A program made the position numbers and the translations under genes. A DNA stretch of 62,634 nt, counting the filler, from Rhabdomonas costata (lineage: Eukaryota), in assembly GCA_019059605.1 (NCBI GenBank). It is 40 parts of 40 records of this genome, joined end to end, with 100 filler letters (N's around TTAATTAATTAA, not from the genome) between each part and the next. Parts side by side here need not be neighbours in the genome. Positions count along the whole stretch, not along the records: positions 58,031 to 59,498 come from JAHMHO010015169.1; 39 more parts are not named here. One strand, written 5' to 3'. The notes beneath the pieces were generated by a model. That model was not told the DNA's origin and searched no databases. It worked only from the letters and a program-made list of their open reading frames with translations. This document shows, piece by piece, positions 1 to 62,634 of the stretch (the stretch's first letter is position 1; each line of letters starts with the position of its first letter).

Positions 1-647
1 TGTTTGTGGTGTCACCCCTTCAGCGTGGTGTGTAGTAGTGTGCCGAGTTCGAGGTTCCGTTTCCTGTTTTCTCTCTTTTCTGTTTTCGTTCTGGAAAGCC
101 TCGCAGGCTTTCTGTGCTGGTTGGCGCCAGTGTTGGGTGGAAGGCGATGTGTTGTTATTGTTTGTTTGCTTGTGCCCCCTTGGATTTTTGTTTTGATGGT
201 GTGGTGCATGCTCATCGACACGATGGGTGATTGATGGCACGCGAGCTGAGGTGCTCAGCCCACTGGAGTGTTCTCCAGGTGCCTTCACAGCCATCCTCCG
301 TTTGTGATTGGGGAGCGTGTTTGCTGGGTGAGGGCTTTCGGTAGGGTGGCGGTGACTTTCGCGTGAAACGTGCGGGAAGATTTTTGCACCCGGTGGTTGT
401 CTTGAATTAATCAAAGGGTCCATGTTCCTGGGGTGGGGTGCAGCCCTTGTTTTACTACACCGTGAGTTTCGCTAGCTGAAATTTGATTATAGATAGAATG
501 ACTGGTCGGGCTTCCCTCGCCCTGCTGAGCTGTGAACCGTAGCTCTAATTGGGCTGAGGCGCGTTTTTTTTTGCTGTGTTTTGTTCTTCTTTCTTTTGTG
601 GTCTCTGCCCAGCAGCCCTTTCTTCGCCACATCCCGACTCGCACACG

Positions 648-1019
648 ATGGGTTTTCGAGCGTTCCTCGATGCCACGCAGCTGGGGAAGCCCAACAAGAG
701 TAAGGGCATTGCGGGGGCCGCGACGTTCTTCTGGTTCGTGGTGTGGACCATCAGCATCATCAGCACCTCCTTGCCGGACTGGTGGTGGTACCTTGACTCC
801 ACCTCCGGGGTTCATGAGGGGCTGTGGTCGACGTGCTGGGCGCACTACTGCATCCCAGCCTCGGAGTACCGGCGTTGCTGCTCGGCCTTGCTGAATGTCG
901 TGCGGGCCTTTTCCGTGATGACAATTATTCTCTCGTTCTTCAACTTTGTGATGTCGATGATGCTCGTCTGCTGCATCACCCGCGTGCTGTACCCGGCGCT
1001 ACTGTGCGGCTTTCTCTCC
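648..1019 (+). CDS. First coding exon of a claudin/PMP22/amastin-like membrane protein
   Basis: ATG at 648 follows a polypyrimidine tract and CAG. Translation has a TM segment, then W...GLWSTC...C...C (claudin-superfamily loop signature), then VRAFSVMTIILS TM. Donor GTAAGG at 1020. Confidence 0.7.
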
Positions 1020-1469
1020 GTAAGGCTTTTTTGCCCCCCCCCCTCTCCTCTTCCCTTATACGACCGGCTCTTCTTCTTACAGGGGGCCCCAGGAACTGGG
1101 TAGGTGGCATCTCTGGGTCCATCTTGGCATCTAGGGTAGGGGTGCATCTGAGGTAGGGGGTGCTTTTGGAGTCGCTGTTATTTTTGCCAATGTTAACTTC
1201 GGTAGTGAAGTGAAACGTTCTCCCGCGAAAGTCTGTGAAACACCCCTTTCGGAAAGCTTGTTGGCCTTTCTCACACGTACGATTGTGCCAAAGTGTCAGC
1301 GTGGTGTGGTTTCCACGCGAAGCTTTCTATGGAAAGGCGTTGCAGCAGGAAATGCTAAAACGCTTATTCGAGCCCCGTCGGAGAGGGTAGGCAGAGATTC
1401 CGGCGGCATAAGACAAAAACAAGCAAATGCGACGATCACGGTCCTCGCCTCCACCGCACCAAAGACCAC

Positions 1470-1569
1470 NNNNNNNNNNNNNNNNNNNNNNNNNNNNNNN
1501 NNNNNNNNNNNNNTTAATTAATTAANNNNNNNNNNNNNNNNNNNNNNNNNNNNNNNNNNNNNNNNNNNN
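1470..1569. other. Artificial contig spacer (N-run, TTAATTAATTAA six-frame stop, N-run); recurs about every 1.57 kb, 39 times
   Basis: The same 100-nt linker occurs at 1470, 3039, 4609 ... 61067; the flanking contigs are all about 1468 nt and unrelated in content. Confidence 0.98.
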
Positions 1570-3345
1570 TTTTTTTGGTTGCAGGGCTCCCAGGGGATTA
1601 GTACTCGAGGCCACATGTTCTCCATCTGATTAGTATCTCAGGGTCATTGCATCCTGAATACCGCAAGAATACCGCATCCGGGCGTGCCACAGTGTGCCAA
1701 ATACTCACACTGCGTGGCCTCAAAGACTGCCAGCTATTCGTGCGTTAACTTCGGTAGTTTCAAGCCCGTCTCCTTGTCCGCCGATCCCTTTTGAGTCTAT
1801 TTGGATAATAATGCGCGTGGGCAACAGAAAGCTTTCGAGCTTTGGCCGGTCCAAGCACTTTGGCGTGCTCAAGTATGGGGCGGATAAGATCGACATTTTT
1901 CACCTTCACCCGGTGCTAACCACTGCAGGTGTTCGTGCAAGCTGCTCCTGAGTATCCGGCGTTGTTACCCAACATTTTCACCGTTTTTGCCCTTGGCTGT
2001 GAAGGCGCCAAAGAGTTTTGGGTTGGCATGACCTTAAATGGGGTCGACATCATGATGTTCTTGAATTCCCTCGAAAGTGTAAAGAACAGAATGACATCAC
2101 GGTCAGGCAGAACACGGGACCCAATGTTGATGCTTCCAGAAGGCAGCGTGGATTCAAATGCTCACAACTCAACCCCAGGCCAGTAGCAATTGCAAGCGCA
2201 CCTGAAAACGGCACACTTTCGCAGCGTTTTGTTTTGGTAAGTTCTGTGCAGGACTTAGGCAGTTCATAAACTCCAGAGCCTTGATCAGGCCCTTTGCTGC
2301 ATTACTGTCATGTGCAGCTTTTCGCCGATGATGTCCGATGATGTATTGAGATTTTTTCTCTCCTCGCTTGCACGCTTGAGTGAGACCAGAACGCAGAACG
2401 CAACCACCGCACAAAAGATTGAGGTGCTTTTCTGGTCGCAGTGAAGCGATAAGAATAAATTTGTAAAAATTCCCTCCGATGCAAACCCTCTTCGGTGCAT
2501 CCCTCCTCTGAGTCCAGCAACATAGCACCTGAGAGGAGGGGCAATGGACCTAACCTCCTCAACTTCCCATTCATTCAGCAGTGCTCAGAGGAAGCTTAAC
2601 TTAGACTTCCGTTTGTTGTGGGAGAGCGGGGGAGGGCGGGGGAGATTGTGGTACTGTGCTTTAGGCAACCGAAGGGTCACCGACTGGACGAGGAGCTACA
2701 CCCTGCCGGAGTATAGCAGAGTCCGGCCCCTCAAGTATGGCCCCTCCCTTTTTCCCAAAACCTTAGCTAAAAAGTGTTCGCGTTTTTTCTAGAAATCCAT
2801 GGGTGAAATGCCGGTGTCCATAGCGATATACATCCAGGAGCAAAAAAAACTTTCCTTTTTATTTGTCCGCCAAAGCCAAGGCGAAAATATCCGAGCCTGC
2901 GAAAATAGTCCGCCGTGAGAAGAAACGCAAGAAGACCGGTATTCTAATTTTCATCTTCAATGCACCGGGTTCCCAGCGTAAAATTGGTCTCTTGGAATTG
3001 AAAAGTTCAAAGGATGCCCAACCCCAGTCCCACCACCCNNNNNNNNNNNNNNNNNNNNNNNNNNNNNNNNNNNNNNNNNNNNTTAATTAATTAANNNNNN
3101 NNNNNNNNNNNNNNNNNNNNNNNNNNNNNNNNNNNNNNGAGCGCGAGGGCAACAACAACAACAGTCCCCAAGGCGTCACGGGAGGGGGGGGGGCGGCTCC
3201 CCGTGGCGCCGTCGTGACAAAGGCCTTGGGTGCTATCAGCGATTCTGGTCGCCTCACCAGCTCACCAGCGCAGGAGGCAAGGGACTGCTCCAGGTTGGAG
3301 CGGGTGTGCACTCATCATACGCATGCACGCACATATACATCACAG

Positions 3346-4131
3346 GACCCCTCGGTCCAGGAAGCCATGGATGCCCTGGAGCTCCGGGTGGCTACGCTGT
3401 CCAGCACGGTGCGGGCGCAGGACGAGGAGCGCACCCGGGTCCGCCGGGAGGCCCTGCTGCACGCCATCCACGCCCCGGAGATGTCCACGGCGACCCTTGT
3501 GAAGGCCGTCTCCGCGCTGGCGAGCAAGTCGGGGCAGTCCAAGCAGCTGTGGGATTTCTCCCGCAAGTGAGCATGCACGTGCACGCCCACCACGCCCTTT
3601 CCTGACGTCTCCTCTCCCAGGAATACTGGGCACTCATAATGCCCGCAAACGCACCACTTCGCTCAGGTTCCCAATTCAAATCCTCATTAGCTCCCTAAAT
3701 TTTGGAATGCTACAATATCGCAGGTGCAAATCCTTCCGCTTCACCATAAATGTAAGCAGTTTGGCCTCCAACGGTAGAAAAAAAGCTAATACTACTAAAC
3801 TATGCCACACACCAAAGTGACTGCGGCGCTTTCTGAGTCCTAAGCTATCTTTCTTGTACAGAACGGTTCTCTGTTTGTGAAATTGAAGTTAGCGATATGT
3901 GTTGTGCACATATATGAATTTCCTGGGGATGCAGGGATGCTCATTGGGTCTTGGCAAGGAGGAATTGTTGCGGTGGTTTTGGGGGTGGGGGGGGCTCAGG
4001 AAGATGGGTCTTGCAGGCACCCCGCCCCCGGCTATCCCTGAGGACCTCCCCCCGCATACCCGGGCGGAGGCCCAGGAGGTGCGGCAGAAGCTCGAGGCCC
4101 TGCAGAAGGAGAAGGAGGGCGTGGAGGCCAG
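3346..4131 (+). CDS. Exons (3346-3566, about 4017-4131) of an uncharacterised helical/coiled-coil protein
   Basis: High-GC3 codon blocks bounded by cag|...|gtgagc and cag|...|gcagtg. No family recognised, and the two exon phases do not join directly. Confidence 0.45.
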
Positions 4132-5099
4132 GCAGTGCACACAACATACACAGCCCACCCATCCACGCACCATATCTTCACAAGCCGGACTTCGGCCTGA
4201 AAAAAGCTCACGTTTTGGCACGTTTTGAGTTTGGTTCTCGAAGGGTCATGACAGAATTCGTGGTTAATTGGTGTAAACAATTGCCTGCACTACTTTTAAT
4301 ATTGTCCTTTTTGTGTCCGCGTTCGCTCCCCGGAACTGTTTCAAACGCTATTCCCACATAGTCCCACACCTGTCAGTGTTTTCTTTGCTCTTATGAAGAG
4401 CTGGAGGAGGCTCGACCCTCGAAGTTTTTGAGGAAACCCTTTACAAAGGGCTCAAACTATGAAGCGGCACATTCGGGTGTCGAACGCGAGGGAACTGTGC
4501 ACGTCTTCTGCCGTTCATCGAAAAAGCACGCTCCTATTCAATGTGCACTTTTCACGTCGTCAGGCTTCGTGCGGTCAAGGAGGAGGACGCGTTGGACTTC
4601 GGTCCGAANNNNNNNNNNNNNNNNNNNNNNNNNNNNNNNNNNNNNNNNNNNNTTAATTAATTAANNNNNNNNNNNNNNNNNNNNNNNNNNNNNNNNNNNN
4701 NNNNNNNNGACTAACAGGAAAGAAAAGCACGCCGCCTGATTCCGAGACGTCGGTTGGCGGTTGGGATTTGGACGCCCAGAAAGATGTAAAAGAAAGCCAA
4801 GAGGGAATTTACAAGTAAGGCATTGGAAAACTCTCGAAATTGATTCGGTAGGAAATTTCCGACAAATTTCAGCGGTATACTGCGGTATTGGGGGGTCCAG
4901 CCATGATTTGACCCACAAGAGGGATGAGGGAAGAATATATGTAGATAGAATCGGCCATAAAATTAGACGGGAGTGAAGGAGAATGGGAATTGTCATGGGG
5001 CACAACAGGAAAGAGGATTTCATGGGAAAAGGGGTGAATGGGAAAGATGTAAGCGAAATCCATAGAATTTCTCGAGGAACTGGTGGCAGGCACGATCTG

Positions 5100-5815
5100 G
5101 GTAAGAAAGATGCTTCATGGGAATGCACAAAGGACTGAGGCATCATTTGGATATGAGATGCAGGCTTTACAGTGCTTGAGACTGAGTTCAGTTTTCTGAG
5201 CGGCCACAACACCGGTACCCACTAAGGGCAAGGTGGGCCGAAGCCCCGTTAATGAAGGGGCTAGCGGCACAGTTTGAGTTGAAAAGACGAGGTATGAAGA
5301 GTTCGTGTGAAGGGTGAGGATGATAACGAAATGGGTGAAGCCATGATGGTGAAGTCAAAAAGAAGACAAGGGTGACCTGCGGGAGGGTAATGGTAAAGGA
5401 TCTTCGTAAGCTTGAGGAGGGGAAGGAAGGGCATTAGCGAGCTCTCCGGCTGGTGTGTATCCTGAGTTTTACGGCGGTGACCACCCAGTAGGCCGGGCTC
5501 CGCGGCACCAGGGCTGGCTGGCTGGCTGGCGGTGTTCCGTTTGGGGTACGAGAAGGCAGCTAAACAACAAGAAAATGTGTTATTCCGGCCGCGCCATGGA
5601 CGTGGCAACAACACAGAGATACACCAATAAAGTGGAACGACATACAAACACACGTGAAAGAGAAAGCAAGGTGGTAGTGTCAAGGTGGTGAGAACTGGCA
5701 AGCTTTCGGGAGCCGTCGGGGTCAAGGGGTAACGCTCGTTGGACTGTGCACCAGGCCCAGGGTAAATTTACATATTTCCCATCCACGAGGTACCAGGTCT
5801 TATCCCGTTAGCCGG
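5100..5815 (-). mobile_element. Decayed non-LTR retrotransposon C-terminus (zinc knuckle plus restriction-like endonuclease), CRE/SLACS-like
   Basis: Broken minus-strand frames give RPGTSW, WRGRNNTF..LAA (RHN-like), EPGLL, ILYHYPPAGHPCLLFDFTIMASP (D-x-T-I), then A..K..LKHCKAC..QSFV. This is the order seen in RLE-type elements; many stops and frameshifts. Confidence 0.5.
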
Positions 5816-7179
5816 TTCTGCATAAAGTTGGGGTGGGGCCCGCCCATTACCCGGAGGCCGCGGCCTACATCCGAGGCAGCCTAACAAGGACTTCCCTGGC
5901 TGCCACTAGAGGGGGCACACGAAAAGTAACCGCAGGTTGTGGCAAACACTTAGTTCACCGGAGCGGGGATGGCCGAGGTCCTGCGTTTGGGCGAGACTCC
6001 GTTTGTGAAAGGTGTTCGAGAGTATCAGTGGAAAATGGATGAAAGAAGGACGTACGGCCGAAACAACGGGATGGGAAGGCCGCCAGAAAAGGAAGAGAAA
6101 AGTTTCAAATTGAAAGCATAGGTAAGTGGGGAATGTAGGGCACCGTGAATGGGATATGCCTAATTGATCAAATCCTANNNNNNNNNNNNNNNNNNNNNNN
6201 NNNNNNNNNNNNNNNNNNNNNTTAATTAATTAANNNNNNNNNNNNNNNNNNNNNNNNNNNNNNNNNNNNNNNNNNNNGTGTTTTGTTCCAGGTTTCCGAG
6301 GCTTTCAAGGCTTTTTCTGGAGTTAACTCTTCTGAGGATTCCGGCGTGTCGGACGAACACAGGAGCATCTGTTTCTGCTGAGCGGTTTTCGCCGCGGGGT
6401 TCTCAAAAAAAAGATTTCGAAATTGGCAGGAAAATGAAGACCACCTGAATTGCTATTGGTTGCTGTGCTGCTTTTGTATCCCACTCTCGGCGCACCACTC
6501 ACATTCGCCAAGTGCTTGGCAATGTCTCGCTTTGGTCTGGGGCTTGGTGGCTGCTTGACTCGTTGCACCGTGGCGACCCGTGGGGACAGCTGCAGAATTG
6601 TGGGCCGGTCGTGTGTGTAGTTTTGCGCCCACCTTATTAAAATGGGGGGGGGGTGCAGTTCACAGGAGACTTCCCAGCCGGGGCCTGCGAACATGGAGCC
6701 TTCCCGGCCAGTCTCCGAGGACAGGCACAGCCTCCTTGAACGCCTCGCTCGTTTTAGGGAGGAGCATCGCACGAAGAGGTGTGCGGGAGTGGGTGTGGCT
6801 GGCTGGATGGCTGGTTATATCGGGCCACAGGTTGTGGACGAGTGGCCAGCCCTAGGTGGGAGTCAGTGGCACTTCACAGAAATGGGGTGAGGTCAGTTTC
6901 TTGCACGGGACCTTTAACTCCCAAGTAAATTCACCCATGAATAACTCTACAGTGGTCTTGGATCGTTCAATAGTTACCATGCATCCTCTTCTCCCTTATC
7001 CCGACCTCGAAAGCTGCAAATAAAAAAGAAAAAAAAGAAAAGAAAGATTTGGGACACGTTTACAAGAAAATACAAGAATATAAAGACGATAAATTATAAA
7101 CAAACACTTGCAAGCAGAAAACTAAAGTACAGGAAAGCAACTTATTATTCAATTGTTTTTGGGATTGGAATTGGAGCCC

Positions 7180-7746
7180 ACTCGGAAAGGGAGCTTTCGG
7201 CTCTGCATCCCCAACTAGCTTCCCCGGGCAATACAAGAGAACTTTTCGAGAAGCTTTTATGAACGTCGAGAACCACGTCCTTTGACACGAATCCTCACCG
7301 CAGCACTGATTCAAAGAAACGCATCCTGCATCCATCCGACAACACCCCACTGATTACTATCACCTGAATGTCGTAATGTGAACCTCTTTTCCTTAGCAAG
7401 ACCAGTGCAAACTCCGCCATTCCCAAAACCTTTTTTGTTGGATCTTTTGTTGGACGAATGTCATTCATAATCTTATTGGTGTGCCACTGTGCCTGCGGCG
7501 ATTTCAACGGCTCCGATCTCTTGGGCAGAGGAGCCAGCGTACAGATTGGTAGAACCACCCGCTGGTGGATGGACCTAGGCAAGCGAGGTGTTGTTGCAAG
7601 TTTGAGGATAAACCAGCTTTGTTGTAAGCGTTGGTTCCAAGGTTGAGGATTCGGAACGATAGCTCGGAGAATGAAGTGTAAGCACTTTCCCCAAAGATTT
7701 GCTAGTTCACAGTGGACGAGTTGCCGAAGTTGGACCAGAGGGAACG
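7180..7746 (-). mobile_element. Possible decayed RLE-type non-LTR retrotransposon 3' end
   Basis: Minus-strand fragments GAVEIAAG, NKRS and LVLLRKRGSHYDIQVIVIS resemble the E..K..KY..L...G..v.ivi.G region of RLE domains; heavily disrupted. Confidence 0.3.
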
Positions 7747-10379
7747 NNNNNNNNNNNNNNNNNNNNNNNNNNNNNNNNNNNNNNNNNNNNTTAATTAATT
7801 AANNNNNNNNNNNNNNNNNNNNNNNNNNNNNNNNNNNNNNNNNNNNGGTGGGTGGGGGGGGGTGCACAAAAAGTGAGGCATCCTCACACGCAGCTCAACG
7901 TAGGGATCCTGCAGCTGAAGCACCCTACAACAGATTTTCACATCCTCGAATTTCAGCAAACCAGAATTACGGAGGAAGTACGCCCAGTGAGAAAGCAGAA
8001 AGACAAGGCATCAACCACTGCAAAACATCCCGTCAAACGCGACGCCCACTGAGCCACTGAACGAACTGGGGAAAACCGAAGCGGTTCAGCGGCAAAAAAA
8101 CCCCGCGGAAACGCTGAAAGGGAGCTCACGGGCGGGGCACCACCTCAAGGCTGGCGCGGTATCACACAGAAGCCTGAGACTACACTGGCACAGAAGCACG
8201 AAGTAATTCTTGCATGAAAAAACCTTCGTCTATACAAAAAATGGAAACGAGAACGCGCATGTGCAGCAAGGCGAAACAGCACAAAAGAGTAGCTGTGGAG
8301 GACGGCGGAGTCCGGGGGCAGAGCTGCACATGGAGGGGGGCGAAACTTACTGACTGAATACCACTGTGCATAAATGTTCGAAGACGTAGCATGCTCAATG
8401 CCCAATGAAAGTAATCCTCAGTGAAGGCCGAGAAGCGGAGTGAGCGGGTTGGTTCCCCGCTGCGTGCCTTTTGGTTGCGTGAAGACCCTCCCGAAGTGGT
8501 GAAAGATGCGGGGCTGCAGGCAGGACGAGAAACTGTACAAGTAGCTCGCGAATGTATGTCCAGATGTGGACAGAGTATATACGGCATGAAAGGGTTGGCA
8601 GTCCAGGACACGGCTGCTGAGTTGGGGATTGGAAAGGACCCAGATTCCCTGCTACAAAGTCAGAAGTGCGTACAAAAGCTCTCAGATCTGAGATCTGCAC
8701 TCCACTTGCAATATTACATTGTCCACATTAGCACAATGTGATATTGGCCGCCTCTTGCACGTGAATGCCACACTCAAAAAGGAGAAGACGGAAAAGACGC
8801 CAGGCGCAGAATTGGTGAGGAGTCCAAGAGGGCCTTTCATGAATGCAGTGCATCCTGAAGCACAAACCATACGTTCAAAGCGTGAAACCTAAAATACCGC
8901 TCGCCACCAGACGGAGGACAAACCCCGTGGTACAAAAACTAGCATACCCTAGCATACCCTTACACACGGTGCTGCAAAAGCCTTATTGCATTAAACCGGG
9001 TGCTTGGGCGCCCTGGAGTTCCGGCCGGAGTGGCGCACGTGAGGAGCGACGATGGCACGCGAACAGCCGCACCAGCAGTGCGGAAACCCTCGATGGCCTT
9101 TGCACACTGTGCCGGGACCGGTTTCTGTGGGAAATCTGGCTCGCCGGAGGGGAGGCAGAGCTGGCACGAGGAAGACACCGGAGCGTGGCCAGAAGGTCTG
9201 CGAGGTTGTTCCTGCACGACAGCGTCCCATTGAACATTGCCCAGCAAAACAAAACATTCCAAACTACTCCCGTTCTGTACTACTACCGTTGTCTTCACAA
9301 CTGCCCACAAACCCCNNNNNNNNNNNNNNNNNNNNNNNNNNNNNNNNNNNNNNNNNNNNTTAATTAATTAANNNNNNNNNNNNNNNNNNNNNNNNNNNNN
9401 NNNNNNNNNNNNNNNGGTGGGGTGGGCGCTGCTGTCCGTGGCCTCGCGGCCTCAACCTGCACTCTCTGCTTCTCCTCGTTCCGCTGCCCTGCCATGCCCT
9501 CCGGGCCTGCTCCCAGGGCTCCTCGCGAACTCATTCTCGACAAGGCCATCCGCTGCTCGTCAAACTCTTCCTCCCCAGCTTGCTCGTCAACAGCGGCGTC
9601 CTCAAGCCAGGTCGTCCTCGACACCTGCGCTCTGCACTTTCTTCTTTCTCTTCGGCGCTTTCCACGCACTTCTCTCCTCTCAAAGGTCAGCTCCTCACAA
9701 AGGTCTTCCCTCTTTCTTTGCAACTTTCTTGAAAGCTAAGCTCTTGAGCTTCAGCTCTGCTGCCTCTTTGCAACTTCAACGTTTCTGCTCTCAACTTGAG
9801 AACACTTCATATCGGCACCTCACTGATCTCCTGAGATTTCACTGATTATCTCTGCTCTCTCACAACATCTGCAACAGTTCAGCTCTAAGCTGTCTTTCAG
9901 TCAATGCAACTGCTGTTCTGTACAAAGGCACAGAGCAGGTAAAGCCCGCTCTGAGCTCAACATTCCCTTACGGATTCTCTTTCAAAACCACTTAGCTGTC
10001 GCAAAACAACTTCTCTTGCAAACGTGATACCTAACTGTCCTGAGCCGTTACACTCTGTAGCTGAGGTGGGGACGGGGTCATGGGCAAAACTGGCGGTTTA
10101 GCTGGACTTCTATTGCTGTTGCTTCTGCTGGATTCTAGTTGCTCCCCGCAACGGCGTTCGAACGTGGCATGGTGAGAGCGGGGCACGGGCCCCACGAACC
10201 CCATGATCGAGAAAAAAGTAATGATCCGGTAACGTCTGATACGCCTAAAACCATATCCTGGATAATTCCGGACCCTGCTTCTGCACGCCCGTCCAGAAAC
10301 CTGGCCCAGCAGGCTTTTGGTCCCCCCCTTTTTTTTGGAAGCTAAGCCACATCAGATGCAGGGGGTTCTCGGGTGGGCG

Positions 10380-10885
10380 ACCCCAAAAAACGACACTTCC
10401 CAAAAAGGTCACCGGAGGCTCCGAACCGCGGCCCAAAAAAGCTCATCTCGGTCACGACTGTAAAAGTACACCGCCCAGAACGTGTCCAGGCTCGAAAAAA
10501 GACACCATGCGGAAAAGGTCACCCCCCAAAAGGACACCCACACGCTGTCCTTTTTTGACCCTGTCCTTTTTCAAGCGGGTGGCCATTTTGGCGAAAAGGA
10601 CAGGCTCGAAAAAGGACATATGACGGAATAAAGGACAGGGGGCGAAAAAAGACACCCGACTGGAAAAAGGTCGCGACACGTGAAAAAGGACACACGGAGT
10701 CGAAAAAGGACAGCTTCACGAAAAAAAGTACACGCAGCAAAAAGGTCACTTACTGAAAAATGACCCTTACCGAAAAAGAACACACAGGAAAAAGGTCACC
10801 CACCGAAAAATGACAGGTCCATCGAAAAAGGACAGGCCCCTACAAAAAGGACAGATGTAAAAAGGTCACATACCGGAAAAGGACA
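10380..10885 (+). repeat. Degenerate tandem array of AAAAAGGACA/AAAAAGGTCA cores, period about 20-23 nt
   Basis: About 20 copies of (G)AAAAA(G)G(A/T)CA with variable linkers, running to the contig end; two inverted copies (TGTCCTTTTT) near 10546-10571. Confidence 0.85.
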
Positions 10886-11357
10886 NNNNNNNNNNNNNNN
10901 NNNNNNNNNNNNNNNNNNNNNNNNNNNNNTTAATTAATTAANNNNNNNNNNNNNNNNNNNNNNNNNNNNNNNNNNNNNNNNNNNNGGTGGGGTTGGGACT
11001 ATTCTGGCAGTGGCCGGCGCTTCCGAAATCCTCTTCAAAGGGAGCAGGACAGGATGAAGATACTTCTGGAGGCCGACCGACGGGGACTGTCTTGTTCTCA
11101 CAGGAAAGTACCTTGTCACTGGTGGCGTGGAGGGCTTTGTGAGATTCTTCGACATCCAGCTCAGGACTGTGGTATGCACCGATGTGCACATGCCTGTGTG
11201 TTTGTCTGCATAGCTGAAACGAAAGTGTTTTTTCTTGTTCCTGAAAGGTCGTCCCATTTTTGAGGGTGCGCTTTTTGCCCTTGTTTATGATGATTCATTC
11301 ACCCCTCTCACGGCGCGAAAGAGTTGGAGACACCCTTTCCTTCCTTTTTTCTCACAG

Positions 11358-12133
11358 GCATGGTTCGAGGAGCTGAACGCGGGGCCCATCATCTCAATCT
11401 CCTTTGAGCGGTACCAGCCTCCCCCTCTGAAAAAGTCATTGCAGGTGCCGTGTATGTGGAGAGGGGGTGCATCCGAGAAAGAGAAGTTTCAGGCAGGTCG
11501 TTTTGGCTCGAAATGACTTTTTTGGCACAGCCACCCTTGTGACGTAGAGTAAATTTCGCCCCAAGGGGGGGGGGGCGTTAAAACGCCTTCATCAGTGCTG
11601 TTTGCCACCAGCGCCGCTCTTACTGCTGTAGACCAGGCGGCCACACGCACATACACATAACGCACGGACGTCCACAAAGTAATTCTTGCACACTGAGTTC
11701 GCAAAACGGGCTGCTGGAATGTCACGCTGCTTCTGAGTAAATGCCGCGCCTCGAGGAAGTCATGCCAATGTAAGGTTCCGCGGCGCCCGATCAAGGAGCC
11801 GTATGGCGGATTTCACGGCATGCAATGCTTGCATTTGCGCAGTGCTGGTGTATATTCGTGTTTCCTCAGCTGAAAGGGGATGCCGAGGCCCCGTCATTTT
11901 CTGGGAAGGAGTTCGAGGCCCCGGACTTCGTCGTCAGCACGGCCAACGCAATGGTGGTGGACGTGCCCTCGCGGGCCTTCCGCACCAGCGACGTGGAGTA
12001 CCAGCGGGGGCGGCTGCTGGTGCAGGGCCAGGACCAGCCCATCATGTGTCTTGCGGCCCACCCCAGCCTGCCCAGGCTGGCCATTGCGGGGTATTCCGGG
12101 AACCTCCACCTCTGGGAGTACAGCACCAAGAAG
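11358..12133 (+). CDS. CFAP251: Cilia- and flagella-associated WD40 protein CFAP251/WDR66, two internal exons (11358-11444, 11870-12133)
   Basis: GT-AG exons join in phase 0: AWFEELNAGPIISISF...PDFVVSTANA...RGRLLVQGQDQPIMCLAAHP...SGNLHLWEY, matching the WDR66 family pattern. Confidence 0.8.
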
Positions 12134-12967
12134 GTACTACGTGCAACTTGCTTACTCGTCATACTTCGCAATTTCTGCTGACGGCTCGTGTGTGGACAGA
12201 GAAACCCCTGCCCCCACACTCGAAATCAGCAATGCCTGTGTATTGAATTATTAATTGAATTATTAAAGCGATGTGTCTGCGTCTCTTCGTCATCTTCTTT
12301 CCTCATCCACGCAGTCTGATCGCAGCCGGTCAGTCACAGTTTGCCCTCCGCCCTCCGGGTCTGATGTTTAATCGCAGAAACCATAGCAGCACCAGCCCAT
12401 CAGCTTATTGACCCATTTGGAGCCGTCAAACAACAGCCGATAACCAAACCCGCANNNNNNNNNNNNNNNNNNNNNNNNNNNNNNNNNNNNNNNNNNNNTT
12501 AATTAATTAANNNNNNNNNNNNNNNNNNNNNNNNNNNNNNNNNNNNNNNNNNNNTTTTTTGGGGCGAAGGCCGATTAATTATTTTCATTTTCATTCGCAG
12601 CGTCGGTGTATTGTTCATAAATCACCTTGGGGCAGGTACTTTTGAAGACTGGCAAATTAAAGGCCAAGAGCTAATCGAAACTTGGTGGCTATTTGCACCC
12701 AGCCACGTTCCTTTTCACAGCAAGGCTTGCGACTCCTTTTGACATTGACATAGAGCTCCACTGCTCTTGTGGAGAGCAAAGAGTGTCCCTGCTACTGCTG
12801 CCCTCCTGAAAAAGAGCCCCATGGCTAGAACCGTTCGCTCATTTTGCAGTCTTTCATGTTAGTTCATGGATGTTTCGGGTAACGATGGGTAATAACGTAC
12901 TTTTTTTTTTTGAAAATTCATCATGGAGATTCCCATTCTGCTATTCTTGTGTCCTTGTGGCCGCAGG

Positions 12968-13476
12968 TTTTTGTGGGCCTGGACGTGCCGCTGGAGCAGA
13001 AGGGCGAGCCCCATTTCTTTCTCGCCCAGTACTGTTTTGCTCAGCGAGACTTTCCACGGGCAGCTCACCACTACCACCAAGCCTGGCTTTCTGGGGTCCG
13101 CGCAGAGCTTCTCCTGGAACGGGTTGCTCTCTCCTACGCCTCAGCATATGTTTCCCATCCTATTCCTGAGATTACCGCCCACGCCTCCGGGCCGACCCCC
13201 AGACTGGAGGTGGCTCCTTCCAGTCCCGTGTCTGCGACTCCCCGGCTCACAGGGCGACTGGCAGTGCCCCCTACCCCTAAGACGTTCGACCCCGTGCCCT
13301 CGCTTAGGTTCCTGCTCTACGAGGAGTACTATGCAAGGCTCCGTGGCCTGGAGCCCACCGCACACTCGGAGTTGGGCTACAGCTTCCTCGACCTGTGGGT
13401 CAAGCCTCACTTGGAGCTGGAGAAGCTTCGCGATGAGGAGGCGGGCAAAGGCAAGAAGAAGGATCCTAAGAAGAAG
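12968..13476 (+). CDS. Exon(s) of an uncharacterised TPR-like protein
   Basis: cag| acceptor at 12967; HFFLAQYCFAQRDFPRAAHHYHQA looks like a TPR helix pair; ends at KKK|gtgagt. A central Pro-rich stretch may be intronic. Confidence 0.45.
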
Positions 13477-14685
13477 TGAGTAGTTCCTCCCCTGTTAGAA
13501 AGGAGGGTGGTGTTCACTTGCTGGATGCTTTCCTTTATCCTGCCTGCTGCGACGTTTCTCTCTGTCGTAATCCAGATATTCATGTGCACTTTGTATGTTG
13601 CTTGTGTAGTGTGTGCGTCATGTTTCGCGAATTCCGGCGCCCGAAATTTTCACAGGAGAGTTCTTGCAAATCCAGGATGTGCGGTTAAGGTTACTTTTTC
13701 CGCCAACTGTGTCTCTTATCATACCCCCCCGCTTTGAGTCAAAACACCCTGAAAATATCTCCAGAAGACTCGTTGCACCGCCAGCTAACCCCTTGCTAGG
13801 GTTGCAAGCAAAAATTTCGCTCCAACGTGGTCCAAAATAGTATCCTTTACCTGCATTCTCGCTCATGCTGAAACGCATGGGTTCTGCTGCCTCGAGTTTT
13901 GCGATGTCTCGTCGACAGGCGCTTTAGTATAATTAGATAAAAACAGAGGACTTTTACTTGGCTATGTAGCATGAGCCCAGATGCAATTCTTGACCTGTGA
14001 ACACCATGACCGATGCGTCCAACNNNNNNNNNNNNNNNNNNNNNNNNNNNNNNNNNNNNNNNNNNNNTTAATTAATTAANNNNNNNNNNNNNNNNNNNNN
14101 NNNNNNNNNNNNNNNNNNNNNNNGGTTTGTGGGCACATTAGCAAATTTGGGATGTTGGGAATAGAACGAACGAATATGGGGTATACGCACCTTTGGCCGC
14201 CGACAGCAGAAGAGGGACTCACCGGGGCACAGGTTGAGCAGCGGAGGGCCGAAGGTCTTCCGCGAGCAGTGATACGAACGGAACCATTGGCACCACCGGG
14301 GCAGGAGCAGTCGGCATCGAGAAAGCACTCGATATCCTGAGGGAAAGCATGGGATGACAGGGGCGGTGAAGTGTTGAAGACAGGTACTGTGGGCTCTTTC
14401 GAAGTGGAAGATGTATTTGGATCACACCAGGACATGCGACATTACCATTGATTATTGCGAGGGGTATGGCTCGCAGTAAACTGTGATCACCGGATTCCAC
14501 TTTCGCGTACTCAATTCCGATCGCAGGATTTTTCGATCTTCTTCCTCTTCCCCATTAGCGCTGTTTTGGTAAGTTGGCATGCGGTTTTGCGGGCGTGAGC
14601 TCACTACATTCCTCCGTTGCTGCACAAACCCCGTCGCTGGTCCGCTGCACCAACCTCTCAGCGGTGGTTTCTCTCCCCTTTTCAG

Positions 14686-15292
14686 GAGACCTTCCTTGTG
14701 ATGGAGTACCGCAAGCTGGTGCGCCGGCTGGGCGGGAAGTACCGCAAGAGTAGTGTGTGGAGGAGCCTGTGGATGGTGATGTTCATCGCGCTGTTCTTCG
14801 GCTGTGGGGTGCTCTCGTACAACTACAGCCAGGCCTACAGTCTGCAGCTCTCCTTTGACCTGGTGCGGGTGAGGGGAGGGGTGCGTGAACGGGTGGGTGG
14901 CCCCACATTGTGGGCTGCTGTTGAAAGAAGGTACTATGGATATGGCCCCAGTGCCTCTCTTTTTCTCTATTGGTTGTTTTTCCAGTGTATGGGCTTTTGG
15001 AGGCGGCGTGGTCAGTTGATCGACTTATCCTTAATCCACTCCTGTGGATGCCATAGACACCCATGCAGTTGTATCCGCTTCTATTTCTGTCGTGTCTTTT
15101 CTCTCCAATGTCTGTTGCATCGCATATCGCGCTGCTGTCTCTATCGGCAGGCCAACGTGACCTCCCTGAGCCGGGTGTCCTTCATGGCAGTCACCGTGCT
15201 GACCCTGGTGGTGGTGTACCGCGCGATGGACATGCTCCGGCTGTGCTTGTACTGGATACTCGCCGCTGTGGTGCTGATGCTCTTTGTCACAG
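14686..15292 (+). CDS. Two exons (14686-14868, 15151-15292) of a multi-pass membrane protein
   Basis: GT-AG bounded, join in phase 0, high GC3, three hydrophobic helices; family not recognised. Confidence 0.55.
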
Positions 15293-18284
15293 GTCTGAGC
15301 ACGCGAACAGCAACACAACTGTCTCTAAGTCAAGCCCCCTCTCACACTTAAAGCTGGTTCGAAAAGTACCAGCGGCCCAGGACACCACAGACAATCACGA
15401 TAGATTGTTGTTGGATTGTTACCAGTAGACCCGTTATCAGTGCACTTCTTTTTCCGTGACTCATAAGGCAAGACGCTTTCTTTTCATTGTTGAGGTGGCA
15501 CGGGGCAATACACGAGCGGGTAGTCACGGATCACGGTTGGAGATTTAATTTGCTTTTTGCTTCATCTTTTCGGTTTATCTCCACCCCAACAANNNNNNNN
15601 NNNNNNNNNNNNNNNNNNNNNNNNNNNNNNNNNNNNTTAATTAATTAANNNNNNNNNNNNNNNNNNNNNNNNNNNNNNNNNNNNNNNNNNNNGGTTTTTT
15701 GGTGCGTGCTGAGCAATAGTGAGCAATAGGTTGCGGCAGCTTGTCTTGTTAAAGGTCTGTTTGTGGCACTCCTCGCTTTCGACCCCCAGGTTGCTTTCGA
15801 GGTGAACCCATTCCATCACCTGTCCCAGTGGTTTGATATTGAGATGCACCCTATGATATGGCACCTGGTGCCTTTTTATTCCTTTGCTACCTGTCAGTGC
15901 CCGTGAGGTGTGGAAGAGCGTCATTGTTCCGTTGGAGCAGATGTTCGAGCATGCGCTGCATGGACTTCGATGGGGTATCTTGCCCCCCCCCCCCGTATCC
16001 GGCCTTTCTAACATCTGCTGGTGCGGTGAACTTTGTTGGATGGCAGTTGGCTTGCACCATTCACTTTTCCTGTGTCATTCCTTTCCCTCATCGTCATCCC
16101 CTTCACCGTGGGGTTTCTTGTTTTGAACGCCGCAGTCTTATTTGGTCAGGCTTGTTCTCCATTGCCCATGCCATGACAATGGCGTTTTGAATACACACTC
16201 ATACAAATGTGGCCCGATATGCTCCTTTGCTAGCCAGAAGATGCTTGAGAGAGTGTGTGTTGTGCTATGGATGGGATGGGTCAGCTTTGGAGTCTGACAG
16301 GGCGATTGCTCGGCTGCTGAATCGTGAGGGAGATTGCCCCGTGGCGCAGTCCTTGGTGGAGGCGGTGACCGTGGCCGTCCGAGCGGTGCTGGCCCGGGAG
16401 GCCGAGGAGAACTCCCGAGTGAAGCAGCTCCTCCAGAGCGGAATCGCCGAGGTGGAGAGGAGGGAGAGAGGGCTTTTTTGTTTTTGGGCCGCGCCCGCGT
16501 TGCTGCGACTTCCGTATCACTAAAGTGCGCGGTATCACGTGGTTGCCACCCCTCAGCAAACCATTGTGTCGGGCTTTTGGTTTGGGGGACTGGGACAGTG
16601 TATAAGTTTGTAGGTATGTGTTTGTTTATGTTTGTGCTCGGAAGAAAAAGACAGAGTAGAAGGGAAAGAACGGGAATGAAGCACACTGTCGTGTCCGTCT
16701 GCTGCCTGGACAGGCAAGCCAAGACTGTGCAAGGCTATCTCACAGATTGAGGCTGTAGGGTATTCGCGTGTGCTGCGCTGGCAGCATGCATGGTTTGGGG
16801 TGTTGGGGAGCTCTTTTCCTGCGCTTGTCGCATCTTGTCCCTGCTTTTGGTGTAGGCTGCCATGGAGCACATAGAGGAGCTAGACGCCCTCCAGCAACGT
16901 CTGCTGCAGCGCAGCCAAGTCGCACCGGCCAGCTATGGGCCCCTGACAATCAAGGTGGCGCTGCTTCGCACGACGACATAAAATATTAAAGATGGGTGAC
17001 ACAGCAGCGCTTTTAGTATACGGCTGTTTCCGCCCCAACTGCACAACTCCAGTCAACACACAAACCCATTTCACACTATCTCACTCCACATAAATTCCAG
17101 CAATCATTTATATTTTTGTGGCCACCGTCCCTCCCTCCCCACGATTGCGAACCGGAAATGANNNNNNNNNNNNNNNNNNNNNNNNNNNNNNNNNNNNNNN
17201 NNNNNTTAATTAATTAANNNNNNNNNNNNNNNNNNNNNNNNNNNNNNNNNNNNNNNNNNNNTGTGTGGCACAAGCAATCCTGACGCCACACGACAACCGA
17301 CAACGGACTACACTAGCGCCAGCTTAAATGAATTCCAATTTTTGCTAGCCTATCAAAGGGAAAAAAGATAAGAGGTATATGCACACACCTTATGTACGGG
17401 CATCTTTAAAAGGAAGCACTGACGGACGCCGCCCAAAATCACGACGTTGCCCTGGGCCTTTGCTTACGGCATTCTTAGGCAGCCGCGGACGATAGACTGG
17501 GCTAAAATGCAGGCCTGTAAAGGTCCACAATGTGCCCATCCAGCCCGTGGAAATGCACTTCGGAGAGGTCTCAGAGAGGACTCACTCACACAGGTACACT
17601 TACACACCATCTGCCCCACAAAGTAGTCTCGGGCGTCCTTGAACGTGTGCCCACATGCAAGCACTTGGGTGCGGAGGGGGCCGTTCAGCCCGCACAGGGC
17701 GTCCAGCAGGGTCGGCAGGGGCCCCAGCACGGCGAAGCTGCGGCTGGTGAGCGTGCCCACGTTGCCTGCGACGGGAGAGAGTGTGTGTGTCCCTCTCTAA
17801 CCCAGATGTATATCCTGCGAGCGGCTCTACGGCGCTTTTTTCTCGCCATTCCGAGAGCAATACTGTCGGCGCAAAATCCTTGCGGAGTCGATCGCACACT
17901 GTGTTTTTCGAGGTCTTTCATATGCCACGGTTTTACCACGCACACCCACGGTGCAGGATATCAATTACACCACACAGGCATGCTCGCCCGCCCTCCGTGC
18001 CTTCCTTTCCACACCCCAGACACCAGTCTCATCTGTGAGGTGGGTAGAGGAATGGTATGTAGTCTCCTCTAAACAGTGAGTGCTTGCCCGTTATTTATAA
18101 CTTATTTACAAGGCAGCAACCCCCAATATGGCCCCCGATATGGTAAAAAAAAAAGCCGCGTGACGTCATCTTTTTCGGCCTTCACTCGGATCTCAAGTGT
18201 GTTCTGTCGGGTGGGGGCATTCCAGAAGGGTACCAACGCATCCACATCCAATTCCTCACAGCATCATGAATGCCACACACACAC

Positions 18285-18432
18285 ACACACTTGGTGCAAT
18301 TGGCAAGGATAAAATTTTCTTGGGGGGACTCGAGGTCCACTTCCCCCCTGGGCTCCCACCTTTCGATGGGGCATGGGCCCATCGGGCCTCACACCCTTGT
18401 CGGCCCATGCTATCCTGTACCGCTGTCTTGTC
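18285..18432 (+). repeat. Interspersed repeat, copy 1 (copy 2 at 29863-29951, minus strand)
   Basis: ACACTTGGTGCA.TTGGCAA...GGACTCGAGGTCCACTTCCCCC...CCGCTGTCTTGTC is shared between two unrelated contigs. Confidence 0.8.
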
Positions 18433-18829
18433 GCGGGTCCAAGGCCGGTGTGGGCGTACGCAAACCCACAAGGGCTATATGGCCCAAAGGGAAGTGAACG
18501 AGCGCGGAATGTTGGGTACCCACGAAGAGATCTCTAAACGCGTCAGTCGGGATTCCCAGGGCCCCGCGTACACTGTGGAGTGGAAGTCACATCGGGTAAG
18601 TCAACTCAACGTGACAAGTTTTCTTGGTGGACGGGCATGGTTACCTGTCTCTGTCCCTGATGCCATCTGGACCCACTTGCCCGAGCATTCCTTCGCGCCT
18701 TGTGGGCCCTCCGCATTGCTTCCTCACTTNNNNNNNNNNNNNNNNNNNNNNNNNNNNNNNNNNNNNNNNNNNNTTAATTAATTAANNNNNNNNNNNNNNN
18801 NNNNNNNNNNNNNNNNNNNNNNNNNNNNN

Positions 18830-19885
18830 TACACGACTCTGATGTTCCGTACCAGCGAGGAGGTGACCTGCGAGCAGCCTGTGATGACCAGGTGTCTTCT
18901 ATCCGTCGCCGCCCATGGCTGGGCAGCCTAGATGGTGGCCGCAGTTCCATGTCCCTATTATTGGGAATATGGCTTTGTCGTAGCTTTGGTGTATGAAGTG
19001 GAATCTACCTCTTGAGGGAAGTCACTATAAGGCCCGGCGGATTCCAATATTGTATTTGGGATCAAGCTGAAGAATGCTCGTTGCTACTTTTGGAAACCTG
19101 CGGAAACCAGACGCATTGTTTCCGCCATATTCGAGCTCACTCAGAAATTGCGACGCAGCGCTCTGTGAATCGGGACGCCAGCTGTACCCTTCCCGTTGGG
19201 TTTCTTCTTCGTATTGTTGTTTTCCTGTTGACTCCTCTCAACAGAGCGATGCCCCTGCCCAGCTACGTGGAGGTCACCTTTGATGGCTTCGTGTACAGCC
19301 GGTCCAACCAGACCTTTGACATCGTGGGCGAGCCCTTCGAGATCGAAATCCCTTCCTCCGAGTCCACCCGGGAGTCCTACCTGTCTGGGGTCAATGTTAC
19401 CTTGGATGACATCTCGATCTGGGTACCTGGACAGTTCTACCCCCTCCCCCACAAGCCTGCGCTTCGTGGACAAATGGAAGGGGAAGGGCGGCTGCACGGT
19501 AGTTTTGTGAAGCGAGTTTCCGTGGATGTATGTGACAATTAATTGGCTTGGAACCGCCACCGACACCACCATATGAGAAACAGCGGTGCCCTGTCGAAAG
19601 CTTGTGTGTGAGTACCCTACGACGTGTTGCGATTCCCATCCGCAATATGGTTGGTTGGTTGAGGATGTTAGGAATCCGGAATACGGCAACTTGCATTTGG
19701 CACCCGCCCGTCGTTCTCACGAAGCTACAAGTGACACTCTCTCGGCTGCTCAGGTGTACGATAACGAGAGCCACCGCTTGCTGAGTTTTGACCCATTGGT
19801 CAGGCTGTTCACGCTCAACCTCACTTACGTTCTGACCCCTGCCTCGGTTCCCGAGCAAACCCAGCAGACAGTTTCCTTACCGCAG
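18830..19885 (+). CDS. Three exons (to 18891, 19245-19422, 19754-19885) of a surface protein with an IPT/TIG-like beta domain
   Basis: Exons splice in frame at GT-AG sites; ..VTCEQP....YVEVTFDGFVYSRSNQTF resembles an IPT/TIG C-terminus; several N-x-T sequons. Confidence 0.5.
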
Positions 19886-20883
19886 GTTTCGCGCCCTGCC
19901 CGTGAACCTCTACCGTCCCTTCTTGCGGGTGTTTCTATTTTCTTTTCAATCAGCAAGTTAGCCTTTGTGGACTGCCACCGTCCACCTAGACGTGCCTTTG
20001 GTAGTGCTACTATTGTGTCATTTCTTCACCTTGGTTTCGCCACCCGCGGTCAGCGCTGCATGGGGACTACTATGCGTGGAACTCAGGCAGGTGGGGCTCA
20101 CTAATGAAAACGAGTGAAAGGGTATGCTGGCGGGCAAATATGCAGCGTAAGAAAATAGCCTTCGTTGGTGAGCATGTGAGTATCGTGTCACCGAAGTGCG
20201 AACGCTCGCTTTTCTGGTGCTGCTGGGGGTTGGGGGTGAAACCAGCTCTTTCCTTTCCTTTTCCTTTTTTCCTTGTGATAAATGTCATCCATAAAACANN
20301 NNNNNNNNNNNNNNNNNNNNNNNNNNNNNNNNNNNNNNNNNNTTAATTAATTAANNNNNNNNNNNNNNNNNNNNNNNNNNNNNNNNNNNNNNNNNNNNGT
20401 GTTGGTTGAAAGAGTGGCCCTGCGTTGGCGCGTGCGCGCTTGCTTATCGAAAAATGAGCCTGCAATGTGTTGGTGAAAAATCCTCTGGGAAGGCTTGTGT
20501 TGGAGCGAAGGTGGACCCGCATGCATACCCACACTTACCACCCACCAGGCATCACTTGCCATTGTGGGCACGTTTATGTGGATAAATGCTGATAATTGTG
20601 GCTATTTTGCAATAAGGAAAACCTGAAGGTGGGTGTGTTTCCCAGATGGGTTTTTTGGTATGTTGTGTCGAGATCGATGGGAATAGCTGAGGGTGGGGTG
20701 TGATCGCCCTTCCTTTTGGAGCTTTTGCCTGATAAATGCATTGTGCCGTGTGTTTCGCTCTGGCATTGGTATGCTCCACACTTATAGCTTTGGGGCGGAT
20801 GGTCGATTGTTAGCTCAGTTACCTGAGTTACCGTGTCCGGACGCCGTGCTCTCCAATTTCCCGTTTTGCCTTTCTGCGACCAG

Positions 20884-21479
20884 GACATCTACGCAGAGCT
20901 CTTTCGGGATGCCCAGGCCAAGGGCATGCTTCGCCTGCCTGCTGCTCAGTCTGGAAAGATTGGCTCCTCAATGGTAGCACTGTTCTTCCTTCTCATTGCT
21001 TTGCTCAAAGCAGTTCATTGGCTCTGGTGTACTTTTTTTTGGGGGGGGGGTGTTAGCAGTTGGCTTTTTTGCGAAACGTTGGCGAACACTTTCTTTTGTG
21101 TGCGTATCGGCTTAGCCCGTGCTTCTCGGACCCTGCTTGTAGGGATCTTGGCTGTTGCGAAAAGAGTTTAACGTTGAAATGAGTGGCTTGGCCGGGATGC
21201 TTTTTCTACGTGTTCAGCAGGTGCATTGCTATATGTGTGCATGTGTGCATGTGTGTATGCGTGCGTGTGATTAAAAACAACTGCGGCGAGCGTGTCTGCC
21301 TTTCACGCAGTCTCGAAAGCAGAGTGAGCTGCCCCCGTCTGGCACCTCGCTGCGCTCGGAGGTTTCGTGCCCCCACGTCGCCGAGCTGGTGCGGTACATC
21401 TACGCTGAGGCTGCCAGCTACCTCTTCACTGCAGTGCAGGCCACCATCACGAACAATGGAGCAATCCTAACCCCCACAG
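20884..21479 (+). CDS. PARP4/vault-PARP-like protein, two exons (20884-20973, 21311-21479)
   Basis: Phase-0 join: IYAELF..AQAKG...KIGS then VAELVRYIYAEA..L...ATITNNGAILTPTG, resembling the end of the WGR region and the start of the PARP regulatory domain. Confidence 0.55.
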
Positions 21480-21967
21480 GTTTGGTGCCTACCCCTGCCT
21501 CACTCAGGACTCCCGGTCAGGCGGAAGGACTGTGATGCGCTTTGAGTTGTTTCCTTGCCCGCAACTGTCCGTCACGTTGCCTTGCGGGGAGATCCAGCAT
21601 GTGAATGATTATCCAAGCAACTGTCTATGGCATATAAAATGTTGGAGGCAGGAGTTTACGCGGATGCCACTGCTGCAGCTTTTGCTATCATACCCACCGA
21701 GGTGTTTCCTTCTTCCTTCACCTATGGATCGCTTCTATATGCAATTGAGAGCTCCCACGAAATGAGGAAATGGGAAATATAAACCTCTCCACGTATCTCG
21801 AACCCCCTACGCTCGCTTATCCGAGTCGGAAATCCAGAAATGAGTCCGACGTTATGAGTCACATTCTNNNNNNNNNNNNNNNNNNNNNNNNNNNNNNNNN
21901 NNNNNNNNNNNTTAATTAATTAANNNNNNNNNNNNNNNNNNNNNNNNNNNNNNNNNNNNNNNNNNNN

Positions 21968-22326
21968 GGTGGTGGTGGTCTGCTGCATGGACTCCGCCGT
22001 GCCCGACGATGTCCTCCAGGTACGCCCCATCATTAAGGAAAGAAAGAGGAAGAATCGATTTGACCATCAAGCGCAACATTGCAGGAGAGGTGGGGCAAAC
22101 AGAGGATCTCAATTCCGTGCAGATGCAATTGTGTTAAACCTGGCCCCGCATTAGCAGCAAGTATGCTTTGAAGATACCATTCGCGGAATTTAAACTACCC
22201 AATCACCACTACCAGTGCTGCTGCTGGAGCGGATGATCTTCCGATGATCTTTTGTGAATGCTGCCTCTTCAGGAGATGGTCAAGGTCATCCCGGAGATCC
22301 GGAAGGCGTACATGCTCCACGTGTAA
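21968..22326 (+). CDS. Last two exons (to 22019, 22273-22326) of a protein with a C-terminal ACT-like domain (SerA/PHGDH-type)
   Basis: Spliced VVVCCMDSAVPDDVLQ|EMVKVIPEIRKAYMLHV* fits the ACT C-terminal pattern vDs.vp.evl.el..ip.i..a. Confidence 0.5.
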
Positions 22327-25300
22327 CCTTCACACCAGGCGAGAGAAAGAGGGTGGTGGGTGTGTTGTGCCAAGACATCGGCCGGGTGCTCGGCTTTGGT
22401 TTGGTTGCGCCATAGGCTTGGTTTCAACCGGCCTGGTTCCTTTCCGATTGCCTTGGTGTGCGTCGGCTGGTGTGTATGTGTGTACGAGGACGGATGAGCT
22501 TTGTACGAGAGTTTTTCGAAACCGATGAAGGGAGCGGGTGAACTCCCTCCCTCCAACTTCTGGCCCAGGAATACTGGCTGAGTAGGGCTTTTTTGAGCTA
22601 CCCGCGTCTCGGTCCTTGCTCCTCTTTCTCAACTTCCACACTTCCCCAAGAAAAGTGGGCTCACCTTCATAGAGCAAACAGGCGTTCTGCCGGCTCTTCA
22701 CGGTGGCCCGCACCTCTCCTCTTCTTTTTTCTGGCACATTTGCTCTGTGACGCTTTGGAGGACCGTAAGTAGAGCTGCCGACAGCTTGCTCCCTTATTCC
22801 CCCCTCGCTGCAGATTGTACCCCAAGTGCGGAAGGAAAAGGAAGTGAAATATGCATGTCCGATTAGCAGGACCTCCATGAATTCTGCAATATTCGCGCTT
22901 TATCGACACGCATCCCACGGATTACTGTTCCGCTTGCAGTTCGTTTCGTTCTGCCTCGCGTCAACCTTCCACCCCGAGTGTTGGAACCCACCCGTGCCGG
23001 CAGAGCCGTTCCCTGGGTTGGAAGATGCCCACATCGCACTTTTCCGCAAGTCCCGCCTTTCGTAGTCTTGATCGGGTTTCCAGCATCCCCTGGGATCCGT
23101 GGACAGATTGTTTCCTTTCTATGGTAATCCACCCCTCAGTGGGCAAAATGTGCAGTCCAGGACTGGCTTCCTCTGTGTCGCCTGCACCTGCTCAGGAGCA
23201 GGCTTGTCTTGCCCCCTCCACCCAGCTCATCGCCCTGCGCCCACGACAGTTCAGCACCCCCGAAACTGCGCAAAAGAAAAGAACAGAAGAAGCTGTGCTG
23301 ATTGCGCATCTCGCGAACGTCCGTGAGGCTTTCGGCAAGGCCCCGGCACTGTGCACGGGCACGGGGCTTTTGACGTGCGCATTCTTTGCTCAACCAACCA
23401 CCACAATCCGACCCGGACATTTATCCCGTCAGGCANNNNNNNNNNNNNNNNNNNNNNNNNNNNNNNNNNNNNNNNNNNNTTAATTAATTAANNNNNNNNN
23501 NNNNNNNNNNNNNNNNNNNNNNNNNNNNNNNNNNNTGGTTTCTCCCGGGGAAGAGAGGCTGTAGCGAGTAATGCAGTTTTGGTGGACCATTCACCTCTCC
23601 CGCAATCGACTTCAACTCATCCCTTGCCATTTTTTTTTCGCAAAAGGTGCTTGTTCACTGTTTCCCGATGGTTCCAATGGTCCCGATGTTTGAAGAGCTG
23701 CCTTGAGCAGGGTAACCCAATGAAATCCCATACCGGGCATGGTGTTCTACCGTCGCCTTTCCTGTGCGTTCGAGATACTTCTGTTGTATCCTCTTGGAAT
23801 GATGCTGGATGGGCGTGAGAGGTTGCGAGGAAGTGGAACCTTTTATTTTTGCGCTCAGAGGCTGGCTGTTAACGTCTTTCTCCGTCTTCGTCTCTCCCCC
23901 TTCGCAGCCTCCGCGTCAGAGGCCGCCTTCCTGGGCTCGAAGAAACCGTCGACACTCCCCGAGGAGCACGTTTGTCAAGCGCACAAACATACACCCACCC
24001 CTAAGCATACACCCCCACCTCTACCTTTCTGTGACTGGAGTTTAAACTAATGCCAGATTCGGCTTAGGATAATTGACAAAACTCGAAATAAAAAGGGGCT
24101 TCAAATGGGCTATAATTCTCCCCGCCGGTCAATGTTGGTCCCGAAAAAGTGCAGGGCCGGGAGGCACATACTACCACCATAGTTTCCGATCCAACATTGA
24201 CCATACGGGGCAGGGGGGGGTATACCGCGGCAATTGCCACAATGACCGCCGGAAATACTGCAAACATCGGCGATGCGAAGCGGTGCATCGCGGAGACTTG
24301 ACACGTGACAGTGTAAATCCCTGATAGTGGAGAGAAGAGAAGAGATCGTAGGTGTAGAAATGCAGAGAATCCAGAAAATCATGCCGCCTTTGCGGAAGGG
24401 ACCCATCGCCCGCCGATGCCCGTTGGTAACATCAGGAAGGAAAAAAACTGTTATCTAACCCAAAAAACGGCGTGCCTGCGCTTAGGCAATGCTCGTATTC
24501 GGTTTGCAAGGACATGAATGAATAGTGGTTTTCATTTGCAATGACATTATCGGGTATTTACGGGTGAGGTTAGCACTTCGACGTGTATCGCTAGCTGAGG
24601 ACAAGCACATGGCGAACGAGTGGAAGGGTGAGCGGGCGGCAAACGTGGGCTGGGAAGTCTGCAACGATACGCAAGCATTGCAAGAAAAATTGATCTAAAA
24701 TTGTTGGCAACGTCAGGAAAAAGACAGCGGAACAGAAATTCTGCGCATTTTCAAAACAGTTTTTCACTGTAAAACGGCAACAGTAGTAGTAAGAGTAGCA
24801 GTAGTGTTGGACGCCCACCCACCCACGGGCACACACACAACCTCTCACACAAACACGCACTCTTTCAGAAGACCCTGCTATATTATGCTATCCAATCTCT
24901 CTCTGAAGTCGAAAGGTAACCCCCCCCAACCCTTACCCCACATTGCCTCAGCCTCATTCCGGCACCCGTTTGTGTGTGTGCCGTGGTGGAGTCACACACC
25001 CACNNNNNNNNNNNNNNNNNNNNNNNNNNNNNNNNNNNNNNNNNNNNTTAATTAATTAANNNNNNNNNNNNNNNNNNNNNNNNNNNNNNNNNNNNNNNNN
25101 NNNTGTCGTCCAGCACGAACAGCAGCACCGTGAACGCGCCAAAAAACCAACAGGTGTGCAGAACAAGCAGCACAAGGACACGCCACAGCACACCGCGCCA
25201 AGGCGCCATGTGTGTGTGTGTGCTCGCCCAGTTCCCAACACTCTCGCTCTCGACAGGCCGAAAGGCCGGGACGTACCATCGGTACGGTAAGGGCCGGGCC

Positions 25301-28300
25301 AAGGTCTCGGGGGACGCCTCTGACAGCGCGGACACAGCCCTGCCCCGCTCCACTGCAGCATGGACGGGGAATGGGCTCTGCACGAGCACAAAGGCGCGGA
25401 GGAGGATGGGTATGCCAGCGAGACGCCTCCGACAGTCCCGCAATGACCACCGGGAAACACACAGACTGGCGGCGCAAGGTCAGAAGGGAACACCAGCATC
25501 CTTGGGGCAGAGCAGGCCACCCCGCCCTGGCCCACTGCTGTGGGTGCCGGGATTCCTACCATGCGCAGCGGGCAGCGTCACAAACAGTCTCGCGAGGAGA
25601 CAAGGAAGGCATCCTCGGAGCAAATAAAAGCCCAAAAACCAAAGAAACACAACACAAAACTGCCGACACCTGAACGTGGACGTGGAGAGGACGGAAGCAC
25701 CCTTGTGCGCAGTGAGGAGGAGGGAAGAGAGGCGTTGCCGCGAAAGCAGCTCGGAAAGCCCACACCGCAACAGACCGCACCTAAGGGGAAGAAGCTTGGG
25801 TTTTGCAGAGACAGGGATGCGGCGATTGCCCGGGCTTTGTTCCAGAATTCGCGTGATGAGCAGCACGGCATTATCTTCATGCGGTGGCACACGAATGAGG
25901 CCGTCCTATGCAGGAAGTCATGTACGGTGTGCAATATATCTGACATAGCCATGTGGTAAAACACAGGTGATAAGGTTATAAGCAGCAGTGCTGCAACGTC
26001 CTAGAAACCAGCGGAAGGCACAGCGCTCAGAGACTGATTCAGGCAGCCCTGCTAGTGGCTTTCACATGAAAGCAATATTAATTGGGCAAAATCGCCAATT
26101 CCTCGAGAGCACACACCACAGTAAACCTGCCGAAGAGCGACAGCCCCTGCCAAAAGTGAAGTAAATGGTGGTACAATCTTATGAGAGCAAACTGTACGAC
26201 ACGACTGTACGACACATGTACCCGTTACAAATACTCTGGCAATTCTCTGACTTTCGGAACCTTTGACAATAAATCCAAATGGCAACCAGAACCCGTTCCA
26301 CCTCAGAAGCCCAGCCCCTCAAAGGATTGGCGACGCATATGCAACCTACTTGGGAGGGAAAAATACAGGAAGTTCAGAAAGGCACATGAACAGGGAAGTA
26401 GCTGCGCGCGAAGGTGAAAAATACACAGAATGTCACGGGAAAGCAATAGGGATGTGGACAGAAGGATGGGCGCCAGGTGCCAACACTGAAACAAAATGCT
26501 CGTTCCATGTGTCGTGGAATAGCTCCCTGCGGCGATTGGCATGCCAGGCGGCGTTTTCGGCAGCCCACCCACANNNNNNNNNNNNNNNNNNNNNNNNNNN
26601 NNNNNNNNNNNNNNNNNTTAATTAATTAANNNNNNNNNNNNNNNNNNNNNNNNNNNNNNNNNNNNNNNNNNNNTTGTGGTTGGGCGGAGCATGTCACTCG
26701 CACCAAACTTTGGGCCTCTAGACACTCACGCCGTCGTTTCGCATCCTGTACCGAGCAATCGCTGCCACATTGTCCATGGCACAATGTCGTAATGATACCT
26801 TACTTTCGATCAGCGGCATCCACTGCCACAAGCTGAGGTCTCCGTAATTTGGCTCCGACCTTTGATGTCCAGCATGCGTTAGAACTGGAAACCGGTTCTT
26901 CTTCCATCCACTTAGTTGATTTTTTCGCTGTTGCTTGTTTCCCCTTCTGTGCAAGCAGTGCAGGAATCTATTCACTCCCAGGTCACGAGGCAATGCAAGG
27001 TTCCCCAAAAGCTGCTGTTGCAGTGTTGCCCACAAGCTTATTGAACAACTCTATCCTCTGCTCTCGCAGTGGCGTGCTTCGCTTCCTTCCTGCAGTTGAC
27101 CTATTTACGGGCTGCTGAGCACGCTTCTAACTTCCTCCTCAGCTCTCAGCTTCGTTTTCGCCCCATTATTGCTCATCATCGCCACCCTCTTCGCATTTTG
27201 AGCACTATGCGCAGGGCCAGTAGGGCACCAGCTGTCGCTGTTGGTGACGAGGGCGATGGAGATTCTCGAGTCCCGGCGTCCCCTCCACACGCCCATCCGG
27301 AAGCTGCACTTTGGCTCCACCAGCTGGTTGTCGTCGCCCTTCCGCTCCTCTCACCCTGCTTCTGGTGCTTCTCCTCCGCAGAGCTGCTAGGGTGGGAGCT
27401 GTGCCACAACGATCTCCTTGTACGTCTCTTGTTGAGCTGGCTATTCTGCAGCGTGAGTTACTTGAACGCTGGCGTTAGCTGGGCCGGCTCGGGACCGCGA
27501 TAACTTCTTTGCCGTTCCTGCACAACTTGGCAGCAGTAGCAGCAGGTTGTCCATCCTCCGTCTTCATGAAAACTAGGCACCAAGAGTTCAATCAGCTGCC
27601 TTCTTGAAGAGCTAGGAAGAAGGGAAAATACATTTTAACATTTTGTTAACACTAGTTCGGCGCGGAGCCCAGGCCTGGTTTTCGGGTGCAGGTCGGACAT
27701 GGATCACCTTTCACAAGCATGAATCTTGATTGTGTATACGTTTGATGTATTTTAACACGCAAGAGTGTTCCCGACTACTTTAATCAGTTTGGGAAAGTGG
27801 CCGAGGAACAAGGCCATTCAGCAGAAGATAAGCAGGGTATCATGAACAGAAAATTGTCTGTCAAAAGACCACAACAAGTCACCAGGCCTGAGCAGTGCCA
27901 GAGAAGCGTCCTTTCAAAGTAGAGTACACAAGCGCACATGTGATGCACATAGAAAAATGTACATGACATGGGCATCTCCTTCGAGCGGAGAGGCACAAAC
28001 ACACGGTTGAAAAGTCCAGAGAAACGCAGCACAGAGTGCCTCACGACACCCAAACCAGTTTCTCGAAAACGGTGCACTCGGAAGGTAATGCAACTTCTCT
28101 CTTTGAACAAATTCATAAAAGGAAATTAAAGTAACCAACCACNNNNNNNNNNNNNNNNNNNNNNNNNNNNNNNNNNNNNNNNNNNNTTAATTAATTAANN
28201 NNNNNNNNNNNNNNNNNNNNNNNNNNNNNNNNNNNNNNNNNNCAACTTTGGCGGGGGCCAGAAGCTTTAGGTCACTCTGCGTCCGTGGTCAAAAAACGTC

Positions 28301-28732
28301 ATGAGTGACCCCTCCAAAAAAAATCACAACATCGGGAAAAGAACCGACCCCTCCAAGTTGGGGGATGACGATTGCTGAATCGCCGCTAATGGGGAAAGCT
28401 GTCGCCAGTGCTCTCCCTTGGCAGGGCATGTCGACTGTGCCGGCTGCGCCACCCGCTAATCAGACCGTGGCCAATGGAAAGTGCCAGTAGCTGTCGCTCT
28501 TATTGCACCGGTCGTGTAGCACGAGCTCCGCTGTTTGATAAAAACAGGTTGACAAGGTTTATAGAGGCTACGTTGCTGCGAGATGGCCCTGGTCACTGGT
28601 CAGTGTTGTCCTTGATAGAACACCGCTGACCGAAGGAACCGAGCGGTTCCCGCACTACTCCCATCGATCGTGCATGTCAACAGAGAGCCCCACATAGCGT
28701 TGCGGAGGAGCACGGCACCCACGCGCACTGAC

Positions 28733-29407
28733 CTCGTCAATGATCTCTTCCTGGATCAGCTCCTCGATGACATCCTCCAATGTGATGATCCCGACCAGGG
28801 TAAGGTGGTCCTTCACGTCCACCACCATGGCCAGGTGGCTGCGGCAATCATTTTTGAATCGAGAATGCAACCAAACTACGAAGATACGGGGAGGAAGAAG
28901 TACCTCTTTATGATTTTCGGTTCCTTGGAAACGTTAATACCACACGAAAGTTCAGAATACTGAAGCGAATTTATCTGAAGGGTGCGAAAAAGAGCCGCGT
29001 TGGCACGCATCACCATGTGGTTGCGAGCAAAACCGCGCCAGGCCACCTTTTCATCGAAAAGGAAGTTTTCTAAGTCCACTGGTGACCAGTGGCTCTATCT
29101 CGATGCAGCAAGGCTTTTTCCAGTTCAGACAAACCTGTCCACACTGTCATGGGGGTGGGAAAGTGCTGAAGGACCTCTGTCAAATGTGCTCAGGGGGCGG
29201 AAGGCTATATAAAAATCCCCCTCCCTCTCTCCAACCAACAGTGGTGGTCACCGCCACCACTGATACCTCGGCCGTGCTGGAAGAGATTCAGGAGGTCGTA
29301 CAGGGGTTTGTCCGCGGGAACAAAGGGAATAGGCCGGAGCTTCAGGTCCTTCACCGCCACCCCTTCATCAGGGTTGACCATGATGAGATACTTCGTAAGA
29401 AGCATAC
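28733..29407 (-). CDS. CNNM/DUF21-CBS metal transporter family, CBS-pair exons (29407-29267 and about 28838-28733)
   Basis: GMLLTKYLI...[21 protein letters not shown] and SHLAMVVD....[21 protein letters not shown] are hallmark CNNM/DUF21 CBS motifs. Confidence 0.9.
29083..29213 (+). pseudogene. DnaJ zinc-finger fragment lying antisense inside the CNNM intron
   Basis: [42 protein letters not shown] contains two CxxCxGxG repeats and the QGFF..QTCP motif of type I DnaJ; no convincing splice sites flank it. Confidence 0.75.
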
Positions 29408-29862
29408 CTAGGAAAGGCATCCCGCCGGTGCACCCGCGATACAAGTTTCCTCTTCTACTGCGGAGGGCTTGGCTCTGGTTAGGTGGCGATGGCGGTGTAG
29501 CTGTTAACCGCCAACCGCCAAAGATGACAGTTAGCTACCAATTGAAAACGAATGGCAGGCAGGCATCTAGCATTTCTCACGCGCACCCGCACGAACGCTA
29601 ACACACCCGCAGAAGGCTTAACGTCTAACCTAACCTACCGCAAACACACAAGTACACAGAAAGGGAAAGTAATTTACGGATGACGGCGGTCAGACGTTAC
29701 CACAAAACCCCNNNNNNNNNNNNNNNNNNNNNNNNNNNNNNNNNNNNNNNNNNNNTTAATTAATTAANNNNNNNNNNNNNNNNNNNNNNNNNNNNNNNNN
29801 NNNNNNNNNNNTTGTGGGTTTGGATCGGGGAAAGCCGTCACACGGGGAAAGCCAACCCTACG

Positions 29863-29951
29863 TGACAAGACAGCGGGACAAGGGAGCCAGGGGGGAAGTG
29901 GACCTCGAGTCCTCCCCAGGAAAAATTCACATTGCCAAATGCACCAAGTGT
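29863..29951 (-). repeat. Interspersed repeat, copy 2 (copy 1 at 18285-18432)
   Basis: Reverse complement matches 18285-18356 and 18420-18432, with an internal gap. Confidence 0.8.
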
Positions 29952-31693
29952 ACTGTTGGTGCACCATGAATGTTGTGTTATTGAATGTCTGCAAATGTTG
30001 GTCCAAACACCGTCACTCAGCTGGATGCAAACGCACATTTCCTAGCGGACTTTTGCTTTTCAAGTTGGAAATGGTAATCCACGGGAGACAGTTGCGCAGA
30101 GGGGCGCATTTTCATTTTGAGAGACGATCTGGGACATCCCATCGGCATTCATTTTTTTGTGTCTGCGGGGGTGGTAAACGGTTGCACATTTTTAAGCGGT
30201 GTCTTATATGAGACCGAACAATTTTGTATGCGGTATCTTTCCTCGGCATTTCTGATGTATTAGATGGCGGACTTCGGTGACTGAGCCCGGAAAGGGCGAC
30301 GAAGGTTCCGAGGTAATTTAATTGCGAAGGCCAGCCGCGACGCTGCCGGAGCTGGCGGCTTCGTGCCCCAGAAGCCGCACATGAAGAGGCAGCGTTTTCC
30401 TTGTCGTTTAACGTCGTTAGCCCAATTAAGCCCCCATAAAAACACAGGGTGCTTTTCACATCTCTTCTCCGTTCCTATCTTGTGAGGGTTTGAGATCGTG
30501 TTGTGGTTGTGCTCTGGTTAGTCCTACGGGCAGCCCGCGCAACAGCGGAGGTGCCTTCCGTTCTTTGGCCTGGAGATCGCCGAAAACTCCCCAGAGGTGC
30601 GTGTTCCCGTGCTAGGCAGGCTCCATGTCTCACTCTGCCTTTCACCTCACTTACACCCACACCCACAACGGTGTCCCTTTGTGCACTCGAGGGAGGAGAA
30701 CGAACCCGCGCAGAGAAGGTCCCAGTGCGCAGAGGTACAAGCGGACCATCGAGCTTCGCAATAATTCAGAGTCGTTATGCTACCACCAACGGGTATCGAA
30801 AGTACTCGGAGACGCACCACACCAGCCAGAGTCAGGGAGGCAATCCCTAGGAACAGGAGGTTCAGCGAAAGAGGGCAGGAATAGCCCGCAGCGCAGCTAT
30901 AGAGTGATGCGATGGCACGGCAACGCCTGAAGATACCGGTGCTGCCCGTTCACCGATTCGAAAGAAAAGCTCCAAGGGTCGTTCCCACGAGAAAAGGTCC
31001 CAGCCCCCCAAGGAAGTAGTGTGGAGTCGCAGAGACCTGAGCAGCAACGGAGCAATGCAAATAGCCGCTGGAAAAGAGCAGCTGCGCGACAAAGGCCCGG
31101 GATCCGTCGGGCAGAAGGGAGTTCCCATATGTGGAACGTTCGGCGGTGAGTCGGTTCCGGTTCCCCACGGCACTGTTCGCTGCAACGGCACCTCTCGCGA
31201 GCACCCGTGGCCAACAGCGCGTGCGCCCGTCAGTCCACAGTGGTCACCAACAACCAAGCAACCAGTCAACCAGACAACACNNNNNNNNNNNNNNNNNNNN
31301 NNNNNNNNNNNNNNNNNNNNNNNNTTAATTAATTAANNNNNNNNNNNNNNNNNNNNNNNNNNNNNNNNNNNNNNNNNNNNGGGGGGTTGGTGGGGCAGGG
31401 CAGGGTGCAGATGTCACCCGAGTACGTGCTGAGCAGAAGGCGATCAGAAAGACAGAAAGAAAGAAAAGAAAGGAAACCTGAGTTTGAATGATCTCACCTT
31501 CTTTTGACTGCTAGGTGCTGAAGGCCAAAGGTGTCCGCAGTTGGTCGGGACGGACGCTTAGCTTGTTGGCTTGGAACGCATAATCAGCAAAGAAGCCCTG
31601 CCATACACTCACTCTTTATGAACTAGGCCAAAATAACACACCCATACCCACACACAGACACATAAACAACAACAAAAGCAAGCAAATACATGC

Positions 31694-32739
31694 CTGGAGC
31701 AGACGTCGCACGCAAGGCCACCCCAGTGCCCCGCGGTGGAAGAGCTGAGGCACGAGCAGGTCCCGTTGGCGGTGAGGCATGTCCCGCGGTTGGTGCAGAT
31801 CATCGTGTTGCGCACAGGACACGCAGTTGAGCAAGCGGAGTCACCGTAGCCGTACACGCTTTGCATAAACAAGCGGAGAGGAGGGGTCAATATTAATCTG
31901 GTGAGGTTGTGAGAGTGCCCGTTTTGGGAGTTCGGAAAGAGCTGGTGCAAATCGCAATTTGACCGCTTTTGCGTTTGTGTGCGCGTTTGGTCCAGTGCTG
32001 TCCAATTGATGTTTAACCAGCAGTGCGGTGGAGAAACGTGGTGATGGCTGCACGAACACTTTCAAGTTGGAATGAAACCACCCAACAACGCAGGACCAAC
32101 AATTCTGTTCCAGTGCGCATGCTCGCCGCGAATAGAATAGGGCTGCAAAAAAGGCTGGAAAGAAAACGTGGGACATCTCCCAGCTGGGGAGAGGGAAGGT
32201 GGGAGATGTGCTCCCATTTTTGCGCTTCAGGTGAAGAAAGACCAATACATGCGCTGCATGCAGACACCCTGAGCAGGGAGCAAAAGAGTAAAAACTGCCA
32301 CACCATGTGCAGGTTCCCGTCCCTGTGTAGTCCATGCTGCAGTTCCCTGTACAGAAAACCAGGGAAACAATCCCCTCCTCCCATCTGCTAAAGCAATGGA
32401 AACCTGCAAAAACTCAAACCAGCGCCACCGAGTCGCATCGCAAAATTCCGGTAATGAATATCGATGTCATATCTGCAGCACAGCCACGATTGCATTGCTA
32501 TCACTTCTCTCGAATCACCTGCAGCACTTGCAGAAGCCCTGCACACACGACTGCACACATTGCGCATGGAAGGAAGGGGACACTACCATGCCCCGAGCAC
32601 GGATTGGAGGCTCCACCCGCGCACGCAATTGTGCAACTCGCCCCGGCCCACCCGTACAGGCAGTTCCCGCAGTACGTGCCGTTCCAGTTGCCGCTACATG
32701 CGCAAGTGCCGTTCCCAGTTCGGCCATCGAAGCAAGACC
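31694..32739 (-). CDS. EGF/laminin-EGF repeat surface protein, three exons (32739-32587, 32346-32304, 31858-31694)
   Basis: Exons splice in frame: CFDGRTGNGTCACSGNWNGTYC...CAGGASNPCSGHG|NCSMDYTGTGTCTC|VYGYGDSACSTACP...GHWGGLACDVC. The last donor appears to be GC (AG|gcatgt). Confidence 0.88.
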
Positions 32740-32969
32740 CTAAGGAAGAAAACGAAAAACAGAAAAACTCACGGCAAGCCGGGAAAGACACACAAGCCCT
32801 CCCAGCGACGGGACTCAAGCAGCTCATATCGGTTCGCAACGAAAACANNNNNNNNNNNNNNNNNNNNNNNNNNNNNNNNNNNNNNNNNNNNTTAATTAAT
32901 TAANNNNNNNNNNNNNNNNNNNNNNNNNNNNNNNNNNNNNNNNNNNNTGTTGTGGGGGAATGCCGCACA

Positions 32970-33101
32970 GTCCTGTGCGATGGCGGTATTGGTGCGGGAG
33001 CGGATGATAGTCTGGACCTCATCCGGGAGGTCCTCCAGCTTCACGTCGGAGAAGTCGTCGAACTCGGGCGCCGCAGCCGGCCCCCCCGCGCGCTTAGCCA
33101 T
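32970..33101 (-). CDS. Probable first coding exon of an uncharacterised protein
   Basis: ATG at 33101, high-GC3 MAKRAGGPAAAPEFDDFSDVKLEDLPDEVQTIIRSR; truncated by the contig end. Confidence 0.4.
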
Positions 33102-35336
33102 TGCCTTTCTCTCTCGTGTGCGATGATGGCTACCTATCGTCCGCACTCTGTTGCTGGCCTCGCTCCAATGGCCTTAAAATGTGTATGAAGCGCAGACGTG
33201 TGCGTCCAAAGGTATCCCTTCCAAAGATCGAGATATAACACAAGCCTCTGATAAAGAGGAGGAAAATAGCATGGGAAGAGTAACTACCACGTGTCGGTTC
33301 CCGGCGCAAAATTCTGAAAAGGTGGGGGTGGCGACCGACTTCCCACACCCGTCCCATCCAGCATCGACTTTGCAACAACATCGACTCGGAAGCTATTCAT
33401 TTCTCAAGCAATCGCGCCTCCAATCAAAGCGGGACATTGTTTTTTTGGTGTTCTAGAAACATTTAAGATTGTGGATCGATTGGGACAACATTAGTTTCGG
33501 GGCGGAGGCCAGCCGCCGCGGCGCGGACGGAGCGGCCGAATGAGGCGAAGACGTGCCATGCGGGGGGGTCTTGCAAAAATTTGCCTTTTGCTGCTTAACA
33601 CTGTTAAACGGTAAAAACTCGTGTTTCTCAAAAAAGTCCCTTTCTCAGCACGGGGCTTAGGTTAGCTGTGCCTGAACTCACACACATGATGTTATTTTAG
33701 CGAAAGGGGGTCAGGTTTACTGTACTGCCCCCTAGATGCCGATTTTCAAGTTTGAAAAATTCCGACTGTTTAATGGTGTTAAACGTTAACTCCCCCCTCC
33801 CCAATACAACAGCCCCATCAAAACTGGGGTGATGCGGAAACGGGTCTTTACCCCAATGTGGTGAACATTAATGGTGGCGATTGCCACCGCCAATCATAAC
33901 ATGCTAACTTTGGGCGAAGAAACCATCCATATTCGTCGTTTCAGCGTTTCAGCCCAGCTTTCAGAGCAGTCAGCTTTCTCGTAAGATAAATGCACACAGG
34001 GGTGACGGCAGTACAGGAGTCTGCGGGGTACGTGACAGACTGTGGCACACCTCAAAATTGAATACCAATCGATAGGAAGGATGGAAGATGACTAAGGTCC
34101 ACAAGCCTCGGAGGACACTCAGAGCAAAAATACACGCAAGGGAGCACGCCAGCAGGAGCAAGGTTGATCCAATGCCCGAACTTGTGATGTGGACGCGCCG
34201 CACAGAAGGAAGTCCCACACGGTCCAACCCTTCCGAGGATGGGGGAGTAATTATTTTAGTGCAGCCTGAATCCACGCGAAAACGTTTGCCTTCCCTCAGC
34301 AAAAGGACAAGTGGGCTCACAACCCCGTGGTGCAAGGTGCACCAATGCCCTCCTGTTCTGCTTCCCACTGACGAAGCACGGGAGAAAAGGAGACTGTGTG
34401 AAGGCCCAACACACANNNNNNNNNNNNNNNNNNNNNNNNNNNNNNNNNNNNNNNNNNNNTTAATTAATTAANNNNNNNNNNNNNNNNNNNNNNNNNNNNN
34501 NNNNNNNNNNNNNNNGGTGGGGTGGGACGTTGGACGTCTAACCGGGCACCGCGGTTCGTGCACCGCCTTTTGATACCTGCGAGGAAAGTAGCCATGTCGC
34601 AGGGCACCTGCATCTCTAAGCCCCGTCTTGCCTAACCCAGACGCTCTGAAGGTTCGGGGGTTTGGGGGGTAGCAAAAAGCCAGTTTTTTTGTTACCAGAA
34701 GTGACCCCATTGGCGGGCGACTCCCTCCCCCAACACACACTGATTTGCGCGAATGGATTCTCGGAGTTGACCAGGGAATGTTTATTGTGATGGTCCAGCG
34801 TGCTCTATCGCTTTGCAGCTGGCGGGTTCGATTCCGTGAACAAGGCAGAGCACCTGTCCATCGGGTTGAGACGTCAATTTTGGGCACCGTTTACTCAGCA
34901 GCCGAAATAGATTGGGCAGTTGGGCATACTCGCGGATCCTCGTCACGGCTCGAGGAAGCTCCGTCTGAGTGAGTACTGCTGGTGCTGCTTTCGCCGCAGC
35001 CACTGGTGGTGTTTCGGCAAGTGTCGTCAGAACCTGAAATCGAAAATCGGTACACGAGCACGAGGGTGTGCGAGAGAGTGGTTATGAAACACTTTCTGAG
35101 GGAATGATCGGGTTTCAGGAACGAATGGCATAACGGGAGAGGTAGTGAGGAGGGAGCACGAGGTGAAAAACAACCGGCAACGCCCTCCTACCCGCCGACG
35201 CTCCCATTTCAACTGAGCAGCTCTACCTCTCTAACACAACACTTTTTTAACATATCTAGACCCCCCCCTCGTCCGCTTCCCGCTTCCCGAAAATACGGGG
35301 GAGGGCAATGCCAGTGCGGGTAGAAAAGAAACAGAG

Positions 35337-35360
35337 ACTCTCTCTCTCTCTCTCTCTCTC
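35337..35360 (+). repeat. (CT)n microsatellite
   Basis: Directly visible dinucleotide run. Confidence 0.9.
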
Positions 35361-36092
35361 TCGATAAAGTGTAGTGCTCGCGCTGTCTCAAACCCATAAT
35401 CAATGAGTTTTGGTTTGGATGCATTGGGAGGATGGTCTTAAACGTAGGGTAGCGCGGCGGAGCTGGGGTAGGTCACAAACAATCCTTCCGTTGAATGCAA
35501 TCATTAACCCTGCGAAGGTCTTAATCAGGATTCATATCCAGAAGAAAAACACGAAGAGTTTCCAGAATGTTATTTGCTTGCTTCGAAAGCGCAGCCGGAC
35601 ATACCAGCCTGTTTTCCGATGTGGTGTGTCTCGTCATCATCCTTGTCGGCAGCACCGCAGGTCGTGGAAGGCCTTTCTTTGGAACCCCCACTGGCAGGCG
35701 CACTGAGGTCGTTGGGGAGACTGCTCCAAGCCCGAGAGATGTTTGATGATGTCCTCTCTGCTATCTTTTCACGGCTCCCCTCCTTTGCCAGTGCGGGGCT
35801 AAGGGTTGCGGGCGTCCCTCCGCTCCTCTGCTCCTTGTGCGTCTGGCAGGTCAACCCTGAGAATCATCCGCAAGGGGCATAACACATTCCCTTCCCGGAG
35901 TTGGGCGACAAGAGAGTCACTGTCACAGGCACTGTCTGAGCAACTTGACCACTTCTCCGATTCTTCCCTTTCTCACCAACAACANNNNNNNNNNNNNNNN
36001 NNNNNNNNNNNNNNNNNNNNNNNNNNNNTTAATTAATTAANNNNNNNNNNNNNNNNNNNNNNNNNNNNNNNNNNNNNNNNNNNNTTGTGTTT

Positions 36093-37185
36093 GTGGGTCG
36101 AAGGACTCGAAGATCTCGGTGATCTCGGGCACCTGGAACTGCTTCCTGGGAGGGGAGGAGCAAGCTAGGGTAGAGTGGGGTGATGGGGGCGGCGGAATCG
36201 GGAGGAGGAGACTTACCGGAACAGCGGGAGCTCGATCCACAAAGCGAGGCAAACAAAGCAGTTCACTGAGAACTTAGAAAAAGACAACAACTGCTGCCTA
36301 AGTGCTCCAGTTTGTCCAAGTTTGATTGATGTGCTTTCCCTTTAAAGTTCACCCAGAGTCATCACGTTGCCTGGATTTCAGGCCCAAAATTTTTCGGCTG
36401 GGGGTTGGGTTGAGATGTGCCCATTCTCATGAACTCATGCGAGAGTGTGAGAGTGCGAGAGTGCAAGGAAAAAGGCAGAAGCACTCGGCGGCGAAGTGCC
36501 TGGAGAGAGAGGAGGGGGGGGGTGCCCTTCAAGGACGCACCCTTCAAAAGCTGTCACCCATGCACCGAAACATCAATGTATGCCCATCAAAGCAAGTTTC
36601 TTTGTATTTCTGTTGGAGGCTTCAAACCCAGGAGGGAAACGCTAAAAGACTAAAAGGGAGGAGGAAAGAGAAAACAGGACTTGATGATCGCTTCGGTGTG
36701 CTTGAAGTCGTGCGCGGGCGCGTCGGCATGGAGCATCCCTGAAACATCCCCGCGGCAGAAATATCCTCGATACAGAAATGCCACTGGGAGGAGAGTAAAC
36801 CGTCAATCGGTCAAATCGAGTGCTTGGTAAGGGGTGATCCGTTTAAAATAGAATTGCCTACAGCCCAAGGTTGTCCGGGTCGGTTCTTTGGAATCCCCTG
36901 TCAACCTTATCAATTCACGGCAGAAAAGGAAGGCGGACCCAGATGGGAGCACAGCTCCAGGCCGAAGACGTCTGGGCGGGTGGCCATCCACTGCCCCAGC
37001 TTGATGAACGTCGGCCCGGCCCAGACCAGGGTGCTGGATAGGCACCGGTGGAAGGCCTTCGCGCTGAGCAGCCGCACAAAGTAGAGAAAGTAGGCCCCCA
37101 CCAAGGGCATTCCCACCAGCAGCAGCCGGGTAACGTGCAGGTAGATCCCAATGCCAAGTGCGAGGGGAAGCACAGCCGCAGGAAC
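36093..37185 (-). CDS. ABC1/UbiB atypical kinase, ADCK2-like, three exons (37185-36939, 36738-36681, 36145 to contig end)
   Basis: Exons join in phases 1 and 2: AGPTFIKLGQWMATRPDVF..ELCSHLG|MLHADAPAHDFKHTEAIIK|KQFQVPEITEIFESFDP. Contains the UbiB KxGQ motif; GQW.ATR.D.F and LH...P.H fit the ADCK2 subgroup. Confidence 0.9.
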
Positions 37186-38817
37186 CTGCACACAGTGCCA
37201 AAACCTCTGTGAAGACCACCTGTGTGTCATCGTAAACCCTCCGCAGCGTGCTGAAGTGGAGCAAACGAGATGGGAAATCTCCCCAACGCTAAGGAGCACG
37301 CCGAGGGGGAAAGATCGGGAAACCTGACCCCAAGCACCGGCCAACGGACCGTTACGGACCGCTTCGGGAGACAAACAAAAGACCCCAGTCCTATTTTCGG
37401 TTTCGCCCTCTCCAGAACATCTGCGACCTAAAAATGTGTCGACCCTTAATTTCTTATTCGCTATGTCTGTTAATAATCTCTCGACGTCGCTGATACAATG
37501 CCTTGATCTCACCCTAACTCTCCCGAGGTGAAACGCAGTTTTAACCCCCCACNNNNNNNNNNNNNNNNNNNNNNNNNNNNNNNNNNNNNNNNNNNNTTAA
37601 TTAATTAANNNNNNNNNNNNNNNNNNNNNNNNNNNNNNNNNNNNNNNNNNNNGGGTGTGAGAAGAGATCAGAGAAATGGCCCAAAACGACGAGTACGCAC
37701 GCTTTTTTCCCATTCGACAGAGCGGCCTCATTTGTCAATCGTTTGGACTGGCTCACCTGTGGGAAAAAAGCGTGCGTACTCGTCGTTTTGGGCCATTTCT
37801 CTGATCTCTTCTCACGCCACTTCAAAGCTTGCGCCCTTTGCGGCTCTTGTGCTTCTAAAACACTCTTTGACGCGATTGGGAGCCCTCGCTCTTGCCTTTA
37901 GTCCTGCTTAGGCCTGAGGCTTGAGCACAAGGTGAAGCAGCGGAGGTATGGCGAAAGAACTGAGTCAAGTGCAGGAGGCGAGGGGGAGCGGGGGGAAACC
38001 ATTGCCTCTACGTTGCTACCGCCTCCGCCAGGGGGAAACTCCTTTTTGGGAGAGGGCAGGGTGCCCGCCGGAAGCCTTTGTAAGAAAGCACAGAAAACGC
38101 GAACAGAGGGTATCAACCCTTTGGGGGTCACGCGACAGTTGCGTGGGCTGCGGAGAAGGCTCCCATTTCTATTTTCGGTGACAAAAAGTGAAACAACGAA
38201 GAGCAAGAAAAGGAAGGAGAGGAAAGGCAAAGCAGAGCAGTGCAAAACAGAAAACAACAGCGAAAAAAACGACGCCCAAAGCGAGATTTAAAAAAGAATA
38301 AAAGAAAACCCGATTAGAAACAGGACAATTTTCGTATTCTTCTTCTGCTGCTGCTTCTTTTTCTTGTTTGAGTGAATTGGGGCTCTTCTGTTCCTGGGGA
38401 GGAGTGGGGGGTTGGAGTTGAAGAGATGAAGGCAACTATGTGCTATTGGTGAGTTTGGATTGCAGATATATGCAGCAGTGCCTCCGATTTCGTGCACAAA
38501 AACAAAACAAGAATAAGGAGACTGCGGATGACGGCTGTTTTGTAGTTGTTTTCTTGGGGGCTGGTTCCGTTTGGTCCGTTTGGAGTAGTGGGCATTACAG
38601 TATCTGGTGCACAGTTCCGGTGCGAAAATCTACGGAGGTGCAAAAGTCACTTTTTTGGATGAATTAATTGATTTATGCTTTCTTGTAGTGGGTCTACGAG
38701 ACGGTTTGTTCCAAACAGATAAAAGTTCCAACATTTTCCGGCAGGCGTCTTTGGAGCTCTCAGATGGCGTCTCCTGCCACTTGCTGTGACACATGAAGGA
38801 GTGTTGGGTTCAAAGGC

Positions 38818-39075
38818 ATGTCCACTTCCTCCTTCGGGGAGGCTCAACCTTTGCTCCCTGCGTCTGGCGGCGCGCGCGCGCGGCTGCTGTCGTTGGGTCT
38901 GGGATACGTGTGCCTGTCCTGGGTAATCCTCTTCTGGGTGGTGCAGTCTGAGGCCGCACAGTGCTTGCAACGAGGGGGTTGTCTTGGGGTGCGGGAAGCC
39001 TTCAACAAGCCTTACTTTATGACTTGGTGGGACCACAACGGGCAGGCTGCAATGGTGCCCCTGTGTGCGGTGGTG
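38818..39075 (+). CDS. N-terminus of an SLC35F-like (DMT/EamA) transporter
   Basis: ATG at 38818; a TM helix, then WVVQSEAAQCL...FNKPYFMTWWDH, resembling the SLC35F/Thi74 W..s.e..q...f.KPff.Ty motif. The 3' end runs into a fold-back artefact. Confidence 0.55.
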
Positions 39076-39527
39076 CCACCAAGTCATAAAGTAAGGCTTG
39101 TTGGAGGCTCCCCACACCCCNNNNNNNNNNNNNNNNNNNNNNNNNNNNNNNNNNNNNNNNNNNNTTAATTAATTAANNNNNNNNNNNNNNNNNNNNNNNN
39201 NNNNNNNNNNNNNNNNNNNNCCCCATCCAGCTGCTGAGGACGTCTTCAGCAGCTGGAAGGGCTTTCAACCGTTCACATTTGCGTCGTCGTTCTCCGCTAA
39301 CTCCCACCGGAGGAACGCATACTCCCAGGTGCCCCCCCCATCCAGCTTCTCTTCACTTCTATGCACTGTTCCTTCTCAGATCAGGAGATGAAGTGCAGTT
39401 CCTTTCCAACCCAAAGATAAGGAACTCCAAACGTCAGGAAATTAATCTGCACAGAAACCCGGAGGATCTACGGTGTCTCCATAGCAGCCCCAGGTTTTAT
39501 GTCTGTTGGAGTCTTTACGGTGCGCAG

Positions 39528-40673
39528 ATCTTTTCCAGTTGCAGGCGGACAATGATCAAGAAGATGGTCAAGCCTGAGGAGGTGAGTACGAGCAGAACTC
39601 TCGTTTCGATTTTCCTTCTTCCTTCTGTCGGCGCGTTTTTTGTTTCTGTTGTTTGTAATATCATTTTCACTGTCTTTATTTCCGCAAAAAAAAATCAATG
39701 ACCCAATGAGTTTTCTTTCCCAAACCGCCTGCCCACAGCACGGCTTTTATTTTCCTCATCTCCACAACTCCCCCTACTTTCGCCTTGTGGCTGTGAATAT
39801 TGTATTGCTCTAAGCGGTGCCTGTGGATAGGGTATATATATACTGTTCTGCCCAGTGGTTATGTTCACGTGATGGAAAATTGAAGTTTCGGAGCAAAGCG
39901 ACGAAATTTGAATTTTGTGAGGAAATGGGGGGGGGGTGATATCGGGTGGTGGTTTTGTTTGTTTCTTATGCAATGAAGGGTCATCATATCGGCATTCTTT
40001 GGAATCAGGGTTAGGGTTAGTGTTAGGGTTAGGGTGAAGCATAAATTATTGTTATATGCGCCAATTCAGGCAAGTTGAAAACAAAGCAGCAATGTGTACA
40101 GATTCTATGAAAGGAAAAATAATTAAGGACAAATAATTAATCGTAAAAGCAGAACTGTAAAACAGGATGTGAGGAGAAAAAACATGGGGTACGGCGAGGA
40201 ACTGTTGGCGGAAGCGGCGGCCATCCCGGTGATTGGACGGGAGGGGAGTGCTGACGCATTCATTTTCAAAGAGTCGGATGATGACGTCCTCTTTTTTCTC
40301 CTCGTCTTGGCGTTGATTGTCATGTTGGAGGGGGATGGGAGCTCTCTTTCCAGTGCCTTGATTGTCATCTTCTCGAGGGTGACTGTCTTGTGTGCTCTCG
40401 CAGGGAGTTGCTTGTCTTTCTGACGCATTTGGACTACGAGGACACGGAGAGCATAATGCTCGACAAGCTGGCTGCTCAGGTCCTAGCCCGTTTTGTATGC
40501 TTTATGGGTTCCCAAGCACAGTTGAGTGTGAAGCACAGGGGCGCACCTGAGACGTCAGAATGCCATTCCTTTTTCTGTCTTACTCGTTGTCCCACAGGTT
40601 GATCGCACGGAGTGGAGCTGGCACAACCTCAACACGCTGTGCTGGGCCATTGGATCCATCAGCGGCGCGATGA
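39528..40673 (+). CDS. XPO1: Exportin-1 (CRM1) internal exons (39528-39581, 40404-40479, 40598-40673)
   Basis: [60 protein letters not shown] are highly conserved CRM1 sequences with GT-AG borders. Confidence 0.95.
40007..40034 (+). repeat. Short interstitial telomere-type (TTAGGG)n tract
   Basis: AGGGTTAGGGTTAGTGTTAGGGTTAGGG inside the XPO1 intron. Confidence 0.8.
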
Positions 40674-40823
40674 GTATGAACTTTCGCNNNNNNNNNNNNN
40701 NNNNNNNNNNNNNNNNNNNNNNNNNNNNNNNTTAATTAATTAANNNNNNNNNNNNNNNNNNNNNNNNNNNNNNNNNNNNNNNNNNNNGGTTGTGGGTAGG
40801 AGGCAATGTGTGGACTCCTGCAG

Positions 40824-42007
40824 GCCATCTCCCGCTGCCGTGGGCTGACCGAACTGGGGCTGGAGTGGAGTTGTGACTCCGCTGAGTCGTACGTCGAGGC
40901 TATTCGTCAGCTGGCCCCCCTCGCAGAAGGGTTGCCCAAGCTCACTACTCTCTCCATCGACCTCTTGGGGGCCTTTCGCTCTTTCGGCAATATTATGAAT
41001 CCGTCAGCCTTTCTCAAGTCTTGCTCCCGAGTGAAAAGACTCACTCTTGACCTGTCGTACTCATCCGATGTCGATCTCGAGGAGCTGGCTCAGAACCTGT
41101 GCGGGATGGGTGAGTTGAGAGATTTGACCCTTCGCCTGCCGCACTGTAATCCTATTGTGGAGAAGCTACAGCACCTCCATCCTCTGCTGACCCAGCAAGG
41201 CAAAGGCCTTCAGCGGCTGGCTCTTTACGTGGAGCACAATCAGCGGTGGTGTTCTAGCTGTCGGTGTGGGAGAAGGGCGTTATTCACGTTTTGTGGGAGT
41301 GACAGAAACCAGCCACCATCCTGATCAGTAGGTGCAGCAGAAATTATCGCTGAAAAAGACTTGCCAGTTTCTCGACGGCACCCGAGTCGACGAGACGTCA
41401 CTCGCCCAACCTGCTCAAGACAACTTGACGACCTATTAATTCGGTCCGGAGCATTTTTGGGAGATAAACCGTATTACACCGCCCTCCCCAAGAAAAATGT
41501 GACAGCCAATTGCTGTTTGCTTTTGATGAATGTACCAAAAAAAACCATAACAACAGAAACACCATGCCAAAACGAAGCGCACCAAAGGTAGTTGTGAAGT
41601 GAGATGCCGCCATTTGCTTGATTACCATGCAACGGACACCACATAGCCTGGATAGCGCCCCGTTCCCCTGATAGCAAGGAACAAGACAGCTTGTCGACGC
41701 GGACCTCGCCCTGCTGGCTCCGTTTGCTGGAGTTCCCTCACTGGAGCTCGACCTTTCAGGAAACTCTGCCCTCACCACAGCAGGGTTGATTCAGCTGCTG
41801 TGTAGTTTAAGTGTAAGCTCGATTTTGCGCAGGCTTGCTATAAGGATCAGCTACACCGCGGTGAGTGGCCCGGAGCTCGTGGCTTCGTTGCCCGGGATCG
41901 GGTGGTCGCCAAGGCTGTCGTTTTTGAAGCTTGCCACGGGCAAGGGATGGGACGATCCCAACGCGGCCAGCGGTGAAAGGAAGTTGGTTCATGTCCTAAC
42001 CTTCTGA
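40824..42007 (+). CDS. RNI-like leucine-rich repeat protein, last two exons (about 40824-41245 and 41690-42007)
   Basis: Repeated LxxLxL units (LTELGL, LTTLSI, VKRLTLDL, LRDLTLRL, LQRLAL, LELDLSGN, LRRLAI); stop at 42005-42007. Confidence 0.7.
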
Positions 42008-42643
42008 GGTATCCTTCCAGAATATGCGCCTTTGTGTTTACGATGCAGGAGAGTTAGCTTGCAAATGACTCATTACTCCATTTCCCGGAAACGGGGTTGG
42101 AGTGAGCCTGACATTTATTTGGAGGCTTATACAATGTCGCAGGGCGTTTTTCTGCTCTTCGCTCGTTTTTGGATGCTTTTGTTGTGAGAATCTTTCTTAT
42201 GCGTGGGACTCAGGACCGACGACATGAACAGCACGAATGGCCTCCATCCAAACANNNNNNNNNNNNNNNNNNNNNNNNNNNNNNNNNNNNNNNNNNNNTT
42301 AATTAATTAANNNNNNNNNNNNNNNNNNNNNNNNNNNNNNNNNNNNNNNNNNNNGGGGGTTGGGTTTTGTTTGTGTGGTCATCATTACCAAGGATAATGA
42401 TCGTATGCCGCCGCAGCGTGCAGCTGTTGCGCTGAGAAGTTCATGTGGAAGCACTACGTGGCGCTGTAAGCGGACATCCGGGGCATCCCGAATCCCCGAG
42501 TCTCCTCTCTGTTTTCTTCATGAAGCAGCACACACTCTCATTATGGAAATAAATTGCTGCATCAAGAGGCACACCACATTATTCGAGATTCCACTGCCAC
42601 ATTATTCGGACTCGAAATGCTGTGAGAGTCTCGCTCCAACAAA

Positions 42644-43045
42644 TCACCAAAATTCATCTTTCTCATCGTCTCTATTCATCTCCTTGGCACACCATTTTTG
42701 GAGGGCAGCCACCTTGGTCCACGGCAGGGCCAAGGCATCTGGCCCTCCAAGATTACTGGCCGGCAGCCGAACCTCCGTATCCAGCACACAGCGGTAGCCC
42801 CGTGCCTTGGCATAGCACTGCTTGGTAGAGCTCTGGAACGCGTACCTCCCCCACAGCAGTGCCGAAGGTCCAGAGCACACCACAGCTATCTGGCCGAGCG
42901 GTGGCCCAGCAGCTTCCTGGGGAGTATCCTTGCTCGCAGCCACTGTAGGCTGCACACGAGAGGATGAGTTGCGGGAAACCTGCAGGGAGGAATGCCCTCC
43001 ACTGCCCTTTACACCATCGGCAGTATAGGAAACTGACCGCTGCTG
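42644..43045 (-). CDS. GT34 (GMA12/MNN10)-like glycosyltransferase exon
   Basis: IAVV....TKQCYAKARGYRC....PWTKVAALQK fits the K..YA..hGY....W.K..a motif of GT34; a DxD motif is expected in the next exon. Confidence 0.6.
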   Translation of the reverse strand, partial: QQRSVSYTADGVKGSGGHSSLQVSRNSSSRVQPTVAASKDTPQEAAGPPLGQIAVVCSGPSALLWGRYAFQSSTKQCYAKARGYRCVLDTEVRLPASNLGGPDALALPWTKVAALQKWCAKEMNRDDEKDEFW

Positions 43046-45499
43046 GACGTGGAAAACCACTACCGGAAGAAAAGCCCCCCACAGCAGCACATTAACGTTT
43101 TCAAAAAAAAAAAGGATCACCTCCGAAGCACGGTGTTGGTGCGGTCTAGGTGGGAATCGCATCCTATCAATTTTCAAAAGTGGTCGCAGGACCCCGAAAA
43201 TATTACAATATAACGCTGGGATATCTTACCGATGAGCTAGAAAAACGCCACTGTATTGGGGCCAGGGACCTTCAGATTCCAGCTGTGTTCCAGAGTAATG
43301 TCTGCAAATTCCGTGGGGGCCCTTCCTCAGGTGAACGGTGCCACGGCACCTGCCTTGTGCCGTGTGCAGACACGGTGTGACTCTTCCAACCCGAGATGCT
43401 CCGCCGGGACGCGAAAGCAATGTCCTGGGACGTTTCACTCTGAGGGAGCACCGCGGGTGAGCCTCTACCACGGCCAAACCGCGAACGTTGCAGCAGAAGC
43501 AAAACCATCCCCAGGCTAACCCAGAGCCAAAGCCGCGAAGAGAAGCAGGTGCATCCCATTACAGCATCACGGAATAGCTTGAGGGAAGACTGAGGAGCAG
43601 CATCGAGACCTCGACTGCCTCGTCCCCTCGACTGTCATTATTATTGGAGCAAAACCATAATGCACAACCAGCAGAACAGTTGTGCAAAAAAATGAGAGGG
43701 ACTAGATGGAAGCAAATATGGTCACAGCACACCAACCGGCGAAAAAAGGCGATGCAAGAGGAGCTTTTTCTTGCCAGCCTCCCGAGTCTCTTCTATACCC
43801 CGGTAATTGATTTGCGTGTTATNNNNNNNNNNNNNNNNNNNNNNNNNNNNNNNNNNNNNNNNNNNNTTAATTAATTAANNNNNNNNNNNNNNNNNNNNNN
43901 NNNNNNNNNNNNNNNNNNNNNNGTTGGGGTATTCGTGTGCGCGCATTCTTTTTCTGCCCTGCGGTTTCTTTGCATGAGGCGCGATGAGCTTTCTACCTAC
44001 CATCCCGTTCCTACAATGGAAAATTCCCCCACAACAGGATGGTAGGTAGAAAGCTCATCGCGCCTCATGCAAAGAAACCGCAGGGCAGAAAAAGAATGCG
44101 CGCACACGAATACTCCGAGCCACCGGAAGAAGACCAACTGATACTGATACTGATAAGGCTCCCGAAGCGGCCTTTTGTAAATACAGCAGGCCTTCAGAGC
44201 CATCACTTTAGCAAGGTCAAGAGGAATGACTGAGCTGTGATACACTTCATCGCAAGCTTTCCCGGCAGAACTCTCAAACCCTTCGATCTAAAGGCATCAG
44301 AATCGCTTCACTCCGTTCGACTTTTACTCCAGCGCGGAGTGCGCACTGTTGATTCCCATCATCCACGACCATCCGCCGCCATCTTGCAGCCTAGCGCCAT
44401 GCTTAATGACGATAGCGATAGCGATTCTGAACTGCCTGTCACAGAGAAGGGTGCTCCGCCTGTGATGCGTGCCTGGATAAGGTCCGCCAGAATGATGTTA
44501 AGGAAGTCCACCGTGAGATCACTGGTCATGATTGCAACGGCTGAGCCGGTCGGCGAAAGCACCACTGAGAAAGCGTTGAAGAAAAGCATAGTCACACGAG
44601 CAGTTTGCATTTACCTCAAACCACTCCGTAGCACTGTGCGTGATGCGACGAGACTCCATCCTCAGGGATACCCAACAATCTGCAAATCCCGCCAATGTTT
44701 TTGTAACGGTCCCCATCAGAATGTGCATCTACATTCACTCTCACCTGCCTCAAAACCTGGCAGCTTGGCAGACATAAAAAAGCATCGTGTGCTGAATGGG
44801 TTGGCGGTGCAGTTGAGGACCTGCGTAGTAGCTGACCCAAGTGCGGTTTTGCCAGAAGTATGCACTCGTCCACCAACTGGTAACCCCAGGAGTCAGAGTT
44901 GCCTCGCTTGAGTTCGAAAACTTTGACCAGCTCAAGGCAACCGGGACCCCCATTGAGTCAACGATCCACTCCGTTTGAGTGAACGTGCTCTGTTGAGAGA
45001 ACCCAACAAAAACGCACAAGTGAAACGAAACCAATTACAATCCGTCATAGTCATGGGCGGTGAAGGTGCTTGTCCGCTCGTCGAACCAAATGCCAGTCTC
45101 CAGTTCTTCCCCTCCCCGAGTATTTATTTGCAGGGTCTTTTCAAGGGTGCCTTGGTGGCGAAAAGACACTGCGTGGCAGGGGACATGTGAATCAGGGCTT
45201 CGAGAGTATCAGATCGAGATCGGTCACAAACATGAGGTAAATGATGGGCGCAACCCTTTTGGTCTCTAAGAAAAAGAAGAATGTTATAAAACGAGCCCAA
45301 ACAAACTCAAATTAAATGCCGCATTGCTTCCCGTTCCCGAAGGCCATGACCATCTACAAATAATTCGATAGGTAAGGACTCAAAAACAAANNNNNNNNNN
45401 NNNNNNNNNNNNNNNNNNNNNNNNNNNNNNNNNNTTAATTAATTAANNNNNNNNNNNNNNNNNNNNNNNNNNNNNNNNNNNNNNNNNNNNTTTTGTGGG

Positions 45500-45755
45500 T
45501 CTTGCGCAGAGGCTTGATCGAACACACAGGTGCCCCCGCTGCACAAACTTGAGTTTATCGTCGTCAGCGGGGTTCCAGGAGCGGTCTGTGACACCACCAG
45601 GAGCTCCAGTGTGGTCAGGCCTTGGGCTCGGGTATTGGCATTGGCCGCGCTGGTCGAGGCGATGATGAGAGGCATGAACTTCTTGATGAGAGCGGTACTT
45701 GTGACGCTAAAGATCAGGACCGTGTCATTCAGGCAGTCCACCGGAATATAGGCTG
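45500..45755 (-). CDS. Exon of an uncharacterised, probably extracellular protein
   Basis: Open, codon-biased frame after a cag acceptor, with N-x-S/T sequons and CSGGTCVF; no family recognised. Confidence 0.4.
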
Positions 45756-47058
45756 CAAGTGCGATGAATTGATGAGAACTCAGCGGGAGTGAGAAATAAG
45801 AGAAATTTGTCGAGCTATTCCTTTGGACCACGTTTTGACAGCGCCATCAACGCAATCATCACTGGCAGTATGACGCGGCGGTCAAGGGAGGGGGGGAATT
45901 CAACGGTATAACACCGTTTTACATTGAAGGACGAAACGAAACCAAGGGCGCCCGGACCGGCGCCCCCAATCACAGGGTATATGCTTCGGTTTGACTTTGA
46001 CTCGGCATTGCCACATAAGATCGAAATCTGTCCCCAGGCAACGTCCCCGCCTCAGCCACCTCTCCAGCTGCGCGCCAGTGGGCCTCCACCCCCCAAAACG
46101 ATCCTCTCCTGCTTGTTGCGAAAAGCACCCCGGAAAGAGTTCCCACCAGCAATGAAAACCAATGTCAAATACCACGGAAAGACGAAACATATTGTTTTAT
46201 GTATCATGACATGGTTGTATACCGGTTATTCCGTTTAACACCCCCTCCCCTCAATAGACCAATTTGGCGCACGCATGGCCACGGCTCCGAACGGATGAGC
46301 AGAAAAAGGAACAAAACCTGGAAAAGGAGGATCAAACCCATTGACATTCATAGAAACCATAAAGCTAATATGCAGGAACGATGACCCGTGCCCCGTGCGC
46401 AAAAAAACAAGCAGAATTTAAGAATACCAGGTGTCCCGTATGAAGTACACACAGTGTTGTTGAAAAAAAGCACGATATCTTGCCACTTGGGTCTGACGTT
46501 ATTGTGGAGTGTGGTGAAGTTCCACTGGACTGGTGGAATGTCTTGGGCCGCGTTGCATGCTCGTATACAGGAAAGAAAACAAAAAACAGACGGGGAGGAA
46601 GAAGACAAAGCAGAATCATCGGGTCAGCGACAGGACGGCAGGCCTTCCATGTGCGTGTGCGCGTGTCCGTCCACGTAAGTCCGGATTTTCGCCCGTGACA
46701 GTCCTTCTCGCCCCCCCCCGGAGAGCCCAAATTTAGTGCGTGGTCGTCTCTTTCTACATCGCCGTGATCGCTCTGCTCTTTGGTATGGTATACTGTGGTA
46801 TACGAAGAGTGGGGATGGGAAGGGAAGGGAAGAGAGCAATTGCAAGTAGATGGTGGGGGAGGGGTACAGGCGGAAAGGAAAGGAGCGGTACAGGCGGTGG
46901 GGTGCACACCCCGTGAAAGTAAAAATAAACAAAAACGAAAAAACCTGCAAACACACAANNNNNNNNNNNNNNNNNNNNNNNNNNNNNNNNNNNNNNNNNN
47001 NNTTAATTAATTAANNNNNNNNNNNNNNNNNNNNNNNNNNNNNNNNNNNNNNNNNNNN

Positions 47059-48110
47059 TTTCGGTGGTCCGGGGCTGGGGTTCGATGTCGGGAAAGGGTT
47101 CATGTGTGGTTCGTCGTGGAGTTCGGGAAGCGTGGGTTTGGAGGGATCGTTTCGGGTTCGGAGTTCGGGTTCATGGGGTTGCTTCTTTTGACATTTTAAG
47201 TTCGCTATCGGCATCGGGGTTGGAATCGGGTGCTTGCGTGGGTTGCTTCTCTTGGCCTTCTGGGTTCGGGGTTCTTGGTGCTTGGTTTCGGTCCTTCCGC
47301 ATAGGTTGTGTGCAAGGCTTGCCTGTGTGCACTGGTTTCGGCATTCTGGGTTCTGGTTTCGCCTCTCTGGGTTTGGGTCTGGGTTCGGGGTTGCGGTGGG
47401 TGCTGGCGTGGGTCGATGTGAGTGCTTGTGTGTGCTTCTGTGTCGGGTTTCGTCTTCGGGTTCGGCTTCTGCATTGGCGGTGTGGGTATGCCTGCCGGTC
47501 TTCGGCCTTCGCGTTCTTGGTTCAGGGTTCCTGTTGTGCTGCGGTTACTCTTGTGTTGTTGAACTTACGGGCTCTTTGCTGGATCAGACGGTTGTTTTCT
47601 ATGGTGCGTTTATTGGGGGGTTGTGTGTTGCTGTGGTGTAGGTCGCGTGGTATTCGTAGGTTTGTGGCGGTGCATTCGTGGGCGTAACATTCGGTGTTGG
47701 AGATGGTTGGTGCATGGTATGGCGACTTTGTAGGCGGTTACGGGTGGTGTGGATCTTGCGTCTTTTTGTGGTGAGGTTGCTTCTGTGGGTCATCAGTAGT
47801 AGTGGGAGCTGAACGGTGTAGATTCTCGGTTGGTGGGCAGTGGTGCTTTGGATCTGGGTATGGTGCGTATGGTGCTTGTGGATCAGCCTTTGTTTGTGGC
47901 GTGTGGTTCCTCGGTGTGTCTTGCCTTTTTTAGTGTGGACCTCATTCCTTGCTATTCGGTTCCGGCTCTTGGTGTGAAGTTTGATGCCATTCCTGGCATG
48001 GCTTCGTGTGTGTGAGAGTGCTTTGTGTCCTGGTTAGTTCTCCGGTTAATGCGCTGCGCTGTCTTGTGGTGTCATAGCGAATTCCGTTGCGTCAGCTCTC
48101 TTGGTTTCGT
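47059..48110 (+). repeat. G/T-skewed low-complexity tract with TTCGGG/GGGTTC variant hexamers
   Basis: About 1 kb strongly depleted of A on the plus strand; similar composition at 1-400. Confidence 0.7.
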
Positions 48111-49825
48111 GGTACGGCACACCGCACCACAAAAACAGAAAGGGGGGGAGAAGGAAGAAAGTGCGACCTTGACGAAATGGAAAGCGTGTCACATGGGGTA
48201 AAGGAACGCCAGGAACAAAAGCTCGAATCGGCGCGGGCAGAACCGTCGCGCCAGGGTAGGAAAAAAGTCTAAGAATCTAAGATGATTTAACAGCGACTCT
48301 AATACGCTGCAACTGCGAGAAGCATTCCGGCCCAAAAGCACAGGCTCAGAAGGTACACCAGATACCGTCACCAAAGCCCCCCCCCCCCAAAGCAAAACAA
48401 TGAATTTGTAGTCCACTTTACCAACGGGGGCCGTGTCAAAACCAAGAGGTTCTCGGGAGGGCGGGACTGAACAGTCGGATGGAGGCGCGCAGACACAAGC
48501 ACACAAAAACGGGTGCACAAAACACCNNNNNNNNNNNNNNNNNNNNNNNNNNNNNNNNNNNNNNNNNNNNTTAATTAATTAANNNNNNNNNNNNNNNNNN
48601 NNNNNNNNNNNNNNNNNNNNNNNNNNAGTCGTTCGATCGAGCGAATTCGGCGTTGCAGCGCTTTGACAAACGAGTACGACAGGGTGATTTCTTCTGTTGG
48701 AGCGGGTGGATGAGTTAGAGATTTCCTAAGGGGTGGTCGATGCTCCGTAAAGTGAACACGTCGCTCTGTAGCACTTCTGTATACATGGTCAGACACACAC
48801 CCATTTTCGGGGCCACAGAAAAATACCCATGGTGGCACGTAAGCAGCACACAGGTTTTGCACGACTTGGACGCAAAGGCACAAAGGTGCGGTAGAGATTG
48901 GGAGGAAGCGAAGTTGAGACAAGGGGGAATGAGAGGTAAGCATTTGTTCAGCTGATGGTGAGAATTGGTATGTCAAATGGGGAGGAGGTCGGCAAGGCAG
49001 GAAAGAAAGGGGGCGTGGTGGTGGTGAGAAGAGAAAAGAAAGAGCTGAAAAGAGGGGTTATGTGGGAGAGAGGGGAGTGTCGCAACCAGGAAACTTCTCC
49101 AATTCTCCAGTTGAGGAGAGGTGTACATAAAGCTTACGAAAGAATATTTAAGGATTCATGCTGCTTATGGTACGTAAGTATGAATCCGAAAGCACGAAGG
49201 TCCACATGCAAACATCATTCAGCAAGCAGCAAGCAGCAAACAAACATCAAAACATGGGATTCCAGGAAGAAAGGGCGGTCTTGGCAAAACGGAAAGAACT
49301 TCGGAAATCCGAAATTCGCCTTTCTTTGGGAGGTGTTGTTCAGCAAATTGTCAAAACGGCAATTGTGAAGTTTGTGGATCTGCCACCGAAACGTTCTGTC
49401 TGCGGGAGCCCTGCGCACCAAGGCTTCTGCGCCGTGCTGTGGCTCAGGGCCACTGAGAACTCTGTGTATGGCCGTGGGACGACAGAAGGACAGCGGGTAA
49501 AGCAGGAAACGAACGGCCTTCTTTTCAGTGTGGGTCGGAGAATACAGGCTCCCATCCAGCGTTGTGGTATGGCGTTCTCGCTGCTTATTCTTTTGGTGCT
49601 TTGGAAGATGTTGATCAAAAACGAAACATTCAACTCGCCATCCCTCCCCACCATATTATGTTGATTTTCGGCCTCCACATCGATTCGAGCCCCCTCCGCT
49701 CGGATTCCTCCAAACAAAATTCACCACTTGAAGGATGGGTGAAAGCAGCCCCCCACCCCCGCTCCCCAGGCAAGACTACCACAACGGAAGCAAGACTTGC
49801 GACTTCCGTCCTGAAAGCGCACGAC

Positions 49826-50086
49826 CTGAAGCGAGCTCTCGCTCATGGTGTGCACGCTGGTGATGCCTTCGTTGCCCGTCCGCCACGACGCCATCCACAG
49901 CGCGATTGCCGGCCCCACCGTGAACACGCACAGAGAGACTACGATCACGAGTTTCAGAGGGACCCGAAACCCGCCCTTGCCCCAGGCCTTTGCAGGGTTC
50001 ACGCCCAGAAGCGCTGTGCTGGCCACGCTGCGATACGTGGCGAGGGGAGAGTGGTCGACGCAGTAGGCTGCGCTGGCGTTGACCAC
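49826..50086 (-). CDS. Exon with an N-terminal TM helix, possibly a receptor-type nucleotidyl cyclase
   Basis: FRVPLKLVIVVSLCVFTVGPAIALWMASWRTG followed by an amphipathic helix; donor CAG|gtcgtg. The family assignment is inference only. Confidence 0.4.
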
Positions 50087-50899
50087 ACCCCCNNNNNNNN
50101 NNNNNNNNNNNNNNNNNNNNNNNNNNNNNNNNNNNNTTAATTAATTAANNNNNNNNNNNNNNNNNNNNNNNNNNNNNNNNNNNNNNNNNNNNGTGGTTGT
50201 TGTAGTGATGTGAAACACTCAATTAGCGCCGCACTTTTTGGAGCATTCCACATCACTTCCACAACGAGCCAAGGAACTCCCTAAGTTCGGCAATCGCCTT
50301 CCCCCCTACTCTGCTGCCCCGGTCCCACTGCGAGAAGGTGAGCGGGGCGCCACCAAAGGTGTGCCCGAGCCCGAGCCCTCGCGGTGCAGCGGAGACTCAG
50401 GGGGTGTGCGGGTGCCCGTGGAGGACGAGCCAATCCGCGCCACCCCTCCACCACTCATAGACCGTCCGTCCCTCCGCAGTTGCAAAGGATATATATGACG
50501 TGTGCTCTGTGAGGGAGAGTTCTGAAGCTGCGTTTTGGCGAAAGCATCAGACACAGATCATCGCACAGACGCGAACCCGTCGTACAAAAGGAAGTCGCGT
50601 TTCAAACTCCGATACTCTGAAACTGGTGACGGCCATTGATGATCCACAACGACTGACGGAAATTGCCCTCAATTGATGTGCCCGTTTAACCAAGTTCTAG
50701 TTTGAAAGAAGTCTGGCGGGCCGAACGAGCGCAAGCCCCACAGGAGTTGATGATGTCAAAACAAGTATGCCTGTATCAACTACTTCCTAAAGTCAAGGAC
50801 ATCATGCGAGTCTCTCAAGCGAGCAAGACGACAGGCGAGCATCTTTATCGAAATCAGGTAAGAAACCAAAGAAAAACCAGTCAGTCTAAAGTACTAAAG

Positions 50900-51660
50900 A
50901 AACACCGCCTGCACCTTAGTGGCTTCACCGGGAGTGGCTCAATCCGACACTGCAAAGTAGCTTCGCATTAGGACCCCAAAAAATCAAAAGCACAGCAACG
51001 TTTCCATTCACCAGTCTGAGTCCCGCTTTCCACATAAATTCTCACACTGCTTCAGAAGCACCTCCCACTTATCCCTTCTCCCATTGCTGCCTGAACAAAT
51101 CCGTAGTCCGGGTTTGTCGTGCGCACCTAATTGGAGGCGATCTGCGGGTACCGGCCTCCCAGAGCAAATCTTGCGAAAAGTTTTGGGCGTGACAAAATGG
51201 GAAACGCATGGAAAACAGCCACCAACTTGCCCCGCAAGGTAGCCGGAAGGACTGCTGGACTGCACCCGGGCGTGTCTGGAATGCAGTGCTGACAGTTGCA
51301 AGGAGTCGCTGTGGGGTCCTCAAGTTATTGCATAATCGCAGCCTTGTGGCAGTCCCCGTCTTTGATGAGGCGTACCAGAGAGTCCAGCTGCCCCAGCTCA
51401 AGCCTTTCCTGGGACCGGAATCGCTCGTACTCCGAATTTGTGAGTGCACTAAGATCAGACGCAACAATGCGGAAGCGGGAGATCGTGCCCAAACACCTTG
51501 CATAAGGACTCCAAGTCCCCGATCGCGAACGTGCCTTGGCGGGGATGCCCCCCAAAAGACTCATCGCCTTTTGCACGTCTACGCGTGCCCTAGTCCACAT
51601 CGGGACAACGCAGGCCTTCAGGGCTTCCGCAGCCTTGCCGGCGCGCAAAGCGCGGTCGAT
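50900..51660 (-). mobile_element. Decayed CRE/SLACS-like non-LTR retrotransposon, pre-RT region
   Basis: RLIKDGDCHKAAI then QLSALHSRH (G..skA...L and L.aLHP pattern), followed by broken frames. Confidence 0.4.
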
Positions 51661-52686
51661 NNNNNNNNNNNNNNNNNNNNNNNNNNNNNNNNNNNNNNNN
51701 NNNNTTAATTAATTAANNNNNNNNNNNNNNNNNNNNNNNNNNNNNNNNNNNNNNNNNNNNGTTGGTGTGTTTGGTTTGGGCTTTCAGATTTTATACCCCT
51801 AAAAACATCATCACAAGCATCACAGTCACTTCTCGTAAGGAAAAAACAGCCAATGCACAGCAACAAAAGCCGAACGCCAGACCACCGGTTCCTGAACACT
51901 GGCATTGCTCCGAAGCATATTTACAATGAGAAGGCGGCATCTGCAGGGTGGCCTTTGCAGTCACTCCCGACCAAAGGGCAAAAGAGAGCTTACCGCCCGA
52001 GGCTGACTATCCAACCCTTCAGTACATTCTCAGCACATGACGAAGGGGTAAAGCACCCAAAACCCATCACCATTAGTGCTGATTTGCAACCACGTCTTCA
52101 AAGCACACACAAATATTTATGCACAGGTGATTGCAAGCAACCCAGGCGCAGCAAAAGAAGGCGCGGCAAAGAAAGTCAAACCCAGGCCGGGCCTGCACTT
52201 GAATTCATTCAGGAAAGCGAAAGAACGAGACAACCGCCTCCCCATTTGGAAAAGGATCGGGCCTCCCTTGCTCACACGGAAAAAAAGGTACCAAGAGCCA
52301 CAAGAAAGCAGCGCAAAGGAAGAAGCAAGAATGAAGAGGCAAAAAACAAAAAAAGCGCCACAGACGCAGAGTCGAATGGGCAAAAACATAAAAATCACGG
52401 CCACTTCCGGTAAGAAGAAGGCAGGCAGGCAGGCAGATATGTAATTTTGGGGGAAGGGAGCTGGAAAGCGAGAATGTGGCATGCATGTGTGGTTGCTCAG
52501 TGCAAAAGCACAACGGGCTGTTGGAGCAATCTCACCACAAGATGCTTGACGAAGAGCCTTCCTACAGAATTCCGCATTGTGAGGAAACGTGGGGGTTTGA
52601 AAAGAAAGCCTATGCCAAAGGGTCCCGCTTACACCCTTCCAAAAACTGCTCCACAGACAGTCCGCTGTATTCGGGGAGGGTATCGC

Positions 52687-53228
52687 TCACTTCTGCTCAA
52701 ACCGGATCACCCCGTCCCATGTTCTGCCCGGGCTCCGCCCAGCACGGCACAGCTGCAGCAACACCTGAGTGGGGCCGTCTTCGGGCACCGTACGTTGGGC
52801 CTGCTCAAACCATCGCATGGCCTCGTCCAAGTCCCCCGAGGCAAAGCAATCCAGGCCCTGTGGCGAGAGGGAGACGAGGACGTGCGGCAACACGACATTT
52901 CAAAAAACGGGACGCCTTGGAGTAGGAACTCATTTAGAATGAAGCGCTGCGTCATGTTGGGCCAGTATATGTCCAAGGTCCACACAGAAGATCTCGAGAA
53001 GTAACGAGAGGAACCCATTCTCCTCACCCGTCTTCTTAGCCACTGTCTGAAAACAGGAATGCCCTCCCCTCCCCAGCAGGGGGTAAAAATATTTTCCCCT
53101 GGCAGATAATACTTACCCAGCTGATATAAGAAACCGTACCCAGTGGTGGGCAGGGCAGGAACACACACACAAACACTCAAATGGTCCCCTCCACCCTCCA
53201 CCCAGGATGTAAACACCTTCTCGTACAG
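52687..53228 (-). CDS. C-terminus of an adenylate/guanylate cyclase family protein (exons to 53217 and 52857-52687)
   Basis: LYEK|GLDCFASGDLDEAMRWFEQAQRTVPEDGPTQVLLQLC...WDGVIRFEQK* matches the TPR-like tail with P.DgPs..l.rC...WDGV...K found on class III cyclases. Confidence 0.75.
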
Positions 53229-53329
53229 NNNNNNNNNNNNNNNNNNNNNNNNNNNNNNNNNNNNNNNNNNNNTTAATTAATTAANNNNNNNNNNNNNNNN
53301 NNNNNNNNNNNNNNNNNNNNNNNNNNNNT

Positions 53330-54580
53330 AACAGGAAGATATATGGCAAGAGCGACGGCATCCTGGAGGGTTGTCATCTGTCTTTGAAGGAGTGGCTGCA
53401 CCTAGCTTATTTCTGGGCTCACAACTCTGCCGGTGTTAGGGCTGAGCATATGCTGCAAAGAATTAGAGGCACCAAGATGAAAAAAACGTCCCCAAGGTAA
53501 AAGCTGGTTCCGCAGACGCACCCAGGAGGGAGAGAACAGCCTTTCGCTCGTCCTGGCTCCAGCTGGAGACCTCTGGGCACTCGCTGTAGAAGCACTGCGG
53601 ACGCACAGCAGTGTCGTCGGGGTCATCCCCCCCACACCCACCACCACTCCACATTCTTTCTCCACCATTGCACCGAAGTGGCGAAGGAGCGTTCCCCGGA
53701 AGCGTTCTGGAAGTCTGGAAGGAGCGTTTTCAAAGCGTTCTGGAACTCGGTATACTCATCAGAATACACCCACAAAGTTGCCAAAAAGGAAAGACTGAAA
53801 TAATTGAGCACGTGAAGCCGACCGTGATGGCTTTTGGGTTAAAGAGCCTAACCCAGCTTCAGTACCAACCCTATGCAGGCCGAAATGAATGGATAAAGAC
53901 ACAACGAGCCTTTTCAAAAGTACAGTATTCGATCTTGGAGTGGTCGAGCGGGGCAAGCGCGTCGATATTCTTCTGAAAAGAATCCATGTACGCAATGGAA
54001 ACCGCATCAATCGTAAAATGAGGACAAATCACACCGCTGCTCGACCTGCCCCACACAATACCGTCAAAAGAGGTGTGCTGGACAGTTGGGCACGGAGGCA
54101 ACGGGCACCCATTCTCAGTCGCGCAAACTTGGAGTATTACAGCAAGCGGATGTGAGGCAAGAGAAAGAGAGATCGAGGTTGCGGCACACCTTGGATTTCC
54201 GCGGCATTCCATCGCTATCGTACCTGAGCGCGGTAACCCCTCTCTGGCACCCAAGCCCTCTCTGGCACATGTTTACCTTACGTGCCCGAAGCATGATCTC
54301 AGCTGACTACGCACTAATCAGAACAAGTCTCGCTTCACTCGCGAAAAAATGGGATAAATGTCACGCTGCGCATCTAAAAGCATTTCTTTTTTCGGTCCCC
54401 GCCAGAAGCGAGCAGGAAGAGGAACGGTACGCCGGAAGCTCTTGGACACTATTATGCAAGCAACGAAATGACATATTGAGGAGGACAGTCCCCAGCGTGC
54501 ACGCACTCCTCCGATGATGAGCCCCCATATGCTTCTGCTTCCCAACTATCTCACTGTACAGCGGCTGCTCGAGGTGCGGT
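53330..54580 (+). mobile_element. Decayed Merlin/IS1595-family DDE transposase
   Basis: In order across broken frames: GILEGCHLSLKEWLHLAYFWA, KRKRDRG..PW, IVPERGNPSLAP, SMISADY...HAAHLKAF, GSSWTLLCK. This parallels Lsl..w....y.W, KRKYNRG..W, VpdR...tL.p, s.I.sD..H..vnH and iEs.W. Confidence 0.6.
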
Positions 54581-54697
54581 GGGGTGGGAGTGGGGGAATA
54601 CTCTTGGTCCGCAGCCCTAGCCGCGGCGTAGACCTCCTCGTCGCTATTGTAGCCCGATCTGAGTCAATCCCATACCCGCCCCCCTCCACTCACTGAT

Positions 54698-54720
54698 CCA
54701 CACACACACACACACACACA
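54698..54720 (+). repeat. (CA)n microsatellite
   Basis: Directly visible dinucleotide run. Confidence 0.9.
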
Positions 54721-54915
54721 GAAACCAACGTCATCACACCCTGAGGAGAGCTTGGCATCTTTGCACCCAAAACAAGAAACGAAGGGACACAATAAANNNN
54801 NNNNNNNNNNNNNNNNNNNNNNNNNNNNNNNNNNNNNNNNTTAATTAATTAANNNNNNNNNNNNNNNNNNNNNNNNNNNNNNNNNNNNNNNNNNNNGTGG
54901 TTGTGGTTTCTCCAG

Positions 54916-55150
54916 GGTTCCAGGCTTGCGTGGGAACGTCATGCTCTGGAATACCTTGGCAGATGCTGCTATCCGCAGTGCAAGTCAAATGTCTGCGGGA
55001 GATATGGTTAGCTGCGTGGATGCGTTCTGCGAGGTTCCCTGCCTTGCGAATAATATGGTTTTGTGGAAGGCGCTGGCGACAAGAGTGCCGATGGTGGTGG
55101 AGCACGCAAGCCTGAGGGAGCGCTCGGACATTGCGAATGGGTTTTCCAAG
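54916..55150 (+). CDS. Exon of a helical-repeat (OPR/HPR/FASTK-like) protein
   Basis: Two roughly 38-aa units: LWNTLADAA...MSAGDMVSCVDAF and LWKALATRV...ASLRERSDIANGFSK; donor AAG|gtgccc. Confidence 0.45.
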
Positions 55151-58095
55151 GTGCCCGGGGCGTTTACCCTTGAACAGTTGTGGGGTGCCTTGTCTGCCCA
55201 GCTGTGAGATGTCATCGATCTGTGATCTGTATCACCAGCTAGCTTGATGTTTCCACTGAGCAGTTATTGTCTGTATACAGATGACCGTCCTGCAGCTGGG
55301 GGGTTTTCCCTGATACAGTCGTACCGTCTTTTTCCCGTTTCCTGATTGCGCGCCGTGTTGACGGGAAGGTGGGCAGTGTTTGCTTTTATAGTGTGTGGAG
55401 TAAGGATACAAATGGTCCGTCACGCTCAGCTGGGGGACAAATCCATTACGAATATACACACCTGAAAATCACGAGAATTGTGAAGGGAGGGGAAGAGAGG
55501 GAGTCTTTCCACCATTACTCTGCAATCGCAAGGGTACAAGGTGAATATTCGACCAGAACTGAAAGCTAGCAATGTTCAGATGTCCCTTATTGCCCGTTCC
55601 TTGGAGATGCTTCGCGGGGGACACTTTTTACTTGGCGAATCGGAAGGATTCCAAGAAGCCTTCACCTCCGGTACTCTTTGTAATGCCCCTCACACTCACA
55701 CACCCGCTTTCTGTGTTCTCTTCTTCCACTTCTCAGTGTCGTGGTATGTAAATGAATGGAGAAGAAAACCTTCGCCTTTCTGGGCTTGAGTCCTGCCGGC
55801 TGTTCTCGGAGTGAGCACTTCGGGTTAGGCTTACGCTGACGTCGCTCCCCCTTCTTTGTTTGTGTGCGTGCATAGTCTGTGTGTAAAATGGGTGCCGCGG
55901 CGGTGGCTTCGGCATGCCCTCAGGCGGTCTCTGCCGCCTCGCAGGTCCAGTCGGCGCTGCGCCTGCGCGAGGTGCCCTCCCCCTTTTTGGCACAGAGGAA
56001 GCGGCAATGAATGAATGAAGTATTCGTGTATTGGACTTCTGGTTTCAGTTTTTGAGCAAGAAATAGAACTCGTTTTTGTTGCGCAATGCCGATAGACGTT
56101 GTGTACAGCACTGTAGGCAATGAAAAACAGAGGCACAAAGACAAGGACAAACCAACAAGCGCATAGAGGACAGAGCACAGATCTGTGAGGTTCGAGTTAT
56201 GTATCCGAGCGTCCTTCATCTCAAGATTCGCATTCCGTGTCCTCCAACCAGAGTGGGGCCAGAGTTGCCATCATGCCTGAGCCAGACTGTGAAAATGGGC
56301 TCGAGCCCATTTCAGTGCCTGACAGTATCCGTACCGGTCTTTACCCTTTATGCCCAACAACANNNNNNNNNNNNNNNNNNNNNNNNNNNNNNNNNNNNNN
56401 NNNNNNTTAATTAATTAANNNNNNNNNNNNNNNNNNNNNNNNNNNNNNNNNNNNNNNNNNNNGTGGTGGGGTGGTGGGCTCGGAGCTGGTCATCCCCGAG
56501 CCGGACTCCACCCCCAGGGGAATCGAGGAGCCCCGGGCGACCTCCTCCACCTGAGCGTGGGGTGAAGAAGGGATGAGTTCGGCCCACAGGAGTCAATGGA
56601 GAGGAATATACAGGAGTGTAGTGGAGTGAGAGGATTGGACAGAGTGCAGAGCAATGCAAGGATGAGTTCACAGGAGTCACAGAAGAGCAGACCAGAGGAG
56701 TCCAGAGGCATGAACCAGAATGCAAGAATGGCTGGGTGAGCGCAAACAGCGTGGGCATCATCGCAAAAAAGATATCACTCTCCTAACTTCCACGATATGC
56801 TGCAGGCACCTGCCCAAAAAGGTCTTGAACATTTTCTGGACAATGGAAGACTCCTGTCTCGCTCGGCAGCGTGGGAGTGCCAGCCAACAATACCTCTATG
56901 GTAAGCTGCAGCACCTCGTGGTGGAAGCAGGCGTGGATCTCCCGAGTGAGGGCTTGCGTGCTGACGTGGTCTCCATCTGCTCGGACCCTGGGAAAAGGCA
57001 AGTTTCTCGCCCCAAAGGTCGGTTCACGGCACCTAATACCTCAACCCATGGACGTGAGACAAGTCATTGGGGTGCACTGCGCATCAAGGAAACCCAAATT
57101 CGGCCGAAGAGGCCCGCGTCTAGTGACTTTAACATTTGCCTTGGTGACACGAAAGAGCACCCCCACACACACAAAAACACACAGAGAATTGTGTGGAAGG
57201 ACTGGCATCCTTTCACCCCAGGTGTGCCCCTTGCTCGGACTCATTCAGCTGGTCGGGGGTCGCTGGCTCAGGAGCGGGCCGTGCCTTCTTGTTGGCCATC
57301 GTCGGGCGCGGCTATCCAGGCTCCATTGTCATCCATTGCTGTCCACCTTCACCACGTTCCCCGCCTGGGCCTTCCACGGGCTGTGAGCTGCCTCAACCGG
57401 CGTCGATGACGGAGTGGATGACCTGCCTTTCAAGTTCGAGTTTAGCCCACCCATCGTCTCGGGCACCACCGGTCCACCGTGAAGGGTGAAAAAGCCAGCG
57501 TCGAAGACAACGCTCAGGTTGAGTATTGGTGACGCTCCAAACAGGAGGAACGCACCCCCCCCCCACACACACGCGCGCAAACGAACCTCACACTGCCCAC
57601 AGTGCTGCCCTCCGCGAGGCTCCAAAAGTGCGCCGTGGGGGCCTGCAGCACACCCTCCATGCAGGAAACCTTTTTGAAATCATTGGTGAGAGAGTGTGTT
57701 TGCGTGCCTGCGCGCGCGTGTTGGGCGCACTGGGCGCTGGCTGTTGCCTGGTTGAATGGTTTGCTTGGCGCTTGGTTGTTGGTGACCACCAAACAAAACT
57801 GTGTACTGACGGGCGCTGTTGGTCACGCCTCCGCGAATGTCTTGCAGGTGTTTCGCTGAAGAAGTCCCCCTTTGGTTTTCTTGTCTTCGCGCGCGCTTGC
57901 ATGTGTGGAAACTCGAAAACATTCACACACNNNNNNNNNNNNNNNNNNNNNNNNNNNNNNNNNNNNNNNNNNNNTTAATTAATTAANNNNNNNNNNNNNN
58001 NNNNNNNNNNNNNNNNNNNNNNNNNNNNNNGGGGTGGTTTTTGTACCACGATTGTGAAACAGAAAAAATTAAATCAACTCTCTTACCTACTCCAA

Positions 58096-58981
58096 ATTCC
58101 GATTCCTCTATTTTACTGTGATGAATTACTTCACTTTGGAGTAGGTAAGAGAGTTGATTTAATTTTTTCTGTTTCACAATCGTGGTACAAAAACCTTATA
58201 CAAGTAGTTGGTTCTGTTGGTTCAGTATTAGGAACATACACAGTCACAAATAAAAACAGTGGATTTTCTAACAGCACTATTAACGTCTCAATGTTGGATA
58301 TGAAGCTATACTTAAATAGGTGCTATATCGGTAAGTCCTACGTACCACGTAGTATCAAAGCAACCTGTCATATGAAACAGTTTTCACCAGTTATCGCAAA
58401 TCTCAACAATAATTCATCTACTACAACTGTTACTGGAACGTTTGATACTGGCGGGCGCGTTTCTCATATTATTGTTGCTTTTAATGTGAATCCTTCCCTC
58501 TATCCTCATTACAGCCCCACTGATTTTTCCTGTGGCTATGTTGATGCGTCTGGAAATGCTGCAGTTTGTGAAGCAAAAAATACAACAGACGCAGTTACTC
58601 TTATTAAACAGATCCAAGTTAAGCACGGAACGTGTATTTATCCTCAAGAATCATATAGTCTACAAACTGACGGGACTACTGGATCAACCAACACAAATGA
58701 TTTATATCGCTGCTATCAAGATTATTGCATCATGTGTGATGCTCTGAGAACGCCATGTGGGGCTCTTCTTTCATACAGTGAGTGGCAGTGCAACCCAATT
58801 TTCGTATTCAAGAATAAAGCTTCTCTGAATGAGTGTTTGTGTGGATCTAAACGGTCAACTAGGAATACCAACTAATATAATCATTCTTGGGCTCTATGAT
58901 TCTTATCTAACATTTGAATACAATGAATATGCAGAGGTTATAAATATGATACCATCTAGTGCACCTCCTCTATTTGAGTAA
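58096..58981 (+). pseudogene. Double-jelly-roll major capsid protein, C-terminal part, of a Polinton-like virus/virophage-type element; frameshifted near 58830
   Basis: AT-rich, intronless, beta-rich. Motif order: IPLF..D..L, DMKLYL, VSHIIVAF, IKQIQVKHG..YPQESY, DLYRCYQDY, GALLSYSEW..PIFVFK, then in the +1 frame (58829-58981) NIIILGLYDSYLTFEYN. Bases 58036-58096 are a fold-back artefact. Confidence 0.72.
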
Positions 58982-59012
58982 GTAAGATGTGTATAAAATT
59001 ATTTTCTTTTGC

Positions 59013-59021
59013 AATAGTATA
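59013..59021 (+). promoter_or_regulatory. Candidate viral promoter motif AATAGTATA (second copy at 59410-59418)
   Basis: An identical 9-mer ends 7 nt and 3 nt before the ATGs at 59029 and 59422. Confidence 0.45.
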
Positions 59022-59028
59022 AAACAAA

Positions 59029-59367
59029 ATGGTGAACAGTATTTCATACCAATTAGGAAAGGTTGGACATCGTGTGGCTGGATTTGGGGTTAGACGACTT
59101 CCAGTTCGTAGGACTGGTCGTGGACCATCTAAAACTACACTTGTTAAACGCATTGCTAGTGCCCTATTGGGAACTGGAACTCGTCGCAGACGTACTTTAC
59201 GTGGTTCTAGCTACAAACTCAGCGGACAGGGTAGACGCCCTCGTTCAACTCTATCAACCCGCAGGACATACAGACGTCGCACTACAACTACACACAGACG
59301 CCCACGTGTTACATTATTAGGGCTAGGCAGGAAGCGAACATATCACCATCGACGGATTATGTATTAA
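59029..59367 (+). CDS. Arg-rich viral core/DNA-condensing protein, adenovirus pVII/mu-like
   Basis: 112 aa with 27 Arg, 5 Lys and no Asp/Glu; LLGTG, LSGQG, LLGLG (and VAGFG) each precede an Arg cluster; lies directly after the capsid gene. Confidence 0.7.
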   Translation: MVNSISYQLGKVGHRVAGFGVRRLPVRRTGRGPSKTTLVKRIASALLGTGTRRRRTLRGSSYKLSGQGRRPRSTLSTRRTYRRRTTTTHRRPRVTLLGLGRKRTYHHRRIMY

Positions 59368-59371
59368 GCAA

Positions 59372-59405
59372 AAGATTTTAGATTAGAATTTTAATCTAAA
59401 ATCTT
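59372..59405 (+). terminator. Perfect 14-bp hairpin just after the core-protein stop codon
   Basis: AAGATTTTAGATTA-GAATTT-TAATCTAAAATCTT, beginning 5 nt after TAA. Confidence 0.6.
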
Positions 59406-59421
59406 ATTTAATAGTATATAA

Positions 59422-59498
59422 ATGAACAAATACAAAATTCTACAGGAATACAACAAAAACTTGATGTATATAGATGATGTTTTAAATAATTCAGCAAC
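59422..59498 (+). CDS. 5' start of the next viral ORF, possibly the maturation cysteine protease
   Basis: MNKYKILQEYNKNLMYIDDVLNNSA, open to the contig end. The protease call rests on recalled N-terminal resemblance and context only. Confidence 0.35.
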
Positions 59499-59609
59499 NN
59501 NNNNNNNNNNNNNNNNNNNNNNNNNNNNNNNNNNNNNNNNNNTTAATTAATTAANNNNNNNNNNNNNNNNNNNNNNNNNNNNNNNNNNNNNNNNNNNNGG
59601 GTTGTGGGT

Positions 59610-60290
59610 CAGCGAAAAGAGAACTTTGTCGATGAGAACTCCAGAGCCAGGCCCTGTGGGTAAAGGGCACGAAGCTGAGCTGACGTTTCTGGAGAATTCG
59701 GAGCTAGCCTACTTGCGCCTTGCAGTAGGCCGCGGAAACTTGACGGACAACACTAGTCGGAATTTCATGTTCATCTGTGGACACAGTCGAACGCTTTTCA
59801 AGCGTTTTGCTCTGAAGGCGGACAACCTCAGCCCACAGTCCTCGAAAATCACCCTGTTGCCAGCGGCGGAACCGAGCAATGAGCACGGCAAGAAGACGCT
59901 TGTTGGTTCCTGTGCGCGGAAGCGGTGTTAATGGGCATTTGGGTGCAAGCATCAGCTTTTGAAAGAACAAGCGAGAAAAAAAAACAAAAAAACATGAGAC
60001 GCTTGCTTTCCATTGCGGCCGAAGAGATTCCGGAACATGCAAGAGTATCAGCGCGGATGCCCATAAGACGGTGTCAATGGAGGCAGCGAATCATCGCAGG
60101 TGTCAGGCAGTGCTGAGGGTACGGGACTCTCCTCTTCCGTGGGACTGCTGGCTGCGCTGAGGAGGTCTGGAGACGTTGGAGACGTTCCAAAAACGTTGTC
60201 TTTCATTTTTCATGGTGTGAACCGCGGCACTCCGGCGCGAGCACAGGTGTCCTTGCAGCGGCTGGGGTGCAGCACAAACAAACAGTTTAC
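59610..60290 (-). mobile_element. Decayed CRE/SLACS-like non-LTR retrotransposon, pre-RT region
   Basis: HVPESLRPQW...KLMLAPKCPL.PLPRTG...IARFRRWQQGDFRGLWAE fits the hiP...r..w / l.pk..L..p.RgG / R..rW..G....LW block of CRE-clade ORFs; stops and frameshifts present. Confidence 0.65.
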
Positions 60291-61166
60291 AAGAAGGGAC
60301 ACGAGAGAGATCTGAGGGAGAATACAAAAAACAAAACAAAAACTGAAACGCGCATAAGAACTTTCATTTCTTTGTCTTTCATTTCAGATGATTTTGCTGG
60401 CGACCTTCACCATTTCGTCTGGTTCTTTGGAGAGTGGATCCGTAGACTGGATCCAGGTGTTTTCTGACTTTTGCTATCTCCTTCCTTCGGTTAATTGGCC
60501 AGAGCCAGCTGTTATTCTTTTCCAATTCAGGAAGTTAGCAAGACCGTTGTCAACGCTGTTGATGTCTTTGCGGTGTACTTGCTGATGGACAGTAGATTGC
60601 TGAGTGGCGAAAAAGAAGCCAAAATTTTAACCGTTGCTTTGGGTATTACTTTGTTTCGTCGAGCAAGGTTAATTCAAATGCTCATCAGGTCAGCACACAC
60701 CATGCACTTTTCCAACAGGCTGGTGTGTGTCGGACAGCATCGTCACTAGATTGCTTCCCCTTTGGATTGGAGCTCGTGACTTGGAGTTCTCTTGGCGGTA
60801 TCTGCAAATGGCGGTGGAGGCAAACCTCACACTGGTGTGGCGATCAACGATGCCGGTGAGGGGGCGAGGCGGGGCCAATCAATTGTCTATTTTCGCCAGT
60901 AAGGGCATCTGACCCAACCGACCCCTCCCCCTCATTTGCGTTGCATATGCTTGACATAAATGCTTCAGAAATGCTGAGCAGAAATGCAGCGAGAAGCATC
61001 TATGTGGGTGCACAAATAAAGCGTTTACGCACTGAAATAAACGCTTAATAGGAAAGAAAAAACACCNNNNNNNNNNNNNNNNNNNNNNNNNNNNNNNNNN
61101 NNNNNNNNNNTTAATTAATTAANNNNNNNNNNNNNNNNNNNNNNNNNNNNNNNNNNNNNNNNNNNN

Positions 61167-62055
61167 GCACCCCGAGGGGCACGCCATCATCTCAACGAAG
61201 TGGTAGGTCTTCTGTTTGTTCTTGATCCAGTCCATGACCTGAACATAAACAGTGCAGGAAAAGGGTTGGGAAAGGGGGGCCCAAGAAAACGCAAAACATG
61301 CTTGGCAAAGCCGCCTCGCGCACCACAAGGAACACTGATCATCAGCCACAGGCAAGAATTTCGCTGGAATGAGATTTGCTTGCCCGCCAGCCCGCCTTTC
61401 AGTCATTCCGTCAAACTTCACCATCATGATAACGCCCCCTCATGGAAGCAACGACAGCTGGCCCTCAGAGAAGGTTGTTCTTGGGTTCCTAGGGGAATAC
61501 CAGAATGCAACCCTTCAGGCCTTTAGGGGGGAGAAAGGGCCAGTGTTGCGCGAGCGTAACAATGCAGGTCGGTCAATCTCACGCTCTTTTCCAGTAGTAA
61601 ATCCAAACCTTGTGGACATTCTTGCCCCCGCTTGCAATGCAGATGTTGATGTTGGTGCCCCCAACCTGAGCACAAAGCGAGTTTAAGCGACAAGTACATA
61701 TCCATTGTAATACGATCACACACTTGGCAGTGGCAAAAGTAACTGTGTTCTTTGCGAGTGTCAAAGTGAAGCAACGAAAGGCAGAATGCATCTACAGTGG
61801 GAAGCAATCGGGAGCAGAAAGGGATGGATATGAGAAATCTTGTGGCATTTCTGGGCGCTTTTTTCTCAGAGAATTCAAAGCATGATGGAATTGTGGGCAC
61901 CTCAATGGTCGCTTCCTTGATTCCGTCAAGGCCTCGGCAGGCGTGGAAGTCAAGGGGCAGGGCCTTGCCCGTGACGGTCTCGTAGGCGGTACGCAGGGCA
62001 GCCTCCATCACACCACCAGTGACCCCAAACAGCGACGCCGCTCCGGTGGAGCGCC
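61167..62055 (-). CDS. hydA: [FeFe]-hydrogenase H-cluster domain, three exons (62055-61901, 61665-61609, 61238 to contig end)
   Basis: [24 protein letters not shown]...[25 protein letters not shown]|...[17 protein letters not shown] introns join in phase 0. [14 protein letters not shown] separates HydA from Nar1/NARF. Confidence 0.93.
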
Positions 62056-62348
62056 CTGCAGCCAAAAGCAGCATCGCCATAGCATAGCTCAAGACAAGGA
62101 CCGTGGGGAAAAAGCCCTATCATCCGTTGTAGCCCCACTCGGCATATATCGACAGCGCAGTTCAATAATGTTTTCGAGCTCGGTTGTAAACACTGGTTGG
62201 TCTGGCTTCGTCCAAAGAAAGAAGTGTCCCAAGTGTGTATTCATGACAGCAGCAGAAACAATTGTTCGCTGTAGCGGAATGCATTTCTCATGGGGCATGC
62301 CCGCTCATACTCACACATAAAAGTTATATGTGTAAACAATTTACAGCA

Positions 62349-62408
62349 TCAATTTAACATGAGTAGTCAATTTAACATGAGTCAATTTAACAGTCAATTT
62401 AACATGAG
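62349..62408 (+). repeat. Four tandem copies of TCAATTTAACA(TGAG)
   Basis: Copies start at 62349, 62367, 62382 and 62394. Confidence 0.85.
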
Positions 62409-62634
62409 CTGATGAAACGTTCGCGTATGGCGTCGTGCACATTTCTTCGGCAGCAAATGAACCTCAACCGATTGTAGCATTTGCTGTGGGACTACCAATG
62501 GCAAACGCTACAGTCGGAACCGCGGCTTTTTCAACGGAGGGAGCGGACTTACGGTAAGACTCGTAACAAAAAGGACACCTTTGGGAATGCCACTCGTGTG
62601 CAAAGCAGAGCATAGAAAGGGTGTCACACAAAAC

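Follow-up and report, generated by a model that had tools for sequence, protein, structure and literature searches.

A free-standing family of basic candidate core precursors with adenain-type glycine motifs, encoded between the capsid and clan CE protease genes of polinton-like viruses

The mavirus protease is reported to cut the basic tail of its capsid protein at four GG|X or GX|G sites; one of the tail fragments contains a predicted amphipathic helix, and the tail region was proposed to bind the genome (PMC6048507). The same source gives a two-form cleavage rule (xGG/x, xGx/G) for adenain and the mavirus protease (PMC6048507). In adenovirus, mu is described as cut into hydrophobic and basic pieces (PMC7998265, PMC8156859), and pVI has an N-terminal peptide that binds the hexon cavity as well as an amphipathic lytic helix (PMC8156859). 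The C-terminal cofactor of pVI is freed by a cut at IVGL/G, and its hot spots are Gly1' and Phe11' (PMC4246237). The adomavirus protein LO6, in which (MIL)XGXG motifs are present, seems to be cleaved in virions and has been put forward as a pVI-pX fusion (10.1101/341131). Domains resembling pX occur in adintoviruses, and a figure of other MELD viruses labels one gene as pVI-like (PMC8502044). Here we describe a locus that, like mavirus, belongs to a protist double-jelly-roll (DJR) virus and has a basic region with several GG/x or Gx/G sites, predicted ones in this case. Unlike in mavirus, where the basic region is fused to the capsid protein, it forms a separate gene directly downstream of the capsid gene, and a profile search of the PDB found no sequence similarity between mavirus and the protein family described below.

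The window, the whole stretch of 62,634 nucleotides that was analysed, consists of 40 unrelated contigs of ~1,468 bases each, separated by N-linkers, from the Rhabdomonas costata assembly GCA_019059605.1 (104,289 contigs). The contig at 58031-59498 (JAHMHO010015169.1) is the sole AT-rich one, with a GC content of 0.375 compared to 0.48-0.58 for the others, and this 1.5-kb contig is viral. On its + strand, it holds the 3' part of a DJR major capsid protein (MCP) gene (58093..58981), a 112-aa ORF for the candidate core precursor (59029..59367) and the first 26 codons of a clan CE, adenain-like protease gene (59422..59498), whose frame is cut by the contig end. The contig start contains an inverted copy (58036..58096) of ~58135-58195, found as a reverse-orientation match. 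Positions 58031-58079 are covered by no sequencing run, and loose ends at 58093 run on into other sequence; the inverted duplication is an artefact. Further downstream, near 58,831, the capsid gene shifts frame at a place that lacks bases present in the sister copy on contig L002. An ORF at 58054 that had been considered as a 273-aa gene was rejected, as its start is the duplication artefact and its end the frameshift.

Translation of 59029-59367 (+) yields a protein with 27 Arg, 5 Lys and no Asp or Glu, in which ~30% of the residues are Arg or Lys. The earlier note had given 27 Arg and no acidic residues, as well as the motifs LLGT/G (aa 46-50), LSGQ/G (64-68), LLGL/G (96-100) and VAGF/G (16-20), all of which proved correct. 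It overlooked a fifth and equally conserved GxG motif, RTGR/G (28-32), and its statement that an Arg run follows each motif needs a small correction, the basic stretch after VAGF/G being RR only. Its term protamine-like fits only some of the protein, in which hydrophobic segments of fixed length are found as well. Shuffling the protein 100,000 times with its composition preserved gave 0.20 [MIL]xGxG motifs on average, compared to three in the ORF (P(>=3)=4e-4); if Val is also accepted at P4, P(>=4) is 3e-5. Ten of the 13 glycines are located within GxG motifs. Comparison with the sister copy in L002 showed 79 identical codons, 15 synonymous and 9 non-synonymous differences, and this mostly synonymous divergence shows that the frame is under selection.

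A word-index search found four homologues of the core protein, and a profile built from 17 sequences matched 83 clusters at 50% identity among 1.84 billion sequences. The core ORF is real, conserved and part of an unannotated family. Pfam has no family for it and gave merely scattered chance matches for 74 core members, none of which matched an adenovirus Pfam family at E<=0.1, a comparison with limited power for such short, biased proteins. A PDB search with the core profile, equally affected by short length and biased composition, returned three chance matches and no pVI, pVII or pX similarity, and the best score in an atlas search with the core protein was 0.80, below lead level. We found no description of the family in the main texts of the papers searched; annotations of polinton-like genomes in supplements could name the gene.

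The 83 members, with an R+K content of 12-33%, contain 179 strict adenain-type sites compared to 41 expected, with at least two sites in 56 members and none in six. Their GG pairs lie below the shuffle expectation (93 vs 142). Since the core profile itself contains the motifs, the enrichment in these homologues is partly circular, and loci found via the protease alone were therefore used as well. Sixteen such metagenome loci, which escape the circularity and represent about eight lineages, were obtained; two of them start within the protease and were set aside, and among the 14 checked upstream one has 55 bases there. A basic ORF with GxG or GG motifs precedes the protease in all 13 informative loci (10 whole and 3 partial, several being near-duplicates). 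In the core proteins, 70% of the glycines sit within GxG or GG, compared to 40% expected; the corresponding control values are 16% vs 20% for the MCP and 12% vs 19% for the protease.

An alignment of 74 sequences was assembled from the window protein, three other copies in the assembly, the four word-index matches and 66 of the 83 profile matches, leaving out mainly fragments and N-extended calls. The columns conserved in at least 90% of the sequences are M1, V2, L9, G18, G20, G30, G32, G48 and G66; the Gly motifs, the conservation of which had been named as a point to check, thus show the strongest conservation in the family alignment. Of the 74 members, 67, 69, 68 and 69 keep sites 1, 2, 3 and 4 intact, respectively. 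A second virus lineage in the same assembly (L016:205-462, L019:107-379, L010, L011) has a shorter and Lys-richer core gene, and this divergent lineage retains the four Gly motifs and a 27-aa helix.

Each site has its own profile. Site 1, VAGF/G (aa 16-20; 59074..59088, +), has the family consensus [IV]-[TS]-G-F/G, with GxG or GG in 67 of 74 members, Ile (48) or Val (13) at P4, and a nearly fixed Phe at P1 (60/66). Site 2, RTGR/G (aa 28-32; 59110..59124, +), is kept as GxG or GG in 69 of 74, with a mostly non-hydrophobic P4 (Thr 19, His 16, Val 8, Arg 6, Ser 6). Because this conserved site lacks a hydrophobic P4, the specificity looks looser than that of human adenain. Site 3, LLGT/G (aa 46-50; 59164..59178, +), appears in the family as Gx/G or GG/x in the same register (47 and 21 of 74, respectively), with Ile, Val or Leu at P4 in 68 of 68; put differently, Gly occupies P1 or P1' in 68 of the 71 members that have the P2 Gly, all with an aliphatic P4. 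Between the near-identical copies L029 and L030, two of the five amino-acid differences convert ITGGA to ITGTG at this site, and the swap between xGG/x and xGx/G agrees, at the level of sequence, with what adenain specificity would predict. Site 4, LSGQ/G (aa 64-68; 59218..59232, +), is conserved as well (63 Gx/G and 6 GG/x of 74; P4 Leu 37, Ile 12, Pro 10, Val 7). The adenain-type consensus is therefore conserved at sites 1, 3 and 4, with a mostly aliphatic P4 that is often Val, and site 2 is exempt from it. Site 5, LLGL/G (aa 96-100; 59314..59328, +), is one of a variable number of C-terminal repeats and is lineage-specific, the sister copy L002 having TLGG/M there. A contig from a public run, which may be the source sample, matches 59193-59390 with 0 differences, which rules out an assembly error in the LLGLG region. 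Cleavage at site 5 would release a 13-aa basic peptide that starts with Gly and ends with Tyr.

Across the 74 aligned members, parts of fixed length alternate with variable basic parts, in the order of an 18-aa N-terminal piece, a basic linker, a 27-aa segment, and then basic tracts of free length. The non-basic N-terminal segment (aa 1-19; 59029..59085, +) has a family median of 18 aa and an R+K content of 9%, and is a candidate propeptide or capsid anchor by analogy with the N-terminal peptides of pVI and pVII (PMC8156859). Between sites 2 and 3 lies a hydrophobic, probably amphipathic helix (59125..59169, +), present here in a short form: G32 to G48 spans 16 residues in the window compared to 27 in 56 of 65 members, so the window lineage is 11 residues shorter. 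The 27-aa segment is 47% aliphatic or aromatic, and its periodicity peaks at 90-100 degrees (by column permutation, p=0.034 over the last 11 residues and 0.064 over the first 14). For single sequences, 11-residue windows gave p 0.02-0.21, and the hydrophobic moment over the whole inter-site segment was not above shuffles in any of 17 sequences (p 0.32-0.53). At the C-terminus, a basic residue followed by 2-4 hydrophobic residues ends 47 of 74 members, whereas 1,000 shuffles averaged 4.6 such members and reached 13 at most; the pattern was chosen after inspection of the data. Cys occurs in the last 10 residues of merely 2 of 74 members. A complex prediction for the MCP with core residues 1-50, run without alignments, scored 0.00 and speaks neither for nor against a contact.

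The final 107 bases of the contig (59392-59498) recur without a single difference at the end of contig L008, also from this assembly, where a whole 155-aa protease frame is found (L008:994-1458, - strand) with His78, Asp99, Cys133 and a Glu at the usual Gln position. Structural comparison of the model of the sister protease in L002 (P0008, 142 aa, pLDDT 90.6) gave adenain (4wx4) as the best match, with a VIA Z of 10.2 and an rmsd of 2.6 over 113 aligned residues, tied with OtDUB (Z 9.9) and ASFV pS273R (Z 9.4) and followed by other CE-type proteases; the Foldseek E of 3.6e-3 to adenain is weak taken alone. In 113 aligned proteases, H77 is present in 109, D92 in 105, Q120 in 97 and C127 in 99, most misses being gaps or partial sequences, and an HW..YDS stretch aligns weakly with SENP8 (E 0.7). 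Judged by the modelled fold and the residue order His-Asp-Gln-Cys, the neighbouring gene encodes a clan CE protease, a point that the earlier note had raised for checking at the ORF at 59422. By sequence, the Peptidase_C5 cut-off of Pfam (21.3) was not reached by the L008 protease (13.8 bits, E 0.048), P0008 had no C5 match, and a PDB sequence search with the protease alone or its profile gave nothing significant. The assembly contains 40 protease matches. In the window-linked lineage (L008, L003), Glu replaces the family Gln, which we take to be the oxyanion-hole Gln, and five of the 113 database homologues show the same replacement. The 32 strict adenain motifs in the 113 proteases all fall at one place, residues 20-24 of P0008, just after the N-terminal helix; GxG or GG is present there in 45 of 103 covered sequences, and over half, including P0008, are without it. 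A self-cleaved propeptide is possible at this position.

The MCP of the sister contig (P0007, 479+ aa; mean pLDDT of the model 72.5) resembles the capsids of PBCV-1, SGIV and Sputnik, with Foldseek E values of 1e-13. By VIA, it is closest to PBCV-1 (Z 18.8, rmsd 3.8, 312 aligned), Faustovirus (Z 18.5), Sputnik (Z 17.9) and mavirus (Z 16.1), compared to Z 10.3 for the adenovirus hexon, and its atlas neighbours are mostly viral. The modelled fold thus identifies the upstream gene as that of a DJR capsid protein. Pfam gave no match for the window MCP frames, P0007 or two related MCPs. A cleavable basic tail of the virophage kind (PMC6048507) was found on none of the full-length MCPs: the full-length ones among 19 homologues end at the last strands, and these 19 contain two strict sites compared to 7.7 expected. 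Virophages have been delimited by an MCP score of at least 50 on ICTV virophage HMMs (PMC9952930). A viral contig collection yielded 72 protease and 43 MCP pattern matches, none of which was confirmed, so a full-length genome with termini was not obtained.

The sister contig L002 (2,750 bases) carries the order MCP, core, protease and Walker A ATPase; the last is the partial ORF P0009, which has a Walker A motif and matches Pox_A32 with an E of 0.021, below the cut-off. A 10-kb relative, L034, encodes an rve integrase (E 2.6e-13), a papain-family peptidase, a GIY-YIG nuclease and, next to the integrase, a 1,445-aa replicase (L034:3516-7850), for which Pfam matches SF1 helicase families only and PolB-like motifs were seen by eye. 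A retroviral-type integrase, seen here in L034, and a protein-primed PolB are traits of Maverick-Polintons (Polintoviricetes). The element is a small polinton-like DJR DNA virus with a maturation protease and belongs to the polinton/virophage supergroup (Preplasmiviricota type). In six relatives (L032, L033, L034, L035, L037, L040), a papain-family (C1) peptidase gene lies just downstream of the clan CE protease gene (Pfam E 3e-10 in L034), which places two proteases in one small virus; it is often preceded by a conserved ORF of 73-93 aa with a KPIKRVH-like motif. In L037, a DUF3627 gene (209-1093, - strand) is found on the opposite strand upstream of the protease, apparently between the protease and the core end.

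Between the core stop and the protease ATG lies a 15-bp hairpin (59372..59405, +), with an RNA fold z=-4.5 and 0 of 200 shuffles as stable. Hairpins with z<=-2 occupy this spacer in 11 of 13 loci, in unrelated sequences, and L028 has five in succession; hairpins before the core gene are not general (z<=-2 in 2 of 13 loci). Mimivirus and Sputnik are reported to use hairpin polyadenylation signals (PMC6723459), and for this reason the hairpins may hint at giant-virus-type transcription. The sequence AATAGTATA precedes both the core ATG (window 59012-59031) and the protease ATG (59411-59424), and in several relatives the core ATG follows AGTATA or a TATA-rich variant; the shared sequence is a possible late promoter.

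The window copy itself may be decaying, as its capsid gene is frameshifted and the linked protease has Glu for the usual Gln. The three sequencing runs that hold the sequence represent one sample, which may be the source and so gives no independent support; its contigs show both forms at the capsid break and at least three core variants. None of the listed sequencing runs that contain the sequence is an RNA run. Elsewhere in the assembly (L043:1315-1905, L048), decayed capsid fragments with stops adjoin GC-rich, host-like coding DNA, which suggests an old, past integration, the alternative being chimeric contigs. The sequenced eukaryote is the likely host of the virus. Another, host-like contig of the window contains a group A [FeFe]-hydrogenase fragment (61898-62092, - strand; E 1e-17), the match stopping at a possible intron, and this fragment suggests an anaerobic eukaryote.

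We propose that the ORF encodes an internal (core) precursor within a conserved capsid, core and protease block. The precursor would probably be packaged whole, with its Arg/Lys tracts neutralising the genome. During maturation, cleavage by the clan CE protease would probably follow P1 in the motifs (I/L/V)-x-G-x/G and (I/L/V)-x-G-G/x, and the looser site 2 is probably cut too. This would yield an N-terminal peptide that is not basic, the amphipathic helix, several basic peptides and, from the C-terminus, a basic peptide whose end is hydrophobic. Against this proposal stand the mostly non-hydrophobic P4 of site 2, the deficit of GG pairs, the six members that have no strict site and the lack of sequence similarity to pVI, pVII or pX. 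A GxG motif need not be cut, however, since two GXG sites of mavirus showed no detectable cleavage in vitro (PMC6048507). Altogether, we estimate a probability of about 80% that the core precursor enters the particle together with the genome and that the protease encoded next to it splits it into basic and hydrophobic peptides, which would loosen the core from the shell and prepare entry.

Other explanations have to be weighed against this proposal. Given the inverted duplication at the contig start and the frameshifted capsid gene, the core ORF might be a chance or artefactual frame in a chimeric contig, but the intact homologues in the assembly and in metagenomes, the mostly synonymous divergence and the kept synteny leave this virtually no credibility. 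It is also conceivable, though improbable, that the Gly motifs act as hinges or cap helices in a nucleic-acid-binding protein that is disordered and stays uncut, and that the protease has other substrates. Such a protein would explain why site 2 is equally conserved outside the adenain P4 rule, and the near-fixed P1 Phe of site 1 suggests a binding role beyond cleavage. Hinges, however, need neither an aliphatic P4 nor a Gly at P1 or P1' in one register, as seen at site 3, and they leave the coupled GA/TG switch between L029 and L030 unaccounted for. Moreover, as the MCPs offer almost no sites, the protease would be left without an obvious substrate.

A further explanation accepts cleavage and thus overlaps with our proposal of a packaged and cut precursor, but assigns the protein a mainly pVI-like role, with a membrane-breaching helix and a C-terminal protease cofactor, the basic tracts being a DNA tether or nuclear import signal instead of bulk condensing elements. 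We regard this assignment as tentative and rather unlikely. It accords with basic tracts that vary in length beside an N-terminal piece fixed at 18 aa and a helix that measures 27 aa in 56 of 65 members, with the post hoc pattern of basic-hydrophobic tails, and with the release of adenovirus pVIc at IVGL/G and its need for Gly1' and a terminal Phe (PMC4246237). Nevertheless, the amphipathic signal is modest (pooled p 0.03-0.06) and negative over the whole segment, the window lineage is short of 11 helix residues, and ~30% Arg/Lys in the window protein is as in condensing proteins. In addition, Cys is found in only 2 of 74 tails, compared to the strictly conserved Cys10' reported for pVIc (PMC4246237).

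Set beside the described systems, the core protein shares with pVII and pX (mu) the Arg-rich composition, clan CE consensus sites and a non-basic N-terminal propeptide-like segment (PMC7998265, PMC8156859). It differs from them in having four to five sites in ~110 aa, with P4 often Val or Thr, and the virus belongs to another lineage than adenovirus, its capsid fold being closer to PBCV-1, Faustovirus and Sputnik than to hexon. As in pVI, the predicted order is propeptide, amphipathic helix and basic C-terminal peptide, with xxGL/G release and an aromatic end (PMC8156859, PMC4246237); compared to pVI (250 aa), the core protein is less than half as long, far more basic and without a conserved tail Cys. 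The parallel to pVI, drawn by analogy, is a resemblance in layout and not homology. Adomavirus LO6 and the adintovirus PLA2X, GasderminX and Cupiennin are likewise small virion genes beside capsid and adenain genes (10.1101/341131, PMC8502044), a likeness drawn from their descriptions; all of these belong to animal viruses, and the core protein has no enzyme or gasdermin domain. The adenovirus-like core strategy that the earlier note saw in a protist virus is supported but not new, as mavirus provides a precedent (PMC6048507). The principle itself thus has precedents, one of them in a protist virus; the novelty lies in a precursor family that is free-standing and unannotated, with a readable specificity and a pVI-like layout.

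More speculatively, and with the odds clearly against it, a single gene of ~110 aa might do the work of pVI, pVII and mu together, supplying a capsid-docking peptide, a membrane-breaching helix, condensing Arg peptides and a pVIc-like cofactor tail, and, as the free-standing counterpart of the cleavable virophage capsid tail, might be a living intermediate between virophage tail processing and adenovirus core genes. Maturation proteases are annotated in many polinton-like viruses, and we found a shown substrate only for mavirus among protist viruses and for adenoviruses and adomaviruses among animal viruses. The core family and its neighbouring protease form a small candidate protease-substrate pair, the specificity of which is visible in natural variation. 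These findings suggest that core precursors are what the unannotated basic ORFs of 80-150 aa between capsid and protease genes encode. Should the pVI-like modules prove true, the family would bear on the origin of the adenovirus core and entry proteins.
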